A stretch of DNA of 64,000 nt from positions 64,001 to 128,000 of IMG/VR virus record IMGVR_UViG_3300023202_000142. The stretch is one strand, 5' to 3'. Positions 1 to 64,000 of this stretch are shown here, one piece after another. A program made the translations under genes and the position numbers. Under the pieces are notes generated by a model that was not told the origin of the DNA, did no database searches, and worked only from the letters and a program-made list of their open reading frames with translations. This DNA is from a virus. Numbering within the stretch: position 1 is the stretch's first letter; each line of letters begins with the position of its first letter.

Positions 1-138
1 AAGCGTCGTACCGTGAAGAGTGCCTACAAGGGCCCATTTGAGGTCGACATCACCGAGCCCTGGAAACTGAAAGGGAAGATGAACGGTCTACTGGGCGCCG
101 CACTCGTCGACGATGAAGGAAAATCTCAACTACGATGA
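1..138 (+). CDS. 3' end of a hypothetical protein, truncated by the window edge
   Basis: Frame 1 is open from base 1 to TGA at 136-138, overlapping the next ATG (ATGA coupling). Confidence 0.5.
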   Translation, partial: KRRTVKSAYKGPFEVDITEPWKLKGKMNGLLGAALVDDEGKSQLR

Positions 139-707
139 CCATCGTTGAGCACGTCTCAGCCCTCCTCATGGAAGCGGCCAAGGGGGTCGACGATCTGGCT
201 GAGCTTGACCTCACCATCCAGGTCGAGCGCACCGGTGGCGAGGTCTGGGTACGCATCCTCAAGGATGGTGAGGTTCAGACGACCCGTGACCCGGTCTACG
301 GCTTCCTGGCAATGAAAGATGCGCCGTTCAGTGGCTACGAAGGTAGCTCTGGCGAGTGTCTGGGCGCTTATGTCGTAACGCTCACTTCAGCCACAAAGGG
401 CTGGGGGCCCCTGATCTACGATGTCGCAATGGAGTATGCGGCTTCGAAGCGAAAGGCCCTGGCACCTGATCGATGGAGCGTCAGTTCGGACGCCAAACGG
501 GTCTGGAAATACTTCTCCAGTCGACGCTCTGACGTCAAAACCATACAGCTCGACGACCTCAAGAACACGCTGACCCCGACCCCCAAGGACAACTGCCGGC
601 AAGACTCGGCGCGACGGTTCCCGCGGGATGTTGTCTCCCAGGCATTCTATCGATCTTCGACCCCGAAACTGAAGAAGCTCCGATCGATGGGACTGCTGGA
701 CACCTGA
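135..707 (+). CDS. Phage protein with GNAT-like motif (GWGPLIYDVAME...DRWSVSSDAKRVW)
   Basis: 190-aa ORF. GxG followed by a helix resembles an acetyl-CoA-binding motif A seen in large-phage proteins; fold assignment is inference. Confidence 0.5.
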   Translation: MTIVEHVSALLMEAAKGVDDLAELDLTIQVERTGGEVWVRILKDGEVQTTRDPVYGFLAMKDAPFSGYEGSSGECLGAYVVTLTSATKGWGPLIYDVAMEYAASKRKALAPDRWSVSSDAKRVWKYFSSRRSDVKTIQLDDLKNTLTPTPKDNCRQDSARRFPRDVVSQAFYRSSTPKLKKLRSMGLLDT

Positions 708-750
708 CCTTCCCTGGTGATATTCACGCATTTCACCACAGGAGGTCCCC

Positions 751-987
751 ATGGCCAAGAAGATTAAGCGTCGCCGCCCCCGAGGGTTTGCCTGCGCGTT
801 CTGTGAAAAGAAACGCGATCAGGTCGAGGTTCTTGTCGTCGGCAACAACGGCGTTCACATCTGTGACGAGTGCATCGTCGCGGGCATCCAGTTCTGCGTC
901 GGACGCGGCGTCGACGTTGTAAGCAGGGCCATGGATCAACTTCAACAGGCGATGGCTGAACTGGAGCGGGCCCAGGAGCAGGAATGA
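751..987 (+). CDS. Stand-alone ClpX C4-type zinc-finger protein
   Basis: CAFCEKKRDQVEVLVVGNNGVHICDECI matches the ClpX N-terminal ZBD pattern (CSFC...LI.G..V.ICDEC). RBS GGAGG upstream; no AAA+ domain. Confidence 0.85.
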   Translation: MAKKIKRRRPRGFACAFCEKKRDQVEVLVVGNNGVHICDECIVAGIQFCVGRGVDVVSRAMDQLQQAMAELERAQEQE

Positions 988-1061
988 ACACCTCGGTTGT
1001 CTGAGATTTTGATCGGGTCCATGATCCTGTCCACAACGACAACACCAACGAGGTTGCACAC

Positions 1062-1541
1062 ATGCTCATCCAACAAACCATCACGAATGCCAGCTCGACG
1101 GACGCGCTGGAGCTGCCGCCGGTCCTCGGTGGTGCCGAGATCGCCGCGTCGGGTTCGGAGTCCAACGTCATCGACACCGACAACGTCACCGAGGAGTACC
1201 TGGAAGCCCTCCAGGACCTCGTCGACGCCGGCGATGCCACCGTCACCTTCGCGCAGACCGCCTTCGAGGAGAATGACGTCCTCGGCGCCTTCAACAAGGC
1301 GATGTCACAGCAGGCGCTCCAGGAACGCGCCGGCACGCAGGCTTTCGCCGCCTCGACATCGGAGTCGGTCTCCCTCTCCCAGGACATGCCGGACACTGAC
1401 TACGTCGTGCTGACCGAGATGTCGGCCGACCCGTCCGATGCACAGGGGCCATGGATCACGAACAAGGCTGTCGACGGTTTCGATATCGAGTTCGATGCCG
1501 CCGTCACCATGGATGTGACCTGGGTCGTCAAGGCGATCTAA
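1062..1541 (+). CDS. Hypothetical acidic protein, possibly structural
   Basis: 159-aa ORF, RBS GAGG, coding-like codon usage, followed by a terminator. Confidence 0.7.
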   Translation: MLIQQTITNASSTDALELPPVLGGAEIAASGSESNVIDTDNVTEEYLEALQDLVDAGDATVTFAQTAFEENDVLGAFNKAMSQQALQERAGTQAFAASTSESVSLSQDMPDTDYVVLTEMSADPSDAQGPWITNKAVDGFDIEFDAAVTMDVTWVVKAI

Positions 1542-1560
1542 CCCTGACAGGGGGAACGCT

Positions 1561-1596
1561 GGGCCCGTCACGGTTGTGGCGGGCCCGTTCTTTTTG
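1561..1596 (+). terminator. Rho-independent terminator
   Basis: GGGCCCGTCAC-GGTT-GTGGCGGGCCC stem followed by GTTCTTTTT. Confidence 0.8.
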
Positions 1597-1677
1597 TAGG
1601 GTGAGTTTCACCGGCAAGCTGCGATCCGGGTCAACAGCGCAGCACTCCAAACGAAACCGAACATACAGGAGTGCACC

Positions 1678-2148
1678 ATGCGCAACCCAGTACGAGCCAA
1701 GTTCAGAATTCTCAAGAAAACCGTCGACTGGCGAGGCACCGCGATCTACGAATTCGCGCCCGTCCTCAAGGACTCGGACGACGAATCAGAGAACTCGCTG
1801 TTCTGGTCTGCATCCCCATCCGGCGAGATGCAGCTCACCTTCAAAGAGGACCCCAAGCACGACATCGGGGCTTACTACTACCTCGACTTCACCCCCGTCG
1901 AACTCAGCGGACCCCCCAAGGAAGATCCCAGGCAGATCTGGGGCGTCGACAAAGTGACGCGGCACTTCGGCGGCCAAACCGATGTCCGTATGAGCCCGCG
2001 TGGAGGACCGCTGCTGAGCTGGAGTTCGTATTTCCAGGTCCAGATCGATCACGAGAAAACCGAGGCTCACGATTCATTCGGGGACGGGTCTGAGCCGGAC
2101 AATCACTGGACGCTGGACATCACCTTCGCTGAACCCAGTGACGACTAG
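1678..2148 (+). CDS. Hypothetical protein
   Basis: 156-aa ORF with RBS AGGAG; converges on the 2145 gene. Confidence 0.7.
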   Translation: MRNPVRAKFRILKKTVDWRGTAIYEFAPVLKDSDDESENSLFWSASPSGEMQLTFKEDPKHDIGAYYYLDFTPVELSGPPKEDPRQIWGVDKVTRHFGGQTDVRMSPRGGPLLSWSSYFQVQIDHEKTEAHDSFGDGSEPDNHWTLDITFAEPSDD

Positions 2149-3458
2149 GCGGCCTCGGCGCAACCATCGTCTTGCTCCGCCTCTCGTTTCGCCTTGCGGC
2201 GCTCACGCGCCGCCTTGTTGCGGCAGGGGCGGCAGTAGGACTGGGGTTTCGTCCGGTTGTACCGCAGACCAAAGCGCTCATCGACGTTGGCGATTCCGGT
2301 CGCGGTCTCACCGCAGCAGGGGCACTCGGCCTCCATCGGGTCTTCGAGCATCTCCATCACTTCGATCCACGCGGCATCAAATCCGCGACCGGATTTCTCG
2401 GTGACTACTGCCGGGGCGGCGACGAGAAACTCTTCAACAGCCGGGTATCCTTCTCGTCGAGTCCTCAGTTTGACGACGTGGTCTTCAACCTCGCCTCGAC
2501 ATGCAAGTTCCTCGACAACCTCAGCCCGGGAGCCGTCGAAGATCTTCTCGATCTTCCTGCCGGTGTAACCGCGTCGCGTCGCGTCTTTCTTCGAGGGCTT
2601 AAAGACCCGTCGCATCCGATAGACGGCCCAGGGCCGGGCTTCGTCGGTCGACAGTTCTTTGAAGCGCCGCAGCGCCTCGATGTTGCCGGATCGCTCGACC
2701 AGTTCGCGCATCGAACGCGTTTTGAAGAGCTTCATCCGGGGATTGAATCGCAGCGCGATTTCCTCCATCTCCAGGGCCCGGGCAACCTCTTCGGGCTCTT
2801 CCTTCCATCGCGACTGAACTCCACAGTCTGGCCGAGCGAAGGGGCAGAACACGCAGGCCGACTTCCGCCACCGCACTCCGGTAACGCTCTCGATGTAGTC
2901 GACACAGGCAGCACGATCCCAGCCCCAGTCGATCAAGGGGTAGCTGGGCTCACGACCTGGCACGGTTCCGAAGGTCTGGTCCTTCTCGACACGTCGTTCC
3001 TCACCCTTAGCGAAGCCGATGACATGGGTGTAAGGCGCACCATCCAGGAAGCCCTCGATCCATTCATCGAGGACGTACCCCTTGAACTTCAGGCTGCACT
3101 TCCGGGTTCCGCCGGTGGTTGGAATTGTTGCGGCCTCAACCATTTCGTCAGACAGCTTGTAGGCGCCGTCGAGGTGAAGTTCGGTAGGCTCCGTGGAGTC
3201 GTCGAGAACAACGATGCCGTCCGACGTGAATCGGCCGCCCTTGGCGACCTGGACATAACGGATCCCGTGGGCGCGCATGCGCGGGAGTACGTGCTCGCGC
3301 ACGAGCGCGCCCGAGCTGGTGAATTCGTTTCCAGTCATCGACGTAATGACAACCAGTTCGTCGAGCGGACAGGGCCGGGTTTCGGGTTCCTCGATCCAGC
3401 GCAACAGGATGGCTGTGGAGTCGACACCCATGCCGTAGCTGAGTATCACTTGAGTCAT
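2145..3458 (-). CDS. PAPS-reductase-like PP-loop protein with C-terminal Cys4 zinc finger
   Basis: Start reassigned to MTQVILSYGMGVDS (RBS AAGGAGGTAGCG). PP-loop SYGMGVDS, CSLKFK, KSACVFCPF; C-terminal CPCC...YCRPC. Confidence 0.75.
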   Translation of the reverse strand: MTQVILSYGMGVDSTAILLRWIEEPETRPCPLDELVVITSMTGNEFTSSGALVREHVLPRMRAHGIRYVQVAKGGRFTSDGIVVLDDSTEPTELHLDGAYKLSDEMVEAATIPTTGGTRKCSLKFKGYVLDEWIEGFLDGAPYTHVIGFAKGEERRVEKDQTFGTVPGREPSYPLIDWGWDRAACVDYIESVTGVRWRKSACVFCPFARPDCGVQSRWKEEPEEVARALEMEEIALRFNPRMKLFKTRSMRELVERSGNIEALRRFKELSTDEARPWAVYRMRRVFKPSKKDATRRGYTGRKIEKIFDGSRAEVVEELACRGEVEDHVVKLRTRREGYPAVEEFLVAAPAVVTEKSGRGFDAAWIEVMEMLEDPMEAECPCCGETATGIANVDERFGLRYNRTKPQSYCRPCRNKAARERRKAKREAEQDDGCAEAA

Positions 3459-3491
3459 CGCTACCTCCTTTTGTGGGGTCAGTGAGATTGT

Positions 3492-3515
3492 GTGCACAGA
3501 GTGAACTTCAGTCAA
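3492..3515 (-). promoter_or_regulatory. Dyad operator A in a sigma70-like promoter
   Basis: GTGCAC-AGA-GTGAAC at 3492-3506; minus strand TTGACT-N17-CACAAT; lies between divergent genes. Confidence 0.7.
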
Positions 3516-3524
3516 GGAGCAAGC

Positions 3525-3773
3525 ATGTGGGTCCGAAGTGACGCTGAAGGGGTTTTCGAGCTGAGCGAAGTTGACGGGATCTGGATTGACCACGAGGGGT
3601 CTCTGCCGACTCTCTACATCACCAGGCGCAACAGTGGCCGCCCTGTCGCGATGATGAGCCACCGGGACCCAACGGCCCTCTCCGAGGTCAAGAAAGGACT
3701 GGAGAAGGCCCTGGGCGTCCATGAGGGCGCCCACGACATCGCGTCATTCAAGAGCTACGATTATCGCTATTGA
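3525..3773 (+). CDS. Hypothetical protein
   Basis: Start MWVRSDAEG with RBS AAGGAG; 82 aa. Confidence 0.6.
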   Translation: MWVRSDAEGVFELSEVDGIWIDHEGSLPTLYITRRNSGRPVAMMSHRDPTALSEVKKGLEKALGVHEGAHDIASFKSYDYRY

Positions 3774-4239
3774 GACAGTCTTCCGGGGTTACTTCGAGAT
3801 CCCGGAACAGCATGCGGAGAACAGCTTCCGCGGTCGAAGCCCGATTAGCGGCATCACTGATGATTTCCTCGCCCAACTCGGGATTGTCTGAGAAGTGATC
3901 TCGAACCTTCGCCTTGACCTCTTCGGTCATCACGTTGCCAGCCTTCTCGACCAACTCGCCGAGACGTTCTCGGCCGACATCTGCCCAGTTCATCGCGTTC
4001 TTCGAGCCCCTGCCGCTCAATGAGCCGTCCGCGTTAACGGTCAGCCAGCGTTTCGACTTCTGCCATTCTGAGAAGCCACGGCGACCGCAGGTTCGATACT
4101 TCGAGTTGGGGTAGATTCGCACGACATCGTCACCAGCCCAGACGTTCGCATCGAGCCAGCGCGAGTTGTTGCTCGCCCGGTTGAGTGCGACGAGAACTTC
4201 GCCGTGTCGCTTTCGCTCTGCAACGGTCATGTCGGTCAT
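3748..4239 (-). CDS. Hypothetical protein (cassette gene)
   Basis: Start MTDMTVAERK behind RBS CAGGAGGTAGCG. Confidence 0.7.
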   Translation of the reverse strand: MTDMTVAERKRHGEVLVALNRASNNSRWLDANVWAGDDVVRIYPNSKYRTCGRRGFSEWQKSKRWLTVNADGSLSGRGSKNAMNWADVGRERLGELVEKAGNVMTEEVKAKVRDHFSDNPELGEEIISDAANRASTAEAVLRMLFRDLEVTPEDCLNSDNRSS

Positions 4240-4240
4240 C

Positions 4241-4314
4241 GCTACCTCCTGTCGCGGGAGCGGGGTTGGCTCCCTGGTGCATCTTGATGATGTGCACGCA
4301 TTGCACGATGTCAA
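4241..4314 (-). promoter_or_regulatory. Cassette: promoter, operator B, leader hairpin and RBS
   Basis: TTGACA-N16-CATCAT; GTGCAC-GCA-TTGCAC at 4292-4306; hairpin GGGAGC/GCTCCC at 4256-4274 with CAACCCC loop on the mRNA strand. Confidence 0.75.
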
Positions 4315-4318
4315 CGGT

Positions 4319-4708
4319 CTATCTGTTTCGTGCTCGGTTGTTGATGTCTTCCCAGTTGAGACCGTTGAGCAACTCTCTTGCGACCTCACTATCCCTCAAG
4401 GTGTCGCCGAGGGCATCTGTGAGGGCCATCATGGCGTCCTTGCGGGATTCTTCGGTGTAGAGACCACCTGCCATTGCAATTCGGTTGAAGTCGCCTGAGA
4501 GGCGAATGAGGGTGCCCTCAAGGCCATCCGCGCCGACTGCCCTGGCGGCCTTGCTGGCCATGTCCAGCATGTTCCATGCGGACATGGCATCAGCGTTGAG
4601 ATCCGGTCCATCTGGGCCAGCCATTTTGAGGCGCCGCAGTAACCCTGAGCTACCGTATCCCCAGCGATTGAGGATCTCGTCGATTTCGGCTCTGAATGAT
4701 TTCGGCAT
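4319..4708 (-). CDS. Hypothetical protein
   Basis: 129-aa ORF, RBS TAGGAG. Confidence 0.65.
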   Translation of the reverse strand: MPKSFRAEIDEILNRWGYGSSGLLRRLKMAGPDGPDLNADAMSAWNMLDMASKAARAVGADGLEGTLIRLSGDFNRIAMAGGLYTEESRKDAMMALTDALGDTLRDSEVARELLNGLNWEDINNRARNR

Positions 4709-4716
4709 CAGGTCTC

Positions 4717-5046
4717 CTATCGGTCGTATCGAGCCAGTTCGTCAGCCAGCGCTGCCGTTGCCGTTTCGACGGCAACGTGAGCGTCATGCATTCGATCCTC
4801 GAACCCTTCAGCGAGCTTGACGCCTCGCTCGTAGAGATCGGTGTAGGCAGCGGCGTTCTTCACGGCCTCATGGAGGGCGCGACAGGCATCGAACAAGCCG
4901 GGGTTCTCTTCCAGGACCCAGCGGGCAAGAACCCAAACGTTTCGCCAGCCCCACTCCCAGTGGGGCATGGCGCTGAACGCCGCCTCCGAGACGTAGGCGA
5001 CCGCGTTGGTATCCGCAGCCACGGTCATGTTGGTCACTTCGGTCAT
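4717..5046 (-). CDS. Hypothetical protein (cassette gene)
   Basis: Start MTEVTNMTVAA behind RBS GAGGAGGTAGTC. Confidence 0.7.
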   Translation of the reverse strand: MTEVTNMTVAADTNAVAYVSEAAFSAMPHWEWGWRNVWVLARWVLEENPGLFDACRALHEAVKNAAAYTDLYERGVKLAEGFEDRMHDAHVAVETATAALADELARYDR

Positions 5047-5047
5047 G

Positions 5048-5125
5048 ACTACCTCCTCTGAAAACGGGGAGGCGGGGTACCCTCCCCGGGCAAGGACAAT
5101 GTGAACACAGTGCACACACCGTCAA
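5048..5125 (-). promoter_or_regulatory. Cassette: promoter, operator C, leader hairpin and RBS
   Basis: TTGACG -35 at 5120-5125; GTGAAC-ACA-GTGCAC at 5101-5115; 8-bp stem CGGGGAGG/CCTCCCCG at 5065-5088, loop GTACCCCG on the mRNA strand. Confidence 0.75.
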
Positions 5126-5571
5126 GGGACATGCTTCCAGGTTTTTCGTTTAACCAGGTGACTGATCGCCGTGTGGGTCACGCCATATTCCCTACCCAGG
5201 GCCCGGAACGACTCACCCTGGGCAGACCTCTTCCGAATTTCCAGGACATCGTCGGGCGTGAGTTTCGCTGTGTTAACCCTTACACCCTTTGCTGTTCGGC
5301 CCTTCCTGACCGCGTCAAGGCGATTCTCTTTCTGCGTTCCCAACTTCAGGTGAGACGGACGAACGCAAGATGGATTGTCGCAAGTATGCATGATGATCTT
5401 GCCGTCCGGGATGGGCCCGTTCTCCAATTCAAACGACACTCTATGAACGTACTCATTTTTGCCGTTACAGCCGATGTACCCGTAACCAGCAGCATTGCTG
5501 GCACCTTCAAACACCCAGCATTCACCAGATTCATTGACCTTCTCGTAGAGCCTCTCACGTACGTTTGGCAT
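5122..5571 (-). CDS. HNH homing endonuclease with C-terminal HTH
   Basis: CWVFEG...GYG...HRVSFEL...MHTCDNPSCVRPSHLKLGTQKEN is a classic phage HNH pattern. Confidence 0.9.
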   Translation of the reverse strand: MPNVRERLYEKVNESGECWVFEGASNAAGYGYIGCNGKNEYVHRVSFELENGPIPDGKIIMHTCDNPSCVRPSHLKLGTQKENRLDAVRKGRTAKGVRVNTAKLTPDDVLEIRKRSAQGESFRALGREYGVTHTAISHLVKRKTWKHVP

Positions 5572-5596
5572 AGCGCCTCCTCAGCGGGTTACATTG

Positions 5597-6595
5597 TTAC
5601 ATGTTCCACTCAGGAGTCATTTCGTCAAGGTCGACCTCTTCATCAGCTTTGACGGCTTCGAGAACCTCGGCCAACGAGAGGTTCTGTCGAAACGTGTGGT
5701 CGATGCGGTCTTCGACCGCGACGTACTCTTCGAGCAACTCCCGGTTGTGCTTCCCGGCGAGCACCAGGGCTTCCTTGGGGGCGAAGATGCAGAACGCGCA
5801 ACTCAGTCGCGGCATCCCCAGGTCGTAGGCCGGGTGGTGGGGAACGCCGGAGGCCCGAATCGTGGCCCAGACCTCGTGCTCCAGCCAGTGCTGAATCGGC
5901 AGCCAGGAGTCGACGTGCTGATTCGAGTTCGACTTCCGGTTCTCGAACTGGGTCTTCTTGGCGCGAGCCGGGGATTCCTCGGCTCGCAGACCCATGCAGT
6001 CCAGAATCCGGCAAGGACGACAGTCAGCCTTCTCGGGGTTCACCTTGCGCCACTCGCGGGCAAGCTGAGTGAAGACCTTGAGGATCGGACCGCGCTTGAA
6101 CTCCGAAGTGCACCAACGAGCGGCCGACGACGGCCAGGCCCCGCGACGCTCCGCGTAGTCCAGGATGTCTCCGTAGGTCTCACCCTTGGAGTAGGTCTTG
6201 CCGTTAACCTTGCAGATTCCACCGATCCTGGACGTCACGATGAAGGGGCACCCGTAAGCTTTGGCCTGTTCTTCGGCCAGCTCGCCGGTTCCCTCCCATT
6301 CGACTTTGCCGAGATCGGCATGAATGACGACGACGCGATCAGCGATGCCAGCATCTGACGCCAACCCGTGGACGTAGTCGAGCATGGCCTGGGAGTCCTT
6401 CCCGCCGGACGACGACACCGCGATGACATCGTACTCGGTGAGGTCGGGAACGACCCCGGCCTCGAACGACTCACCTGCGAAGCAGCGTTTGCAGTACGTG
6501 GAGGGCTTCTCGCCGCCGTACCGAAGCCCGAAGACCTCCCGGCATTCGTCCTTGGTCTCAGCGCGGACACCGCACTTGGGACACTCGTGGTTCAT
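5597..6595 (-). CDS. PAPS-reductase-family PP-loop protein with N-terminal Cys4 zinc finger
   Basis: SSSGGKDSQA PP-loop, HADLG, WCTSEFKRGPI, GLRAEESPAR, RLSCAFC; N-terminal CPKC...YCKRC. Confidence 0.85.
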   Translation of the reverse strand: MNHECPKCGVRAETKDECREVFGLRYGGEKPSTYCKRCFAGESFEAGVVPDLTEYDVIAVSSSGGKDSQAMLDYVHGLASDAGIADRVVVIHADLGKVEWEGTGELAEEQAKAYGCPFIVTSRIGGICKVNGKTYSKGETYGDILDYAERRGAWPSSAARWCTSEFKRGPILKVFTQLAREWRKVNPEKADCRPCRILDCMGLRAEESPARAKKTQFENRKSNSNQHVDSWLPIQHWLEHEVWATIRASGVPHHPAYDLGMPRLSCAFCIFAPKEALVLAGKHNRELLEEYVAVEDRIDHTFRQNLSLAEVLEAVKADEEVDLDEMTPEWNM

Positions 6596-6596
6596 T

Positions 6597-6676
6597 TGCT
6601 ACCTCCGTTGAGAGAGGGGCGGCGGGGTAACCGCCCCGGAACACTTTCAATTTGTGCACGGAGATCACTCTGACAA
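6597..6676 (-). promoter_or_regulatory. Cassette: promoter, operator D, leader hairpin and RBS
   Basis: TTGTCA -35; GTGCAC-GGA-GATCAC at 6654-6668; stem GGGGCGG/CCGCCCC at 6616-6637, loop TTACCCCG on the mRNA strand; RBS GGAGGTAGCAA. Confidence 0.75.
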
Positions 6677-6696
6677 GGGCTCAAACTCCCCCTGCC

Positions 6697-6722
6697 AAAG
6701 GGCCCCGGGCAACCCGGGGCCC
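6697..6722 (-). terminator. Probable terminator hairpin
   Basis: Perfect GGGCCCCGGG-CAA-CCCGGGGCCC just after the 6728 stop; only a short U tract. Confidence 0.5.
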
Positions 6723-6727
6723 ACTGT

Positions 6728-6919
6728 TCAGCCGTTGACCTCTTCGACCACGGCTTTCGCGAACTCGGTGGGGTGACAGTGTTTGTTGCAGAACCCCATC
6801 TTGTCGAACTTCGACATTTTCATTACGGGGATTTCGTTGGTCGCTACGAAGTGCTCAAGGTCTTTGAAGTCCTCGTCACTCATGGCGTTGGCGGTGCTTA
6901 CGATCTCTTCGACAGTCAT
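6728..6919 (-). CDS. Small hypothetical protein (cassette gene)
   Basis: 63 aa, RBS CAGGAGGTAGCC. Confidence 0.7.
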   Translation of the reverse strand: MTVEEIVSTANAMSDEDFKDLEHFVATNEIPVMKMSKFDKMGFCNKHCHPTEFAKAVVEEVNG

Positions 6920-6920
6920 G

Positions 6921-6999
6921 GCTACCTCCTGTTGGGATTCCGGGCGGTGGGGTTACCGACCCGGCACCCTGAGTATGTGCACAGATCTCACTCCGTCAA
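6921..6999 (-). promoter_or_regulatory. Cassette: promoter, operator E, leader hairpin and RBS
   Basis: TTGACG-N16-CATACT; GTGCAC-AGA-TCTCAC at 6977-6991; bulged stem at 6940-6964 with AACCCC loop on the mRNA strand. Confidence 0.75.
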
Positions 7000-7194
7000 G
7001 GCTTTTCGTAACACATCAATGTCGATGCCCGGCCACCCCGCAACATCGATTGCGCTTTCGACGTCATCAAGCGCGGCTTCGATGATCTCCCAGGCGACGT
7101 CATGGAGCCCGGCAAGCGGTTCGGGCTCCGGCAAGATTGGGCGGGGGATCAGTTTGTCGTACCGGCGAATGTCGAAAAAGTCAGGCTTTGGCAT
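6988..7194 (-). CDS. Hypothetical protein
   Basis: 68 aa, coupled to the groES stop (TAATG). Confidence 0.55.
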   Translation of the reverse strand: MPKPDFFDIRRYDKLIPRPILPEPEPLAGLHDVAWEIIEAALDDVESAIDVAGWPGIDIDVLRKALTE

Positions 7195-7505
7195 TACTCC
7201 ACCAGGGCTTCGATCTCATCGTAGCGGGCGATCACGTGATTGATCCCTTCGATCTCTACCTCGGAGCCGGCCTTCCAGCTCACGACGACTCGATCGCCGA
7301 TCTCAAGGTCGACAGGGTGCCCTTCCTTGCCGGGACCCCTGGCCACCACCACTGCCTCGACGCTGGGGTGTGGCCCCTTGGCCTGGAGTCGCGAGAAATC
7401 CCGCTCATGCTTCTCGTTGAACACGATGAGGCCACTTTCTAGCGTTGTGGTCTCTGCTTTTTCGTCGCGGCGCAAAACGACGCGGTCATACATTGGTTCG
7501 ATCAT
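7194..7505 (-). CDS. groES: Co-chaperonin GroES (Cpn10)
   Basis: MIEPMYDRVVLRR..ETTTLESGLIV...VVARGPG...LEIGDRVV...EVEIEG...EIEALVE matches GroES. Confidence 0.9.
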   Translation of the reverse strand: MIEPMYDRVVLRRDEKAETTTLESGLIVFNEKHERDFSRLQAKGPHPSVEAVVVARGPGKEGHPVDLEIGDRVVVSWKAGSEVEIEGINHVIARYDEIEALVE

Positions 7506-7903
7506 GCGTTCTCCGGGTCAACGAATCGGGTGATGTTGACGACGTAGCCGCCTTGGCTGGGGCGATAGCGTTGCGGGTCACCAACGTCGCGAGCGCGAAC
7601 CTTCCAGCCATCTCCAAGATCTTCCTCAGCCCTGGCGATGGCGGCTTCCTTTGATTCGGATGGCCCCAGGACAAGCAAGATCGTCTTGGTCTGCTGGATC
7701 TTGCCGATTTTGCCGATATCCCGCAGGATGACCTCGCAGTCTTTTCCCTTGCGGTCCAGGTAGTCTTCGGGGAAGTCTTCCATGTCGACCAAGACGTCGA
7801 GGACCGATAGGCCCGAGACCTCATCGACTACTGTCAGTTGGAGCTGGGGCACGCCTGAGCGATCCGCCTCATTCAGCTTGAGCTTACCCTTGAATGTTTC
7901 CAC
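7502..7903 (-). CDS. Hypothetical protein
   Basis: 133 aa, ATGA overlap with groES. Confidence 0.65.
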   Translation of the reverse strand: METFKGKLKLNEADRSGVPQLQLTVVDEVSGLSVLDVLVDMEDFPEDYLDRKGKDCEVILRDIGKIGKIQQTKTILLVLGPSESKEAAIARAEEDLGDGWKVRARDVGDPQRYRPSQGGYVVNITRFVDPENA

Positions 7904-7929
7904 ATCACTTCCGATCTGGTAGACGCCGT

Positions 7930-7958
7930 ACGTTACGTGCGTGCACTACAGGTGTCAA
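7930..7958 (-). promoter_or_regulatory. sigma70-like promoter with one GTGCAC half-site
   Basis: TTGACA-N17-TAACGT on the minus strand; GTGCAC at 7941-7946. Confidence 0.6.
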
Positions 7959-7966
7959 CAGGTACC

Positions 7967-8275
7967 ATGAACGACAAAGACCTTAGATCTCTCCTCGCCG
8001 ACGCCTCTGGCGACCTCTTCGACCTCAAGGCCGAACTCGGTGACGTTATCTACAAGCCCAACCGATGCGCTGTCTACAGGACACCGGGATCCTGGGTTGT
8101 GAAGCTAGTGCTCCGCGGCGCATCCAGACGAGATGAAGTAGACGTCCAGAAGACATTCACGGACGAGTTTCTGTCGGCGTGTATCGAGACGCACGGACCA
8201 GATCTCGCGTTCCAGCTCCTCAAGACGTCGATGCGGAAAATGTTCAGGTCGGAGATCGATCGGGTGATGGCGTAA
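7967..8275 (+). CDS. Hypothetical protein
   Basis: Start MNDKDLRS; 102 aa. Confidence 0.55.
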   Translation: MNDKDLRSLLADASGDLFDLKAELGDVIYKPNRCAVYRTPGSWVVKLVLRGASRRDEVDVQKTFTDEFLSACIETHGPDLAFQLLKTSMRKMFRSEIDRVMA

Positions 8276-8540
8276 CCATTACCTCAACCAGGGCATCCGA
8301 CAAGGTCGTCGCGACCCTCTCTGCCTCTCGTTTCGCCTGATCCTTGTTCAGCGGGGGCATCAAGACCGTTGGTGCGATCTCCAGAGCGTCAGCGATCGCG
8401 TAGAGCGTGGACACCTTGGGGTCACCACCCTCCTCGATGTGGGCGATCGTTGAGTGAGAGACGCCAGCGAGCTTGCCTACAGCGTGCTGGGTCATCCCGC
8501 GATCCATTCTGAGGCCGACCATGGTGTGCGCGAGCTTCAT
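8244..8540 (-). CDS. XRE-family HTH transcriptional regulator
   Basis: LRMDRGMTQHAVGKLAGVSHSTIAHIEEG.DPKVSTLYAIADAL. Confidence 0.9.
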   Translation of the reverse strand: MKLAHTMVGLRMDRGMTQHAVGKLAGVSHSTIAHIEEGGDPKVSTLYAIADALEIAPTVLMPPLNKDQAKREAERVATTLSDALVEVMVTPSPDRSPT

Positions 8541-9028
8541 TTCCCCTCCATCGCAATAAACTCGGCTCGAAGCGACAGGCTCTCTTCATCAAGCTCGATG
8601 CCTCGGTACATATGGCGAAGCTGCTTCTCAGCAGCGTCTGCCCACACCCTGTTGGGCTTGCCGCTCGGTGATTTTCCGCTGCGCCTGTATGAGATCATGG
8701 CCGATTCGATCTTGGTCCTGTAACGCTTATTGAATGTGATAGCCAGCGCCTCATCTTCGCCCAGTTCAAGGATCTGACAGACCCCCTGGAACTTAGCCAG
8801 GACGCAGGGCTCGCCCTTCCTGATGTCGTCGAAACCTATGAATTTCCAGATAAAGAACTTCGTCAGGCTGTTCAGGTCATCGATGCGGTAGCGAACCAGA
8901 CCGCCGCTCGTTTTTGGTGTCCCAGTCTTGTTGCGCAGGGGTTCGAATTTCTCGGCGAGCCAGGCGTTGAAATCCTCGGCGACGCGCTCTCGATGAAGCC
9001 GGCGCTTTCTAGCGTGTTGGTTTTCCAT
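8537..9028 (-). CDS. Hypothetical protein
   Basis: Likely start MENQHARK; operator G (GTGCAC-GCA-GTGTAC, 9029-9043) abuts the ATG. Confidence 0.55.
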   Translation of the reverse strand: MENQHARKRRLHRERVAEDFNAWLAEKFEPLRNKTGTPKTSGGLVRYRIDDLNSLTKFFIWKFIGFDDIRKGEPCVLAKFQGVCQILELGEDEALAITFNKRYRTKIESAMISYRRSGKSPSGKPNRVWADAAEKQLRHMYRGIELDEESLSLRAEFIAMEGK

Positions 9029-9104
9029 GTGCACGCAGTGTACATCGGCCACCCCTTCCGTCAATCCCTGGAGTGTCCTACGATTCCCGGAACCGGAGGT
9101 TCGC

Positions 9105-9788
9105 ATGCCCTACAAGACGACGTCAGACATTCCCCAGCCCGTCCAGGACGCACTTCCAGCGAAGGCCCAGGACATGTGGATGAAGGTCTACAACTCGGCG
9201 AGCAAGCAATACGATGGCGACAAGAGCCGATCTGCGGCAACAGCCTGGGCCGCAGTGAAGCGCAAGTACAAGAAAGGGGAGAACGGAGATTGGGCTCTCA
9301 AGGAAGGACTCATTGAGGCCGTGGACCGCCTCCTGGGCGTAACCAGCGCGCTGCTGCTGCTCTTGCTGCTGTCGGGGTGTGCCTCGGCGCCAGAGCAGAC
9401 TGAATGCCCTGGGGTGCCCCCTGAAGCCGCTTACAGCTTCGAGCTTGTTCGGGTTGTCGACGGTGACACCATTGAGGTCCTCGTGGACATTGGTTTCAAC
9501 ACCTACCGCAAAGTAAGCGCCCGCCTGGACGGAGTCGATACACCTGAGATCTATGGCGTCAAGAAGTGGATGGACGACGCCAAGACGGCCTACACCGAGG
9601 AGTACGCCAGGGGTGCCGCCGCCTCGGAGTTCACGAAGTCGTGGCTTCGGTCTGAATGCCCCTGCACCATTGAGGTCGACGGTGCCGGCAAGTACGGGCG
9701 GTGGATTATCGTGGTTTACTCAGCGAACGGCGCATCGCTTAACGATGCTCTGGTTGAAAGCGGCAACGCTGTCATCGCGGAATACTGA
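9105..9788 (+). CDS. ChaB domain fused to a lipoprotein-type thermonuclease (SNase-like)
   Basis: MPYKTTSDIP...ALPAKAQDMWMKVYNSA...ATAWAAVKRKY is ChaB. Internal LLLLLLLSGC lipobox. VVDGDT, RLDGVDTPE, GKYGR and LNDALVESGNA are SNase motifs. Confidence 0.8.
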   Translation: MPYKTTSDIPQPVQDALPAKAQDMWMKVYNSASKQYDGDKSRSAATAWAAVKRKYKKGENGDWALKEGLIEAVDRLLGVTSALLLLLLLSGCASAPEQTECPGVPPEAAYSFELVRVVDGDTIEVLVDIGFNTYRKVSARLDGVDTPEIYGVKKWMDDAKTAYTEEYARGAAASEFTKSWLRSECPCTIEVDGAGKYGRWIIVVYSANGASLNDALVESGNAVIAEY

Positions 9789-10026
9789 GGTCAACAAACA
9801 CGGGCGTACATGCACCCATGAACGCTCCAACGACATTGTACTCCATCCAGTCAATCGCATCCTCACGATCCCAGTCTTCCCGCTCCATTAAGACCTCGAC
9901 GCATTTGTCGTAGTCGTAAGCGACGACCTCCATCCCGACACGGCGCGCCATGCCGATGATCGCCTTGTCGAGGCCGTCAATGAGGATCGCTTCAGGGTTC
10001 CTTTCCGCGATTTCTTCCTGAGTCAT
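9772..10026 (-). CDS. Conserved phage hypothetical protein
   Basis: DGLDKAIIG...YDYDKCVEVL...A.DWMEYNVVGAFMGACTPVFV, a pattern I recognise from widespread phage hypotheticals. Confidence 0.65.
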   Translation of the reverse strand: MTQEEIAERNPEAILIDGLDKAIIGMARRVGMEVVAYDYDKCVEVLMEREDWDREDAIDWMEYNVVGAFMGACTPVFVDLSIPR

Positions 10027-10297
10027 AGTCGTTCGCGTCCGCAAAGAAGTGTACAACGCCGCCTTCGTAGTCGTATCCAAGACCGTATATCACTTTCACG
10101 AGAGTCTTGAATCCGGTGTTACCGCCGGCCTCGATGCGGTCCAGGGTGTGGACGTGTACGCCGGCGTCGCTTGCTAGGTCCACGCGTGTCTTGCTGGTCA
10201 GGTCTCGCTCGTGCCGAATGAAATCACCGACCTGGACAAGGACGTCATCGCTGGATAACTTGTGCACTCTGTTCACCCGTTCGTCAAGGTGCTCCAT
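9992..10297 (-). CDS. XRE-family HTH protein
   Basis: IRHERDLTSKTRVDLASDAGVHVHTLDRIEAGGNTGFKTLVKVIYGLG. Confidence 0.8.
   Translation of the reverse strand: MEHLDERVNRVHKLSSDDVLVQVGDFIRHERDLTSKTRVDLASDAGVHVHTLDRIEAGGNTGFKTLVKVIYGLGYDYEGGVVHFFADANDYDSGRNRGKEP
10262..10276. promoter_or_regulatory. Dyad operator H
   Basis: GTGCAC-TCT-GTTCAC inside the 5' end of the XRE gene, 20 nt before the divergent HTH-like gene. Confidence 0.6.
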
Positions 10298-10625
10298 GGA
10301 AATTATCGACCTAATGTCTCGTGAGGAACTGGCAGACCGAGTCGGCCTTTCGCCTGGCTATGTCGCGAGATGCGCGCGGGAGGAACGGTTTCCTGGCCAC
10401 CGGTTCTTTATCTATCGGACCCGAGCCAAAGACAAGTGGTTCCACCACTACGCTGCCGTTGATTTCGGCGAGCAGGGGCTGTGGGGGTGGCTGAAGGTCC
10501 AGGGTGTGGACGAAGCTGCTCGCACGCTGAAGATAGAGCGGTTTGCTTTCACCCGGGCGCTGAGGGAGGGAGATCCGGCCTTACTCAGGCAGATCCGGGG
10601 GCACCTGAATCCGCTGAACCGCTGA
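10296..10625 (+). CDS. Putative HTH DNA-binding protein
   Basis: MSREELADRVGLSPGYVARC is HTH-like; its start overlaps the divergent start codon (CCATGG). Confidence 0.5.
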   Translation: MEIIDLMSREELADRVGLSPGYVARCAREERFPGHRFFIYRTRAKDKWFHHYAAVDFGEQGLWGWLKVQGVDEAARTLKIERFAFTRALREGDPALLRQIRGHLNPLNR

Positions 10626-10860
10626 ATTGGTCTCGGACACGAGCTTCCGCAAAGTCCTCAGCGATGTGCTCATGCATGCCAGCCGTAATGAAGGCCGCGG
10701 TGAGCATATGAAAGGTCATTTTGGCCCGGAAGCTGTTGTCGGTCCGCACATCCTCGACAGGGGTCGCACCCGGGTGCAGTTGTACCTGCAGCGTTTGAGT
10801 TGGGGCCTTTCGTCGTAGTTCACGACCCTGTCTTCGTAGTTCTTGGTAGTCGATGTTCAT
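10585..10860 (-). CDS. Hypothetical protein
   Basis: 91 aa, ATGA overlap with the recombinase stop. Confidence 0.55.
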   Translation of the reverse strand: MNIDYQELRRQGRELRRKAPTQTLQVQLHPGATPVEDVRTDNSFRAKMTFHMLTAAFITAGMHEHIAEDFAEARVRDQFSGSADSGAPGSA

Positions 10861-11531
10861 TCTTCGATGAGACGTTTGACCTGTGTGGGGTGAAACGGCT
10901 TCCCTTTGCGATTTTTCAAGCCGAAGTGAGCCATGGCGCGCGAGATCGATCGGAGCGAGCCCCCTTCTTTTCTGAGCTGCCGCGCAGTTCGGATGGCCTT
11001 CTGTTCGGCCGGATCTTCTATGAGATTGACCCCGTCATCGTCAAGGGCGTACCCGTAGGGGGTTCCGCCACCCGTATACTCTCCACGTGCGCGCTTGCGC
11101 TCCAGCGCTTTGGCGGTCCGCTCCCCAATCACTTTTCGCTCCCACTGCGAGATCGCGATGAGAACGTTGAGTACCAGTTCGCCGGTGGCCGTGCTGGTGT
11201 CGATTTGCTCAGAGATCGAAACGAGCCTGAACTGAGACTCGAAGTAATTCTCCAAAAGGATCGCGAAGTCCTTGACCGAGCGTGTCAGCCGATCGAGTTT
11301 GGCGACGATAACACCGTCGACGTCGCCTGATTTTTTGAGCCGCGTGAGCATTGCTTCCAGCCCCTCCCGGTTCAGGGTCGAGCCGGACACGCCCGCGTCC
11401 ACTTCAACACCGATCAGGTCGTGCTCGAATAGTTTACAGTAGGACCTGATTCGTTCCTCTTGGGCCTCGATGCCTAGCCCAGACTCAGCCTGGGCTTCGG
11501 TCGACACCCGAATGTATCCGATGAGTCTCAT
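10857..11531 (-). CDS. Serine recombinase (resolvase/invertase family)
   Basis: IGYIRVSTEAQ (catalytic Ser), DAGVSG...REGL, VAKLDRLTRS, ERKVIGERT, TPYGY and a C-terminal HTH. Confidence 0.92.
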   Translation of the reverse strand: MRLIGYIRVSTEAQAESGLGIEAQEERIRSYCKLFEHDLIGVEVDAGVSGSTLNREGLEAMLTRLKKSGDVDGVIVAKLDRLTRSVKDFAILLENYFESQFRLVSISEQIDTSTATGELVLNVLIAISQWERKVIGERTAKALERKRARGEYTGGGTPYGYALDDDGVNLIEDPAEQKAIRTARQLRKEGGSLRSISRAMAHFGLKNRKGKPFHPTQVKRLIEE

Positions 11532-11540
11532 CGTGACCTC

Positions 11541-11849
11541 CTATCCAGAACACTTGAGTGCCAGACGGACATCCGATCCGGTGTCTTCGAGGACCACGGC
11601 GAAGGAGTTCCGCGAGGCGAAGCGCCGCCCGGTGTCGGGCGAGACGTTAACAACTCGGAACGAGTAGAGGACCTTGTGAGTGCCGACGCTGTAGAAGAGT
11701 CGACCGCGATCAGCATCTATCTCACTGGCGCAAGCGTCAGAGCCGACGACGAGAGTATCGCCTGCGGAGCGAACGCCGTGAACCCGGTGGGCGAGCCCGA
11801 GCGCTTCGAGCGCTTCGGAAAGAGGGACTGCTTCATCGAACCGTGCCAT
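11541..11849 (-). CDS. Hypothetical protein (cassette gene)
   Basis: 102 aa, RBS CAGGAGGTAGCAA. Confidence 0.7.
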   Translation of the reverse strand: MARFDEAVPLSEALEALGLAHRVHGVRSAGDTLVVGSDACASEIDADRGRLFYSVGTHKVLYSFRVVNVSPDTGRRFASRNSFAVVLEDTGSDVRLALKCSG

Positions 11850-11850
11850 T

Positions 11851-11929
11851 TGCTACCTCCTGGTGAGTGGGAAGGCGGGGTGCCCTTCCCGGTGCATCGA
11901 CAATATGTGCACGCCGTGCACAGTGTCAA
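11851..11929 (-). promoter_or_regulatory. Cassette: promoter, perfect operator I, leader hairpin and RBS
   Basis: TTGACA-N16-CATATT; T-GTGCAC-GCC-GTGCAC-A at 11906-11922; stem GGGAAGG/CCTTCCC at 11869-11890, loop GCACCCCG on the mRNA strand. Confidence 0.8.
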
Positions 11930-11990
11930 GCGAGTTGCTTTGTAGGTTCGCTGGGCTGACAATGCAGCTCGACCAGCACAGGAGAGTAAA

Positions 11991-12242
11991 ATGGCAGACA
12001 AGGCCAAAACAGCGATCAAAGAACTGATGGACACCGACTACAAAAAGCCGGACGCGCACTTCAAGATGGTGCAACTGCTCAAGGGTCTGGCCGCGGCGTC
12101 GAAAAAAGACCAGCAGGCCAAGCTGTTCCTCGACGGTGTCAGCGATGCGCTGACGACGGTAGGTAAGACGGTGCTGAAGGCGTCCGAGAAGGAAGAGTCT
12201 GCCGGTCTTACCGGCGACCTCATCGAGAACTACGTCGGTTGA
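11991..12242 (+). CDS. Hypothetical protein
   Basis: 83 aa, RBS AGGAG. Confidence 0.65.
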   Translation: MADKAKTAIKELMDTDYKKPDAHFKMVQLLKGLAAASKKDQQAKLFLDGVSDALTTVGKTVLKASEKEESAGLTGDLIENYVG

Positions 12243-12637
12243 GCGATCTCGTGCTCAGTGGTGCGTCGAACGCTTTCGCGTGCTGCGCGGTGCGCGACAC
12301 CGGAATCACCGGAAGACTCCATTACGGCCCGAAAGGTCCTTAGCCACAACAGCTTCATCTCCTGGGGTAGAGTTTCCAGATCTTCTGGTAGATCTGCCTG
12401 GAGCTGTCGCTCTTCGAAATGCTCTACTCTATTGTAGAGGACCTTCAGGCGCGCGTCCGATCGAGCGCGTTTGACCTCGCACACATCGTCCATCATGGAG
12501 CCCTTTCGGCCGGCCTTGATGACGTAGATGCGATCCTCCAGGAACGCAACAATGCGCTCCATGAGACGTTCATTGTTCTTCTCATCGCTCCAGTCGGCCA
12601 GTTCGACCAAATCGTCTACGGTTTCTCTTCGGATCAT
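12230..12637 (-). CDS. Hypothetical protein
   Basis: Start MIRRETVDD with RBS CAGGAG. Confidence 0.6.
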   Translation of the reverse strand: MIRRETVDDLVELADWSDEKNNERLMERIVAFLEDRIYVIKAGRKGSMMDDVCEVKRARSDARLKVLYNRVEHFEERQLQADLPEDLETLPQEMKLLWLRTFRAVMESSGDSGVAHRAARESVRRTTEHEIAQPT

Positions 12638-12660
12638 GCTGTCTCCTGTGAAGGGCACCA

Positions 12661-12687
12661 TTATGTGCACTCACGTCACACTGTCAA
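12661..12687 (-). promoter_or_regulatory. Promoter with operator J
   Basis: TTGACA-N16-CATAAT; GTGCAC-TCA-CGTCAC at 12665-12679. Confidence 0.7.
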
Positions 12688-12750
12688 CCTGGGGTGCATC
12701 TGAGGTTGGCCGGTGATATACAAGATCATCAAGCCAAGCGGAGAATTGCG

Positions 12751-12957
12751 ATGAAATACATCACGCTGTTGGTATTCGCCCTGTTGCTGCTGCTCGTTGG
12801 ATGCGAGGAGAAGCCGAAACCGGACGCTCCCGAAGAGGACGCCGGAGTTGCAAGGGTCGATGCCGGAACCGAAGAGCCTGCCGCCGCAGATGTTGGTGAG
12901 CAGGCTGATGTCGACAACTCCGACGCGAAAGCGGACGCAGAAGGGAGCAAGGAATGA
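12751..12957 (+). CDS. Small lipoprotein
   Basis: MKYITLLVFALLLLLVGC lipobox followed by an acidic disordered tail. Confidence 0.7.
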   Translation: MKYITLLVFALLLLLVGCEEKPKPDAPEEDAGVARVDAGTEEPAAADVGEQADVDNSDAKADAEGSKE

Positions 12958-13727
12958 CCACGCAGATCGTCGTCACAAACGAAACCGAAGACGTAGCCGA
13001 GGTCCGAACGGTGACCATCGGGTCAGCCGAGGAGGGAGACCTTCACAGCGTCGTGTTCGAGGGAGCCGCGTTCGAGTACGAGGTCGGCGCCGCAGAGACG
13101 CCAACCGACGTAGCCTCGGCGCTCCAGGCTCTGATTGCCGCAAGCGCAATCCCGTTCACTGCTTCGGCGTCGCTCGCTGAAATCGAAGTGACCGCGGACC
13201 GAGCTGGCCGACCGTTCGCGCTCTCAGTCTCGCACCCCAATGACAGTGTTGCGCTGACGACGGCTGCCGAGCAGGCTGTCGATGTACCGCTCCCGGGCGG
13301 CTTCAGTCGTACGGTGCCGGAGGCCGGTCAGGTCAGCCTCCAGGTGAACCTCACTCGACTCCCTCCGGGCGGCCTCCAGGCTCTCAAGGATCTGGAGACT
13401 GCCGGGTTGGTTTCAGTCCTTCCACCCATCGAAGCCCTTCAGGGCGGAGAGGTGGAGAACCTCACGGTCCCCGACGGAGTCACGCTGACGATGTCCAATA
13501 TCGTGGTGAACGGTGACCTCAGTGTTGCCGGAGACCTCACCATGGAAGGGTGCCGCGTTGAAGGTGACGCAGCCATGGCTGCAGGCACGTTGACGGGCGA
13601 GGACTGCTACTTCGGTGGCGATCTCGACAACAACTCTGACCCCGGAACGGTCACTCTCAATGGCGGCCGCGTCATCGGAGCAAAGTCTGGCACGATCACT
13701 CACACGCAGGGTGACTCTGGGTCCTGA
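12954..13727 (+). CDS. Hypothetical protein, beta-rich and possibly structural
   Basis: 257-aa acidic ORF coupled to the lipoprotein. Confidence 0.65.
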   Translation: MTTQIVVTNETEDVAEVRTVTIGSAEEGDLHSVVFEGAAFEYEVGAAETPTDVASALQALIAASAIPFTASASLAEIEVTADRAGRPFALSVSHPNDSVALTTAAEQAVDVPLPGGFSRTVPEAGQVSLQVNLTRLPPGGLQALKDLETAGLVSVLPPIEALQGGEVENLTVPDGVTLTMSNIVVNGDLSVAGDLTMEGCRVEGDAAMAAGTLTGEDCYFGGDLDNNSDPGTVTLNGGRVIGAKSGTITHTQGDSGS

Positions 13728-13784
13728 TTCGGTAGGCGAGCAATCGTCTACTGGAACGCGCGCCCCCTCGCGCGTGTAGCCGCA

Positions 13785-13828
13785 CGGGAGCAGACGGGTC
13801 CTCCACCCTGTCTGCTCCCGTTTTATTT
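13785..13828 (+). terminator. Rho-independent terminator
   Basis: CGGGAGCAGACGGG / CCCTGTCTGCTCCCG stem followed by TTTTATTT. Confidence 0.8.
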
Positions 13829-14056
13829 GCCGTGTCCCCTTCGAATGATTACCGGAGGCTCGAAGGGCTCTTCCGGCTCGGAGTCTTCGTCACCGCCTGA
13901 GCGTGTCGACCCCAACAACTCCTCGCGGTTAATTGGAATTTCCTTGGGCGCAACGATGCCGATTCGGACCTGACTTCGACGAATCTCGCGCACTTCGATG
14001 GTGATGTCGTCGCCAACCTGGATTCGTTCGCCGACTTTGCGGGTGAGGGTAAGCAT
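13823..14056 (-). CDS. csrA: Carbon storage regulator CsrA/RsmA homolog
   Basis: MLTLTRKVGERIQVGDDITIEV..I..SQVRIGIVAPKEIPINREEL is the CsrA signature. Confidence 0.95.
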   Translation of the reverse strand: MLTLTRKVGERIQVGDDITIEVREIRRSQVRIGIVAPKEIPINREELLGSTRSGGDEDSEPEEPFEPPVIIRRGHGK

Positions 14057-14093
14057 AGTGTCCTCCGTGACGTTGTGGACGTTCCATGTCGAT

Positions 14094-14108
14094 GTGCACT
14101 CTGTGTAC
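14094..14108. promoter_or_regulatory. Dyad operator K upstream of csrA
   Basis: GTGCAC-TCT-GTGTAC; a minus-strand TTGACC lies upstream. Confidence 0.6.
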
Positions 14109-14533
14109 TACCTGGAGCGCAGGGGGTCAAGAAAGTCACGGATCAGAATTGCAGGGCTGCCGCTGCAGGGGTACCTGCCCTGCTCCCAGTTGACGACGGT
14201 CTGTTCGGTAACTCCGCAAGCCAAGGCGAAGCTCTTGAGTGTATCGTCGCGCTGAATGCGCACCCATCGAACCGCGATCGGCGCCAGTGGATTTTCCTTC
14301 AGCATCGGTGAGAGGTCGAGGTCCATGTCGATGTGCTCGATGTACTCACGTACGCCCCAGGGCTTCAGAGCACTGTGGTGCCATCTTGTGCACTGATTAC
14401 TCAGGATTTCACCCCTGCTGTAAACATCCGCCCAGACGCGACCTACTGCTGACACGTAGAACGGGCCATAGTATGTGGTTTCGCCATCGAAAATGTACGC
14501 TTGACCGTCTCGCTCAGCGATTCTGAAACGCAT
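14108..14533 (-). CDS. Protein with C-terminal XRE HTH domain
   Basis: VRWVRIQRDDTLKSFALACGVTEQTVVNWEQGRYP. Confidence 0.75.
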   Translation of the reverse strand: MRFRIAERDGQAYIFDGETTYYGPFYVSAVGRVWADVYSRGEILSNQCTRWHHSALKPWGVREYIEHIDMDLDLSPMLKENPLAPIAVRWVRIQRDDTLKSFALACGVTEQTVVNWEQGRYPCSGSPAILIRDFLDPLRSR

Positions 14534-14594
14534 GGCACCTGAACCTGAAATGACCTAACCTGACCGCAGTTCAGAGGTTAACGGAGAGATCGGC

Positions 14595-14888
14595 GTGGAC
14601 ACAGACAAAAATTCGGCGCGTAAGGAAGCTCTGGGGTTTGAGAGGGGATTCGGCCGCACCATTGGACCAAGCCCCCTCGTGGAGAGGGTTGACGCCCTCC
14701 TGGAGAACTTCACGGTCGTCTCGAAGGTTGCGGTGAACATTCCCAAGGCGGTGCGAACAGGTCAGACGCTTGACCCTGTCGATGACGTCCGGGCTGACTA
14801 CACCAAGTACCGCAAGCTGCACTTCTCGAAACGGAAGTGCCCGCCAGAGTGCCCCTTCTGCAAGAGAGCCAAGAAGAATGCTCGTTGA
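14595..14888 (+). CDS. Hypothetical protein
   Basis: 97 aa, GTG start, C-terminal CPPECPFC. Confidence 0.55.
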   Translation: MDTDKNSARKEALGFERGFGRTIGPSPLVERVDALLENFTVVSKVAVNIPKAVRTGQTLDPVDDVRADYTKYRKLHFSKRKCPPECPFCKRAKKNAR

Positions 14889-15966
14889 AGACTTCCCTGT
14901 GGAGATCGGGGATGACGAGTTCGACCTCGAATTGAACCCCGGTTCCGACATTCAGCGCGATCACCCCCTGGTCGGTCGGGGGGTCCAGGTGTCGCCAGGC
15001 GCCAACGAAATCCTGGCCAATCGTCGTGGCGATTTGGGTCAAATCCGGGGCGTCGTGGTCAAGCACGGCCAGGTCGCGGGGTTTCTGGTCGATCTCGATG
15101 GCGATATCCTCATGGGCCCCAAGAAGGCGTTCTACTACGACAAGCTGTTCGTCGAGGACGTTCACCTCAACTCGCCCAGGGCGCAACATATCCGTCGCCT
15201 GATGGCTCACTGGTCAGTCCAACGACACTATTTTGGGCCGAACTGGGACGGCATTGAGTACTTTCACTACCAGCTCGCCAAGGCTGTCGACTGGCTCGCT
15301 GTCGAGAGTGCGGGTTGGTACGACTACCCATCCACGCCCAATGACAAGCTCGGCGGCAAGGACTGGCGTCTCATCATTCCCGACGATCGTTCCTACGTCT
15401 CGGTGAACTGCCATAGTCTCGTGCATGACGGAACCTGGTCGTTGTCGACCACGATATTTTCAACACGCGACATCGATGAGACTGCCCTTTCCATGGTCGG
15501 CGGGCGGGACCACTGGGATCGTGTCTTGCGGTGGACGATTGAAACAGCCAGGGCCCTTCAGGAGCCCGGCATTAACTACTCAGACGTCATCGCTGATCTT
15601 ACTCGGAGAATTGACATGCAGCAGAGCCTGCAGCAGCTCTCTGAAGAACTCAGGCCCGCGCTCGCGCGGGCGCACGAACAAGTCTTTGATGAGGAGATGC
15701 GGTGGCCACGATTCAGTATCGGGGCGTCCAAGATCCCCATCGGGGTTGGAAAGATTGGAGTCAGCATCGCGCCTACTGATGAGCACGACTACACCATCAT
15801 CACGGTACACCCCAAGGCGTTCCAGAAACCTGATTACCTCCGCGAAGTAGTTCGGCACGAGTTGATTCACACTGTCATTGACCAGGACATTCAGACGTCA
15901 GCACATGACGACGTGTTCCAGGCATTCGCAGCGGCCGCCGGCCTCCCGGAGAAGTATCGTGACTGA
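14878..15966 (+). CDS. Protein with C-terminal SprT-like zinc metalloprotease domain
   Basis: Start MLVEDFP; EVVRHELIH...AHDDVFQ (HExxH plus downstream His) is SprT-like. Confidence 0.7.
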   Translation: MLVEDFPVEIGDDEFDLELNPGSDIQRDHPLVGRGVQVSPGANEILANRRGDLGQIRGVVVKHGQVAGFLVDLDGDILMGPKKAFYYDKLFVEDVHLNSPRAQHIRRLMAHWSVQRHYFGPNWDGIEYFHYQLAKAVDWLAVESAGWYDYPSTPNDKLGGKDWRLIIPDDRSYVSVNCHSLVHDGTWSLSTTIFSTRDIDETALSMVGGRDHWDRVLRWTIETARALQEPGINYSDVIADLTRRIDMQQSLQQLSEELRPALARAHEQVFDEEMRWPRFSIGASKIPIGVGKIGVSIAPTDEHDYTIITVHPKAFQKPDYLREVVRHELIHTVIDQDIQTSAHDDVFQAFAAAAGLPEKYRD

Positions 15967-15979
15967 AGGCTATAGCTAC

Positions 15980-16642
15980 ATGAAGCCAGGGCAGTACAGG
16001 GTTCCGGCATCGCTGCGAATCACCGAAGCCTGGCGCGCCACGTGGGCCGCTGCACCGTTCCTGGCGATCGTTCTTTTCGGTACGATTTGGGTTGGGTTCC
16101 ACAACGGCTGGGGCACCGGAGGCGCCGCCGCGATGTACCTCCTGCTCGCTATCACGCTGGGTGTTATCGGCTGGGGTGTTTTTCACACCTGGGTTATCTC
16201 CGGCGCAGTGCGCTACGAGGTCGAAGGGATCACGGTAGTTTTCGGTGACGAAGACTACTACGTCCCGCCCGAGGTGTTCGTGGACTTCCTGGAGCGGCAC
16301 GTCTGGGGTAAATTCCAGTTGCTCTTCGACCGAACGCCTGCTGATGTCATGCCGCTCGACAAGATGGGGGTCAACCCCAGGGATCTTACTGACGGCGTTT
16401 TGGTTATCTGTGAAGGTGACGAACCACTAGCGCGCGTGCGTGAGGGAGATGGCTCAGTGCGGATCAAGAATGTGCTGGGTGCAACTCAGCCGTGGAGACG
16501 GTATTCTCGAATTGCAGCACGGGGGTTGCTTGACCCGGGGGTCGGGGGATACGAACTCAAGCTACACTGTTGCCACAAATTGTTTCCCGGGCGCCAAGAG
16601 GCTGACGACATCGCCTGGATGCAGGAGCATGACATCGCATGA
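15980..16642 (+). CDS. Membrane protein
   Basis: Start MKPGQYRV; two N-terminal hydrophobic helices. Confidence 0.6.
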   Translation: MKPGQYRVPASLRITEAWRATWAAAPFLAIVLFGTIWVGFHNGWGTGGAAAMYLLLAITLGVIGWGVFHTWVISGAVRYEVEGITVVFGDEDYYVPPEVFVDFLERHVWGKFQLLFDRTPADVMPLDKMGVNPRDLTDGVLVICEGDEPLARVREGDGSVRIKNVLGATQPWRRYSRIAARGLLDPGVGGYELKLHCCHKLFPGRQEADDIAWMQEHDIA

Positions 16643-16983
16643 AGGACCTCGCTGAACAGATCTGGTCGACCATCAAGAAGTGGTGGTGGGTTATCGCTGG
16701 CGCGCTCGTGGCAATTCTCGGTTGGCTCCTGTTGGCGCCTCGCGGCAAAAAGCCACAGTCGAAACAGGATCTGCTCAAAGTTCCGCCAGAGACGGCCGTG
16801 GATTCGTTGCGCCAAGTTGCGGTACTGGAGGCCGAGAAGGCTACGGCCGACGCGTTGATTGCGAAAGCGAAACGGGATACAAAAGTCGAAGTCAAACGGA
16901 AGGAACTGGACCGCATCAAGTCGGAACCGGACCCCGTCGTCCGGCGAAAACGTCTTGCGGCATGGGCCACCAAGAACCTGTAG
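16639..16983 (+). CDS. Membrane-anchored coiled-coil protein (i-spanin-like topology)
   Basis: KKWWWVIAGALVAILGWLLLA TM segment followed by a charged helical domain. Confidence 0.5.
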   Translation: MKDLAEQIWSTIKKWWWVIAGALVAILGWLLLAPRGKKPQSKQDLLKVPPETAVDSLRQVAVLEAEKATADALIAKAKRDTKVEVKRKELDRIKSEPDPVVRRKRLAAWATKNL

Positions 16984-16994
16984 GAGACCATCAG

Positions 16995-18107
16995 ATGAGC
17001 GACATCCTGAACCGAATCGACAACGTGCTCGATGAGGCTTCGTATCGGCAGAACGTGTCTCACGGCTCTCCGCTCGACACCTCGACCAACGAGGGGCCTC
17101 AGCTCCCCGCGCATCTCGCCAACACCCTGTCAGTCATGACTGGCATTGACGTCCAGACCGTTGACGCCTTTGTCGAACTGGTTGGCCAGGGCCAGAGCAT
17201 TGCGTCCGCCGCCGCAGAGGTTGGTCTTTCGATCGGCCAGGCACACGACCTCAAGACGGCAATGGTCGACGTTGGGATGAATACCAGTGGCGGTATCATC
17301 GAATCGCACCCGGGTGCAGTCGAAGCACGTCGAACCGCCGATTTCCTCTATCGACTCGCCGAAGCTGCAGATCTCGGAGAGGATGATGCTGCGGGGGTCT
17401 GCGAGGGGCTCGCTCAGGCCGTGAAAGAGGCTGTGTCGGTGTCGGACCTCTTGGGTGGCGGCGGCAGCAAAACCTACGAAGGGCCGAGCCCCGAAGGTGC
17501 CGCAGCAGTCCTGACGTTGGCCCAGGCTATCTTGCTCGACCTTGGCATGGAGGCTGAGTCCGAGAAACTGGAACGCATCAAGAAGAAAATGCGACCCAAC
17601 CGTGCTGCCGTTATGAAGATGGCCGTGAAGCTGTCGAAAAAGGCCAAGCAGCTCGGCCTCATGGAGCACCTCCTCGAAGCCGACGACCCCGGAAACGTGC
17701 CTGATGTCCCCAAGGAAACCGAGCTGAGCCCAAGCGGTTTCCAGAAGTACTCCGGCCTCGATCTTCCCGAAGACGCACGCCAGATCGCACAGACCTACGC
17801 GATGGCGATCTGCGACAACCTGCCGTCATCGCACCCGGGGCGCCTCACATGCACCTTCGGCTCCGCGACCGGCGACGCGAAGAACGCGATGGTCCAGGGC
17901 CGTGATGAGGACGGTAACGAGATGACCGTCACAGTGTCACTGGGCGGCAGTCCGCCGTACGTGATGCTGCAGATCGGCGGAGACCTCGACTCCAGTATCA
18001 CCATGAAGCTGCTCAGCTCGAACTGGATGGCCGCGCTGTCGCTGATGATGCAGCACGTCGTCAGGGGCTTCATGCAGGCGGGCTACACCTACGACGAGGC
18101 GATCTGA
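16995..18107 (+). CDS. Hypothetical protein, candidate head-internal protein
   Basis: Start MSDILNRIDNVLDEA with RBS TAGGAG; repeated hydrophobic-x-E-(A/S) motifs. Confidence 0.65.
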   Translation: MSDILNRIDNVLDEASYRQNVSHGSPLDTSTNEGPQLPAHLANTLSVMTGIDVQTVDAFVELVGQGQSIASAAAEVGLSIGQAHDLKTAMVDVGMNTSGGIIESHPGAVEARRTADFLYRLAEAADLGEDDAAGVCEGLAQAVKEAVSVSDLLGGGGSKTYEGPSPEGAAAVLTLAQAILLDLGMEAESEKLERIKKKMRPNRAAVMKMAVKLSKKAKQLGLMEHLLEADDPGNVPDVPKETELSPSGFQKYSGLDLPEDARQIAQTYAMAICDNLPSSHPGRLTCTFGSATGDAKNAMVQGRDEDGNEMTVTVSLGGSPPYVMLQIGGDLDSSITMKLLSSNWMAALSLMMQHVVRGFMQAGYTYDEAI

Positions 18108-18110
18108 TCC

Positions 18111-18968
18111 GTGTTCCTCGCTGAGAGTTACGCCCTCGACCAGTTACCTTCGCTCGGCTCGCGCATGCGCTTGTCGAGCGAGGGTGTTTCTGGGGAGTTC
18201 GTGTACGCGGGTTTCACTGAGTCCGGGGACATCGTTGCTGTACCACTGGTGCCGTTAGTCAGGATGTCTTCCTGCCAGCCTGTGGCCTGCCCTGGCGCCA
18301 AGGTTCACTACGTCGAGGATGAGGGTAGCCATTTCGACGCCAGGCGTCTCCTGAGCCTTCTGGAGGCGACTGAGTATGAGTCCATTTGGCCCAACAGAGA
18401 TGGTTCTGGCGGCTTCCTTCTGGGTCGTCTCGCCGTAAAGCCCCGAACAGGAGATCTCCTGGAGATTGCTGGCAAACCGATGGTGTTCTGTGGCAATTAT
18501 CGGTCGAAGTGGGTGCTCGCGACACAAGGGGCTCACACCTTTCAGCCCCTTGGGACCGTGACCGCCGAGGGAACCTCCTGGAATATCGCTGTCTTGCCTG
18601 AGCGAGACCACGGATTGCTTTGTGGCCTCATTGAGTCAGACACGGCATCCCGGATTTTTCGAAAAACCACCGATCGTCCTTTCCCTGGATCTCGCGTGCG
18701 CATGCGGGGCGTCGATGGCATGTACTTGCGTTGGGACGGCCGGTTCGGCTTGCACCATCAGGTTGCTTTCCCGATTGAAGAGTCGGCTCGATCGACCATT
18801 GCGACCTTCGATGTGGATCGAATCGTCGAGGTTGACGACACGTCGTATGCGGTTTGCTGGGTGTCGATCAATCAGAACATGAACCTCTTCGAACTACCGG
18901 ATCCTGTGCAGACCCGGCTTGCGCTGCAGATCGCTGACACCCCGTCTTCCTATCGGAGGCATTTGTGA
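18111..18968 (+). CDS. Hypothetical protein
   Basis: 285-aa ORF in the operon. Confidence 0.55.
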   Translation: MFLAESYALDQLPSLGSRMRLSSEGVSGEFVYAGFTESGDIVAVPLVPLVRMSSCQPVACPGAKVHYVEDEGSHFDARRLLSLLEATEYESIWPNRDGSGGFLLGRLAVKPRTGDLLEIAGKPMVFCGNYRSKWVLATQGAHTFQPLGTVTAEGTSWNIAVLPERDHGLLCGLIESDTASRIFRKTTDRPFPGSRVRMRGVDGMYLRWDGRFGLHHQVAFPIEESARSTIATFDVDRIVEVDDTSYAVCWVSINQNMNLFELPDPVQTRLALQIADTPSSYRRHL

Positions 18969-19456
18969 GACTCCTTGTTCTGTTGTCGGCTCTGCTGCTT
19001 GTCAGTTGCGCTACCACCAAGAAATCGGACCCCCTGGACAAGCCCCAGGTGCAGCTCACCGAACTCAAGGCGCCCCCGGCACCCCTGGAGGACGAAGTTG
19101 TCCCCGTAGACCCCGGCGGTCTCACGGCCGAACAGGCAGCGTGCGTACGGAGCCTGGGCCTTGACCCCGGCGGCTTCGTGATGTCAGAGCAGAAACTCGT
19201 GTCGCTTTCCGAGTTGCGCCTATACGCCGAACAGACCTACTCTGACGGCCTCGCCAACGGTGCGATCTGCACGGCACATCTCGATGCCACCTGGAACCAG
19301 CTCAAGAAGGCCGACAAACTTCTCGATGACATTCACGAGCGCGAGAACTCCTGGTGGAATCGAAACAAGGGGACGATTACCTTCGCCGCAGGGTTCATTG
19401 TGGGCGCCGGCTCGTCGATCCTCATCGTGTACGGCGTCAGCCAGGCAACGGAGTAA
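18965..19456 (+). CDS. Lipoprotein with C-terminal TM helix (u-spanin-like topology)
   Basis: MRLLVLLSALLLVSC lipobox; C-terminal TITFAAGFIVGAGSSILIVYGV. Confidence 0.55.
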   Translation: MRLLVLLSALLLVSCATTKKSDPLDKPQVQLTELKAPPAPLEDEVVPVDPGGLTAEQAACVRSLGLDPGGFVMSEQKLVSLSELRLYAEQTYSDGLANGAICTAHLDATWNQLKKADKLLDDIHERENSWWNRNKGTITFAAGFIVGAGSSILIVYGVSQATE

Positions 19457-19458
19457 TC

Positions 19459-19707
19459 ATGAGTGAGCAGATGTCCGAAGATGTGAGTCGTGCCGCAGGT
19501 CACCTCGAAAAGGTGAAGTACGCGACAAAGAACCTGGAGAACGAACTCCGAAACATCGATCGCGGTCGTAACGTGCAGCGGCACAAGCGTAATGCGATGA
19601 GCTTCGCCAGGGAGATCATTCAGAACGCCGAAAAAACGCTGACTGAAGTGGGTGGCATCCAGGAGGAGTCCACGGCGATCTCTCGCATCGATGATTTCCT
19701 TGGCTAG
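19459..19707 (+). CDS. Hypothetical coiled-coil protein
   Basis: Start MSEQMSED with RBS GGAG. Confidence 0.6.
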   Translation: MSEQMSEDVSRAAGHLEKVKYATKNLENELRNIDRGRNVQRHKRNAMSFAREIIQNAEKTLTEVGGIQEESTAISRIDDFLG

Positions 19708-19761
19708 AAAGCCCCGATCTGGGGTGCTACGATAGGGCAATGACGACCTGAGCGGGGCCCT

Positions 19762-20166
19762 ATGTACGCATTTCAAAGAAAGATTGTACACCTCTCCTCG
19801 TCACCACCCAGTCGCGCGATGCGCAAAATGGGGGTGTACGAATTACCGACAGTTCAGCTCCTCGACCTCCAGGAGTGCATGAAGTTCATCTCAGCGCCCT
19901 CCCGCGATGAGATCGAAAGGCGTGCGAAGCATATCGCAGCTATCGCTGAGGAGTCCGGCGCCCACAAGGCGGTGATCGATGTCCCGGCCTTCATGGTTTC
20001 AGCCGTTGAAGAGGCGCTGGCCCGACGAAACATTGCTGTCGTCTACCCCTGGGGCAAGGTCTGCAGGTATCTTGTCGAGACCCCCGTTGAAGACGTCTAC
20101 GAAGCAAAATGTCGATTCGATGTCACTGACCTCATCGAGACTGGCGTGAAAATCGTTGCTGGCTGA
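19762..20166 (+). CDS. Small alpha/beta protein, possibly CARF-like (Csx15/16/20-like)
   Basis: PSRDEIERRAKHIAAIA...AVIDVPAFMVSAVEEAL..RNIAVVY resembles that family's pattern as I recall it; inference only. Confidence 0.35.
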   Translation: MYAFQRKIVHLSSSPPSRAMRKMGVYELPTVQLLDLQECMKFISAPSRDEIERRAKHIAAIAEESGAHKAVIDVPAFMVSAVEEALARRNIAVVYPWGKVCRYLVETPVEDVYEAKCRFDVTDLIETGVKIVAG

Positions 20167-20190
20167 TACTTGATTCGACTGGAGTCGATC

Positions 20191-21072
20191 ATGCACGAGC
20201 GCAACGAACTCATCATCTCTCTATTTCGAAAGCACCTCGGAGGCTTCGAGGTCTACGAGAAGCAGGACGTCTGGCACCAGCGCCTCCTCGGCGTTGTGAT
20301 GTTCTGGATGTGGGGCTACGAGAAAGACGAAAGCATCAGTCTCGGTCGTGCCGTTGTGAACGTCCTTTTGCCGCTGCTTGCGGTTGGCTCGATCGCCGGC
20401 TCCATCATTGGGGGCTACGAAGGGTTTCTCTTCGGCCACACCCTGACAGGATTAGCAATTGGAGCGTCATTGGGCGCGATCGCCTCACTGTCGTTTGCAG
20501 TCTTTCAGATAGCGAAGGGCGCCCGGCGCATCGAGCGTCGATACATGACCGATTTCATCAGCTTCGTCGGCAAGGCGTTGTTTGTTCCCGACATGGACAG
20601 ACTTGAAGCGTATTCGTTTTGGCGCGTGCTGGCGCACGAGTTCGTGCACGGCTGGGATGCCAAAGAGAAACCATTAATGTCATTCCAGTTGGGCTACGTT
20701 GTGCCACAGGTTCTGGCATTCCTGGCCCTTTTGGCTATCGGAAAGATCTGGGTGCCGTGGATGGCGTGGTTCGGCATCTGTCAGGTGTTCTTGCTGCCAC
20801 TACCCGCGCCTGTGCGCGCGTGGGCTGAAAAACGTGGGTACACCATGACGCTTGCCGCTTCGATCTGGGACGGCTGGAGCGACGAGAATGTTGAACGCCG
20901 CATCGAGGGCATCACACAAAACTTCACCAGCGGTGACTATTACTGGATGTGGCCATTTCGGTCTCGGGTCACAGGGTGGTTCACTGAGGCAGTGGAAGAC
21001 ATCAAAAGTGGGGCGATTCTCGATGATGAACCGTTCCGTATCGTTCACGACGCCATAGAGGTTCAGGGATGA
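20191..21072 (+). CDS. Membrane zincin-like metallopeptidase
   Basis: Several TM helices; LAHEFVH (HExxH) with downstream WAEKRGY. Confidence 0.6.
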   Translation: MHERNELIISLFRKHLGGFEVYEKQDVWHQRLLGVVMFWMWGYEKDESISLGRAVVNVLLPLLAVGSIAGSIIGGYEGFLFGHTLTGLAIGASLGAIASLSFAVFQIAKGARRIERRYMTDFISFVGKALFVPDMDRLEAYSFWRVLAHEFVHGWDAKEKPLMSFQLGYVVPQVLAFLALLAIGKIWVPWMAWFGICQVFLLPLPAPVRAWAEKRGYTMTLAASIWDGWSDENVERRIEGITQNFTSGDYYWMWPFRSRVTGWFTEAVEDIKSGAILDDEPFRIVHDAIEVQG

Positions 21073-21485
21073 AGGACTGGTTCAAAGGGGTTTTCGGGAT
21101 GTCAGCGGTTGCTGACGACAGCCAACGACCGACACGCGAACGACAGTCGACTCGGGAACTCAATGCTCAGAGTTTCGCGCGCCAAGAGCGCGCCAAGACC
21201 AGAGTCGAAAAGGTCGACAGGTTGATCGGTGAGCTGGCTGATGAGCCGTCGGAACCCCTTCAGGCAGACCCCAAGATCCTGTTTCCTGAGTCACCCCCCG
21301 ACCTCAATGTTGCGGTAATGCCGCAGAGATCACTTCGAGCCCGGCGAATGGAGACTGACTTCGTCGTTCGAACGAAAGCGAGAGCTGTCGTCCAGGGAGA
21401 GGCTGGAGACTGGCTCGTCGAGTACCCCGGGGGTGATCTGTCCGTCTACACCAACGAAGAGTTCAGAGCGGCGTTCAGGCCGTGA
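21069..21485 (+). CDS. Hypothetical protein
   Basis: 138 aa; C-terminal GEAGDWLVEYPGG...EEF, a pattern typical of phage hypotheticals. Confidence 0.6.
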   Translation: MKDWFKGVFGMSAVADDSQRPTRERQSTRELNAQSFARQERAKTRVEKVDRLIGELADEPSEPLQADPKILFPESPPDLNVAVMPQRSLRARRMETDFVVRTKARAVVQGEAGDWLVEYPGGDLSVYTNEEFRAAFRP

Positions 21486-21638
21486 GAACCGATCCCTTGA
21501 CATCCTGATGACCGAGTCTCACTCTGCTTCGCACTTCTGAGATTTGGTCCTGCTGGATGATCCCAAGAAAAAGAACAACCCGAAAGCGACTCAGTTGTGG
21601 GACCAGATCGCTTCCGGGTCATTCAAGGAGACACCCGT

Positions 21639-22904
21639 ATGTATCTCTCGGTGGAGGAATATGATGCCTGGGCTCTGCAAAAGCAAGGGCTTTCTTCGGT
21701 ATCACACATCCGATTCTTGCACATCGTAACTCGCGTGATGTTCGGTCACGGCGTCTGCACCCTTGGCGCCAGCGAGATCGAACGGCGCGCAAAGATCTCG
21801 TCGAGGACCCGTCTGAGGGTCATGAAGCAACTCGAAGAGGCCGGGGTGATCACGGTCAACACCGTGGTAACCAGCACCAATTCAGTTCGTCACGAGATTC
21901 GTCGCACGCCAATCACGACCGATGACCTCCAGGAGTTCGCTCAGGAGCGTTTCGCGCCTGGACTGGATAATTCGCTCCAGTTCCGCCTCAAGACCGGTGA
22001 GGTCCTCCCCGCGTTGCACGAATCGTTCTTTACCGACGACGTCGGTAGCCAGCTCGTGTTCGTGGAGGGTGAACCCAGGTTCGTCGCCAATGTTGGCGAC
22101 TCGCCAGATCTGTCGACTGAACCGCCCGCCAGATCTGGCGGCCATAATAGAATACAAGAACAACAAACCAACCAACCCACCGCGCGGCCGCGGGCCTCGG
22201 CTTCGCAAAGCTCAGCCTCGGACCCGCGTCTCGTCGCGAAATCCCCTGCCGGGGGCTCTGGGTCAGAGGCCAGGGTCAAGGACCCCGTCGCCTACGGCTC
22301 CGGGCGCCAGAGACTCGGCGAGGCCGAGTCTCTGCCCGTTGGTCGTTTGGTCGACGTGGTTCTTGCTGCCCTGACTCCGCGGTTTGAGTCTCTGGAGCGG
22401 GCGTTGGGTCTGAGGTCTACGACCAACTCCGATCCCGACTCTCCCAGGCCCCCCAAGCCCCCCACTGAGCCGATTGACGACGTCAGTGAGGAGGATGCGG
22501 ACACGCTGTTGCGGTTACAGCAGTTGGTGATGTCTCTGGCTGTCGCCGAGGGTGTTGAGGACGAGGTCAAGCCGATCTCGAAGCGTGCGGCGCCGAAGAT
22601 CCTGAAGGCGGTGAGGAAGGTCGGCGGGGTTAACCATGCCGAGGACTATCTGAGGTACGTCTTCAGCAAGGATCTCGGGTGGTTCGCCAACTTCTGCTGG
22701 AAGGACAGGGACGTCTACGCGTTGTTGTGCAACGGAGCGATCAAGGAATGGCGCATCGAGTCCGGCAGGACCCGGGAGACCGAACTGAAAACCGAGAAGA
22801 AACACCGTCGCAAGCGCGGTCGTCAGACCGGGCGTGATCGGCTTCGGGACCGCGAGTGGCAAAAGGACGATCCGACCCAGATGGGGGAGGTCGGTGAATG
22901 GTGA
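21639..22904 (+). CDS. Replication initiator-like protein 1 (N-terminal winged HTH)
   Basis: Start MYLSVEEY (RBS AAGGAG); LGASEIERRAKISSRTRLRVMKQLEEAGVITV; linker contains iteron-like palindromes. Confidence 0.65.
   Translation: MYLSVEEYDAWALQKQGLSSVSHIRFLHIVTRVMFGHGVCTLGASEIERRAKISSRTRLRVMKQLEEAGVITVNTVVTSTNSVRHEIRRTPITTDDLQEFAQERFAPGLDNSLQFRLKTGEVLPALHESFFTDDVGSQLVFVEGEPRFVANVGDSPDLSTEPPARSGGHNRIQEQQTNQPTARPRASASQSSASDPRLVAKSPAGGSGSEARVKDPVAYGSGRQRLGEAESLPVGRLVDVVLAALTPRFESLERALGLRSTTNSDPDSPRPPKPPTEPIDDVSEEDADTLLRLQQLVMSLAVAEGVEDEVKPISKRAAPKILKAVRKVGGVNHAEDYLRYVFSKDLGWFANFCWKDRDVYALLCNGAIKEWRIESGRTRETELKTEKKHRRKRGRQTGRDRLRDREWQKDDPTQMGEVGEW
22085..22177. repeat. Candidate replication origin: three CGCCA-N4-TGGCG palindromes plus an A-rich tract
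   Basis: 22085-22098, 22102-22115 (1 mismatch) and 22127-22140 (perfect 14-bp palindrome), then CATAATAGAATACAAGAACAACAAACCAACC. Confidence 0.55.
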
Positions 22905-23620
22905 GGGCGACTTTCAAGCGGGTTGAGAGGTTTGACCCGAACCCGAACCGAAACTGGAAGTGGACGCCGACGATGCTTGGTCTGATCCTTGGAGCTGGTG
23001 CCAGCGCTAGGGCGAAACTGCCCGACATGTACCGCAGGATGTCGTTTCGTCAGACAGACGATGTCATTGACGCGACGGTGTTTGGCAATACCGGCGAGTA
23101 CCAGGTCTGGATTAACCTCAACACGGCTCAGCAGCACTGTGACTGCCCCAGCTTTCAGCATCGCGATGGACCGTGCAAGCACATCGCTGCGGTCGCCGCG
23201 GTGCTTATCGGGGAGCGCGAGAGCGGCGGTCCGAACTGGTGGGTCAGGTTGGCTGTTCTCGATGATCGCAACAGCGGTCGCCAGTTCAAGCGCTGGGAGT
23301 TCCGACCGGAGCCTTCCGAGGAGGTTGCGAGGCGCTACGATGCGAAGGTGTGGAGTCGTCATGCCGGCCATGTCGTCGTGAAAGGCTATGTTGTCGAGGA
23401 CAAGGTCTGGACGGGTGAACTACCGCTGCCGGCGATCGATGACCGTGTTGTTGCGTATTTGCCGACCGGAGAGCAGGTCCCTGGGTGTATCGTGCGTCGG
23501 TTCGATCGTGATCCTACGTACCACGCCTACAACGTCACGTTGGACTGGACGCCTGAAGGCTACGACAGTCCTGACGTCGTTTTGTTCGGTTCTGAAATCC
23601 TCCAGAGTGACAACTTGTGA
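22898..23620 (+). CDS. SWIM zinc-finger protein
   Basis: YQVWINLNTAQQHCDCPSFQHRDGPCKHIAAV (CxC...CxH). Confidence 0.8.
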   Translation: MVRATFKRVERFDPNPNRNWKWTPTMLGLILGAGASARAKLPDMYRRMSFRQTDDVIDATVFGNTGEYQVWINLNTAQQHCDCPSFQHRDGPCKHIAAVAAVLIGERESGGPNWWVRLAVLDDRNSGRQFKRWEFRPEPSEEVARRYDAKVWSRHAGHVVVKGYVVEDKVWTGELPLPAIDDRVVAYLPTGEQVPGCIVRRFDRDPTYHAYNVTLDWTPEGYDSPDVVLFGSEILQSDNL

Positions 23621-23643
23621 AACCTGTGCACAGGTGCTAGCTT
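23615..23643 (+). promoter_or_regulatory. Promoter with operator L
   Basis: TTGTGA-N17-TAGCTT; GTGAAA-CCT-GTGCAC at 23617-23631. Confidence 0.55.
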
Positions 23644-23662
23644 CGCTGGTCAGGAGGTTGAA

Positions 23663-25132
23663 ATGGAACTGATTAAGGAAACCTTCAAGGGCGTTGAGAT
23701 CGAGGTAGAGCCTGATGGTTCGTTTCGCTGTCTCGGCCCTGATGGCTGGAAGATGGAGGGTGTCGAACCCCTTGGTCCGACCGAGGCACTTCGGGAGGCC
23801 AGGGTGTTGGCTTCACGGAGGGCGGACAAGGTGGAAGCCGCTGGGGCTGGGTTCGCATTTGAGTGGAATGACGAGCAGCTCGCAGCGATCGAAGCGATGA
23901 TCGACTGGTGGAATAACGGCTCGGAGTCGTTCTTTGGCCTCTTCGGTTACGCCGGGACCGGTAAAACATCGGTGGTTCAGGAGGTCTGTTCGAGGTTGGG
24001 CAGGTCGCAGTTCAATACTGCGATGGCGGCGCCGACGCACAAGGCGGTTGGTGTGCTTGCGCACACGTCTGCATCTCATGGCAGCTCCAGGTACCACTAT
24101 GCCACGCTCCATTCGCTTCTGAAGTTGCGCCCTCAGAAGGTTGAGGGTCGACAGGTGTTTCGTCGTGACCGACCAGACACAACTGCGCCGATCCAGAACT
24201 ATACGCTGGTCGTGCTTGACGAGTGCTCCATGGTCGACGAGGACCTCTGGAAGTACTTGAATGACGAGGTCCAGGAATCGATCTCGCAGATGTTTCAGGC
24301 GCCGATTCGTGTTGTCGTGATGGGGGATCCGCTGCAACTCCCGCCAGTCAACGACACTGGCGATGAGTCGCCGACCTTTGGTGTCGAGTCTCAGGTCACA
24401 CTGTCGGAGGTGATGCGATACGCCGGTGCGGTTGGTGAGGCGGTTGACGAAATCCGCGACAACATCAACTCGCCGAAGCCGTTGATTCCTGGCGATGCCT
24501 CGGACAGTTATGGTCAAATCGTGAACTACGATGCCCGTAACCGCTGGATGGACGACCTCATTGAGAACGCGCGTGTCGACCATTCTGTGAAAGCGTTGGC
24601 GTGGACGAACCGCTCAGTGAACAAAATCAACCGTGATGTTCGCCAGGCGATCTGGGGTCAGGATGTAGATGCGTTTGTCGCGGGCGAGCGCCTGGTCGCT
24701 GTTGAGGCATATGTTCAGCACAACAACGTCGTGCTGCAGACCGAGGCGGAGATCGAGGTTATCGATGCCCAGCAGGACCAGTTTGGCGGGATGGACTGCT
24801 GGGTGTTGCGGGTCTCAAATCTTCACACCGGCGAGGAGGTCAAGGTCTGGACGCTGGAGTCCAGGCAGCGACATGCCCTGGATCGCCAGCTCAAGCGTCT
24901 GGCGAGGGCCAAGAAGTGGGGTGAGTTCTGGCCGCTCAAAGAGAAGTTCGCGGTGTTGCGCCCGCCCTATGCGACGACGGTTCACAAGTCTCAGGGCTCC
25001 ACGTATCGCCAGGTGTATGTCTTACAGTCTGACATCGGCCGGGCAGGTCGCAGGGACAGCTTTCTGCGTAACCGTCTGATGTACGTGGCCTATTCGCGCA
25101 CGTCGAATGGGCTCATGATTTGTCACGACTGA
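23663..25132 (+). CDS. Dda/RecD-like superfamily 1B DNA helicase
   Basis: GYAGTGKT, AAPTHKA, VLDECSMV, GDPLQLPPV, YATTVHKSQGSTY, YVAYSR. Confidence 0.92.
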   Translation: MELIKETFKGVEIEVEPDGSFRCLGPDGWKMEGVEPLGPTEALREARVLASRRADKVEAAGAGFAFEWNDEQLAAIEAMIDWWNNGSESFFGLFGYAGTGKTSVVQEVCSRLGRSQFNTAMAAPTHKAVGVLAHTSASHGSSRYHYATLHSLLKLRPQKVEGRQVFRRDRPDTTAPIQNYTLVVLDECSMVDEDLWKYLNDEVQESISQMFQAPIRVVVMGDPLQLPPVNDTGDESPTFGVESQVTLSEVMRYAGAVGEAVDEIRDNINSPKPLIPGDASDSYGQIVNYDARNRWMDDLIENARVDHSVKALAWTNRSVNKINRDVRQAIWGQDVDAFVAGERLVAVEAYVQHNNVVLQTEAEIEVIDAQQDQFGGMDCWVLRVSNLHTGEEVKVWTLESRQRHALDRQLKRLARAKKWGEFWPLKEKFAVLRPPYATTVHKSQGSTYRQVYVLQSDIGRAGRRDSFLRNRLMYVAYSRTSNGLMICHD

Positions 25133-25136
25133 AATG

Positions 25137-25188
25137 GTGAAGGCTGTGCACTTTTTACCTTGACGGTTGTGAAGCTCGTGCATAAGGT
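25137..25188 (+). promoter_or_regulatory. Promoter with tandem operators M1 and M2
   Basis: GTGAAG-GCT-GTGCAC at 25137-25151; TTGACG(25160)-N17-TAAGGT; GTGAAG-CTC-GTGCAT at 25169-25183. Confidence 0.7.
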
Positions 25189-25194
25189 CTCAGT

Positions 25195-25496
25195 AACGGA
25201 CAGGGACTCAACGCTTCCCATCCTGTCCGGGTTTTGGCCCTTCGGGGCATCGAGTCAGGAGTTGCGTATCTGCGGGAAGAAATGATGAGAGTCTGTAGAG
25301 GGTTAAATCGCTGCATCTTTTCCTTCCGGCCAGCCTTGGCCTTAAAGGGTGCGATGCTACCTCCCCCTTGAAGATCAGACTGGAGTCTCAGGAGCAGCTC
25401 GCCCCTGGACAGGGCCGGACTAACGGGTAGGGGTATCCGCCGTCCCGCGAGCAAACTAGACCCGTCGCCTGCTGGACAGGCGGCGGGTCTTTGTTT
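25195..25496 (+). ncRNA. Putative structured non-coding RNA (about 300 nt)
   Basis: Own promoter and terminator, no credible ORF. Stems CGGACAGG/CCTGTCCG, GCCC-TTCG-GGGC, AGTCTG/CAGACT, ATCGC/GCGAT and CGGGTA-GGGG-TATCCG; G-U pairs favour the plus strand. Confidence 0.6.
25458..25496 (+). terminator. Rho-independent terminator
   Basis: AGACCCGTCGCCTG-CTGGA-CAGGCGGCGGGTCT followed by TTGTTT. Confidence 0.75.
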
Positions 25497-25507
25497 ACAC
25501 ATTTCAC

Positions 25508-26002
25508 ATGAACGTTATCGAGCCAGGTCCGGCGCGAGCGGGTTACATGACCGTGTTTTGCCCGAAGTCGGGCAAACACATTTCGTCGATCCAGTGCGAA
25601 ACGGTCTGTTTCAGCTTTTCGCACTCGTTTGACGCGGCGTGTCGTCATCGTCAGCAGTGTCCGGTGTGGCGTGGCATGGTTGGGATGCGAAACGGTGTGC
25701 TTGAGATGCCCGTGCAGGAGATTACAATGTCAGAAGAACTCACCGAGGCCCAGGAGTCGGCGTTCGATATGCTCGTCGAACTGGGTGGAGACGCGAATTG
25801 GGTGGCCGCGAAGGCGGTCGGCCATCATTCGGCAATCAGGGCGCTGGAGCGTCGGAACGTGATCCAGACCCGTGACATCGACGGAGAGGTTCAGGTCGCC
25901 CTTGCGGGCGTCCTCCTCAACGAGGAGATCGCAGATGCAGCAAGACAAGCAAGAGCAGAAACAGGAGACGCAGGGGCCGACGCCGAAAGTGAAGAGGAGT
26001 AA
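25508..26002 (+). CDS. Hypothetical protein; start uncertain
   Basis: 164-aa ORF with a Cys-rich N-terminal part; a strong RBS (CAGGAG) precedes an internal ATG at 25727. Confidence 0.5.
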   Translation: MNVIEPGPARAGYMTVFCPKSGKHISSIQCETVCFSFSHSFDAACRHRQQCPVWRGMVGMRNGVLEMPVQEITMSEELTEAQESAFDMLVELGGDANWVAAKAVGHHSAIRALERRNVIQTRDIDGEVQVALAGVLLNEEIADAARQARAETGDAGADAESEEE

Positions 26003-26058
26003 CACGCTCCTCACCGAGGAGTTGCCGGCCGGTGGTCTGACCCAGGAGGAGTTCAAGC

Positions 26059-26478
26059 ATGTCGGACACAACCTCGCAGAGGTCGACGACGACGAAGACG
26101 AAGACGGCTCCGCGGATTGATCGTGATGCAGCTCGTCGGAAGGAACAGGAGTGGGCCAGGTTGGCTAGCTCCAGGACCGATAGCGAGTTTATGGTTGTCG
26201 AAGATGTCAAGTCTCCCGAGGTCCCGGATCTCAGTGACTGGTCGTCTTCGGGCCATCCCGAGGTCAACGTGCAGGCTACTCGGTTGGAGATGAGGCTGGG
26301 TCATCTGGCTTCGCAGTTGGCTGTATTCTTTTTGCGGTTCCATTGGGTGCCGTTTTTCACGGCTCTTGGCATGTTCTGGGCTCGACGAGCCTTCTGGTTT
26401 ACTGGCGGGGAGATCCCGGTCGGTGACCCATCCCAGGTCAGGGACCACAACTATCTCACCGGGCGTCACAGAAGGTAG
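26059..26478 (+). CDS. Hypothetical protein
   Basis: 139 aa, RBS GGAGGAG. Confidence 0.55.
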   Translation: MSDTTSQRSTTTKTKTAPRIDRDAARRKEQEWARLASSRTDSEFMVVEDVKSPEVPDLSDWSSSGHPEVNVQATRLEMRLGHLASQLAVFFLRFHWVPFFTALGMFWARRAFWFTGGEIPVGDPSQVRDHNYLTGRHRR

Positions 26479-26523
26479 TTGCCGACCGCGGGTGCATCCC
26501 TTACGGTAGTGCACTCTCTTCAC
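26479..26523 (+). promoter_or_regulatory. Promoter with operator upstream of the initiator-2/DnaC/DnaB operon
   Basis: TTGCCG-N17-TACGGT; GTGCAC-TCT-CTTCAC at 26509-26523. Confidence 0.6.
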
Positions 26524-26539
26524 GTTGTCGGAGGCCGTG

Positions 26540-26815
26540 ATGCTGCGCAAACCTCTTGTTGGGGAGATCGTTACGACGCCGGATGGCGACGGTACGGTTG
26601 TGTCCGTTCAGGAGTACCTCGATCAGTCTGAGGCTGGCTCGCAGGAGTTCGAGGCATTTCTCAGGTCCAGGTTGGGCCGAGATTTTGCGCGGCAATATTT
26701 CACGGCCGAGGTCGAGGTGGATGGCGAGGTAAAGGACTTTGAGTGCTGGGAATTGGACTATGATGCCGAACGAGACCCGGAGGAGGCTCCTTGGCGAGCG
26801 CCTCAAGGGGATTGA
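26540..26815 (+). CDS. Hypothetical protein
   Basis: Start MLRKPLVG with RBS GGAGG. Confidence 0.6.
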   Translation: MLRKPLVGEIVTTPDGDGTVVSVQEYLDQSEAGSQEFEAFLRSRLGRDFARQYFTAEVEVDGEVKDFECWELDYDAERDPEEAPWRAPQGD

Positions 26816-27767
26816 GGAGATCGGGGCGAAGGCGTGGATCGTCTACGAGGTGTTGCGGTCGGTGCAGCCGTATCGGGATCTGGACTGGGAGTATCGACCT
26901 GGTGTGGACGTACCGGATGGCGACGCCGTCGTCGCCGAGGTCCAGTTTGAGAGGTTTGTTGGTATGTCTGGTCCCGACGAGGTCGAGTCTCTTGTGAGGG
27001 CGCTTTGCGCGAAGAACCCGGAAGGGTCTTGGGTCTATGACTACGAGGTCACCGATGACTCGGTTGTTGCGGTGGTTGGTGTCTACCAGGAGCCAACCAT
27101 TCGATTCGCAGCGGAACTGTTGGTGCAGGTGCGGCGTTCCCGGGTTGAGCGCGACCTGGGTCCGCCTATTCGGCCGAAGGTCGGCAGTAGCACCCGGGTG
27201 CAGACGGCCAAAGAAATGCGAGAGAAAGCGAAGGCGGAGACTGACGAGAAGCGTGAGAGGAACCGGAAGCGCCGCGAGAGGCGATCGATCAAGAAGACGT
27301 CCAGTAAGGCGGGCACGCGAGGCTCCCGTGCGCGAGGGAAGAGCTGGGTGGACCCCGAGGGTATCGAGGGGGTTAAAGAGGACAAGGAAGGACTGTGGCG
27401 CCTTTATGAGGACCTGTTTGTCGAGCATTTTGGCTATGACCCCGGCGTGTTCAAGAAGGGCGTCCCGACGACGAAGGGCGCCAACCAGCTCGCCGCGGTT
27501 GCCAATGAGTATGGCGTAGATACCGCAATTAAGGCCGTGGCTTACGCGGTCAGGAATTGGGAGGAGTATCAGAAGATCAAGGGCGATGCCCGGACCCCGA
27601 TGCCGAGTGTTCTGTGGGGCATTCGTCATGAACTGTGCCCGCCGATCAAGCAGGGCCTGGACCCCTGGGCTGAGCTGAGGCGACTGAGGAAACGCAAGAC
27701 CGGCAAGGACAAGTTGAAGGATCGCGAGTGGAAGGAAGGCGACGAGGGAGAGATCGGGGAATGGTGA
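26760..27767 (+). CDS. Replication initiator-like protein 2
   Basis: Directly precedes the DnaC-like loader; shares a C-terminal motif with initiator 1. Confidence 0.55.
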   Translation: MMPNETRRRLLGERLKGIEEIGAKAWIVYEVLRSVQPYRDLDWEYRPGVDVPDGDAVVAEVQFERFVGMSGPDEVESLVRALCAKNPEGSWVYDYEVTDDSVVAVVGVYQEPTIRFAAELLVQVRRSRVERDLGPPIRPKVGSSTRVQTAKEMREKAKAETDEKRERNRKRRERRSIKKTSSKAGTRGSRARGKSWVDPEGIEGVKEDKEGLWRLYEDLFVEHFGYDPGVFKKGVPTTKGANQLAAVANEYGVDTAIKAVAYAVRNWEEYQKIKGDARTPMPSVLWGIRHELCPPIKQGLDPWAELRRLRKRKTGKDKLKDREWKEGDEGEIGEW

Positions 27768-28402
27768 ACTACTGGCTAGACGAGGCGCGGGTCCTAGAGG
27801 AGGCTGATTACGGGCGTATGAACATGCCTGTGCGTTACCGCGATGCGGTGTGGGATCGTGTGCCTGAAGGCTCGGCAAAAAAGTTCGTAGGGGTCTACCT
27901 TGAGAAGTTGCGTATGATGCGTGATGAGGGGACCGGGTTCTACGTCTATGGGCCCAACGGCCACGGAAAGACCGCGTTAGCTTGCATTGTTTTGCGCGCC
28001 TTTCGGTCTCACGGTCAGCCCTGCCTGTTTGTTCGTCACAGCAAGTTGATTCGGTCGGCCTACAAGGACATTCGGTTGTTCGAGGATGCGCCTCCGCTGT
28101 GGGATCTATCCAGGTCTGTCGACGTGCTGCTGATCGACGATTTCGGCAAGGCGCACGAGTCTGAGTCTGGGTTTTCTGATGCCGAACTCGAAGACCTTTT
28201 GCGCGACCGATATGACAACCGTCTTGTGACTATCTTCACCTCCAACCTGTCGGGCACGAAGCTCGCTGAGCGCGGGGTGATTGAGTCGACTATCTCGGTC
28301 TTGCAAGGGATGGCGGTTCCGTTGGGCCTCATTGGTGAGGGTCAGCGAGCGCAGGAATCCAAGGACGTTTTGAGCATGCTTCTAGGAGAAATTGATGAGT
28401 GA
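27761..28402 (+). CDS. DnaC/IstB-like AAA+ helicase loader
   Basis: MPVRYRDA, YGPNGHGKT, LLIDDFG, LRDRYDN, IFTSNL. Confidence 0.88.
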   Translation: MVNYWLDEARVLEEADYGRMNMPVRYRDAVWDRVPEGSAKKFVGVYLEKLRMMRDEGTGFYVYGPNGHGKTALACIVLRAFRSHGQPCLFVRHSKLIRSAYKDIRLFEDAPPLWDLSRSVDVLLIDDFGKAHESESGFSDAELEDLLRDRYDNRLVTIFTSNLSGTKLAERGVIESTISVLQGMAVPLGLIGEGQRAQESKDVLSMLLGEIDE

Positions 28403-29039
28403 TCTCGTGAACAAGTTGGTGTCCCGGTTCGACTCGGTGGCGCAGAAGATCTTCCAGGCTCCGATTGAGTCGCTGTCATTCGAGGAGCGCGCTGTGGTTA
28501 GCGCCGCCCTCGCGGTGATCGACAAACACATGAAGGACCGCAGGAAGCGAATCTCCGATCTGCTTCAAGAGCAGATTGAGTTTGGCGACACCGAAGGTTG
28601 GGAGACCGAGCCGACTGAGTCAGGAAAGTCGGTGCGCGTCGACATGCCGCACGTCAAGCTCATGCGGACGGAGTCTGGGGGCGGGCGCAGTCCTGATGTC
28701 GAGAAGATGCGCGCACTGTTGGAGTCGAAAGACATCGACCCATCGAAGGTCGTCAAGCCAACAGGGTACCGCGTCAACATGGATGCGATTGAGGAGGCGA
28801 TTGAGGAGTTCGATCTTGATCGCGACGCGCTGCTGACCCCAAAGGGCTGGGAGGTCGATGAGTCGATCCTTGGCGCGCTCATCGAACTTGGGCACCTCAC
28901 GCTCGAAGAGGTCGAGAACACGTCGACGGAGATCCCGAAGCGGGTGTCACTTCGATGCACTTTCGAGAAGGACACGCAGCAGATGTTGCTGGATCAGATG
29001 AAGGCCATGGAGGGCGAGGGTGGGTCGGACGACGATTGA
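28395..29039 (+). CDS. Hypothetical protein
   Basis: Acidic 214-aa ORF in the replication operon, RBS TAGGAG. Confidence 0.65.
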   Translation: MSDLVNKLVSRFDSVAQKIFQAPIESLSFEERAVVSAALAVIDKHMKDRRKRISDLLQEQIEFGDTEGWETEPTESGKSVRVDMPHVKLMRTESGGGRSPDVEKMRALLESKDIDPSKVVKPTGYRVNMDAIEEAIEEFDLDRDALLTPKGWEVDESILGALIELGHLTLEEVENTSTEIPKRVSLRCTFEKDTQQMLLDQMKAMEGEGGSDDD

Positions 29040-30306
29040 TCAGGTGATGTTTCGGCGTTCCGTTGAGGAGTTTGGCGCCCCGTGGCACATCGAAGAATTG
29101 GGACTGAAGCGCGAGCACTTGGAGCCTGATGTTCAGGCTGCCTGGGAGTTCGTAGAGTCCTACATGAAAGAGAACCACGGGGAGATCCCGAGTGACGAGT
29201 TGATCGTCTACGAGATGGGCTGGAACGAGGTTCCGCTCGAAGACCTTCCGGCTGGATCGGTGAAGTACTTTGCGACCGAGATCAAGCGCAGGGAGGTCCA
29301 GGGGCAACTCAACGACATTCTCGACGAGGTCGATTTCATCATGAAAGGCGGGGGCGACTCTGTCTTCGAGGCGCAGTCCAGGCTCATTGAGCTGGTGGAC
29401 GATCTTCGGGCGTTTGGTCTGACGCGAATTTCTGCCGTCAACATCTTCGACCTCTACCCCAAGGTCGAAAAGAACTACGAGCAGTACCAGCAGGGTGATG
29501 TTGGTATCGAGACCCCGTGGCCGACGATGACTGAGTCGATCCTTGGCTTTCAGCTCGGCCATGTCGTTTACTTCGTGGCGCGCCCACAGACAGGGAAGAC
29601 CTGGGCGCTGCTGCGGACCGCGATGCACTGCTATGACTCCGGCCATCGGGTTTTGATGGTCACGCCGGAACTGACTGAGGACGAGTGCGCTGAGCGCCTC
29701 GCGTGCATGCAGGCGCACGTGAGCTACTCGGCGTTTACTCGCGGCCGTCTTGATCCGTACGCCGAAGATCGGCTCAAGAAGCACATCGAGGAGTGCAAGG
29801 AACTCAACGGGTTCTGGGTCAGTGACTCAACGATGGAGTTCGACAAGACCGAGGTTGAGGCGCTGGTGAGCCAGTTCGACCCCGACGTCATCGCAGTGGA
29901 CTCGATCTACTGTTTCGGCGATGGCCGGAACAGAAATGAGCGGATTGCGAATGCGAGTCCGTGGCTGATCGAACTGGCCAGGAAGCATGGGCGCAAGCGC
30001 CTGGTTCTTGCGACATCTCAGATGAACCGGAAGGCGATCAACGCGGAGACGACTACAATTGAGAACATCTACGGGTCGGACGCCGTGGGGCAAGACGCAC
30101 ACGTGATTTACGGGCTGTTTGCCTCGGACGAGATGTATCGAGACAAGCGGCTGGGGATGACCCAGCTCAAGGTGCGCCGCGGAGTGCGGCATGACCCGTT
30201 CTACTGTAACTGGGACCTCGACGTGATGGATTTCGGGGAGACCCGTACCAACCAAACTGGCTACGAACGAGAGGAGGATGAGGATGACGACGCCTACAAC
30301 TATTGA
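29020..30306 (+). CDS. dnaB: DnaB-like replicative helicase
   Basis: ARPQTGKT Walker A, TPEL, IAVDSIY Walker B, TSQMNR, GSDAVGQDA, LKVRRG. Confidence 0.88.
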   Translation: MGRTTIDQVMFRRSVEEFGAPWHIEELGLKREHLEPDVQAAWEFVESYMKENHGEIPSDELIVYEMGWNEVPLEDLPAGSVKYFATEIKRREVQGQLNDILDEVDFIMKGGGDSVFEAQSRLIELVDDLRAFGLTRISAVNIFDLYPKVEKNYEQYQQGDVGIETPWPTMTESILGFQLGHVVYFVARPQTGKTWALLRTAMHCYDSGHRVLMVTPELTEDECAERLACMQAHVSYSAFTRGRLDPYAEDRLKKHIEECKELNGFWVSDSTMEFDKTEVEALVSQFDPDVIAVDSIYCFGDGRNRNERIANASPWLIELARKHGRKRLVLATSQMNRKAINAETTTIENIYGSDAVGQDAHVIYGLFASDEMYRDKRLGMTQLKVRRGVRHDPFYCNWDLDVMDFGETRTNQTGYEREEDEDDDAYNY

Positions 30307-30697
30307 TGTTTACGCAGCGCGCGCCCGCGCGGAGCTTTTGAGGCGTAAGTTTTCGGTGAAGCAGGTCAAGGAGGGCGAGTTCGATCTCGGATTGGGGAAC
30401 TACTACCTGATCCGGGTCGGCATCGTTGAGGAGGATCTGGAGATCAAGGTCGATGAGTTCGTTGACCTTCTGGAGACGAGTCTCAAGAAGTATCTCGATG
30501 ATCTTCACGAGAAGGAACAGGAGTTGTCGGAGATCACGATGCAGTTACCTCCTCGGCCTGAGCCGCCCTCTCAGAGGGGTCAGCCCGCCAGAGTAGAGGA
30601 GGACGTCGACATCAAGCCGCGCACGATCCGCGATCAGATTTACCGCGAATTCCTTCACGCTCGCGCAGAGAAGCTCAAGGAAGTGAGGACGTCGTGA
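30278..30697 (+). CDS. Hypothetical protein
   Basis: 139-aa ORF overlapping both neighbours. Confidence 0.55.
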   Translation: MRMTTPTTIDVYAARARAELLRRKFSVKQVKEGEFDLGLGNYYLIRVGIVEEDLEIKVDEFVDLLETSLKKYLDDLHEKEQELSEITMQLPPRPEPPSQRGQPARVEEDVDIKPRTIRDQIYREFLHARAEKLKEVRTS

Positions 30698-31347
30698 CGC
30701 TGACTGGTGAAGAGATCAAGAAGAACATCGAGGCTGGTCTCATCGGGGTCACGCCGTTCGATCCGGTGCGTGTTGGTGCAAACAGTATCGACATGACTCT
30801 GGCGGATGAGTTGAAGGTATATGTGGATCGCGAAGGTCGTCCGCTCGACCTTGTTTATGCTGAGGCGCTCCACCTTCATCCACAGGACGGGGGATACCCT
30901 GCCGAGAATGCCATGGTGAGGAGCCTGGAGCGCCGTGGGGCGATCCTGGACGTTCGTGAGCCCCCCAGGACACGTAGGGTAAGGATCCCGGATGACGGCA
31001 TCGTGCTGCTTCCTGGTCGGGGGTACCTGGCGCGCACTGCTGAGCGGGTTTCGACGGACCACTTCGTCGCACACATGCACGGCAGGTCCAGTGTGGGTCG
31101 GTTGTTCGTTTCGGTTCACCAGACAGCAGGATGGGGCGATGTTGGATTCGCAGGAACATGGACGATGGAGATCACGGTCATTCACCCTGTCAGGGTCTAC
31201 GCCGGGATGGCCATCGCGCAACTCGCATTCGACAAGCCGCTCGGAGAGAGGACGCTGTATGGAGAGCGACGAGGGTCGAAGTACCAGGACCAGCGAGAAC
31301 CGGAGGAGTCTCGACTCTACTGGGACTTCAAAGGTCAGGAAGAATGA
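30694..31347 (+). CDS. dcd: dCTP deaminase
   Basis: NSIDMTL, GRSSVGRL, TAGWGDVGFAGTWTMEI, IAQLAF, SKYQDQ. Confidence 0.92.
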   Translation: MTLTGEEIKKNIEAGLIGVTPFDPVRVGANSIDMTLADELKVYVDREGRPLDLVYAEALHLHPQDGGYPAENAMVRSLERRGAILDVREPPRTRRVRIPDDGIVLLPGRGYLARTAERVSTDHFVAHMHGRSSVGRLFVSVHQTAGWGDVGFAGTWTMEITVIHPVRVYAGMAIAQLAFDKPLGERTLYGERRGSKYQDQREPEESRLYWDFKGQEE

Positions 31348-31369
31348 CATCGTCGATATCGGCGGACCT

Positions 31370-31660
31370 GTGCGCGCCGAGACGGTTGAGGAGGTCGACG
31401 GAGGTTATCGTGTGAATGGTGAATTCTTCACCGAGCACGGTGTGGCCGACGCGTTGTTGTCTCGTGAGGAGGACATGGCGTCGACGATCGTCCGTCAGCT
31501 CCGTTTCCAGGAATCGATGCTGCGTTCGCAGATCGTGTTGATGGGTGACTCAAATCGGCAGGGTCATGCGGAGTGGCATGGTGCGATGCGAGAACTGGAA
31601 AGGATGCTCTACACCGTTCGCCGTATGCTGCGCCACCGCGGCGCCCGGGAGTCGGAGTGA
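31370..31660 (+). CDS. Hypothetical protein; start uncertain
   Basis: Open frame filling the dcd-primase gap. Confidence 0.4.
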   Translation: MRAETVEEVDGGYRVNGEFFTEHGVADALLSREEDMASTIVRQLRFQESMLRSQIVLMGDSNRQGHAEWHGAMRELERMLYTVRRMLRHRGARESE

Positions 31661-32901
31661 ATGAGTCGTCTGTCATCGAGTTTTTGAAGGCTCTGGGGTG
31701 CCGCAAGATTCAGGCTCAGGACCCCGACAGGGAGGGGAAGGTCAAGGTCAAGGCGACCTGTCCGTTTGAGAGGTGGGGGCATTCTGGTGGTATTGACAGT
31801 GATCCGTCGTTCAGCATCTGGGTGAATGATACGGGGGCGAGCACATACAACTGTTTTGCCTGCGGAGAGGTTCACGGCTGGGTCTGGAGCCTTCCTAAAC
31901 GACTGGCGGGGATGCCGGGAAATGATCGTAGATACCCCGAGGCCAGGAGGATTTTGCGCGAAAATGAGGTGCGAAAGCGTGGTCGAGAGGCTGGCGATTT
32001 CGTGGCTACCCACAGCAAGATGCGCAAGAGGGCGGCTAAGAGTGTGAGGTCGAAGGGTTCCCGTATGAAGACTGCGTTGGGTACTGGGTTGCCCGATGCG
32101 GCTGTTGGTGTTGATCGTGTTCAGCAGTCGATCCTTGGGGAGGATGTCGAGATCAAGCGTGATGCACTGGACGAGTCTGTGCTCGATGAGTTCCGGTCGG
32201 AGCCCCATCCTTATTTGCGGGACCGCGGCTTCTCGTTGGCCGCCTGGGATGCCTGGGGTCTAATGTGGGAAGAGAACAGGTCTGGAGACCGGATTGTGTT
32301 TCCGATCCGGGATGCTGACGGCCGTCTTCTCGCGTATTCGCGCCGCGTCACCTGGGACAAGCCGGTGTGTCAGTGGTGTGGCGCCACGAGTGGTGTCAGG
32401 TTCGGCTCAATGCGCAAAAAGGGGGACCCGAAGTCGAAGGGCGGATGCCCCAGATGTCGGAATCGGTGGATTTGGCCGAAGTACCAGCATTCCAAGGGGT
32501 TCAAGAGGAATCTGCTTCTGTATGGCGAGCACATGATCAACCGAGACCTGCGGAAAGGGGTCGTTGTCGAGGGCAATCTCGATCCGATTCGTCTGTGGCA
32601 GTTCGGTGTCCAGAATGCTGTTGCGACACTAGGGGCCAGCCCAGGGCTTGGTGGCCCAGATAGCGCAAATGGGAGGCCGGCGGAGCAGCTCTATCGCCTG
32701 GGCACGATCTTCGATGACATTTTGGTCATCGCAGACGGCGACAAAGCGGGTCGATCGATGGGCCGCATCATCCAAGACTATTTTCATGGTTGGCCGGTCA
32801 GTGTTCGCGTTGAGGTGTGCCCTGACGGCCGCGACCCCGGAGACATGGAACCGGACGATCTGCTAGACCTCATCGGACCCTTCGGGGTGCTGGTCGACTA
32901 G
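31657..32901 (+). CDS. dnaG: DnaG-type DNA primase
   Basis: N-terminal CPF..H..DSDPSF..NCFACG zinc domain, RIVFPIRD, TOPRIM VVEGNLD and ADGDKAG. Confidence 0.9.
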   Translation: MNESSVIEFLKALGCRKIQAQDPDREGKVKVKATCPFERWGHSGGIDSDPSFSIWVNDTGASTYNCFACGEVHGWVWSLPKRLAGMPGNDRRYPEARRILRENEVRKRGREAGDFVATHSKMRKRAAKSVRSKGSRMKTALGTGLPDAAVGVDRVQQSILGEDVEIKRDALDESVLDEFRSEPHPYLRDRGFSLAAWDAWGLMWEENRSGDRIVFPIRDADGRLLAYSRRVTWDKPVCQWCGATSGVRFGSMRKKGDPKSKGGCPRCRNRWIWPKYQHSKGFKRNLLLYGEHMINRDLRKGVVVEGNLDPIRLWQFGVQNAVATLGASPGLGGPDSANGRPAEQLYRLGTIFDDILVIADGDKAGRSMGRIIQDYFHGWPVSVRVEVCPDGRDPGDMEPDDLLDLIGPFGVLVD

Positions 32902-32914
32902 CACAACGTCGCTG

Positions 32915-32947
32915 TTGACGTCATCCGATGAAGTGTACTAAGTTCAC
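32915..32947 (+). promoter_or_regulatory. Promoter with operator N upstream of SSB
   Basis: TTGACG-N18-TAAGTT; GTGTAC-TAA-GTTCAC at 32933-32947. Confidence 0.65.
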
Positions 32948-33026
32948 ATTTCTAACCAACGAGGGCACGTAAATAGCGGTCAAAGAAGACCCAAATCAGA
33001 CGCCCTACGAAGCAAGGAGAAGCGAA

Positions 33027-33968
33027 ATGGCATCACGAAGATCTGGAGGACGGCGTTCGTCGCGTCGAGGTTCGAGTAAGGGTTCTGGCCGTAAGGGCAG
33101 GGGCTCGCGTCGATCGCGCAAGGATGACGCGCCTGAGCGCGATGAGGCTGCCGGAGGCGAGGAGAATCAGTGGTTCTCGCGCGGCGCTGACAGCCTGGAG
33201 AAAGAGAAGGAAGACAAGAAAGGGCAGTATCGCGGTGGCGGACCCAGGGAGTTCGACCCGCGGCGCATCTTTCGCTGGTTCATTCCGAACACCGAACTGG
33301 GGGAGCCCAAAGAGGTCCTGTTCCTCGAATCGGACTGTCTCAACGCCTGGATGCATCATTTCAAGAATGATGGGAGGTGGGGCAACTGGGAGACGTGTCC
33401 GCGGCTGACGGGCATGAAGGATGAGCACGGGGATCCGGTGAGCTGTCCGCTGTGCGACAAGGACGACAACGTCTCGACGTCGCTGCTGGGTCACTACACG
33501 ATCCTCGATGTCACGGGGTGGGACGGCGGCGACGGTCATCGCATGGGCCTGAAGATCCTTCCGGCGAAGGAAGAACTGGTCAACAAGCTCGCCCGTCGTC
33601 GTGACAAGTTCCTCGATGACGGCCATGACGGTCTGTTCGGCGCGCTGTTTACCGTGGTTCGAGACACCAAAGACTCGGACAACTGCGGCAACGACTGGGC
33701 GTATGAGGAGCACGTCGACGTCGAGCGATTCCTCGAAGACAACTTCGAGGCGATCGCGACTGGCCTGGACTGGTTCCCCGAGGGCTGGTTTTGGGAGGGC
33801 GAGGGAGATGATCGCGAGTACTGGCTCGGTCCGTTCAAGTGGATGGATATCGTCGCTCCGCGCGACCCTGCGGTGATCGCAGACATCATCGGTGCGAACT
33901 ACGATGGTGCCGAGTTTGATCCCGATGATCTCGACGTCGGCGCCGACGACGACGACCCGGGCTACTGA
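33027..33968 (+). CDS. gp32-like single-stranded DNA-binding protein
   Basis: Basic N-tail, H..F....WETC...CPLC zinc site, acidic C-tail, position in the replication cluster. Confidence 0.7.
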   Translation: MASRRSGGRRSSRRGSSKGSGRKGRGSRRSRKDDAPERDEAAGGEENQWFSRGADSLEKEKEDKKGQYRGGGPREFDPRRIFRWFIPNTELGEPKEVLFLESDCLNAWMHHFKNDGRWGNWETCPRLTGMKDEHGDPVSCPLCDKDDNVSTSLLGHYTILDVTGWDGGDGHRMGLKILPAKEELVNKLARRRDKFLDDGHDGLFGALFTVVRDTKDSDNCGNDWAYEEHVDVERFLEDNFEAIATGLDWFPEGWFWEGEGDDREYWLGPFKWMDIVAPRDPAVIADIIGANYDGAEFDPDDLDVGADDDDPGY

Positions 33969-34095
33969 GCCGATTCGGCGCGGTCGGCGTCATAGCCGGC
34001 CGCGCCCTTGCGGCACCCACTTCCGAGGAACCGGAAGATGCGGTCGACACGGCTTGTCGTGCTCTCCGCGGGTGCCGCTCCCCCTGGGAGCAACC

Positions 34096-34656
34096 ATGGA
34101 CGTCAATCAGGCAGATGAGATGCTCGACATGTACCGTCGGGCGGTGGAGCAAAACGCCGGAAACGATCGGCTGAGGCCAGTCGCGGGCACGGTGCACGTG
34201 CAGCTCATGCCGGAGATTAATCGGCGTGGTGACCTCATTCTCCCGGGTAAGCCGAAGGCCCTGGGTAACCGGCGGATCTGGTGTCGGTATGGCACTGTGA
34301 TCAATGTTGGTGCGGATGTGCCGATGCTGGGGGTCGGTGATGTCGTATTCTTCTCAAACATGTTGGGCATCCGGTTCAGGGGCTACGGTAATCCGTTGAA
34401 GCTCAAGGATCGCGATGTCGCCCACAGTGACGATGAGATTCGTATCCTGAAGGTGAGCGAGGAGTACACCGAGGTCTGGGGGCGATACACGCCTCATCGC
34501 GTCGGGACAACGATCACCTTCGACAAGCCTGGCGATGGCGTCATGACCGCCGAGGTTGTTGACGAGAGCCCCGCCTATGGCGGCTATTTGAAGATTCGGG
34601 AGGGCGACCACGAGTCGTGGGTCCCATATAAGTGGCTGTGCGATGCTGAGGAATGA
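34096..34656 (+). CDS. GroES-like co-chaperonin with extensions
   Basis: RLRPVAGTVHV...GDLILPG...GTVINVG...LGVGDVVFF. Confidence 0.65.
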   Translation: MDVNQADEMLDMYRRAVEQNAGNDRLRPVAGTVHVQLMPEINRRGDLILPGKPKALGNRRIWCRYGTVINVGADVPMLGVGDVVFFSNMLGIRFRGYGNPLKLKDRDVAHSDDEIRILKVSEEYTEVWGRYTPHRVGTTITFDKPGDGVMTAEVVDESPAYGGYLKIREGDHESWVPYKWLCDAEE

Positions 34657-36184
34657 GGTGCGAATCGATGGTCGGGCCTGGGTTCCGCGGGCTGTGCTGA
34701 CCGACAGTCAGGTCAACGCGATTCGCCGAAGCACTACGGTGCGTCTGCGTCCCGGCCCGTATGACGAGGCTGGGGCGGTTATTAAGATGGCCGCCGAGGG
34801 CGATTTCGCGATTGGGCTCCCCAGGGGTTTCTATCACCGGACAGCTCGCGGTGGTCTGCCTGTGGAGTACGATGTTACCGAGACGAGACGAGTGCTGGTC
34901 CCGGCCGTTTTTCCCCGTGATGACATGCAGCGCGAGGGGGTCGACACGTTGTCGAAGTACCTCTTGAGCGAGCGCGTGCGCGAGGGGATGTTGTTGGCCG
35001 CGACCGGCACCGGCAAGACAGTCATGGGGCTTCTGATTGCCGCGAAGATGGGCATGACGACTTTGATTGTCGTGCACACCACGATGCTACTCAACCAGTG
35101 GGTGGAGCGTATCAAGACGGAGCCCGGGGTGTTCCCCGATGCTGATGTCGGAATCTTCCGCGGTGATGACGAGGAGTTCGGCGGCGACTACGACATCGTT
35201 ATCGCGATGGTGCAGACGCTGGCGAACCGTTCCGCCGACCACCCCATCTTCGACTGGCCAGGTTTCATCATCGTTGATGAGTGCCACCGCCTCGGCGCCC
35301 CGACGTGGAATGAGGTTGCACACTACTTCAAGGCGGCGAAGCGTTTGGGGCTAACCGCGACACCGCGGCGAAGTGATGGCGGTGAACAGCTTTTTTTCGA
35401 CACCCTCGGGGATATCGTGTGGGAAGCGAAGGCCCCGATGATGGTGCCTCGCGTGCGCAAGGTGAAGACGGCGTTCCGGTTCAAGAAGGACTCCTATCCG
35501 TTGCACGTCGAGACGACGATCATGGTCCGGGATAGCGCACGCAATGCGTTGATCGTGCAGGAGATAGCGCTCGCAAGGAAGAGCTATCGGCATATCCTGG
35601 TCCTGGTGACCCGCACGGAGCACGCTCTGCGCTTGAAGCGGCTGATTAATGCTCAGGTGTCGGATGCCAGCGTGGGTGTCTGTGTCGGCTCCTGGTACGC
35701 CGATGAGGATGACGCGTTTGAGTACTGCGAGAGCGCGAGAGACTACCAGGATAAGTTCAAGACTGACGAGGGTAAGTACTCAGTCGCGCACAACGAGGAC
35801 AAGGACCGCTGGGAGACAGGGGATCTGATCGATGACGACATCCACAAGGTGTCTTGGAAGGACAAGGACCGTGGCAAGATCAAGAAGGTGAAGCCCCGGC
35901 GCCGCCGTCTCTCCGAGGAGGCGATCAAGGAAGCCGTGCAGTGTGACATCGTGATCGCGACTGAAAAGATGGTGAAGGAAGGGTTTGATGTGCCGAGCCT
36001 GGACACTCTTTTCATCACCATGCCGACGTGGGACCCGGTGCAGTCGACCGGCCGAATTCTTCGGCTTCATGAGGAGAAGCAGGAGCCGATCGTCACCCAC
36101 TTCGTCGACGATAATGTCAAAAAGTATGTTCGGGCATGGCACTCATCACGTAAGCACTACCAGGACCTCGGGTCGGACATATGA
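34643..36184 (+). CDS. UvsW-like SF2 helicase
   Basis: AATGTGKT, IVDECH, LGLTATPRR, EGFDVPSLDT, QSTGRILR. Confidence 0.9.
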   Translation: MLRNEVRIDGRAWVPRAVLTDSQVNAIRRSTTVRLRPGPYDEAGAVIKMAAEGDFAIGLPRGFYHRTARGGLPVEYDVTETRRVLVPAVFPRDDMQREGVDTLSKYLLSERVREGMLLAATGTGKTVMGLLIAAKMGMTTLIVVHTTMLLNQWVERIKTEPGVFPDADVGIFRGDDEEFGGDYDIVIAMVQTLANRSADHPIFDWPGFIIVDECHRLGAPTWNEVAHYFKAAKRLGLTATPRRSDGGEQLFFDTLGDIVWEAKAPMMVPRVRKVKTAFRFKKDSYPLHVETTIMVRDSARNALIVQEIALARKSYRHILVLVTRTEHALRLKRLINAQVSDASVGVCVGSWYADEDDAFEYCESARDYQDKFKTDEGKYSVAHNEDKDRWETGDLIDDDIHKVSWKDKDRGKIKKVKPRRRRLSEEAIKEAVQCDIVIATEKMVKEGFDVPSLDTLFITMPTWDPVQSTGRILRLHEEKQEPIVTHFVDDNVKKYVRAWHSSRKHYQDLGSDI

Positions 36185-37614
36185 GCAAGACGCCAACGCG
36201 CCAGGAGCGGCTCCGCGCCGTGCAGAAGAACACCCAGAAGGCGATGGGTAAGCATCACCTTGTCTTTGCGGATGCCGGGTACGTGAAACGGCCGATGATC
36301 CCCATCAACTGCATTCAAATGGACGCGGCAATGGGCGGCGGGTTCCAGGCCGGAGGTTTTCACCTGTTGTGGGGCTGGGAGGCCGGTGGCAAGACCACGA
36401 CGGCGCTCAAGGCGCTGTCGAACGCCCAGAAGATGTGTGCGAAGTGCACGACGTTCATTCAGCCGTCGTTGCTTGTTGAGCCGATCGATGAGCCCGACGA
36501 GTGGTTATCGAAGCGGTGGCAGTGCCAGTCCTGCTTCGCGCCGTACCATGAGGACGAGCGACCGATTTCGTCGTTGTATGACTGGACCAAGGAGGAGGGA
36601 GGAGACACCAAGGGGATCGACAAGGCCCATGTCATCTGTGTTGAGTGTGGTGTTCACGGGTCCAAGGATGACGTCTTCGGCAAGCTGGGTGAGAAGGATA
36701 ATTGGGACCGCATTGAAGGTGATGCGAATTGCGAGTGCGGTGCCAACGAGCCGTCGATCGGCCTGTTTGTCGATTTCGAGGGCCGCCTCGACCTGGAGTG
36801 GGCGCAGGCTCTCGGCGTCGATTCGAGCAGGATGCTGCTGGAGGAACCGGAGTACGGCGAGGCGGGCGTTGACGTCATCAGGGAGTGTATCGGTCAGGGG
36901 GTCGTCGACTTCGTTGTGATTGACTCGATCAGTCATATCACGGCGTCAGCAGAGATTGATGCGACCTCGGAGGACGCCGTTGTCGGCACCTCGGCTCGAC
37001 TGGTCAATCGGTTCTTGCGTCAACTCCCTGGTCTACAGCACCGGGCCAGGAACGACTGGGGTGTGCGTCCGACGGTGATCGGCATCAACCAGGTGCGACA
37101 CAAGATCGGAACGTTCGGTGGCCACACGACGTTCGGTGGCGAAGGTCAGAAGTTCTCGGCCTCGTCGACCGTGAAGTTCACGTCTAGCAATGCTGAGCGG
37201 GATCGGGTCCAGGTAGGCCGCAAGACGCGCAAAGAGTATCTGGGTTTGGCGAAGATGACGACGATCAAGGCGCGGACGGAGAAATCGTCGGTGCGCGCGG
37301 TGAGGTCGTTGGATTTCGAAATGTACCTTGTCACCGCCGACCACGATGGTCTCAGGAAGGGTGAGTTCGATGACTACTCGTTGACCTATAACTGGGGTCG
37401 CAGCTCCGGCATTATCGAGAAGAGGTCGTCGGGAGATCCCGGGTATCGCAAGGGTCTTCCGTGGAGTGTAAGGGGGTGGCCTCAGACGTTCCGTACCGCT
37501 GAGGACCTGCAGGACGAGATGCACCGTAACCCGTTCTTCAAGATGCACATCCACCGCCATGTGATCCAGCTTGTGCATGAGGACTGGACGGTACTCAAGG
37601 AGAAGCTGGAGTGA
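36181..37614 (+). CDS. recA: RecA/UvsX-like recombinase with Cys-rich insertion
   Basis: MDAAMGGG, GWEAGGKTT, FVDFEGRLD, VVIDSI, INQVRHKIG, TFGGEGQKF. Confidence 0.88.
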   Translation: MSKTPTRQERLRAVQKNTQKAMGKHHLVFADAGYVKRPMIPINCIQMDAAMGGGFQAGGFHLLWGWEAGGKTTTALKALSNAQKMCAKCTTFIQPSLLVEPIDEPDEWLSKRWQCQSCFAPYHEDERPISSLYDWTKEEGGDTKGIDKAHVICVECGVHGSKDDVFGKLGEKDNWDRIEGDANCECGANEPSIGLFVDFEGRLDLEWAQALGVDSSRMLLEEPEYGEAGVDVIRECIGQGVVDFVVIDSISHITASAEIDATSEDAVVGTSARLVNRFLRQLPGLQHRARNDWGVRPTVIGINQVRHKIGTFGGHTTFGGEGQKFSASSTVKFTSSNAERDRVQVGRKTRKEYLGLAKMTTIKARTEKSSVRAVRSLDFEMYLVTADHDGLRKGEFDDYSLTYNWGRSSGIIEKRSSGDPGYRKGLPWSVRGWPQTFRTAEDLQDEMHRNPFFKMHIHRHVIQLVHEDWTVLKEKLE

Positions 37615-38078
37615 GCGGCGACGACGACAGCAAGTTCTTGCCCGAGGGTCGCCGTGTCTTTGGTTCATTCATCAAGGGTGCCGACAAGAAGTCTCAGAAG
37701 CGAAAGCGCAAACGGTCGATCAGGCAGGAGGATCGCATTGCCGAGGAGATCGGGGGTCGTCGCGTTCCTGGCTCCGGCAACAAGGCGTCGGGAATGCAGG
37801 TTGGTGGCGGTGCCCACGGAACCCGGGGCTCCAGCGGGGACGTGAACTCCAGGGACTTCAAGGTCGAGGCGAAGTACACCGACAAGAAGAGCTACCGTAT
37901 CGATGAGAAGACGGTCCTGAAAGCGTTTTTCGAGGCCGAAACGGAGGGCAAGGATTGGTTGCTCCAGGTGGATATCCATGGGTTCGACTCAGTCGGCCCC
38001 AGCCGCTTCGCCATTCTGGACTGGGACGTGTTTGTTGAGCTGTTGTCGAGGGCAAGAGGGGATGATGAGTCCAGTTAG
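37611..38078 (+). CDS. Hjc-like PD-(D/E)xK nuclease (putative Holliday junction resolvase)
   Basis: EDRIAEEIGGRRVPGSG...GDV...FKVEAK. Confidence 0.75.
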   Translation: MSGDDDSKFLPEGRRVFGSFIKGADKKSQKRKRKRSIRQEDRIAEEIGGRRVPGSGNKASGMQVGGGAHGTRGSSGDVNSRDFKVEAKYTDKKSYRIDEKTVLKAFFEAETEGKDWLLQVDIHGFDSVGPSRFAILDWDVFVELLSRARGDDESS

Positions 38079-38664
38079 ATACCAGTGTCCAGGCTGTGGC
38101 GCCGGTGCGTTCATTTCGGTGTCGGTAGGCGGGGAGACCTTTCCGCTGAGTCCTGGTGAGCGAATTGATTGCCATAACTGTGACCGATCGTACCGGGCGG
38201 TTGCGTCAACCCCTGCCGGCTTATGGGCGGCACTGCCTGACCAGAGTCGTCGTGCGGTTCGCCGGCAGTGGGCTCAGCTCAAGAGCTGGTCGCGCGTAAA
38301 GCGCGACGGTGACGTCCCCACCGCGACCATTAATGGCATTGTCCTGGACGCCTTGAACGAACTGAAGCGCATCAAGGGGATACAGCGGCCGGTCGATACG
38401 TTGCTGTACTATGCGACTGTAGTGAAGCCGTCGGACGGCCTCTCGGACCTGCTTGACACTGTCATTTGCACACTGATGGAGCAGAGCGCTGTCTTGGAGC
38501 TGTATCGTGATCTGCGGCATTACGAGTGCGACGGTCCACCGCAGACTCTGTTTGAGGAGTCGCGCGGCCTTGTGGATCGCAGGTCCCGTCAGCGCTGGGC
38601 GCATGAAAAGATGGTCGAGTTCGGCTTCCTGAGAGCAAAGCCAAGGGGTCGTCGTGGCCGTTGA
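38062..38664 (+). CDS. Hypothetical protein with N-terminal zinc ribbon
   Basis: CPGC...CHNC. Confidence 0.55.
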   Translation: MMSPVRYQCPGCGAGAFISVSVGGETFPLSPGERIDCHNCDRSYRAVASTPAGLWAALPDQSRRAVRRQWAQLKSWSRVKRDGDVPTATINGIVLDALNELKRIKGIQRPVDTLLYYATVVKPSDGLSDLLDTVICTLMEQSAVLELYRDLRHYECDGPPQTLFEESRGLVDRRSRQRWAHEKMVEFGFLRAKPRGRRGR

Positions 38665-39595
38665 CTGGGGTCTCGCTGAAGCACAGTTGCCGTTGTCGTC
38701 TTTCGTTCTGAGGAGGGGGTCACGGTACAAGGATGTTCTGCCGCGTCAGATCGGTGATGCGTTTCGGGGCTCGTCGTTGCGCGACATCTGTCCTCGCCAG
38801 GAGGTGCTTTGCAATATTCATCAGGTCTTTCGGCAGGATGAGATCGAGCCGGATCTTGCCTACATCTTCGCGGTAGGGAACGGCATTCACGAGGCGATTC
38901 AGCAGTCGCTTCTCAAGGACATCATTGTCGGCGCCTGGAGGTGCAGGGGTTGCGGCGCGGTGTATGGGTCGATGGAGGAATTGATCCCGATGCCCGAGCG
39001 GTGTGTCGGCAGGTTGTACGATCACAGGACTGAGGAGTTGACGCAGTGCCCCAACCACAACTTCTCCGAGGATGTCATTACCGATTGGCATCTCCCTGGC
39101 TTCAAATACAAAGAGATCGACCTGCATCACGAGGATCCTCTCGTTTACAGCCACCCTGATGGAGTGTTGTGGAGGGGCAAGGGTTTGCCGCCACAGGGCC
39201 TGACATTCGACAATCCGCTCCTGGAGCTGCTAGAGATCAAATCCGCTTCGTGGGTGGCGATGCTCTACGGGTACGGGCACGGAAAAATAGCGAAAGCGCC
39301 TGTCCCTTATCACGTCGACCAGGCGATGCTCTACATGTGGATCCTTGGGATCAAGCGTGGTCGCCTGCTGTATGTGCGTAAAGAGGGCCGCGGGATTCGG
39401 TCGAGTTTCATTGAGCATACGATTGATCTCGACGATGACCATGTCAGGGACAACATCCTGACGATCCCGCAGACCATCGATGAGGGTATCGAGAGTCGAG
39501 ACCCGACTCGCGCGCAGCGGATCTGCAACAACAAGTCTTGTGCGCGCGCTCGCGCGTGCCCGGTTCGCAAGGAATGCTGGAGTACCGATGAGTGA
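38654..39595 (+). CDS. Cas4/RecB-like PD-(D/E)xK exonuclease
   Basis: CPRQ, HPDG, LEIKS, QAMLYM and C-terminal C..C..CPVRKEC cluster ligands. Confidence 0.8.
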   Translation: MAVDWGLAEAQLPLSSFVLRRGSRYKDVLPRQIGDAFRGSSLRDICPRQEVLCNIHQVFRQDEIEPDLAYIFAVGNGIHEAIQQSLLKDIIVGAWRCRGCGAVYGSMEELIPMPERCVGRLYDHRTEELTQCPNHNFSEDVITDWHLPGFKYKEIDLHHEDPLVYSHPDGVLWRGKGLPPQGLTFDNPLLELLEIKSASWVAMLYGYGHGKIAKAPVPYHVDQAMLYMWILGIKRGRLLYVRKEGRGIRSSFIEHTIDLDDDHVRDNILTIPQTIDEGIESRDPTRAQRICNNKSCARARACPVRKECWSTDE

Positions 39596-40145
39596 GATGG
39601 ACGGTATCCTCTCGAAGGTCGTTTCGAAGATGGACGACTACAAAGAGACTCGACGCTCTGATGTTCCGAAGCTGTTCTTCGGCATTGACCCGGGCTGGAC
39701 AGGCGGCTTTGCAGCCGTCGATCAGTGGGGTCAGTTTGTTCATGCGTTCAGCTTCAAAAAGATGACCGAGACAGACGTCGTTAAGGACATCTGGGCGTGG
39801 TTGGGCCCGAAGCTCGAAGAGGAGTACAGGCCCACGTTTTGCGTTGTGGAGAAGGTGCACGCTATGCCCAAGCAGGGTGTCAGTTCGACCTTCAAGTTCG
39901 GCTGGCAGTTTGGCTTGGTGCGCTCGGCGGTCATCCTGAGTGAGGTCGCCTGGGATGAGGTCCGGCCGGCGAAGTGGCAGAAGAAACTGAAGTGTAGGAC
40001 CGGGGGAGACAAAGGGGTCGCGTTAGCCAGGGCGCAACAGCTCTGGCCTGATGTCGACATGAACAAGACAGGCTACAAGGCGTTCTACGATGCGTTGCTT
40101 CTCGCTGATTACGGGCGGCGCCTGCATCTGGGACTGGAATTCTAA
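39588..40145 (+). CDS. RuvC-like Holliday junction resolvase
   Basis: FGIDPG..GGFA, VVEKV, FKFG, DALLLA. Confidence 0.82.
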   Translation: MSEMDGILSKVVSKMDDYKETRRSDVPKLFFGIDPGWTGGFAAVDQWGQFVHAFSFKKMTETDVVKDIWAWLGPKLEEEYRPTFCVVEKVHAMPKQGVSSTFKFGWQFGLVRSAVILSEVAWDEVRPAKWQKKLKCRTGGDKGVALARAQQLWPDVDMNKTGYKAFYDALLLADYGRRLHLGLEF

Positions 40146-40147
40146 CG

Positions 40148-41293
40148 ATGGAGGAGAGGATGGCGGAAGCACGAACGAAGGTAGAGAGCCCGGAGATCGA
40201 CGAGGCGGAAGCGGCGATGGCGAAGTCCGCCGAGGCTGCGTCGGCCCTTGCAGACACGACGAAAGAGCGCGAGGAGGAGGCGCGCTTGCGGTTGCAGCAC
40301 ATCCGCGACATCGCGGAGCGTGAGACCGAGATTTTCGTTGAGCTGGCGGAGGAACTCTACGAGATCAACAAGAAGGCGCTGTTTCATCACATGGTAAACC
40401 CGTCGACCGGCGATAAGTACTCGTCGTTCAAGGAGTTCGCCCTGGAGGAGACCTGGTTTGGCTCGGAGAGGACGGCGTCCTACCTCATGGCGATCTGGGA
40501 CTACTATGTCGTCCAGGAGGGTGAGGGCGACCGCGCCTTCCTCGATTCCATCAAGCACCTGGGGTGGTCGAAGCTCCGCGAGATGATCGGGTTCCTCGAT
40601 ACGGAGAACCTCGAAGAGGTCATGCAGGTCGTCGATGGTCCCGAGGGCCAGATGTCCAAGCGCGACATCGTCGCGATGGTGAAAGAACAGCGTGCGGCGA
40701 AGGAACCTGGATCCAAAAAGCAGGGCGGCGATGACGATCCCGGGAAATCGAAGAGCCCCAGTGACGCAGACCGCGACAAGCTCAAGCAGGTGAAATTCCG
40801 GCTCTATGAGCACCAGAAGTCGAACCTGGACATCGCCATCGAGAAGGCGAAGAACATCCGCGAGACGGATAGTGATGCTGAGGCCCTCGACATCATCTCT
40901 CTGGAGTTCATCTCTCTGCACGCCGCCGATGACAAGGAGTCGATGGTCGACATCATGTCGGCGATGGAGGCGTCCCTGGGCGGCAAGCTCGTGCTATTCA
41001 AGCGTGACGGCGCTCACTACGTCGGCAAAGGCGAGGATGGCGGTGATAAGCCGTCTGAGCGCGCTGAGGCCCTGTTTGAGGTCATCGAGGATCAGATGGG
41101 CGTCACGATCTCCGTCATCCAGGACGGTGAACTGGTGTATGCGCCTGGGCTCAACGAGGACGACTCTCAGATCTCGCAGTTGTCCAACACGCTGTCGGCG
41201 ATGGAGGAGGCCGCCGATGTCAAGCTGATCGCCTACAAGGATGGCGAGTTTCTCTACGGCGCCGACACTCTTCGGTCGTTGGCCGAGAAGTGA
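40148..41293 (+). CDS. Hypothetical protein, possibly DNA-binding
   Basis: 381 aa; coiled N-terminus and YSSFKEFALE...SERTASYLM helical motif. Confidence 0.6.
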   Translation: MEERMAEARTKVESPEIDEAEAAMAKSAEAASALADTTKEREEEARLRLQHIRDIAERETEIFVELAEELYEINKKALFHHMVNPSTGDKYSSFKEFALEETWFGSERTASYLMAIWDYYVVQEGEGDRAFLDSIKHLGWSKLREMIGFLDTENLEEVMQVVDGPEGQMSKRDIVAMVKEQRAAKEPGSKKQGGDDDPGKSKSPSDADRDKLKQVKFRLYEHQKSNLDIAIEKAKNIRETDSDAEALDIISLEFISLHAADDKESMVDIMSAMEASLGGKLVLFKRDGAHYVGKGEDGGDKPSERAEALFEVIEDQMGVTISVIQDGELVYAPGLNEDDSQISQLSNTLSAMEEAADVKLIAYKDGEFLYGADTLRSLAEK

Positions 41294-41679
41294 AGAAGCC
41301 CCCGATTACGATGCGGTGGCTGGGGCACGCCTTTTACGCCACCGTCCGTTCCGGCTCCCCTCCCCCGTGGATTAGGTTAGGGGAGGGTGTTAACGTGTTG
41401 GTGGATCTTCGTGACTGGCCGGGTAATATCGGGCTGTGTTTCAAACCTGATGATGGTCTGCCAGTTGAGGAGTTCGAGGCCCTTACCGAGGCTCTGATGG
41501 ATCGATGGGCCCCGATCGAGGAGTGGGTGATTGACCCGGGACAGAATACGAAGCCGAACTGGATTATTCGTCGGCTTGAGGTCTCGTGCATGCGCCCGCG
41601 CCCGCGAAGGAACTTGATGCAGGGCCACTGGATCGTCACGAACCCTTGGCTGAACGGTACCTATGCCCGGGAAACGTAA
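41290..41679 (+). CDS. Hypothetical protein
   Basis: 129 aa, GTGA overlap. Confidence 0.5.
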   Translation: MKKPPITMRWLGHAFYATVRSGSPPPWIRLGEGVNVLVDLRDWPGNIGLCFKPDDGLPVEEFEALTEALMDRWAPIEEWVIDPGQNTKPNWIIRRLEVSCMRPRPRRNLMQGHWIVTNPWLNGTYARET

Positions 41680-42340
41680 GAGCAGGCGGGATCGCAAGAA
41701 GTTTGCGAAGTTACAGTCTTTGCAGTGCTTCCCGGACGTCTACAAGCTTCTCTGTGATGGCTACCCGGTCTCCCAGGTGGCGTCATACATTCAGAACGAA
41801 CACGGGGAATACACGGGCATTCAGCAGAAGACGCTGCAGCACATGCTGACCGACTTCAAGCGCGAGATGATCCCCGATGACCACAAAGTAACTTTCCCGG
41901 AAGCCTCGAAGGTTCGCGATCGACAGGAGGCGGCCAAGGGTGTTGATCTCGTTGAAGAGATGAAGGCGTTGTACTACGTCCAGTTGTCTCGGGTGCAGAT
42001 CGCGACGCGCGTCGAGGAAGAAAACGGTCATCTCATTGAGGGTGCTGGTCGTGAGGTCAAGGTCGCCTCTGACTTGTTGATGCGTCTCAGCAAGCTCATC
42101 GATCGCGCAGAAGAGAAGAATGAGGACGGCCCCTATAAGGACCTGGAGGACGGCGCTCGTGCTTCGATGGCAGCAGAAGAGGCCACGGGTATCGATGCGG
42201 CGTTTCTGCAGGACCCCATGAAGCGCCAGCAGTTCCTGGAGCTGTTTCAGAAGCTACAGTCTGCCGAGACCGAGGTCGTGCTGGACCTCAGCGACGATGA
42301 GCCCGAGGAACTGCCGGAACCCGTGGAGGCCGTGTCGTGA
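41663..42340 (+). CDS. Putative terminase small subunit
   Basis: N-terminal HTH-like segment, helical, immediately upstream of TerL; positional inference. Confidence 0.55.
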   Translation: MPGKRKSRRDRKKFAKLQSLQCFPDVYKLLCDGYPVSQVASYIQNEHGEYTGIQQKTLQHMLTDFKREMIPDDHKVTFPEASKVRDRQEAAKGVDLVEEMKALYYVQLSRVQIATRVEEENGHLIEGAGREVKVASDLLMRLSKLIDRAEEKNEDGPYKDLEDGARASMAAEEATGIDAAFLQDPMKRQQFLELFQKLQSAETEVVLDLSDDEPEELPEPVEAVS

Positions 42341-44394
42341 TCAAGATTGAGGGCGGCAGGGCCAGGTCTGTCAGGACCCCAGAGGAGGAACTGAACCTGC
42401 TTCGACAGAAGTGGGGCGCGTTCTCCGAGGAAGAGCAGCGGTTCATCATGGAGCTGATGAATCGGAGCGACAGCGATGCTGAGCGAATTCTCGCCGAGAT
42501 CAAATCGGCGCACTACCACCGCGAACCGGTGGACATCGATACTTTTCTGGACGATGAGTACTACTCTGGCCCAGGCGGGTCATCAGTTTACCCCAAGCTG
42601 CGCGAGGAGCTGCGCGAGATTTTTCGCGGCGACTACTCTGAGGTGATTCTCAGCGGTGGCATCGGCTGGGGCAAGAGCTATACGGCCACCTACGGCCTGA
42701 TGTATTCGATCTACCGCACCACTTGCTTGCGCGACCCCCAGTCTAGCTTCGGCCTCGCCCCGGGCACGATCATCTGGTTTGCGTTCCTGTCGATGTATCG
42801 AAAGCATGCCGGGGAGACGATCTTCGAGGACATTCGTACCAAGATCGAAGCGTCCCCCTATTTCTACGAACTGATGGATGACACAAAGGGGTCTGGATTC
42901 TCCAAGTATCAGGCAACGATCTCGAAGAACCTCAAGCTGATCTGTGAGTCCTCGACTGCGAACAAGGTCATCGGCCTTAACGTGTTCGGCGGCATGCTGG
43001 ACGAGGTCAACTTTGGCGAATCCGCCCGTGTCGCCAAGGATGCTGTGACGCTCAACACCGCCGGCAAAACCCCACCCACGAAGGTCGAGAAGGTCTACCG
43101 ATCGATCATCGCCCGCATCAACTCTCGCTTCATGCGCAATGGCTCGGTGCCCGGTGTGTTGTTCGTCGTCAGCTCGAAGAACAACGAGACCGACTTTACT
43201 CAGAAGCGCATCCAGGAGGCCCTGAATGATCCCAGCGTCTACGTCATGGATTTCCCGGAGTGGGAGACGAAGCCGCCCGAGAAATACAGCGGCGAGAAGT
43301 TTCGTGTGTTCTTTGGCGGCAAGACCATGAGGTCACGGGTGCTCAAGGGGGGCGAGGACCCACCGGAGGTCACTGACGATCTGCAGCGAATTGTCGAGGT
43401 CCCAGTCGAGCACAAGGAACAGTTTGTTGAGGGCGACATTGAGGTCGCCTTGCGTGATATTGCCGGTATCGCGGTTCCTCGCGTAATGCCGTTCATTCAG
43501 CGGACCGACGTCATCCACGGAATGTACTATGACCGGAAAGATCCGCTGCCTCTGAAATCCCTGCAGTGGGTCTCGGGCCGACAGGAGCCGTTCCGCTGGG
43601 ATGTGTTGTGTGAGTGCGGCAAGCCCAGGAAGCTTGGCGATCAGGTTGAAATCAACTGGGTGCCCAGGATCAACCCAGATGCACCACGTCACATCCACAT
43701 CGACCCATCAAAGAATGGCGACGCCACCGGGTTCGCGATGGGTCACATCGAGAAGATGGTCGAGGTCACTCAGCGCGACACGCATACTGGGGAACTCTAC
43801 AAGGAGCTGATGCCCCTGATCTATGTCGACATCGCCCTACAGGTGCTCCCGCCGGATGAGGGTGAGATTGAGATGGAGCTGTTGCGTAAACTGGTCTACT
43901 CGCTGACCGGTCATGGGTTCCCGGTGCACTACATTTCCACCGACCAGAATCAGACGGTGGACATGATCCAGCAGTTCGAGAAGAAAGGCTACCAGGCTGA
44001 GGTGCGCTCCCTGGACCGTAAGCCGACGGGCTACAAGCACCTCAAAAACGCGTTGTATCAACGCCGACTCCGGTGCTACAACTACCACCCGCTGAACGAG
44101 GAATTGGAGAACCTTCAATGGGATTCGGCTAAGGACAAGGTCGACCACCCGACTACACTGGCCGATGGCCGTGCAGGCTCGAAGGATGTGGCTGATTCGG
44201 TGGCCGGGGTTGTCTGGTCCTTGACTGACATGCAAACTGGCGCCCCACCCGTGGTGAAGCCTGACGAGGCGAGATCGAAGCCCGATCACCCCCTGGAGCA
44301 CTGGATGGACGTCGGACAAAATCCCAACGCGAGAGAGTCCGACGCCGGTCCACTTTTCGGTGACACGCCGTTCCTCTTTGGTGGGGGCGATTGA
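42337..44394 (+). CDS. terL: Terminase large subunit
   Basis: GGIGWGKS Walker A, MLDE Walker B, VSS motif III, HIDPS...DATG, STD, KDVADS nuclease motifs. Confidence 0.92.
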   Translation: MIKIEGGRARSVRTPEEELNLLRQKWGAFSEEEQRFIMELMNRSDSDAERILAEIKSAHYHREPVDIDTFLDDEYYSGPGGSSVYPKLREELREIFRGDYSEVILSGGIGWGKSYTATYGLMYSIYRTTCLRDPQSSFGLAPGTIIWFAFLSMYRKHAGETIFEDIRTKIEASPYFYELMDDTKGSGFSKYQATISKNLKLICESSTANKVIGLNVFGGMLDEVNFGESARVAKDAVTLNTAGKTPPTKVEKVYRSIIARINSRFMRNGSVPGVLFVVSSKNNETDFTQKRIQEALNDPSVYVMDFPEWETKPPEKYSGEKFRVFFGGKTMRSRVLKGGEDPPEVTDDLQRIVEVPVEHKEQFVEGDIEVALRDIAGIAVPRVMPFIQRTDVIHGMYYDRKDPLPLKSLQWVSGRQEPFRWDVLCECGKPRKLGDQVEINWVPRINPDAPRHIHIDPSKNGDATGFAMGHIEKMVEVTQRDTHTGELYKELMPLIYVDIALQVLPPDEGEIEMELLRKLVYSLTGHGFPVHYISTDQNQTVDMIQQFEKKGYQAEVRSLDRKPTGYKHLKNALYQRRLRCYNYHPLNEELENLQWDSAKDKVDHPTTLADGRAGSKDVADSVAGVVWSLTDMQTGAPPVVKPDEARSKPDHPLEHWMDVGQNPNARESDAGPLFGDTPFLFGGGD

Positions 44395-46139
44395 TGGCTC
44401 CGAATCGCATCGCAGATGTTTGGCGCACTGTTCGCAATTTCTTCGCTCCTCAGCGCGATCAGATTCGCCGTATCGAGCAGGAGCGCTTTCCTGGCTCCTA
44501 CCCCCAGCAGTATGTCTATGCCTCTCGGGGCAAGTACTACGATTACTATCAGCAGTATGGCCAACAGGTCACTCACGACCTGCATCAGCGATTCTTGGAC
44601 TACGAGGACATGGACGACTACCCCGAGGTAGCGTCTGCGTTCGATAGCTACGCTGACGATGCCACGCAGCCTCAGATCTGGAAGGGGCGTAAGCGGATCT
44701 GGGTCGAGGGCACCAACGACAACGTTGTGAACGACTTGAACTTCGTGCTGCACAAGCAGCTCGGAGTCAACGACTTCCTCTGGGAGCAGACGCGGTATCT
44801 GGTCAAGTACGGGAACAACTATGAGCGCAGCTTCGTCAACGAGAACGGACTGGTTGCGACCGAACCCCTGCCGGCCGCTCTGACTCGTCGCGTGCACGAC
44901 CAGTACGGCAGCCTTGTTGGGTTCCTGTTGAGTCGCACCGGAGATTTCTCGATCAGCCCAACCCAGTTCCGGCACCTGTTGCAGCGTAACCGTGAAGAGG
45001 TCGCGGCCGGGAAGACACGCACCTATTACAGCTTCATCCACAGCACTGATGTCTTTGCGTTCGAGGACTGGGAGGTGACGCACTTCCGCCTGGTCGGCAA
45101 GGATCGCATCTCGGAGTACGGCTACAGCGTCGCTGAGCCTGCCAGGTGGGTGTTTCGCCGGCTGATCATGATGGAGGACTCTGCGCTGATCCATAAGCTG
45201 ACACGGGCGCCATCGCGTTTGGTGTTCTATGTCGAGACCGGGAACCTTCCGCCCCGCCAGGCTCTCCAGCATGTCCAGAAGGTCAGGGATTGGTACCAGC
45301 GCAAGAGGATCGTTAACCCGAAGACGGGTAAGCTGGACATGAGCTTCAACCCGCTGTCGATCGACGAGGATATCTTCATCCCGATGCACCGAGAGCGGGG
45401 TGAGTCGGTCCGTGTCGACTCGGTTATGGGCCCGGGCTACCAGCCCATGGATGATGTGGACTACTTCCGCAAGAAGATGGGCAAGGCGCTGAAGATTCCG
45501 AATTTCGGTCGTGATGATGATGTTCAGACCCGCCCGCTCTCGCAGGATGACATCCGGTTCGCGAGCGCGGTGATGCGTGTTCAGTCCGCGATCAAGGCCG
45601 GCTGGAAGAGAATGCTGTCGGTGCACCTTGTGGCAACTGGTCGCAGCCCCTCAGACACTGAGTGGGATGTTCACATGCCAATGCCCTCGGCGATTCTGGA
45701 GTTGGCCCGTATGGAGGTCCTCAGCGCCAAGAGTGACATTCTCTCCAGGATGCAGGAAAACATTTCGGTGCGGTGGATGCTTACCGAGCTATTCGGGTTC
45801 AGCGAGGACGAGGCTGTCAACCTCATGGTAATGCGTCAGGAAGAGCTGGACATGATGGCTGTGGCGGAGTTCGAGCGAGAGATGTTGCGTCAGAAGGCGT
45901 TTGAGTCCGAGGATGTCGATGAGGACAGGGTGCTCAAAGAGGTCCAGCAAAAGGTCTGGGCAAAGGTACGCGCGGGCGCATACGGAATGAGCCCGCGTAC
46001 GTACGAGGGCGGTCGTGACGACATGGATGCCGAGAAGTTTATCCATGAACTGCGCTCCAGGGATGCTGAGCTATTCGATCGGCTCGACATGCTTCGGGAG
46101 GGCCTCACCGTTGTCTCCAGGAAGCAGGACTTTGCCTGA
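44391..46139 (+). CDS. Portal protein (T4 gp20-like)
   Basis: MDDYPEVASAFD..ADDA, MEDSALIHKLTRAP.R.VFYVETGNLP, EDIFIP, DVDYFRKK..KALKIP. Confidence 0.93.
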   Translation: MMAPNRIADVWRTVRNFFAPQRDQIRRIEQERFPGSYPQQYVYASRGKYYDYYQQYGQQVTHDLHQRFLDYEDMDDYPEVASAFDSYADDATQPQIWKGRKRIWVEGTNDNVVNDLNFVLHKQLGVNDFLWEQTRYLVKYGNNYERSFVNENGLVATEPLPAALTRRVHDQYGSLVGFLLSRTGDFSISPTQFRHLLQRNREEVAAGKTRTYYSFIHSTDVFAFEDWEVTHFRLVGKDRISEYGYSVAEPARWVFRRLIMMEDSALIHKLTRAPSRLVFYVETGNLPPRQALQHVQKVRDWYQRKRIVNPKTGKLDMSFNPLSIDEDIFIPMHRERGESVRVDSVMGPGYQPMDDVDYFRKKMGKALKIPNFGRDDDVQTRPLSQDDIRFASAVMRVQSAIKAGWKRMLSVHLVATGRSPSDTEWDVHMPMPSAILELARMEVLSAKSDILSRMQENISVRWMLTELFGFSEDEAVNLMVMRQEELDMMAVAEFEREMLRQKAFESEDVDEDRVLKEVQQKVWAKVRAGAYGMSPRTYEGGRDDMDAEKFIHELRSRDAELFDRLDMLREGLTVVSRKQDFA

Positions 46140-46154
46140 TAGCACCCGGGTGCA

Positions 46155-46526
46155 GTGGCGGCTTTCGACACATATTCGACCCATTCGACCTACGATCCGA
46201 CCCCGCCATCACGTGAGGTTGTGGTGGTTCGGGTCGTTGTTCAGGGGTCTGGATCGAACTTCCCGGACCCTCGCCTGCAGGAAACGGAGCGTCAACTCCG
46301 TGACCTCGCCAAGAAATTTGAAGCGGCCAAGGCGTTTGCGTCTTTTCTTGGCAGATTCCGTTGTGGGCCGCAGCCTGTCCGGCCGACACGCCAATACCCT
46401 CAGCTCCGCTTGCGGCGTGAGCCAGAGCAACCACGTGCACCGCCTTTAGTTTCGCCGGGGCGACCCGGCAGAAAGGGGTTGATTCGGCGCTCGATCGAGG
46501 ACAAACTGGCCCCCAACCTCTCATAG
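46155..46526 (+). CDS. Hypothetical protein
   Basis: 123-aa ORF filling the gap; weak start. Confidence 0.35.
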   Translation: MAAFDTYSTHSTYDPTPPSREVVVVRVVVQGSGSNFPDPRLQETERQLRDLAKKFEAAKAFASFLGRFRCGPQPVRPTRQYPQLRLRREPEQPRAPPLVSPGRPGRKGLIRRSIEDKLAPNLS

Positions 46527-46578
46527 CATGGGGCGTGCTGTGGGAGCAGACGGGCGCAACGCGGTGCGGAGTCAAGGA

Positions 46579-47940
46579 ATGGACAACCAGGAAGCTCTGG
46601 AGAATGCTCGGAGGTACTACAGTGTGATGGAGCGCCACGGTGCTTCCATCGTCACAGGTGAGTACCGCGACCCCCTTCTCGAAGGTGATGACGAGGAAGA
46701 GGAAGACGAGGAAGAGGAAGAGGAAGACGAGGACGAGGACGAGGACGAAGAGTCCGGTGAGGATGATGGCGATTCCCAGGAGGAATCGCTTTGGGCCTCT
46801 GGCGACCCGTTGTTTGAGGCAGAGGAGTGCGACTGTCCCCAGGGTGAACGTTGCATGTGCGACGAGGATCTCGACGAGGATCTTCTCGATGAACGTCGCC
46901 AGCGCCGTCGTCAGCAGAAGAAGGGCAACAAGATTCAGACGGTCGTCACCAAGCGCACCAAGGCGCTTGCAAAGGCCAAGAGCCGTCGTCGTTACCGCCG
47001 CCGCCGACGCAAGATCAAGCGCTCAAGGAAGCGCAAGGAGAAGCGCGGTACATATCGGCGCGACCGTTCTCGCGTAGCAAAGAGAGGTCGTGCGCGGGGG
47101 ACCCGGCGGTCGATGTCTGACAAGTTCATGGATGCCGTTGAGGCGTATCCCAAGCTGTTCAAAGCCAAGGAAGAGGTCGAGCGGGTCGCTGACGAGGTGC
47201 TTGCCGCCGAGGGAGTGTTCTACGACATCGATGAGTTCGATGAGTTCGTCGAGTCGATGATGTTTGAACTCCAGGAGGCCGGTCTGCTGCACGAGGCGGC
47301 AGAGTTGCCCGGTGTTCGGTTCGGTGGCACGACGTCGATTGCTGACACCACAGGTCCGGTTGGTCCTGAGAGGGATATGACATCCCCGAGGAGCACGGTT
47401 GTATTCGGCAAGCCTCTGATGCCGTACCTCGACAACCTGGGGTATGCGGCTGAGGCAGCGGCCAAGCTCAGTGAAATGGCGCCTACCGAGGAAGAATCGA
47501 ACAAGCTGCGGGAGTTCGCGGAGTTCTGCGAGTCTTATCTCGACCAGGTCGAGATGTCCGGCAGGGTTGACGAGGAGCGTCTCAAGGCGATGTGCCTGGA
47601 GGCATCGAGTATCGTTGCGACGGCCTTCCGTGAGTTCCGGGATCAGGGAGCGCTTGGCGAGTCGCTGGGCGTGACTGAGGCAGACGCAGGTGACAACTAC
47701 AACCTTTCGTTGTCGAAGGTGGAGCGTCTTCTCAAGAAGTATGGGGGCGAGAAGGTCCGATCGCTGGGTAAGCCTGACTCTTGGCGCGTCCCTGGGGCTC
47801 GATCGGGTGTGCTTGTCTGGCATTCCAACTGGAAGGACGGGCATGCAGAGAGGGTTGAGATCTCCGGCGTGGCCTCGGTCTATCCGTGGGAGAGGAGCCC
47901 CCTGCGCGACCTGGAGAAGGAACTCAAGAAGCTGCAATGA
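46579..47940 (+). CDS. Putative prohead core protein with acidic and basic tracts
   Basis: Start MDNQEALE; poly-E/D tract then an Arg/Lys-rich block as in T4 gp67/gp68-type core proteins; lies between portal and protease. Confidence 0.6.
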   Translation: MDNQEALENARRYYSVMERHGASIVTGEYRDPLLEGDDEEEEDEEEEEEDEDEDEDEESGEDDGDSQEESLWASGDPLFEAEECDCPQGERCMCDEDLDEDLLDERRQRRRQQKKGNKIQTVVTKRTKALAKAKSRRRYRRRRRKIKRSRKRKEKRGTYRRDRSRVAKRGRARGTRRSMSDKFMDAVEAYPKLFKAKEEVERVADEVLAAEGVFYDIDEFDEFVESMMFELQEAGLLHEAAELPGVRFGGTTSIADTTGPVGPERDMTSPRSTVVFGKPLMPYLDNLGYAAEAAAKLSEMAPTEEESNKLREFAEFCESYLDQVEMSGRVDEERLKAMCLEASSIVATAFREFRDQGALGESLGVTEADAGDNYNLSLSKVERLLKKYGGEKVRSLGKPDSWRVPGARSGVLVWHSNWKDGHAERVEISGVASVYPWERSPLRDLEKELKKLQ

Positions 47941-48236
47941 GCGAGGTGGTCGCCAGAATTGATGCGTTTCTGTCGGAGGAGGGGTCCCGCAAGGAGAAGC
48001 GCAATCGCAAAATCAAGAAAACCGGTGACATCTCTGATGAGAAGGACGGCGGAAGGCGCAAGCGCAGGACGGCCTATACCAGTGGCAGACAGGAGGTCAG
48101 CCACGGTAAGAAGCGAAAGAAGCGAGTTGATTTGAGAACTGACCTGAAGAAAGCTCTGGGCATTCGGCAGAAGACCAAGAGCAGTTCCCTGAGCGGCACG
48201 GGTCATCAGTCGAAACATCGCTGGAAAAAGTACTGA
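47937..48236 (+). CDS. Small highly basic protein
   Basis: MSEVVARIDAFLSEEG followed by K/R-rich sequence. Confidence 0.55.
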   Translation: MSEVVARIDAFLSEEGSRKEKRNRKIKKTGDISDEKDGGRRKRRTAYTSGRQEVSHGKKRKKRVDLRTDLKKALGIRQKTKSSSLSGTGHQSKHRWKKY

Positions 48237-49942
48237 TGAAACAGATTCTGGAAGACGTATTCGGTCCCGTTCAACTCTCTATCGTCGAGAGCACGGATGG
48301 TCGTCTGGTTGCTCGCGGTGAGTTTGGGTTTTGCGGAAGACCGACCGCGAACGGACGTGTCTATCCCCGCAAGCTGATCGAGCGTGAAATCGGAAGGCTT
48401 CGTCCCAAGATGGAGAATTCGGCGATGTACGGTGAGCTGGATCACCCCGAGTCCGGCAAGACGTCGCTCAAGAGGGTCAGCCATCTGATCAGCAATCTGA
48501 CCATCGAGTCGAACGGCCGAGTCGTTGGGGAGATGAGTGTCCTGGATCACCCCGACATTCCGAACGGCCGCTTGCTCAAGGGGCTTGTCGAGTGCGGTGT
48601 GAAGCTGGGCGTCAGTTCCCGTGGCATCGGATCGGTCAAGAAACAGAAGGACGGCAACTACCTGGTCCAGGAGGATTTTCGCCTGCTGACCTACGATGTT
48701 GTCGCTGACCCCGCCTGGTCGGATGCGGTTCCGGCATTCACTCGCGAGGAAAACGAGTACCATCACGAAGCAGAGGGCTACATGACTCTGGAAGAACTGC
48801 AGCAGAAGTATCCCGACATCATGGAAGCCGCTCGCAGGAAGGCGGTCGAGGCCACCAAGGCTGAGTTCGGTGAGCGCATCGAGCAGATCGAGCGGAACAC
48901 GGAGGCGAAGATGGCCGAGGCGATTGAGAGATTCCGCTCCGAGTCGGGTGACGAGGGGCCGCTCCCCGAGGACGCCGATCTTCTGACGCAGCGCGTCAGG
49001 ATGCAGGAGGGCGCGATTCAGCAGAAGGACCGCCGGATTCGTGAACTGAAGGCCGACCTTCGCAACGCGCAGATCTCAGAAGCGCTCCGTGACGCCCTTC
49101 ACGGTGTGCCAGAGCAGCACCGGGCCGGCTTCGTCGGTTTGCTGGGTGAGTCGTCACTCTACCCGACGATCGAGGCGTTCAACGATCGTCTCGGCGTTGT
49201 GGTCGACGAGTTCAAGTCCACGGGTCGCTATCACGCCGTCAATGTCGAGGAAAGCGCGTCGCTGCAGGCGAGCCTCGATGAGGCTAAGGAAATCATGCAG
49301 GCGGCCCGTCAGGAGATCATCGAGCTTCACGAGCAGGTTGCTCGTCGCGATGATCTGCTTGCTGAGGCGCGCCAGGACACCAAGGAGGCGCAGCGGCGAG
49401 CTTATCGCTCTGAGACGCTGCTCGAAGAGGCTCAGGAGAGCATTCAGGACCTCCAGGAGCAGGTCAGCCTTGCTGGTGACTCGTCACAGGAGTCGTTGCA
49501 GGAGTCGCTGCTGGAGGCTGAGTCCCTTCAGGAGGACCTCGAAGAGAAGGACATCGAACTCTACAAGTACGAGAGTGTCATCGGCCTCCCGAACCCCAAT
49601 GAGATGCTGGGGCGCCTCTCGGGCGCGCAGACTCGCGAGGACGTCGATGCGGTTCTCGGCGAGTCCGGTGAGGCTCGTCGACCGGTGGAACCGGATGTCC
49701 CGGCCTCGTCGAACGGGAGCATGGACTACATTTTCGAGGACGATACACGAGACAAGATTTTCCGGGTGGCGAACGAAGAGTTCTCGCCAGTGATCCCGGA
49801 ATCGACGCTGTCGGCACCGTCAGACATCATTGTGGAAGGCGTTACCACGCCCAATAGGAGCAGGTCCCGTGGAGGGGACTCTGGTTTCCGTCTTCCCGGT
49901 CTGTCGCCCGCGCAGTTGGAAGGGCAAGTTCGAGGGGAGTAA
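48236..49942 (+). CDS. Prohead protease (gp21-like) fused to a coiled-coil scaffold domain
   Basis: NGRVYP, YGELDHP, VSHLI, GVSSRGIGS, YDVVADPA, followed by about 380 aa of acidic coiled coil. Confidence 0.9.
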   Translation: MKQILEDVFGPVQLSIVESTDGRLVARGEFGFCGRPTANGRVYPRKLIEREIGRLRPKMENSAMYGELDHPESGKTSLKRVSHLISNLTIESNGRVVGEMSVLDHPDIPNGRLLKGLVECGVKLGVSSRGIGSVKKQKDGNYLVQEDFRLLTYDVVADPAWSDAVPAFTREENEYHHEAEGYMTLEELQQKYPDIMEAARRKAVEATKAEFGERIEQIERNTEAKMAEAIERFRSESGDEGPLPEDADLLTQRVRMQEGAIQQKDRRIRELKADLRNAQISEALRDALHGVPEQHRAGFVGLLGESSLYPTIEAFNDRLGVVVDEFKSTGRYHAVNVEESASLQASLDEAKEIMQAARQEIIELHEQVARRDDLLAEARQDTKEAQRRAYRSETLLEEAQESIQDLQEQVSLAGDSSQESLQESLLEAESLQEDLEEKDIELYKYESVIGLPNPNEMLGRLSGAQTREDVDAVLGESGEARRPVEPDVPASSNGSMDYIFEDDTRDKIFRVANEEFSPVIPESTLSAPSDIIVEGVTTPNRSRSRGGDSGFRLPGLSPAQLEGQVRGE

Positions 49943-49990
49943 CCAGTCAGTTGCGGCACTGGCTACAACAATCGAACCAAGGAGTTACAC

Positions 49991-51511
49991 GTGAATAACG
50001 TGATGCACGAGGCGAGAGGCGTCGACCCGGGTGGTCGCAACCTCCAGGACCTCGGATATATCCAACAGCTCACTGAGAAGTGGAGTCCGTATCTGGGCAT
50101 GATCCCGGAATCAAATTCGGCGTTCGACACGCGCAGGGCCTCGATGGCCATGCTGCTGGAGAACACCTGGAACGACATCCTGTCGACGGCAGGTCGTCGG
50201 TCCGCACAGCACCTCAACGAGGCTGACGCCTCGGTGACCGGCGCCATCGCGGACTACACCCAGACCATCTTCCCCGTCCTGATGAGGGTCTTCCCGAACC
50301 TCATCGCGCATGAGCTGGTAAGCATCCAGCCCATGGCGGGTCCCGTCGGTGCCGTGTTCTACTTCGAGTACAAGCACGCGACGCAGAAGGGTCGGGTCCA
50401 GGTCAACGACAACCTCATCGAGACGTTCGATGAGCACTACAGCTCGGAGTTCATCGACAACGAGCTGGTCGCGAACGGAAACGGGACCGATTTCGGTGGC
50501 GGTGGTGCCGCCCTGTCGGCGACGCTGACGTTCACGCCGGTTCTGCCGCTGAACACCAACGTCAGTGATCCGCAGATTCGCGTGCGAATCGTGGAGATCG
50601 ACAACACCGGCGCTGAGGTCCAGGAGGCCATCGACGACGGTGCCGGTGGGTTCACCGGGGATGTCAGTGCGGGGTCCATCGACTACACGACGGGCGCCAT
50701 CACGGGCTTCCTGTTCACGGCCGCTCCCGCAGCGACCAGTGAGGTCGCCGCGTTCTACTTCTACGACTCGGAGAACAACGAGCAGGTGCCCAGGGTCACT
50801 CTGGACATCCAGCTCAACGAGATTCGTGCGAAGACGCGCAAGCTGAACATCGAGTGGAGCGCAGAAGCTGCCGACGACCTCCGTGCCCTTCACGGCATCG
50901 AGGGCGAGGGTCAGCTTCTCGCTGGTGTTTCGAACGAAATCGGGCTGGAAATCGACCGCGAAATCCTTCGGGACATCGAGTCGAACGTCAGCATCACCGA
51001 CACGTTCAATCGCACCGGTGCCCCCAGCGGCATCAACGAGCTGGACTACCTGCGCACGCTGCTCACGAAAATCACGACCATCGGGTCGAAGATTCACAAG
51101 AACAGCAAGCGCGCGCCGGCCAACTGGCTGGTCACGTCGCCCGAGGTCGCCGCGCTCTTCGCGCAGTTCCAGGGCCACGGAGACTTCGTGCCGGCCGCCC
51201 CGACTGAGGAGCGCCCTTCGTCGTACGGCAACATCACGTCGGACTACGGCATCTTCCGGTACGGCAACCTGATGCAGCGCTACGCTGTCTACCAGGACCC
51301 GTTCATCACGGACTCCACGGTACTCATCGGCCTCAAGGGCCGTTCGTATCTGGATGCAGGCTACGTGTACGCTCCGTACATCCCCCTGCAGATGACACCA
51401 ACCTTCCTCGACCCCGCAGACCAGTCGTACAAGAAGGGTCTTCGGACGAGGTACGCGAAGAAGCTGCTTCGCTCGTCGTTCTACGGCAAGGTCACCGTCC
51501 AGAACCTGTGA
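49991..51511 (+). CDS. Major capsid protein (T4 gp23-like)
   Basis: ELVSIQPMAGPVG.VF, EIGLEIDREIL, ANWLVTSP, GYVYAPYIPL, GLRTRYA. Confidence 0.95.
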   Translation: MNNVMHEARGVDPGGRNLQDLGYIQQLTEKWSPYLGMIPESNSAFDTRRASMAMLLENTWNDILSTAGRRSAQHLNEADASVTGAIADYTQTIFPVLMRVFPNLIAHELVSIQPMAGPVGAVFYFEYKHATQKGRVQVNDNLIETFDEHYSSEFIDNELVANGNGTDFGGGGAALSATLTFTPVLPLNTNVSDPQIRVRIVEIDNTGAEVQEAIDDGAGGFTGDVSAGSIDYTTGAITGFLFTAAPAATSEVAAFYFYDSENNEQVPRVTLDIQLNEIRAKTRKLNIEWSAEAADDLRALHGIEGEGQLLAGVSNEIGLEIDREILRDIESNVSITDTFNRTGAPSGINELDYLRTLLTKITTIGSKIHKNSKRAPANWLVTSPEVAALFAQFQGHGDFVPAAPTEERPSSYGNITSDYGIFRYGNLMQRYAVYQDPFITDSTVLIGLKGRSYLDAGYVYAPYIPLQMTPTFLDPADQSYKKGLRTRYAKKLLRSSFYGKVTVQNL

Positions 51512-51533
51512 GCCTGTTGCCCCGGGCGGGGCA

Positions 51534-51565
51534 TTGATAATGTGTGCACGGATTGCACATTGTCA
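51534..51565. promoter_or_regulatory. Palindromic promoter-like element with operator O
   Basis: TTGATAATGTG...CACATTGTCAA inverted repeat (10/11 match) enclosing GTGCAC-GGA-TTGCAC at 51544-51558. Confidence 0.65.
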
Positions 51566-51660
51566 AGCCCCGGGGGCCAGGTTTCACCCATAGTCTGCAA
51601 TCCGGCAGACGTACCGACTCAGACTCGTTGTTGCCTCTGGCGCCACGATGTCCGAGACTT

Positions 51661-51690
51661 GGGAGGGCTAACCGCCCTCCCTTTTTCTTT
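51661..51690 (+). terminator. Rho-independent terminator
   Basis: GGGAGGGC-TAACC-GCCCTCCC followed by TTTTTCTTT. Confidence 0.8.
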
Positions 51691-51702
51691 GCAGGAGCAC
51701 AC

Positions 51703-52284
51703 ATGAAGAACCGATTGCGTCTACGCCGTGACCAGTCGGGCCAGGTGTTTCTCGGCAGTTACGAGTACAACCAGCCCGAGCGCATCAGCCTGACCCAGGA
51801 CCAGCCCTTCGTCGATGAAGCGTTGCGGGCCAAGGGGTTCACGGCCGAGGAAATCGAAGAGCAGATGGAGGGGTACGAGATTTACGTCCCCCAGATCCTC
51901 GCCAGGGTGCCGCAGCCCGTTCCGGCTTCGGACCTCGCAGCCGAACTGCAGGCTGCGGTCTCTGACCCCGAGCCTGACCCTGAACCGGAGGACCTCGCGG
52001 AAGAGACCGAGGACCCGGCCGAAGAGGATGACGAGGACGACGAGGACGATGTGGCGCCAGAGGACATCGCGGATGACCCCGAGGAGCTTCAGGTCGACGA
52101 CTTCAATGATGTCCAGGTGCCGCCGGTGTCGGAGATCAAAGAGATGACGCGCGACGATCTCGCGGGGCTTGCCGAGCGGCTGGGGGTCGAGAATGAAATC
52201 GAGGGTACCGGTGCAAACGGGTACGTCACTGTGCCTGATCTCAGGCGTTTTCTGATTCCGTACGTCGCGGAACTTCGAGACTGA
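51703..52284 (+). CDS. Acidic protein with C-terminal PSBD/E3-binding-like motif
   Basis: Start MKNRLRL (RBS CAGGAG); LAERLGV...EGTGANGYVTVPDL. Confidence 0.6.
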   Translation: MKNRLRLRRDQSGQVFLGSYEYNQPERISLTQDQPFVDEALRAKGFTAEEIEEQMEGYEIYVPQILARVPQPVPASDLAAELQAAVSDPEPDPEPEDLAEETEDPAEEDDEDDEDDVAPEDIADDPEELQVDDFNDVQVPPVSEIKEMTRDDLAGLAERLGVENEIEGTGANGYVTVPDLRRFLIPYVAELRD

Positions 52285-52292
52285 GGTAGCCC

Positions 52293-53357
52293 ATGGCCTT
52301 GGTATTTCAGGCTCTGGAGCCCAGTTACGCCCTTACCGGCACGGCTCCGAAACATCAGATTCAGTTCTTGGACCCCAACACGGGGGCACCAACGAATCCG
52401 ACCAGTGTCGAATCGCTGGAGGTGTTGGACTCTTCTGGGAGTGTTCTGAGGACGTTCATTCCGCCCACCATCGTCAATCTCTCTACGGGGGTCTACGAGG
52501 TTCAGGACGTCGTGATTGACGATGCGGACGTTTTGCAGCTTCGGTGGACGTGGATTGAGGATGCTGCGCAGCGAAAGGCGATTTCGGCCTTCGAGGTCGT
52601 GTCGTCGACATCTAACACCACTCAGACTCAGATCAAGAATCACGTCATGGCCCAACTCGGCACTGGTGTCATGAACGTTGCGCTGCCTAGCGGCACGTTG
52701 GATTTCTGTCTGGTCCAGGCTCTGAACTGGTACGCGATGTGGCATGGTCAGCCCCAGCGAACCGAGATCAACTTGGTGGCAGACCAGGTTGAATACCCTG
52801 TGGCCGATGACTGCTACTATGTCTATGATGTCGCGTTTCAAGGGGATGTAACGCGGGTTGCTGATGCTCTTGGCGCTTTTGGGATCTACGGTTTCGCGCA
52901 GCTCGGAATGAGTTCGATCCCTGTTCAAGATCTCTTTGGCCCAGGCGGCGCCAACGGGTTTTACAGTAGTTTGGTTCAGTCCCTGCAGTACAGCGAGATG
53001 GGTCGTCGCGTTCTCAGTTCTCAGCCGAGCTGGGAGTGGTTTCCGAACCCCAGGCGAACGCTATGGGTGTTTCCGGCACCGAACAAGGCGAGCAAGGCTA
53101 TCGTCGACTATGTCAGCACTGAGGTGAATCTGACGTTCTTCGAGCCCCACGAATACCACTTCATTCAGCAGTACACGCTGGCTGAGGCAAAGGAAGCGCT
53201 GGCGAGGATCCGCGGCAAGTTCTCGGGCTACGCCACGGCTGAGGGCGAGCGCAACCTCGACGCTGACCAACTCCTCAACGAGGCTCTGGAGTTGCGGATG
53301 ACGCTCAATGAGAAGATTACGCTCTACGCGCCCGCGGGCGGGGTAGTCTTCAGCTAG
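52293..53357 (+). CDS. Neck/head-tail adaptor protein (gp13-like) with N-terminal extra domain
   Basis: IKNHVMAQLG..VMNVAL; FIQQYTLAEAKEAL...KFSG...NLDADQLLNEA. Confidence 0.75.
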   Translation: MALVFQALEPSYALTGTAPKHQIQFLDPNTGAPTNPTSVESLEVLDSSGSVLRTFIPPTIVNLSTGVYEVQDVVIDDADVLQLRWTWIEDAAQRKAISAFEVVSSTSNTTQTQIKNHVMAQLGTGVMNVALPSGTLDFCLVQALNWYAMWHGQPQRTEINLVADQVEYPVADDCYYVYDVAFQGDVTRVADALGAFGIYGFAQLGMSSIPVQDLFGPGGANGFYSSLVQSLQYSEMGRRVLSSQPSWEWFPNPRRTLWVFPAPNKASKAIVDYVSTEVNLTFFEPHEYHFIQQYTLAEAKEALARIRGKFSGYATAEGERNLDADQLLNEALELRMTLNEKITLYAPAGGVVFS

Positions 53358-53365
53358 GAGGAAAG

Positions 53366-54013
53366 ATGCGGATTGTCGACTCAGCAGGCAACAGGTACTG
53401 GCTTTCGGTGGAGTCCCTTGAGGACGTCTGTGTGGGCACTCTAATGGAATCCTTTTGCGCGGCCGGCTATCCGGTATCAGACGTCAGAAAAGTGGTTCAC
53501 GAGGGCCGCGGTCGAGTTCTCATCGAGTTCTCCGGGGATGTTGATCTGTTTGAGGCCAAGAAGGCCATCGACAATGGTAAGTCGGCCGGGGATATCCCAG
53601 TCCAGGGCCACCACTATCGCCTCAAGGGCCAGATGGTGTTACGGACGACCTACGACACCCCGATCACGCTGCCCCAGAATACGGTTCTGAAGCACGCGGG
53701 CGACACGATGACTCAGAGCCAGTTCTGGGTGCAGAACGGCAAGCACAAGGACGTTACGGTCCGCATGAGTGGCGCTGAGTGGCATCTCCACAGTGGTCAG
53801 TTGATTGATCTTGGCGACGACCTCAGCCTTGGCAAGGGGTCGGGCAAGCCGAAAGTGCCGAACAAGTTGGAGCCGGTAACGAAGGGCGGGGCGGGCGCCC
53901 AGGGGCCTGCTCCTGGCCTGAAGCCGCCAAAGCAGAAAAAGCCCAAAAAGAAGGGGTTCCCCCCGTTTCCGAAACGGACCCCCTTGTCGGCCTACATGGG
54001 CAGTAAGAAATGA
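53366..54013 (+). CDS. Hypothetical protein
   Basis: 215 aa, RBS AGGAGG. Confidence 0.6.
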   Translation: MRIVDSAGNRYWLSVESLEDVCVGTLMESFCAAGYPVSDVRKVVHEGRGRVLIEFSGDVDLFEAKKAIDNGKSAGDIPVQGHHYRLKGQMVLRTTYDTPITLPQNTVLKHAGDTMTQSQFWVQNGKHKDVTVRMSGAEWHLHSGQLIDLGDDLSLGKGSGKPKVPNKLEPVTKGGAGAQGPAPGLKPPKQKKPKKKGFPPFPKRTPLSAYMGSKK

Positions 54014-54975
54014 CGAACCCGCTGACCAAACAGTTCACGAACCCCAAGCTGCTGTCGGGGTACCCCAAGGAGATCATCTATCAGTGGAATCTCGCGCGGG
54101 AGTACGTCTTCCATGTCGGTGCCGAGCCGCGTGATGGTTTGCTCCTGCAGGGGGCCCTGCCGGTGCCAGACATGCTCTCCAGCGGGAACGCGAACACTGG
54201 GCTAGGGGTCGGTGAGGCGATCGATCCCCCGACGAGCCTGGGGGTCAGAATCTGGCGTGGATGCCCCGGACAGGTCGACGACATCTATGGGGATCCGCTT
54301 CCAGAGGCTTCGGAGTTCAACGCGCCGCGTGTGACCATGGGTCTCGTCAAGTTCGATGAGCAGGGCGACAAGATGGTCGAACTGATGGAGTGGGGACACC
54401 AGTTCACGCGCGAGGCGCGTATCTCAATCCCGTTCATCCATCACATCGAGAACGAGATTCCGCCGCCCCAGGAGGGTGATCTCGTGGAGTTCTGGGCTCG
54501 GAGCTGGCATGAACTCGGAGTGTTCTACGATGTCGTGCATGTCGCCCGGAACGGGTTCATCAACGACACCTCCTATTTCGTGCAGTGGGTTTGCCGTCTG
54601 AGGCGCCGCGACGATTTCCTTCCTGAGCGACGACTGCTCGACTCAGGCGCCCCGGCAACCGAACCGACGACCTTGCCTCCGGTCGTTACGGATGATGATC
54701 CAGAGTTCGAGTCTGTCCACGCTCAAGACACCTTCGAGATTGTGGATGATACCGATTACACCTATCTGCTGACCCATGAGCCTATCATCGGCACGGAGGA
54801 TGTTTATCTCAACGGTGTTCACCTCGTCGCGGGTGCGGGGTTCGACCCCCAAGGGTCCCTGTTCGACGTCAGTGGGTACGTTATAAACGGCAAAGAGGTT
54901 ATCCTGAGCAGCAACACCGTGCTGTGTGTCGACGATATTTTGCACGTCGAATACGACTATCTGAGCCCGGTGTAA
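54010..54975 (+). CDS. Putative neck/head-closure protein (gp14-like)
   Basis: DDIYGD...PQEGDLVEF...FYDV beta-barrel pattern, plus a C-terminal VYLNG repeat domain. Confidence 0.5.
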   Translation: MTNPLTKQFTNPKLLSGYPKEIIYQWNLAREYVFHVGAEPRDGLLLQGALPVPDMLSSGNANTGLGVGEAIDPPTSLGVRIWRGCPGQVDDIYGDPLPEASEFNAPRVTMGLVKFDEQGDKMVELMEWGHQFTREARISIPFIHHIENEIPPPQEGDLVEFWARSWHELGVFYDVVHVARNGFINDTSYFVQWVCRLRRRDDFLPERRLLDSGAPATEPTTLPPVVTDDDPEFESVHAQDTFEIVDDTDYTYLLTHEPIIGTEDVYLNGVHLVAGAGFDPQGSLFDVSGYVINGKEVILSSNTVLCVDDILHVEYDYLSPV

Positions 54976-54993
54976 CTCGTACCGGAGTAGGCA

Positions 54994-55437
54994 TTGGGCC
55001 GCGGAAAGGTCAGAGCTGAGACGCAGGTCGACAACCGCTCGTGCTCAAACCCTGGAGAGGGTCACTTCATCCAGGCCGACGGCACGATCACCATGTTCGC
55101 CGATCTCGATCTCGGCGGAAACAGGGTCATCAATGTCGATACTCCGGTCGATGGTGCCGATGCGGTCAACAAGGACTACGTCGACGATGCTATCGCGTCG
55201 ATCACGCTTCCAACGATCCCGACGGAGTCCATTGAGTACTTTGACGTGTCTGGTCTTGGTGACGACACCTATGTGCTCGCAGACACGCCGGACCCAGGCA
55301 CAGAACGGGTGTACTTGAATGGAGTTCTGCTGCGCCCCGGGGCTGCCAATGACTACACGATCGCTGGAGACACCGTGACGATGCAGCGGGTTGTGAAGGC
55401 CCAAGATGTTGTGGCGGTCGAATACGCATTCGGTTGA
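54994..55437 (+). CDS. Fibre/appendage-like protein
   Basis: DLGGNRVINVDTPVDGADAVNKDYVD trimeric neck motif plus a VYLNG..DYTI domain. Confidence 0.6.
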   Translation: MGRGKVRAETQVDNRSCSNPGEGHFIQADGTITMFADLDLGGNRVINVDTPVDGADAVNKDYVDDAIASITLPTIPTESIEYFDVSGLGDDTYVLADTPDPGTERVYLNGVLLRPGAANDYTIAGDTVTMQRVVKAQDVVAVEYAFG

Positions 55438-55491
55438 TTTGGGGTCCGAACAACCTGATAATCGACCCAGGTCAACCTTGAGGAGCACATC

Positions 55492-57060
55492 ATGGCGGTC
55501 ACACTGGTACGGCAGGACACTCAGATTCGCAAAAGCGATCTGTATGATGATTCGATCACCCCGACAGAAGCCGCGTTCGAGACCAACGCTGCTAACATCG
55601 AGGATGATCTCAACAATATTCGTTCGCAGCTCCACAACCTCCTGGATGTGCAGGGGTCGGACTGGTGGGCTGACCTCGTCGCCCCTTCGGCCTTGGAAGC
55701 CGGTGCGCAGCGCGGCGTCAACGACCTGAACGACGCCCTCCATCTCGTCGAAAAGAAGCGCATCCTTCGCGATGTTCTGAACTTCACGGACATCACGGTC
55801 CCGAACGGGCAGAACTACGTGGTGCTGGGCGCGGGCGAGCTTCCGGCAAACACGACGGCGGCCGTTGGTGCTGTCACAACTCTTGGTACTGTCGTCGCAG
55901 AGCACGCCGGGACGTTCGGCACCCACGCGCTGGATGAAGTCAGTGGCCCGAACGCCGTGAGCCCGAAGAACCTTCTGGTCATTGTCGACGGTTCGACGCG
56001 AGACCAACTCCTCTCCAGTGGTCGAGAGGTCTTTGGTCTGCTCCAGTCCGAGGATGGTACTGACGGGCACACGATCACTGACGCGACGACGACTCGTGTT
56101 CAGATCAGCTTCGTTCGCATCAATGCGACTGGTGACGACCTCGAAGCGGTTCCGGTCGCCGACATCGAAGATGAGGTCATCAACTATTCGTCTCGTGAGC
56201 GAGTCCGTCTCGAAGACCTGAATGAGGCGGACTTCTTGAAGCCGGCCAAGGTTGACACCCCGCCGGGTGCTGGAACCGTTGATCGCCAGGCTGTCTACGA
56301 CCAGCAGGGCACTACGGCCGTTGACCTGACGACGAACGCAACCCTCGATCTGGAAGGCCCGGGGCTTACCTGGCTCATCCGAGATGATGCTGAGGCGAAC
56401 CTGTTCGGTGTCGTCGAGGGGTCGGCTGGCGGCACGAGCCAACTCAACATCTACTCGGCAGTTGACGAGTTCGACGTCGACGCGGCCGTCAATGATTTCG
56501 ATGCAGGCGTCTCGACGAACTCGGGCGGCACCCGTCCGATCGATGTCGGTGTCAATGACGGTGAGGTGGAGTCCACGTCAGGTGACCTGATGGTCCGCGC
56601 GGCTGCGGAGCTTCTGCTTGATGACGTCAACCAGACCGGCTCCACCTGGGCGCAGGACGGCATAAAGCTGTCGGAAAACACGACTGAGTGGGATGATTTC
56701 GAGGTGGCTTTCGGGGGGGAGGTCAGTCTTCTGAATGCCATCGTGCAGGCGAACGCTGGAAACACGACGCGTCAGATCGCCCGCGCGAAGGTCCAGAACG
56801 GCAATCACTCGTCAGGGACGAACATCACTGGCGCCGGCGGCACCCCCGAACTGACTGCGCAGCTCATTGATTACAGTTCGATGACGTTCGTGGATGATGT
56901 CGATGTCTACCTGAACGGCATCTTACTGTTCCCGGCGGCCGGCGCGACCGAGGATGTTTACCCCGGCGACACTCCGGCGGACGGCGACCTCAAATTCACG
57001 TTCTCGGTGAAAGGGAGCGGCGCCAACCCCGATGTGATCACGATGATCACCTGGGGGTAA
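55492..57060 (+). CDS. Virion structural protein (fibre/decoration-like)
   Basis: 522 aa, Thr/Gly/Asp-rich, VYLNG motif, located in the structural cluster. Confidence 0.6.
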   Translation: MAVTLVRQDTQIRKSDLYDDSITPTEAAFETNAANIEDDLNNIRSQLHNLLDVQGSDWWADLVAPSALEAGAQRGVNDLNDALHLVEKKRILRDVLNFTDITVPNGQNYVVLGAGELPANTTAAVGAVTTLGTVVAEHAGTFGTHALDEVSGPNAVSPKNLLVIVDGSTRDQLLSSGREVFGLLQSEDGTDGHTITDATTTRVQISFVRINATGDDLEAVPVADIEDEVINYSSRERVRLEDLNEADFLKPAKVDTPPGAGTVDRQAVYDQQGTTAVDLTTNATLDLEGPGLTWLIRDDAEANLFGVVEGSAGGTSQLNIYSAVDEFDVDAAVNDFDAGVSTNSGGTRPIDVGVNDGEVESTSGDLMVRAAAELLLDDVNQTGSTWAQDGIKLSENTTEWDDFEVAFGGEVSLLNAIVQANAGNTTRQIARAKVQNGNHSSGTNITGAGGTPELTAQLIDYSSMTFVDDVDVYLNGILLFPAAGATEDVYPGDTPADGDLKFTFSVKGSGANPDVITMITWG

Positions 57061-57083
57061 TCCCTGATTGATGGTTCGCCCCG

Positions 57084-57120
57084 AAGGGGTTAGCGTCAGT
57101 CTGGCGCTAACCCCTTTTGT
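57084..57120 (+). terminator. Rho-independent terminator
   Basis: AAGGGGTTAGCGTCA / TGGCGCTAACCCCTT followed by TTGT. Confidence 0.75.
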
Positions 57121-57130
57121 AGAGGAGATC

Positions 57131-57805
57131 ATGGACGATAGCTTCAAGCATGATGTTGCCATTGGAGTGACATCCGAGCTGAGTCAAAACTTCAGCCAAC
57201 AGGCCGAGGCCGCCCAGGTGGAAGTTCACCAGGCCGAGGGTGCTGTGCAAGCCTGTGCGCTAGGTTCTCAGCGCATCCAGCAGCTTTCGGAACATCTGGA
57301 CGCCGAACAGGACGAGATGTCCCCAGAGCAGTACGAGGCTGCCAAGAGGTGGGTGTCGAGGTGCTATGGGACGTTGATCAGTCTTCAGAATCAGGTGGAG
57401 GTCAAGATTCATACTCTGTCCGGGAAGGCTCTGGGGCTTCGGCAGGCGGCCGAGCAGGTCGAGAAGGAATGCCGGAAACACGAGAGTCGAAAAATCGCGG
57501 TACAGAACAGTGACGAGGAGGACCCCGCGCGCGCTCGCGTGCTTGGGCGTGACCGAACGCCCGGAACGAGACCGGAGAACTCACTGGCCGATCGGAAACG
57601 ACAGGAGCATGAAGCTGGGCCTGATGTGGATGAGGCCGCGGAAGTTGAACCCGAAGAGCGCGTAGCGGAGGATGTGGGTGTGCCCAGCGATCTGGAGACC
57701 TTGCTGAAGCGGGAACTGATTACCCTCGCCAAGAGCATGGATATCCCGTTCTACGGCACGAAGAGGGAAATCATCGAGAGGATTGAGGATGCCAACACCG
57801 GATAG
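57131..57805 (+). CDS. Coiled-coil protein with C-terminal SAP/HeH-like motif
   Basis: Start MDDSFKH; LKRELITLAKSMDIPFYGTKREIIERI. Confidence 0.6.
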   Translation: MDDSFKHDVAIGVTSELSQNFSQQAEAAQVEVHQAEGAVQACALGSQRIQQLSEHLDAEQDEMSPEQYEAAKRWVSRCYGTLISLQNQVEVKIHTLSGKALGLRQAAEQVEKECRKHESRKIAVQNSDEEDPARARVLGRDRTPGTRPENSLADRKRQEHEAGPDVDEAAEVEPEERVAEDVGVPSDLETLLKRELITLAKSMDIPFYGTKREIIERIEDANTG

Positions 57806-58238
57806 GACACCGGGGGTCTCTCTGGAAGAGGGGCAGGTCTACGAGGACGAAGGGATCGATCCTTCCCAAGAGGGAGAGGTTCGGTACTCCGGTGGCCAGT
57901 TCAAGATGCAGGACTCGACTGGGATCTTCGATCCTCGTACCGGGGGTATCAGTGAAAGTCAGCATGAAGATCTTGACACCCTTGCTCACGACATTGTGGA
58001 GGACAGCTACGAGGAGCTGACCTACAGTGGCAGTAGGGTCACTAACTCTACTGTGTGGACTGATTCTGGGAAGACGACGAAGATTCGCGAGACTCAGATT
58101 TCTTACAGCGGCAACAAGATCACACAGACTATCGACATCCAGTATGATGCCGCCGGGGTCGAAGCCTACCGCCTGACTTCGGTGCTCACGTACTCGGGCA
58201 ACAAGATTCAGGACATTACTACTACGAGGACACCCTGA
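57789..58238 (+). CDS. Hypothetical structural protein
   Basis: Beta-rich Thr/Tyr repeats (ELTYSG, ISYSG, LTYSG). Confidence 0.55.
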   Translation: MPTPDRTPGVSLEEGQVYEDEGIDPSQEGEVRYSGGQFKMQDSTGIFDPRTGGISESQHEDLDTLAHDIVEDSYEELTYSGSRVTNSTVWTDSGKTTKIRETQISYSGNKITQTIDIQYDAAGVEAYRLTSVLTYSGNKIQDITTTRTP

Positions 58239-59920
58239 TGCCGGTGATAGTGTCACAGGTCCTGATTGATGATTCGTCGGACAAAGTTATCTCCGGTGTC
58301 CAGATCTATGATCGTGACAATGGGGGTGTGTTATCAGTTCCTGCCGGATCTTCATTCCCCTCACCTGCGCAACCCGGTGAGCTGTTCTGGCGCACCGATC
58401 TTCAGACGCTCTATCGACGCAATGATGGTGACACTGCTTGGGACTCGGTGTCTGTTGATGACACGACCATAGATCATGGCCAGATCTCTGGCCTCGGTGA
58501 TGATGACCATCCGCAGTACCAAACAGACGTGCGAGCAGATACGTGGCTTGGTACCAAAGATACTGACGACCTCGCGGAGGGCTCGAATCTCTACTACACC
58601 GAGGGGCGTGTTTCTGCGAATTCCGATGTCGCAGCAAATACTTCACACCGGAGTACGACAGGTAACCCGCATTCCACCACCGCTGGAGATGTCGGAGCGG
58701 TTCCGACAAGTGAAAAGGGCGCCGCGAATGGGGTCGCGACGCTGGACGCCGGCGCGAAGGTGCCTGCCGCTCAGATTCCCGCTGTTGCGCTCCCCGAAGT
58801 CTACGTCGTCGCAGACGCCGCTGCGAGAACCGCGCTGAGCGTGCAGGAGGGTGACGAGGCAATCCAGCTTGATGACGGGTCGCACTGGATCTACGACGGC
58901 AGCTCGTGGTTCTTGCGCCCCGGCGTGGCGGTTCCCAATGATACGTTTAACGCGGTCGATACTGTGGGAGGCGTTTCGCTTGACGGTGGTTGGACTGATA
59001 TTCCGTTGACCGTTGTCAACCACGAGACATCGGGATCATTCACATTCAGCGCACCGTCTGCCGACATCACGGTCGAGAACCCCGGCGTCTATGTCATCGC
59101 GGCATACGGAAGCACTGAGAAGACAAGCGGTGGCGACCGTAGTGACTCTGAACTACGGCTGCTCGTCGACACGGGTGGAGGCTACAATGTCGTCTCGGGA
59201 GCGACAGTCCCGATGTACAACCGTAATGGCTCTGAGGGTGACAATAACGCGTCGGTTGTCGTTGCTCTTGATCTGTCTGCTTCGGCTCAGGTGAAGATCC
59301 AGATGCGGACCCTTGGAGGCTCGAATGTCCAGAGTCGGGCGGAAGGTTCGGGTATCACCATTACGTCGACACGGGGACAGAAGGGCGAGAAAGGTGATAC
59401 CGGCGCAGGCTCCAGTGTCAACGTCGAGGACGAGGGCGCAGCGATTGGCGGCGGGCCTCACGACACGCTGAACTTCACGGGCGATCTGGTCAGCGTCTCG
59501 GATGCTGGAAGCGGTCAGGCGGATGTCAGCATTGCGGCACCAGCGAAGGACGATCAACAGGTTTCGGCATCAAGCATCGTCACTGAGACTTCGACGACGG
59601 ATGTCGTGGTGCCGGGCATGTCGATCACGGTTTCGAACTCTGCTGACTATATGCTGTATTTCAGCGGGTTTGCCTCCACAGAGGCCGATGAAGTTCTGTA
59701 TGTCTCGCTCTACATCAATGGTGTGCAGATCGCCGATACTGAGCGTGGAATGAGCGCCCCCGGAGGCGGCCCCGTCAATGATGATGTGCAGGGCACGGTG
59801 GCGATCACATGTCTTAGCGTTGGGGCGACTGCGGGAGACGTAGTTGATGTCCGCTGGCGTGTGAGTGCTGGGAATACCGGTCAATTCGAAGGAAGAACTC
59901 TCACTGTGCTGGAGCGATGA
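58238..59920 (+). CDS. Tail/collar fibre-like protein
   Basis: DDHPQY, GNPHSTTA..VGA, NGVATLD...KVP, a short collagen-like GQKGEKGDTG and beta-sandwich domains. Confidence 0.7.
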   Translation: MPVIVSQVLIDDSSDKVISGVQIYDRDNGGVLSVPAGSSFPSPAQPGELFWRTDLQTLYRRNDGDTAWDSVSVDDTTIDHGQISGLGDDDHPQYQTDVRADTWLGTKDTDDLAEGSNLYYTEGRVSANSDVAANTSHRSTTGNPHSTTAGDVGAVPTSEKGAANGVATLDAGAKVPAAQIPAVALPEVYVVADAAARTALSVQEGDEAIQLDDGSHWIYDGSSWFLRPGVAVPNDTFNAVDTVGGVSLDGGWTDIPLTVVNHETSGSFTFSAPSADITVENPGVYVIAAYGSTEKTSGGDRSDSELRLLVDTGGGYNVVSGATVPMYNRNGSEGDNNASVVVALDLSASAQVKIQMRTLGGSNVQSRAEGSGITITSTRGQKGEKGDTGAGSSVNVEDEGAAIGGGPHDTLNFTGDLVSVSDAGSGQADVSIAAPAKDDQQVSASSIVTETSTTDVVVPGMSITVSNSADYMLYFSGFASTEADEVLYVSLYINGVQIADTERGMSAPGGGPVNDDVQGTVAITCLSVGATAGDVVDVRWRVSAGNTGQFEGRTLTVLER

Positions 59921-61060
59921 ATGGCTGATACCCCTTACGTCTACTCGTTGGCGGGCGACTTCTCGAATGGGGTCAATGCCGGGCGTCTCGATGAGGAAGT
60001 TCGGGCCTCCGATATCGTCGTGGCCCTACGGGGTGTCTCTGTCGCTGGAGATGACGTCACGGTGACGTTCAAAGCGTCGCTTGACAGCTCTGATGAATCC
60101 ATTCTTGACGGTATTGTGGCTGCCCATGATGGCAGTCCTGATGAGCCTGTCCCGGCTCCGGTCGATATTCGCTCGATCACTGCTGACCCTACAGGCGCCT
60201 CGAAACTGGGCGTCAACGTGTTCCCCGCTGAGGGGAGTCGCACGAATTTTATTTCTCACCTCTGGACAGACCCTACGACGTGGTACCAGTCTTCGGTGCG
60301 CGTGGTGGATGAGGTCCCAACACCTCTTGACCCAGACGGCAAACAGTTTCAGCTCGCCAACTCTGATGTGATCGATTCCACTCATGGCAAGCTCTTCATG
60401 GAGGACTTCCTGCTGGATGGTGGCGGGCACTCCTACGCGGTGGAGGTTAAGGTTGACGGTACCCCTGTGCCGATGCAGGACATCGATACAGGAGAAGGCG
60501 ACTGGAGCATAGATTATGCCGCTGGCGTCCTGACGATGAACCCCAACGTACCGAGCGGGGCCACGCTGGAGGTCACGTACCATTACGCCACGGTCTCCAA
60601 GTTCATCATCAAGCCTGACCCCGGAAAAGTGCTGCGCATCAAGTCCGCAGAGGTCCAGTTCAGCCGTAATGTCAGTATGCGGGACACCGTTCAGTTCGAG
60701 TTTTTCGGCTATGCCGCTGCAATCGATCCTGATGGTTTCGCGAATGGAGACTACGGCCCTGATCCCCAGACTTTGATCTACGCAACGACACCGAGTCGCT
60801 ACAAGTCGATCCATAATTTTCTCTCGGAGTCGAATGGTGTCTATCCGATCCTTCCGGCCACATCGAACGATAGCCCCAACGAACACCGGGACATGCGGAA
60901 CGATGTTCTGACGTTCCCGTGGAATTATCAGGCGTCGATCCCTCTCTACTCCTCTGCCGGGATGCAGATTGTGGTCAGCCTGGTGGATGACAGGCCGCTT
61001 GGGGGGGAGTTCGCGACCGCGACGTTTTACTGCTACTCGGAGGATGACCCAAATGCCTGA
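59921..61060 (+). CDS. Hypothetical structural protein
   Basis: 379 aa; WSIDYAAGVLT...TLEVTYHY Ig-like motif. Confidence 0.6.
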   Translation: MADTPYVYSLAGDFSNGVNAGRLDEEVRASDIVVALRGVSVAGDDVTVTFKASLDSSDESILDGIVAAHDGSPDEPVPAPVDIRSITADPTGASKLGVNVFPAEGSRTNFISHLWTDPTTWYQSSVRVVDEVPTPLDPDGKQFQLANSDVIDSTHGKLFMEDFLLDGGGHSYAVEVKVDGTPVPMQDIDTGEGDWSIDYAAGVLTMNPNVPSGATLEVTYHYATVSKFIIKPDPGKVLRIKSAEVQFSRNVSMRDTVQFEFFGYAAAIDPDGFANGDYGPDPQTLIYATTPSRYKSIHNFLSESNGVYPILPATSNDSPNEHRDMRNDVLTFPWNYQASIPLYSSAGMQIVVSLVDDRPLGGEFATATFYCYSEDDPNA

Positions 61061-61448
61061 TGTTAACTGGAAAAAGGTCTCGTATGTCGTGATCGCTGTC
61101 TGGATCGTGGGGATCCTGGGGTACGATTTGATTCCAGCGCTCACCTCCGAGGATGGCGACACGATCTCGGAGGTTGCTCGGGATCTGGCGTGGGGCTGGC
61201 AGACGCTGCCGGCCTTCGTGATGTTCATGATGGCTCACCTGTTCTGGCATCGGAAGGGTGGTCGGTATTTCCAGTGGTCGTGGGTGTTCATCCCGGTTGT
61301 GCTGGCTGGGACTGTCTTGGCAGACATTTTTCTTGTCGGAGACCTCAACCCGTTGTGGGTTTGCTTGGTGTACTTCCCGCTGGGTCATCTGGTTTGGCCC
61401 CAGGACTCCGAGGAACGGCTGCACCCGGGTGCAGGGAACGAGTCATGA
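61053..61448 (+). CDS. Small multi-pass membrane protein (holin-like candidate)
   Basis: Start MPDVNWKK; three to four hydrophobic segments. Confidence 0.5.
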   Translation: MPDVNWKKVSYVVIAVWIVGILGYDLIPALTSEDGDTISEVARDLAWGWQTLPAFVMFMMAHLFWHRKGGRYFQWSWVFIPVVLAGTVLADIFLVGDLNPLWVCLVYFPLGHLVWPQDSEERLHPGAGNES

Positions 61449-61807
61449 ATGCATCGGCACAGAAAGGCGCTGAACTGGTGCGTCTGGGGTACAATTTCAT
61501 TTGCGCATCATGCCCCCACATGCAGCGCTCTCATGATCGAGGAGAAGAGTCGTGCGGGCGCTTCTCTTGTGGCTTTCACAAGGGTCTGCCGGAGTACGCA
61601 GGGCCGGTCTCCAGAGATCTTTGGCCACACCTGTGCTGGATTTGTGGAGAAGGTGCTGAACTCGGGTTGCATTTTGTTCGGGTCGGCATGATCCTTGGAG
61701 CCTGTGATGAGCACCGAGACGTGCATCAGCAGTTCCTGGGTGAATCTGAGGCTGCAGGTGTGATAGAGATCACGGGTAGGACCAACGCTATCCATCAGGA
61801 GAAGTGA
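61445..61807 (+). CDS. Cys-rich putative zinc-binding protein
   Basis: CASC, CWIC and CDEH motifs. Confidence 0.5.
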   Translation: MNASAQKGAELVRLGYNFICASCPHMQRSHDRGEESCGRFSCGFHKGLPEYAGPVSRDLWPHLCWICGEGAELGLHFVRVGMILGACDEHRDVHQQFLGESEAAGVIEITGRTNAIHQEK

Positions 61808-62541
61808 TGAACCGAGAACTCCGATCAATCGAGCGCGCTGTGCGCTACATGGAGTCCGTCGACGACCTCAACCCGGCCCTTCCTTCACTGAAAACGGGTG
61901 TGACCCGTTTGCAGGAGGCGGCTGGCATGGGGGACATGGGGGAAATGGATCGTGCGATGAAGTACATGTCGCGCGCGATGTCCTCGATGAAGACCGAGAT
62001 GGACGGCATGGACAACGAGGACTACATGGACATGGAGCGCGCGATGAAGTCGATGTCGCGCGCGATGTCCTCGATGAAGGGCAACGCGCCCTCGCACGAC
62101 TACTCGACCGACGATGGCGAGTATGAGGCCGCGATGGGTGAGGGCATCGAGATCAACCCGGACTACGTCGACTCTCTCGAAGAGCACGTCGAGTACCTGG
62201 AGGGTCAACTCGACGAGCACCGTGAGACGCTTCGTCGCGTTACGGAGTGTTACGTGACTGCCAAGGGCCTTCTGGCCCAGCTTGCGCCGCAAGCTCGTGT
62301 TGCGGCCGTCATGGAGTCTCTGAAGGCGCAGGGCATCAGCCCGGCAAACTTCGAGTCGCTGACGATGTTCGAGTCGGAGTTCGATTCTGCGGTCGCGTCT
62401 GTCCTCTCCGAGGGCGGCCAGCCGGTCATCGAGTCGAACCAGGGCGGTCAGCCCACCGGTGATGGCGAGGGCGGTCCGATCTCCGAGAACAGTGACCTGT
62501 TCAAGAACATCCAGTACCTCTCGGGATCCCTGTCGGGCTAA
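61804..62541 (+). CDS. Met-rich coiled-coil protein, candidate prohead core protein
   Basis: 245 aa with a tandem RAMKxMSRAMSSMK repeat. Confidence 0.65.
   Translation: MMNRELRSIERAVRYMESVDDLNPALPSLKTGVTRLQEAAGMGDMGEMDRAMKYMSRAMSSMKTEMDGMDNEDYMDMERAMKSMSRAMSSMKGNAPSHDYSTDDGEYEAAMGEGIEINPDYVDSLEEHVEYLEGQLDEHRETLRRVTECYVTAKGLLAQLAPQARVAAVMESLKAQGISPANFESLTMFESEFDSAVASVLSEGGQPVIESNQGGQPTGDGEGGPISENSDLFKNIQYLSGSLSG
61954..62079 (+). repeat. 39-bp direct repeat, two copies 87 bp apart
   Basis: GCGATGAAGT(AC/CG)ATGTCGCGCGCGATGTCCTCGATGAAG at 61954 and 62041. Confidence 0.85.
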
Positions 62542-63258
62542 GTGGCCCGGCACCCGAAGAGCTGGAGGGAGGGTTGGGAGCGCATTGAGTGGGCTTCTGA
62601 CAACTTCGACCAGGTTCAGATCTACGTCGTTCAGCGGCTTGCCGCAGAGTTTGCCGAAGAACTCGGCGCTCAGGGCGAACTCTTGCACCTGATCAAGGTG
62701 AGCGACGGTCGCCATCAGTTTTTCGGTGTCAGTCTTGAGCCGAAGCCGTACCAGGAGGAGCTTGCCGCGATGTCGGACAAGCTCCTTCTTGCGTCTGGGT
62801 CTGACGAGGAGGCTCTGCATCGTCAGATGATGGCGGCGAACCCTTGGGTTTACGATAAGCTGCCCGCCGTGTTTGATTCGCCCGAGGAGGGGTATTTCTA
62901 TGTCAGGGACACGACGTCCGATGAGATGGAGGTCGTGGCGATCAGGAATGACGAGGAGATTCGGGATCTTGGTGCGGCGCCAGTGCCGGCATCTACTCGG
63001 ACGTGGTTTGTGGACGACATCCGGTTTAACATGCTCCGAGGCGAGTTCGGTCTGGGAGACAATGGCCAGCCGATGTGGCGTCCAGCTCTTCGGCGCTTGA
63101 TTCGAGATCGATTGCCGGCGATTCAGGAAGAGGTAATGACTGCGATGTTCGAGGCCAAGTTGACGTTGGATGCTCCGGCGTTCGAGACGAGGTCTCCCGA
63201 GTGGCTGAAGGCCAACGAGGAGTTCGCGGTTATGATGGTCCAGACCACGGCCGTATGA
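62542..63258 (+). CDS. Hypothetical protein
   Basis: 238 aa abutting the previous stop. Confidence 0.6.
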   Translation: MARHPKSWREGWERIEWASDNFDQVQIYVVQRLAAEFAEELGAQGELLHLIKVSDGRHQFFGVSLEPKPYQEELAAMSDKLLLASGSDEEALHRQMMAANPWVYDKLPAVFDSPEEGYFYVRDTTSDEMEVVAIRNDEEIRDLGAAPVPASTRTWFVDDIRFNMLRGEFGLGDNGQPMWRPALRRLIRDRLPAIQEEVMTAMFEAKLTLDAPAFETRSPEWLKANEEFAVMMVQTTAV

Positions 63259-63262
63259 GGCG

Positions 63263-63694
63263 ATGATGCGAGATCACATGCTGGAAACCGCAGGCGTAGG
63301 CGTCGAGAACCCCGTTTTCGACGTCCAGGCCGTCAACAAGTACCTGCGACGGCTCAACGCGTATCTCGATGGCTCGCTGATGGGCCGCAACGATGCGTTC
63401 GACGTTCAGCGTACGACTGATGCTCCAGGCGAGCAGGCGTTCGAGGAGTACGTCGGGAAGGCTATTGAGTCCATGCTGTCTGACTACAGCATGGACGAGG
63501 ATGATGCGGTTGAAGTTTTGGCCGACGTCGTCAGCGAGGCTGAGGCGATGGGGCTTCTGCCCCCATACCCTGACGCCGTAGATACGGTCCCTGACCAAAT
63601 GTATTCCGACTGGGTCGCAGCGGCCCAGTCGATCAGCCTCGGCGCGATGATGCGCAAGTACGCAGAGGACGGTTCGATCAACGGGATCAGGTAA
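63263..63694 (+). CDS. Hypothetical acidic protein
   Basis: 143 aa in the operon. Confidence 0.6.
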   Translation: MMRDHMLETAGVGVENPVFDVQAVNKYLRRLNAYLDGSLMGRNDAFDVQRTTDAPGEQAFEEYVGKAIESMLSDYSMDEDDAVEVLADVVSEAEAMGLLPPYPDAVDTVPDQMYSDWVAAAQSISLGAMMRKYAEDGSINGIR

Positions 63695-63728
63695 CAGCTT
63701 GGAAGCTGCGGAAGAACAGAAGGGGTAT

Positions 63729-64000
63729 TTGGATATCGCGCATTTCGATCGCGCGATTCTGGAGTGTCTTGGCGCGGACTTCATCCCCTCCGCCGGGGGT
63801 GATGCTGTTGGGCCGAACTATAGCCCAGACCCAGACCTCGGTTTCGGGATCGAAACGCCTGATGGTGACCAGGCCCGTGATCCGAGCGATGACCCGAACT
63901 GCAAGTTCAAGGCCCCGCGACGCCAGGCAGATGTTCCGGGCGTGACCGGGTCGGGCGTTGATGGTCGTGTTCCGGTCATTATGAATACGCCGGAGGAGTC
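63729..64000 (+). CDS. 5' part of a hypothetical protein, truncated by the window edge
   Basis: TTG start after AGAAGGGG; frame open to the window end (MDIAHFDRAILECLG...VPVIMNTPEE). Confidence 0.45.
   Translation, partial: MDIAHFDRAILECLGADFIPSAGGDAVGPNYSPDPDLGFGIETPDGDQARDPSDDPNCKFKAPRRQADVPGVTGSGVDGRVPVIMNTPEE

Follow-up and report, generated by a model that had tools for sequence, protein, structure and literature searches.

About 26 small early genes of an uncultured phage appear from their upstream regions to be driven from copies of a single promoter–operator–leader cassette. We consider it a real, if tentative, prospect that these cassettes are self-contained modules for early accessory genes, in which the pentamer ACCCC and a tag at the ribosome-binding site form a two-part address for a phage RNA.

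The source record is a 185,324-bp uncultured virus with 59% GC (40.7% AT), of which the window, the whole 64,000-nucleotide stretch analyzed, is a part. It carries T4-type genes for the portal, prohead protease and major capsid protein (Pfam Portal_T4, 1.7e-52; Peptidase_S77; Gp23, 3.6e-63), and the relatives of the major capsid protein are T4-like phages. On gene content we assign the phage to the T4-type myoviruses, and its lifestyle looks lytic and T4-like. A CsrA homologue is encoded at 13910–14056.

Anatomy of the cassettes

A sequence-only reading of the window had placed six cassettes on the minus strand, ahead of the ATG codons at 3458, 4239, 5046, 6595, 6919 and 11849. All of them were found there, with the order of elements that it had described: TTGAC(N), the dyad GTGCAC-N3-GTGCAC, CAnAnT, a hairpin, the tag GGAGGTAG, two to three nucleotides and ATG. 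The family exceeds these six, comprising 27 promoters, 26 tagged starts and 16 hairpins genome-wide. The cassettes and related elements of the window are the following.

3456–3515, minus: cassette 1, promoter with dyad and 17-nt spacer, ATG 3458; short leader without stem, ACCCC 3475–3479, tag GGAGGTAG 3461–3468; precedes a 437-aa ORF
4237–4314, minus: cassette 2, promoter–dyad, ATG 4239; hairpin 4247–4281 with 6-bp stem and loop ACCCC 4262–4266, tag 4242–4249; precedes a 163-aa ORFan
5044–5125, minus: cassette 3, promoter with degenerate dyad, ATG 5046; hairpin 5059–5093 with 8-bp stem, ACCCC 5074–5078, tag 5049–5056
6593–6676, minus: cassette 4, promoter with TTGTC as −35, ATG 6595; hairpin 6609–6643 with 7–8 bp, ACCCC 6624–6628, tag 6599–6606; precedes the gene of a 332-aa PAPS-reductase-like protein
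6917–6999, minus: cassette 5, promoter–dyad, ATG 6919; hairpin 6934–6968 with 8 bp and a bulged T, ACCCC 6949–6953, tag 6922–6929; precedes a 63-aa ORFan
11847–11929, minus: cassette 6, consensus promoter–dyad, ATG 11849; hairpin 11862–11896 with 7 bp, ACCCC 11877–11881, tag 11853–11860
12635–12687, minus: promoter-only family copy, TTGACA, 16 nt, CATAAT with dyad; short leader with ordinary Shine–Dalgarno sequence, without hairpin or tag
51538–51566, minus: promoter–dyad copy without tag or ACCCC hairpin, oriented into the major capsid gene at its 3′ end
25160–25188, plus: variant family promoter, TTGACG, 17 nt, TAAGGT, with GTGAAG/GTGCAT boxes
25195–25497, plus: candidate non-coding RNA of ~300 nt, preceded by the variant promoter and ending in a hairpin and T-run terminator

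Five cassette-driven proteins gave no match in a Pfam scan (0/5); the PAPS-reductase-like product of the gene at 6595 was identified separately from that scan. Tagged genes form clusters at 3–31, 52–54, 67–76 and 168–182 kb of the genome, and the genome-wide count of the tag found none among replication and structural genes.

The first part of the cassette would be a promoter of the housekeeping-sigma type, in which TTGAC and CAnAnT are separated by 16 nt (27 copies genome-wide). A promoter scan independently called the −35 and −10 elements at this spacing. The 25 nt upstream of the promoters contain 40.9% AT compared with 40.7% in the genome, and thus no AT-rich upstream element. As second part, a dyad of 15–17 bp would fill the spacer and extend to the −10 element; most likely, a single regulator binds there and switches the entire set. 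In cluster A phages, the dispersed sites of one repressor are known as stoperators. The C1 repressor of phage P1 has 22 dispersed operators (PMC8546580). The dyad resembles both in that many copies of a short site occur genome-wide and coincide with promoters, but unlike them it keeps a single fixed register within the spacer of the promoter. The transcript probably starts within a conserved GTGC. The stem-loop begins about 10–12 nt past the −10 element, 3–7 nt past the predicted transcription start, and therefore lies inside the predicted transcript.

A co-varying hairpin with a constant loop

As third part, the transcript would fold immediately into a 6–9-bp hairpin with a G-rich 5′ arm and a C-rich 3′ arm. 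The five stems quoted in the sequence-only reading do pair, the one upstream of 6919 with a bulged T, and ACCCC is found in each of the five loops; the leader of 3458 contains ACCCC and lacks the stem, as had been noted. A covariance model of the hairpin, the check that had been proposed, retrieved 16 copies from the 185-kb genome at E ≤ 0.0083, while the next match had E = 0.77. All 16 lie directly behind a family promoter, and the genome contains no further copy. In an arm-swap permutation test with 14 non-redundant copies, native arms folded at −14.6 kcal/mol and chimeric arms at −11.3 kcal/mol, a difference of 3.3 that was reached in 0 of 100,000 permutations. In a fixed-register alignment, 81% of the cells were paired compared with 71% after shuffling, and the covariation score was 0.337 compared with 0.181 in shuffles (0/500). 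The stems co-vary and the loop is constant; a folded single strand is therefore under selection, in agreement with what the compensatory stems and fixed loop had been taken to indicate. Of the hairpin, just its pairing and the ACCCC letters of the loop would be retained. The conserved part of the loop comprises just 5 nt, and the predicted probability of ACCCC being unpaired is P = 0.92 across the 16 leaders, compared with 0.56 ± 0.29 at 150 random ACCCC sites.

The structure had been proposed to form in RNA or single-stranded DNA. Selection for folding held, but the type of strand was not separated: folding is equally good on the sense and on the antisense strand (−14.4 and −14.6 kcal/mol), so that G–U pairs are no proof of an RNA over a DNA hairpin. 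Equal folding would also fit a DNA-level element, in which the inverted repeat would extrude from single-stranded or supercoiled DNA to form a hairpin or cruciform that serves recombination or replication proteins; for the GGGG...CCCC stems of PeSL (promoter-early-stem-loop) cassettes, a DNA-binding recombination protein has been the subject of speculation (PMC2839356). With all 16 copies fixed in orientation and distance relative to promoter and Shine–Dalgarno sequence, and with the loop motif tied to a tag on the sense strand, such an element appears highly improbable.

The hairpins do not fit an intrinsic (Rho-independent) terminator, since a T-run is missing after 15 of the 16 hairpins (only cassette 3 has TTTT) and the terminator scan called none of them. 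A search of the whole window against Rfam 15 at gathering score gave no match.

The hairpin may additionally shield the 5′ end of the mRNA. Protection of mRNAs by 5′ stem-loops is established in E. coli and B. subtilis, and both the start of the hairpin a few nucleotides into the predicted transcript and its stability (−9 to −21 kcal/mol) would suit an element that is a 5′-terminal stabilizer and nothing else. It would act against 5′-end-dependent RNases, like the ompA leader, or against exonucleases in read-through transcripts, and ACCCC would serve loop stability or ribosome standby. We regard this restricted role as quite unlikely, because fixed loop letters are not needed for it, ACCCC is to our knowledge not a known stable loop motif, and ACCCC occurs with the tag also in stem-less leaders, including internal start sites, where no 5′ end lies.

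Apparently exchangeable modules resembling PeSL cassettes

Two pairs of cassettes are near-identical inside the cassette (78/80 and 58/60 positions) and unrelated outside, where the flanks are at random level; cassette 6 has a near-identical counterpart at genome position 14859. To judge by this pattern, the cassettes seem to behave as exchangeable modules. With regard to the hyperplastic regions of PeSL (promoter-early-stem-loop) phages, the features seen, in this genome alone, are clustering of the cassettes and an identity that is confined to the cassette before unrelated genes.

The sequence-only reading had named PeSLs as the known analogue, and this comparison held for the T4-type phage and, to judge by this genome, for the exchangeable modules, but not for the position of the stem-loop, the T-run and the AT tract. 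PeSLs have been described in the T4-type phages RB49/phi1, T4/PST and KVP40/nt-1; in these, the stem-loop precedes, overlaps or is contained in the promoter and reaches no further than the position just ahead of the start site. It terminates transcription, and the −35 element has an AT-rich tract in front of it (PMC2839356, PMC4122927). Shared features are the T4-type myovirus, repeated cassettes of ~80–100 bp that combine a repeated, predicted sigma-70-type early promoter, a G-tract/C-tract stem-loop and Shine–Dalgarno sequence with ATG, and the concentration among small accessory ORFs, where identical cassettes here also precede unrelated genes. Unlike in PeSLs, the stem-loop is always downstream of −10, no AT-rich tract precedes the promoter, the pentamer in the loop does not vary, a conserved dyad occupies the spacer, the Shine–Dalgarno sequence has a private extension matched by a candidate trans RNA, and the genome has 59% GC. 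Membership among PeSLs is not supported, given the stem-loop within the predicted transcript, the missing T-run (15/16) and the missing AT-rich tract; the cassettes are PeSL-like, not PeSLs.

True PeSL behavior would imply that the stem-loop terminates or attenuates transcription coming in from cassettes upstream, that promoter and stem-loop together mainly provide homology for the shuffling of accessory genes, and that ACCCC is kept by gene conversion among the copies. This would be in line with the T4-type phage, G-tract then C-tract stems that resemble RB49/phi1 stem-loops (PMC2839356), clustering among small ORFans, near-identical pairs ahead of unrelated genes, and the lack of a separate upstream terminator at most cassettes. 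We nevertheless think it unlikely: a hairpin within its own transcript would attenuate the cassette's own gene, and T-runs (15/16 copies) and AT-rich tract are absent. Furthermore, conversion alone leaves unexplained why the stems have diverged but ACCCC has stayed the same, and ACCCC accompanies the tag even where the stem is absent. As carriers of a two-part address, the uniform cassettes would double as recombination substrates, as in PeSLs.

A private Shine–Dalgarno tag linked to ACCCC

The fourth part would be a private extension of the Shine–Dalgarno sequence, GGAGGTAGC. The extended form GGAGGTAG(C) was found at 26 start sites genome-wide; in the window, GGAGGTAG was observed 7 times, the expectation being 1.2, and none of 100 shuffles gave as many. 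ACCCC lies ≤30 nt upstream of 21/26 tagged starts, compared with 4/49 untagged GGAGG starts and a background of 4.4% per interval searched. With the established anti-Shine–Dalgarno sequence as reference, the tag diverges from the 16S complement past GGAGGT, and it matches the RNA candidate exactly over 9 nt. The nearest complete relative whose sequence was gone through from end to end uses another private start tag, and an antisense copy is absent, which counts against the proposed address.

In Cluster K mycobacteriophages, start-associated sequences (SAS) of 13 bp and extended SAS (ESAS), inverted repeats of 17 bp that are conserved in sequence and show no compensatory change, have been described (PMC3203893). 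There, as here, a private conserved motif stands a few bases before the start codon in a subset of genes, and about half of the motif genes also have an upstream inverted repeat at a variable spacer. The ESAS arms are conserved in sequence, not compensatory, and thus support no mRNA hairpin. Their carriers, unlike the present phage, are siphoviruses of mycobacteria, and the motifs have different sequences and no attached promoter. Membership in this system was ruled out by the differing tag sequence and by arms that here vary and compensate, so that the resemblance is functional only.

A candidate antisense RNA

In antisense orientation the tag occurs just once in the genome, within the promoter- and terminator-bounded segment 25195–25497, whose sole long ORF (115 aa) is on the opposite strand and lacks a ribosome-binding site. 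The exact complement of the tag is at 25356–25364 and is mostly unpaired in the predicted ensemble; GGGGU follows at 25430–25434 in a small hairpin, and order and orientation of these elements match an mRNA reading 5′ ACCCC ... tag 3′. The segment is a candidate two-site antisense partner with 9-nt exact complementarity to the tag and 5-nt complementarity to the loop. For the 5′ arm plus loop, the best pairing site was the GGGGU hairpin (RNA positions 234/235–253) in 10/16 leaders and elsewhere in the 303-nt RNA in 6/16; the nucleotide immediately 5′ of ACCCC does not follow the RNA. Leader–RNA pairing averaged −20.6 kcal/mol compared with −17.7 ± 1.4 kcal/mol for shuffled RNA, of which 6/200 were as good (p ~0.03). 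By our estimate, GGGGU arises by chance ~0.5 times per 300 nt at the same composition, and the link between loop and RNA therefore rests on order, context and this p value. An added layer of ligand recognition had been suggested in the sequence-only reading, and by its complementarity this RNA is a candidate for the ligand. We infer both its production and the direction of its effect.

Alternatively, the loop might be read by a protein, either an antiterminator of the N/boxB type, loaded at every early promoter, or a translational regulator of the phage, and the complementarity would be incidental. A fixed-loop hairpin just downstream of many early promoters has the geometry of the lambda nut boxB, and the phage encodes RNA-binding regulators such as the CsrA homologue. 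However, CsrA reads GGA, not ACCCC, and GGA in the hairpins sits in the paired arms; neither a boxA-like second element nor an N-like protein was identified, and an exact 9-nt antisense tag in a promoter- and terminator-bounded RNA is hard to dismiss. A protein reader thus appears decidedly improbable.

Capture by an RNA has a parallel in the c4 RNA of P1/P7, a 77-base processed RNA that represses ant, its one target operon, by two-site antisense control (PMC8546580 and references therein). In both cases a trans-acting phage RNA would use two short complementary elements, one of which covers the ribosome-binding site of the target. The ~300-nt candidate differs from c4 in that it would act on about 25 leaders scattered over the genome, one of its two target elements being presented by a hairpin loop. 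RNA 25195–25497 showed no relation to c4, either in sequence or through Rfam.

Proposed mechanism and implications

In the proposed mechanism, the hairpin would keep ACCCC single-stranded as a seed, and the RNA would dock onto the loop and cover the ribosome-binding site, by which about 25 early messages would be turned down or destabilized jointly. With greater reserve, we put forward as a possibility that one mobile cassette gives rise to a two-layer regulon, in which the dyad would mark ~27 units for one DNA-binding regulator, and ACCCC with the Shine–Dalgarno extension would mark ~25 messages for capture by one RNA from a promoter of the same family. If so, the early genes would bear their own delayed shut-off, and any gene acquiring the cassette would enter the programme.

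The timing of early genes in T4-like phages is thought to run via modification of the host polymerase and nucleases such as RegB, and PeSLs have so far been viewed mainly as recombination patches. The cassette adds a conserved putative operator inside the promoter and an mRNA address, made of loop and private Shine–Dalgarno extension, which a phage RNA could read if the proposal is true. Its parts are short and modular and thus suited to reporter constructs. If true, the proposal would show a large lytic phage controlling en bloc dozens of accessory genes that are unrelated and freely exchanged, and it would provide a testable function for the 'start-associated' motifs that have been unexplained since their description in mycobacteriophages.

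Anatomy and distribution of the cassettes

The minus-strand reading of the window bore out all six promoter-operator-leader cassettes that a sequence-only reading had placed at starts 3458, 4239, 5046, 6595, 6919 and 11849, as well as their internal order: TTGAC(N), the dyad GTGCAC-N3-GTGCAC, a –10 element of the form CAnAnT, a hairpin about 10 bases on, GGAGGTAG and ATG. The final C of the dyad is the first base of the –10 element. A generic promoter scan calls the cassette promoters with a spacer of 16 nt, except for the 3515 copy with 17 nt. The five stems quoted by that reading pair as claimed (the 6919 stem with one bulged T), ACCCC is present in each hairpin loop of the window, and the 3458 leader indeed carries ACCCC and the extended Shine–Dalgarno (SD) tag in the absence of a stem. 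The tag GGAGGTAG occurs seven times in the window versus 1.2 expected, a number reached in 0/100 shuffles.

A pattern search of the whole record revealed 27 promoter copies, 26 starts with GGAGGTAG and 16 ACCCC-hairpin leaders. The family occupies five genome blocks (~3–31, 52–54, 67–77, 168–175 and 180–182 kb), and its copies always share the orientation of the genes they precede. When a covariance model was derived from the hairpins, as the sequence-only reading had proposed, it recovered exactly these 16 copies in the genome (E ≤ 0.0083; next match E = 0.77), demonstrating that the hairpin never occurs without the promoter. The promoter was found without the hairpin in about ten cases. No tagged starts were present among replication and structural genes. 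Five cassette-driven proteins were scanned against Pfam and none gave a match; the sixth, encoded behind cassette 4, is PAPS-reductase-like and has homologues at 74–77% identity. Two genes located between cassettes, one for an HNH endonuclease and one for a Cpn10-like protein, have no cassette themselves. The following additional features were located:

5122–5571, minus strand: HNH_3 homing-type endonuclease, between two cassettes and adjoining the PAPS-reductase-like gene
6697–6722, minus strand: separate GC-rich hairpin followed by TTT, between a 63-aa gene and cassette 4
7194–7505, minus strand: Cpn10/GroES-like gene, just upstream of cassette 5
51515–51566 (genome position 115.5 kb), minus strand: extra promoter–dyad copy, directed antisense into the major capsid gene at its 3′ end

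The hairpin at 6697–6722 indicates that a conventional terminator coexists with the leader hairpin. The promoter copy at 51515–51566 crosses the GC-rich terminator hairpin of the capsid gene and could yield antisense RNA to this late gene early in infection. Another promoter–dyad copy (locus L252:12900–13007, minus strand, genome position ~180707) has no SD; its place is taken by nested GC-rich hairpins spanning about 80 nt.

Selection on the leader hairpin

All 16 copies fold with the loop motif forced open, yielding core stems of 6–9 bp and energies of –9 to –21 kcal/mol, and at least 11 distinct stem sequences are represented. When the 3′ halves were swapped among the 14 non-redundant copies, folding weakened from –14.6 to –11.3 kcal/mol, and the native mean was reached in 0/100,000 re-pairings. 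In a fixed-register model alignment, which under-counts pairing because the stems occupy three registers, 81% of cells pair (71% in shuffled alignments) and the covariation score is 0.337 versus 0.181, with 0/500 shuffles as high. The unslid register scored best of seven. The three registers also account for the poor consensus returned by RNAalifold on the ungapped alignment. Covarying arms, chimera folding and shuffles thus support the selected folded structure that the sequence-only reading had inferred. Fourteen copies have ACCCC in the loop, one has GCCCC and one ACCC; the two or three bases that precede this motif within the loop are variable. The predicted ensemble leaves ACCCC unpaired with a probability of 0.92, compared to 0.56 ± 0.29 for random ACCCC sites. 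Reverse complements of the hairpins fold just as well (–14.6 versus –14.4 kcal/mol). We therefore rejected the argument from G–U asymmetry that the structure must be RNA: folding energy discriminates neither RNA from DNA nor between the two strands, and the strand assignment of the hairpin rests on its fixed position between promoter and SD.

Linkage of loop and tag, and a candidate partner RNA

In 21/26 tagged starts, ACCCC occurs no more than 30 nt upstream, compared with only 4/49 untagged GGAGG starts (background 4.4% per 30-nt window). It also precedes tagged internal genes that lack both promoter and stem. This co-occurrence indicates that the conserved single-stranded information of the leader is bipartite, consisting of ACCCC and GGAGGTAGC. 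Compared with the established 3′-end sequence of 16S rRNA, the tag matches the universal anti-SD complement up to GGAGGT only and then departs from it, so that ribosome pairing does not explain the extension.

What might read the loop? A ligand-recognition layer had been suggested from the sequence-only reading, and the phage encodes a homologue of the RNA-binding regulator CsrA:

13910–14056, minus strand: CsrA homologue (Pfam CsrA, 1.6e-20)

This gene is located about 2 kb from the cassette block, and GGA, the motif read by CsrA, is present in every tagged SD. As a reader of the loop, CsrA was rejected on motif grounds, since a GGA-reading specificity does not fit ACCCC. No RegB homologue was found in the phage, in a search that gave no signal in control genomes either.

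The most likely reader, in our view with moderate confidence, would be an RNA of the phage itself, whose putative locus comprises the following elements:

25160–25188, plus strand: variant promoter of the cassette family, before the candidate RNA
25195–25497, plus strand: candidate RNA
25356–25364, plus strand: the genome's sole antisense copy of the tag
~25459–25497, plus strand: strong hairpin and T-run terminator, at the end of the candidate RNA

No credible ORF was found in the segment. From 5′ to 3′, the candidate RNA carries the tag complement and, 66 nt on, GGGGU (a motif expected by chance about once per 600 nt on its own), which is the order needed for antiparallel pairing with 5′ ACCCC ... 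tag 3′. In the predicted ensemble the tag complement is largely unpaired and GGGGU lies within a small hairpin. This hairpin was the best site in the 303-nt RNA for the 5′ arm plus loop of 10/16 leaders; for the other six the best site lay elsewhere. The GGGGU hairpin is C-rich on its 3′ side, which also matches the G-rich leader arms. Leader–RNA pairing averaged –20.6 kcal/mol versus –17.7 ± 1.4 kcal/mol for shuffled RNA, with 6/200 shuffles as good; duplexfold energies on long sequences are not meaningful and were disregarded.

The dyad as a putative operator

The dyad GTGCAC-N3-GTGCAC could form a 6-bp hairpin at the position where most stem-loops of the promoter-early stem-loop (PeSL) cassettes of T4-type phages sit. 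We rejected such a hairpin, since the second box is almost invariant and never compensates the first-box variants (GTGCAA, GTGA..). The uncompensated variants point to a sequence-specific site on double-stranded DNA, and the dyad is most simply read as an operator overlapping the –10 element. A metagenome scan mostly returned the TTGAC-N3-dyad architecture before an unrelated toxin–antitoxin-like pair in soil bacteria of several phyla, including Verrucomicrobia, Acidobacteria and others:

L069:297–1074; L133, L105, L111 and ~45 other metagenome loci; L354–L366 in MAGs: toxin–antitoxin-like two-gene module

Of the two proteins, the first begins with MSTAYVSGRVP and the second resembles PIN proteins. 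Their genes lie behind TTGAC-N3-GTGCAC-N3-GTGCAC, with an almost leaderless start; as the promoter-operator architecture is the same as in the phage cassettes, such a dyad can evidently work as an operator inside the spacer. The phage has no homologue of the antitoxin-like protein, and our search for a binder of the dyad in this phage yielded no candidate.

Phage affiliation and search for relatives

The virus record, of which the window covers bases 64001–128000, is a single sequence of 185,324 bp with 59% GC. Among its genes are those for a portal of the T4 type (Pfam Portal_T4, 1.7e-52), a prohead protease resembling gp21 and a major capsid protein of the gp23 type (Pfam, 3.6e-63). By its capsid, it is related to T4-like phages at 25–34% identity. 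These genes place the phage among the T4-like myoviruses, as a distant member that is uncultured and rich in GC. No copy of the T4 late-promoter motif TATAAATA occurs anywhere in the 185-kb genome, and the phage's late transcription signals must therefore differ from those of T4.

The region had no DNA-level match in 50,697 phage records (megablast and blastn). The exact promoter pattern gave no match in viral contigs and 75 matches in genome contigs, all single and by chance. The ACCCC-plus-tag pattern gave 108 single matches in viral contigs, approximately the estimated chance number; translated ORFs of three of these loci had no match in the phage genome, and other tag-rich loci appeared unrelated on inspection. 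A search for relatives by nhmmer with the candidate RNA as query returned no match, and a 19-nt exact match in an Undibacterium genome was rejected as chance. Searches for relatives via capsid, PAPS-reductase and helicase proteins went no higher than 58% full-length capsid identity; the closest reachable kin were several complete genomes of 186–198 kb with ~48% capsid identity and a 9.7-kb fragment whose capsid end is 94% identical. None of the kin found in this way showed dyad or tag above control level. One complete relative examined in full (G002, 191,623 bp, loci L344–L353) uses a different private start tag, AGGAGAAGGAG, whose 10-mer core occurs in 22 copies on one strand only, with no antisense copy. 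It also contains a 12-bp core, GCAGTCGACTGC, in 21 dispersed copies, most of them extending to the 14-bp palindrome GGCAGTCGACTGCC, and a second palindrome, TTTCACGTGAAA, at five sites. Given the kin without dyad or tag and the differing tag of G002, the cassette architecture appears lineage-specific as far as can be seen.

Comparison with PeSLs and proposed mechanism

PeSLs, found in T4-type phages, combine promoter and terminator in a single motif that comprises an AT-rich tract, a sigma-70-like promoter, a G-tract/C-tract stem-loop and SD-ATG. Their stem-loop may precede the promoter, sit within or across it, or come directly ahead of the start site, and PeSLs are enriched in hyperplastic regions, where recombination shuffles ORFans (PMC2839356, PMC4122927). 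The analogy to PeSLs drawn by the sequence-only reading is apt with respect to phage group, promoter, G/C stem composition, SD-ATG, clustering among ORFans and apparent exchange of whole cassettes. For instance, the cassettes at genome positions 3157 and 168182 agree at 78/80 positions and the pair at 14859 and 75929 at 58/60, while flanks and downstream genes are unrelated in both pairs. Membership, however, fails: unlike in PeSLs, the stem-loop is constantly inside the predicted transcript, only 1/16 hairpins has the T-run of a terminator, and there is no AT-rich tract (40.9% AT in the 25 nt upstream versus 40.7% genome-wide). What the phage adds is an invariant loop, a putative operator dyad and a private tag with a candidate antisense partner. 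We thus filed the cassettes as working partly like PeSLs without being members. A second close analogue is provided by the SAS/ESAS motifs of Cluster K, whose repeats are not compensatory (PMC3203893).

The sequence itself demonstrates the anatomy, the loop–tag linkage, the covariation and the complementarity; the transcription start, the RNA, the direction of its effect and a binder at the dyad are inferred. We propose that host RNA polymerase would start at the cassettes early in infection, at the predicted start site, and that a regulator at the dyad would set or end the early phase. Each message would open with a hairpin that displays ACCCC and may protect the 5′ end beforehand. The candidate phage RNA, transcribed from a related promoter, would accumulate, seed on the loop, then open the G-rich arm and cover the tagged ribosome-binding site. 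Early messages may also be destabilised, and translation of about 25 early genes would drop together.

Follow-up and report, generated by a model that had tools for sequence, protein, structure and literature searches.

The DNA analysed here, called the window throughout, is a stretch of 64,000 nucleotides corresponding to positions 64001–128000 of a 185,324-nt virus record that belongs to an uncultured phage of ~185 kb. It contains T4-like head genes together with RecA-like, primase and helicase genes, and we found no close isolate of this phage: the best DnaB identity was 27% and blastn against isolated phages gave no DNA match. A 375-nt gap lies between a Dda-like helicase gene (23663–25132) and a gene without assigned function (25508–26002). 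This last gene is a fusion of two domains that form separate genes in one of the phage fragments described below (L122), and has an internal SD-ATG at MSEELT. The phage encodes a CsrA homologue (13823–14056, minus strand; Pfam PF02599, E 8e-20), and HTH genes are found at 8244–8540, 9992–10297 and 14108–14533. Dyads of the GTG-N9-CAC type (consensus GTGCAC-N3-GTGCAC) are located at positions 25137, 23617, 26509, 32933 and 51544 of the window, among ~30 sites genome-wide. They appear to be the operators of a genome-wide regulon, one that is kept in relatives too.

The gap contains a sigma70-type promoter on the plus strand (25160–25188), with TTGACG at 25160–25165, a 17-nt spacer and TAAGGT at 25183–25188. 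One dyad operator of the GTG-N9-CAC class (25137–25151) is located 8 nt before the −35 box and a second one (25169–25183) inside the promoter spacer. They are followed by a candidate non-coding RNA of ~300 nt (25195–25496, plus strand, the 5′ end being placed from the promoter) that closes with an intrinsic terminator (25459–25496), a 13-bp stem plus a U-rich tail that ends ~11 nt ahead of the next gene. The predicted 5′ domain (25197–25279) comprises an 8-bp hairpin, P1 (25197–25204/25222–25229), whose loop pairs with 25252–25256 and 25274–25279 in two pseudoknot helices, and a UUCG hairpin (25237–25248) with C(UUCG)G at 25240–25245. In the middle of the RNA there is a hairpin with a 5-bp stem (25345–25369) that carries in its loop the seed GCUACCUCC (25356–25364); this is where the initial annotation had placed GCTACCTCC, which we confirmed. 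The 3′ domain (25388–25452) has a stem (25388–25392/25404–25408) and a loop (25397–25401) that pairs with 25448–25452, enclosing what we will call the G-loop hairpin (25424–25439), with the sequence GGUAGGGGU. The stem of this hairpin includes a G-U pair that is workable on the plus strand. The promoter, the two dyads, the 8-bp hairpin, the C(UUCG)G tetraloop and the terminator had all been correctly located in the initial annotation.

Protein searches retrieved three syntenic phage fragments (L068, L119 and L120). They all have the gap, an upstream operator as far from the −35 box as in the window, the invariant GGUAGGGGU and the terminator, which is conserved with compensatory changes. The promoter elements TTGAC, N17 and TA..T are kept in the four homologues, while the three relatives have a degenerate version of the spacer operator; a spacer operator is present in L122. 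A covariance model built from the three relatives only found the window element on the plus strand with an E value of 1e-6. The structure drawn by hand for the relatives has 58 pairs and consists of a 5′ hairpin loop forming two pseudoknot helices, a UUCG-type hairpin, the seed hairpin and a 3′ H-type pseudoknot around the G-loop hairpin. It was 98% paired with five compensatory pairs, a result that 4 of 500 shuffles reach and with slid controls pairing 36–50%, figures that refer to three sequences and to a structure drawn from those same three. Every helix is also formed by the window RNA with different bases, and the three pseudoknot helices show compensatory changes among the homologues. 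Thus, the second pseudoknot helix of the 5′ domain is CUUCCC/GGGAAG in the window, CUCUCU/AGAGAG in L068 and L119 and UUCUCU/AGAGAA in L120, and the pseudoknot of the 3′ domain is CAGG/CCUG in the window vs. CAAG/CUUG in the relatives. The sequence of the 5′ domain varies between the window phage and the relatives. The long-range stems that the initial annotation had described as nested are therefore supported by the relatives, but as pseudoknots and not simply as nested stems. The window RNA is ~38 nt longer than the others, and the stretch 25296–25329 looks like the seed hairpin region in a second, degenerate copy. This insertion misaligned the 5′ half of the four-way MAFFT alignment, so the RNAalifold structure was not used there.

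The fold of the plus strand of the window as a single sequence was not significant (z −1.36), and the structure thus rests on the comparison with the relatives. A minus-strand RNA folds better alone (z −2.94), but the promoter, the terminator, the G-U pairs and the model match favor the plus strand. In partition-function folds the seed was mostly unpaired in all four homologues, while the G-loop was largely unpaired in the three relatives and only partly open in the pseudoknot-free fold of the window RNA. As had been anticipated, the ~300 nt contain no credible coding region: no open reading frame (ORF) is conserved across the RNA homologues, a 29-codon plus-strand ORF of the window being absent from the three relatives and a 115-codon minus-strand ORF from L068 and L120. 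Rfam gave no match at the gathering threshold or at E ≤ 10 for the window and L068, i.e., a known family was not recognized, and ARAGORN and Rfam detected no tRNA, tmRNA, 6S, SRP, RNase P or known ribozyme in the RNA. A brief check of one stretch for a link with CRISPR repeats showed none there, which says little. We are confident that the gap holds a real, conserved and uncatalogued structured RNA gene.

The two loop elements of this RNA are complementary to two boxes that recur in the leaders of a family of genes of the same phage. The motif GGAGGTAG was found 28 times genome-wide, 25 of them as GGAGGTAG(C/T) at 0–4 nt before an ATG, i.e., 25 genes start behind GGAGGUAG(C/U). The remaining three sites are one GGAGGTAGA before an ATG, one with no start codon after it and one in antisense orientation in the gap. 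Similarly, of the 24 copies of GGAGGTAGC in the 185 kb, 23 are at starts and the other one is in the candidate RNA in antisense orientation, and the sole other GGAGGUAGC of the genome lies antisense in the RNA gap. The resulting box B (GGAGGUAGY), complementary to the seed, covers the Shine-Dalgarno (SD) and ends 0–4 nt before the AUG. Box A (consensus R-CCCC-R-C), complementary to the G-loop hairpin, is usually located 4–21 nt upstream of box B, mostly in the loop of a leader hairpin: CCCC was present within 35 nt upstream in 24 of the 25 family leaders vs. 11 of 102 control ribosome binding sites (RBSs) (p 2e-16). It is present even in members that lack the hairpin or a promoter of their own, so that the tag is two-part and independent of the hairpin. 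The stems of the leaders vary in sequence and both boxes stay fixed, and the sole one-mismatch box B variant that retains box A is a C-to-U wobble. Most of the 25 leaders have a TTGAC promoter with a GTG-N9-CAC dyad between the −35 and −10 boxes; about a dozen promoters of this class are found without box B.

Six tagged leaders are in the window, all on the minus strand. That of gene 3458 (PAPS-reductase-like; 3456–3515) has promoter and operator, with box A at 3475–3479 and box B at 3460–3468. The others precede genes 4239 (4237–4314; box A 4262–4266 in a hairpin loop, box B 4241–4249), 5046 (5044–5125; box A 5074–5078, box B 5048–5056, whose last base U can wobble-pair with the seed G), 6595 (PAPS-reductase family; 6593–6676; box A 6624–6628, box B 6598–6606), 6919 (6917–6999; box A 6949–6953, box B 6921–6929) and 11849 (11847–11929; box A 11877–11881, box B 11852–11860). 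A further 19 are outside the window. The initial annotation had recognized six of these leaders: the family is real, but its size genome-wide is 25. The ACCCC loops that it described as partners in a kissing interaction fared less well. ACCCC is indeed present in the leader of gene 3458, but with no hairpin there, and since several members lack the hairpin or their own promoter, kissing cannot be general. The tagged target nearest to the RNA is ~13 kb away. The target proteins scanned are mostly unassigned, with two PAPS-reductase-like (2145–3458 and 5597–6595, minus strand, both tagged), and none of them matched head, tail, replication core or antirepressor families. A serine resolvase/recombinase gene (10857–11531, minus strand) is directly downstream of the tagged gene 11849. 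At genome positions 14171 and 7456 (minus strand) there are two leaders with box A and GGAGGCAAC replacing box B, possibly decayed or alternative members.

Given that the complementarity was noticed after the fact, we have compared it with chance in several ways. In the window, GGAGGTAG was observed seven times vs. 1.2 expected, a count that none of 100 shuffles reached. The 9-mer antisense to box B has a Markov expectation of 0.0014 in 260 nt, and an equally good match was obtained with 4 of 1000 shuffles of the RNA. Of 7402 genome windows of 300 nt, 23 contain the antisense of any frequent start-site 9-mer; these 23 correspond to four sites, one of them the candidate RNA and another the antisense of the GGAGGTAGA RBS. 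For the G-loop, the three best separators of family vs. other leaders among ~97 11-mer probes along the RNA were all at 25424–25440, in the G-loop hairpin (p about 4e-12, uncorrected, and scored on the upstream part of the leaders, independent of the seed). Finally, the family leaders occupied all of the top 21 ranks among 436 starts, a ranking in which the seed part is circular and the G-loop part is not. The match between seed and box B exceeds chance after allowing for its post-hoc choice. The G-loop complementarity proposed in the initial annotation was confirmed as well, including the pair workable on the plus strand only and the antiparallel order of the elements.

Another indication that seed and target belong together comes from the relatives, in which the seed is GCUAUCUCC instead of GCUACCUCC. 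In L068 and L119, the two contigs that extend far enough for this comparison, a downstream gene located behind an operator starts at GGAGAUAGC-(A/C)AAUG. Over the 15.3-kb record of L068, GGAGAUAGC is found only at that RBS and antisense in the RNA, a coincidence seen in none of 1000 shuffles. The seed-loop duplex with the L068 target was predicted at −16.6 kcal/mol with its own seed vs. −12.8 with the window seed, and that of the window target at −19.4 kcal/mol with the cognate seed vs. −15.9 with the non-cognate; cognate duplexes were favored for the window, L068/L119 and L121 targets. The host anti-SD pairs over only 4 bp with GGAGAUAGC and cannot account for the covariation of seed and RBS; in the initial annotation, the AGC after GGAGGU, unexplained by the 16S anti-SD, had been taken as a hint of a second partner. 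The window orthologue of the L068 target gene lacks both boxes. Since L068, L119 and L120 share a single seed change, we have counted them as one event.

Two more distant contigs, L121 and L122, have a unit of promoter, structured RNA and terminator upstream of the homologue of the same downstream gene (z −4.0 and −3.3). These RNAs (L122:2433–2717 and L121:735–1174) are different and significantly folded, and close to the 3′ end both have a G-rich loop. The covariance model detects neither of them, and their homology is thus only positional. In L121 the seed is GCUACCUA and a nearby leader has UAGGUAGC (15 of 1000 shuffles), while in L122 the seed CAACCUCU and the leader GGAGGUUG make a weak case (128 of 1000 shuffles) in which the target pairs equally well with the window seed; L122 carries a second seed-like 9-mer, GUUGCCUCC. 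All these relatives are fragments with one candidate target gene each. Taken with that scope, the comparison suggests one well-supported compensatory event between seed and target, one fair (L121) and one weak (L122). The downstream protein has homologues also in L125, L127, L255 and L271, where neither a comparable gap nor a model match was found. Searches for homologous loci with single window proteins, and with P0002 against metagenomes, gave no matches. Besides L068, scans of DNA patterns for leaders and RNA gave only unrelated or chance-like matches, and hence no relative with the full set of leaders was found.

The idea put forward in the initial annotation, that of an RNA from the plus strand acting in trans on a family of leaders through two pairing elements, passed every proposed check that was run: the leaders ranked top among the starts (with the circularity mentioned above), the G-loop was invariant in the four homologues and the seed changed together with the RBS. 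The two conserved elements of the RNA and the two boxes of the leaders are complementary in antiparallel order, the elements being 59–61 nt apart in the RNA (79 in L120), and pairing of the RNA with the 25-member leader family is, judging from these patterns, very probable. The more specific reading that we favor, with a probability that we put at roughly 60%, is that the trans-acting RNA docks at two sites and blocks the translation of an accessory, probably early, regulon. A pseudoknot-stabilised antisense RNA of ~300 nt would be transcribed, as the conserved promoter and terminator and the covarying structure suggest, and its 3′ G-loop would pair in the cell with box A. This docking may extend into the weak stem, which contains G-U, and a bulged A, an extension with which the R and C that follow CCCC are compatible. 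The purine/pyrimidine variation in the boxes could mirror transition bias and not wobble. The seed loop, ~60 nt upstream of the G-loop in the RNA, would then pair with box B, and a helix of 9–10 bp over the SD would block 30S loading and switch off the translation of the whole set. As most target promoters carry the GTG-N9-CAC operator, the RNA would give this same regulon a second lock, or a timer, at the post-transcriptional level, being made while the regulon is repressed or building up alongside it and shutting it off later. It is odd for a simple silencer to share its operator with the targets, as the promoter of the RNA does. The degenerate spacer operator of the relatives, with the upstream one kept, allows the speculation that the RNA may escape repression, or even be activated, at the time the target promoters are shut, although L122 does have a spacer operator.

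The same pairing might have the opposite effect, with the RNA promoting expression by protecting the leaders against the phage CsrA or a nuclease that cuts at the SD, or as an adaptor for ribosome loading. The operator class common to RNA and targets, which might be co-induced, fits such a role, as do the presence of a CsrA gene in the phage and the retention of the match in relatives while the SD weakens (GGAGA in the matched leaders of L068 and L119 and almost no SD in L121). However, the seed covers the SD itself, we know of no precedent for activation through pairing on the SD, and the folds predicted for leaders 11849, 6919 and 5046 show no sequestration of the SD by the box A hairpin, i.e., there is no inhibitory stem to open. 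We consider activation unlikely. We give just as little weight to a guide or scaffold of a ribonucleoprotein, or a catalytic RNA, that would cleave or mark the tagged mRNAs as an RNA-guided counterpart of the timed decay of T4 RegB type. With three pseudoknot helices and a 5′ domain that takes no part in the pairing, the RNA has much more structure than a base-pairing sRNA requires, and the tag is two-part with flexible spacing. On the other hand, no partner protein was identified, no ribozyme family matched, the 5′ domain differs in sequence between the window phage and the relatives and the pseudoknots may merely protect the ends of the RNA.

It is more doubtful still that the complementarity is coincidental, the leader boxes being protein-binding (CsrA- or RegA-like) or recombination (PeSL-like) cassettes and the RNA having another job, e.g., as CsrA sponge. 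In PeSL cassettes, recombination can keep repeated promoter-hairpin-SD units (PMC2839356), the CsrA gene is there, and the boxes of the cluster K mycobacteriophages described below persist with no reverse copy. But coincidence leaves unexplained both the matched change of seed and RBS and the second independent element that matches box A, and the leader stems vary while both boxes are fixed. We have rejected a CsrA sponge of the CsrB/RsmZ type: the homologues contain 9, 4, 2 and 3 GGA, none at a conserved loop position in the alignment, and there was no Rfam match. The weakest proposal makes the gap a leader or attenuator acting in cis on the operon downstream, a short coding sequence or an element of the DNA itself, e.g., an origin; this is very improbable, for in spite of the terminator so close to the next gene, the matched box of one downstream gene in the relatives and the two ORFs of the window, those ORFs are missing in relatives as described, the G-U pairs and the covariation fit a single-stranded plus-strand RNA, the 25 matched sites are scattered over the genome and no conserved antiterminator was found.

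Among known systems, CopA of plasmid R1, the comparison made in the initial annotation, is cis-encoded and fully complementary to a single target, CopT. A first loop-loop contact followed by helix formation is plausible also here, but the candidate RNA is trans-encoded, would form two short separated helices and has several targets without hairpin; full complementarity to the targets on the opposite strand is absent, with only short matches elsewhere in the genome. The c4 RNA of phages P1 and P7, of ~77 nt and with a two-box target (a1b1), is closer. This phage-encoded structured RNA pairs through short complementary sequences, probably in loops, with an RBS region and blocks translation (PMC12197685); c4 (Rfam RF01695) and the c4-a1b1 target motif are listed in PMC2864571. 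Like c4, and the CI RNA of P4, the candidate is a structured phage RNA with short loop elements complementary to the RBS region, its seed and G-loop matching boxes B and A antiparallel near the RBS. Unlike c4, it is ~300 nt long with pseudoknots, has its own promoter and terminator and would act on 25 dispersed mRNAs and not on an ant operon. The covariance model of RF01695 did not match the window or L068 (gathering threshold or E ≤ 10), and we found no immI-type operon and no link to immunity or an antirepressor, the locus being beside a Dda-like helicase. Because these tests of Rfam and context failed, we regard the RNA as probably working like P1 c4 without being a member.

GcvB, RNAIII and AbcR are bacterial sRNAs that act on multiple targets against the SD, a short loop seed pairing with the RBS of many mRNAs. 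In the present case, unlike these, the targets share an almost invariant two-part tag, which apparently co-evolves with the RNA inside one phage genome. The PeSL cassettes of the T4-type phages RB49 and phi1 are repeated units of sigma70 promoter, stem-loop and SD before accessory genes. Their stem-loops, mostly placed in the promoter, serve as terminators or as linkers for recombination, and that study uses neither “antisense” nor “small RNA” as a term (PMC2839356). Here the hairpin is within the transcribed leader, 3′ of the −10 box and without U-tracts, and its loop is invariant. The leaders are similar to these cassettes and more so to the start-associated sequences (SAS/ESAS) of cluster K mycobacteriophages, a conserved box present in 11–19 copies at the RBS of non-structural genes and extending beyond the anti-SD. 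About half of the SAS lie behind inverted-repeat promoters, and an RNA or protein partner has been proposed (PMC3203893; PMC11373665; PMC12699233). Pope et al. described a single SAS copy in the opposite orientation in K1 phages and left the partner open (PMC3203893), and the role of SAS was still ill-defined in 2024–2025 (PMC11373665; PMC12699233).

The likeness is found in the 25 forward copies, the dyad promoters and the single reverse copy. The sequence is different (GGAGGTAGY and not the 13-bp cluster K consensus), and so is the host. In cluster K we saw no equivalent of box A and no covariation of seed and target. The reverse SAS of Anaya is in a 385-nt gap (L260:34683–35067; record 59682–60066), behind a terminator and a conserved promoter (TTGRCG-N17-TAGACT), in a stem-closed loop. 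This gap has matches in 193 records. In the cluster K1 loci compared (L260 and L263–L270) the reverse-SAS element, of ~385 nt, showed no 3′ terminator; it may be a structured RNA or a leader. Anaya, Niklas and Enkosi retain the anti-SAS, Ekdilam and Bryler have an altered form of it, and from Marshawn, Hurricane, Pixie and Omnicron it is absent. Forward SAS matches are found despite the altered or lost anti-SAS, 16–17 in Marshawn and Bryler and 18 in Pixie. As SAS persist where the reverse copy has been lost, such boxes can exist without a complementary RNA, and cluster K may be taken as a partial parallel and also as a caution.

Each of the phage antisense RNAs known to target phage mRNAs controls a single operon, and the literature searched contained no example of a phage with one RNA that controls dozens of its own mRNAs through a co-evolving tag. 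In T4 such a shut-off is known from proteins; if the reading favored here is true, an RNA layer is added to the shut-off of phage accessory genes. A tentative extension, which we consider less likely than the blocking of translation by itself, is an addressable RNA regulon, in which a triple-pseudoknot RNA, possibly an RNP guide, would read a two-part tag that can be placed on any leader and switch 25 genes at once, the alleles of seed and tag, which set the specificity, drifting jointly from phage to phage; the start-associated sequences of mycobacteriophages might be explained on the same principle. For the function of these, open since 2011, the finding offers a concrete hypothesis that can be put to the test with K1 phages in culture, whose single reverse copy is found in an intergenic element with a promoter. 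The natural alleles of seed and tag could also serve as orthogonal translation switches.
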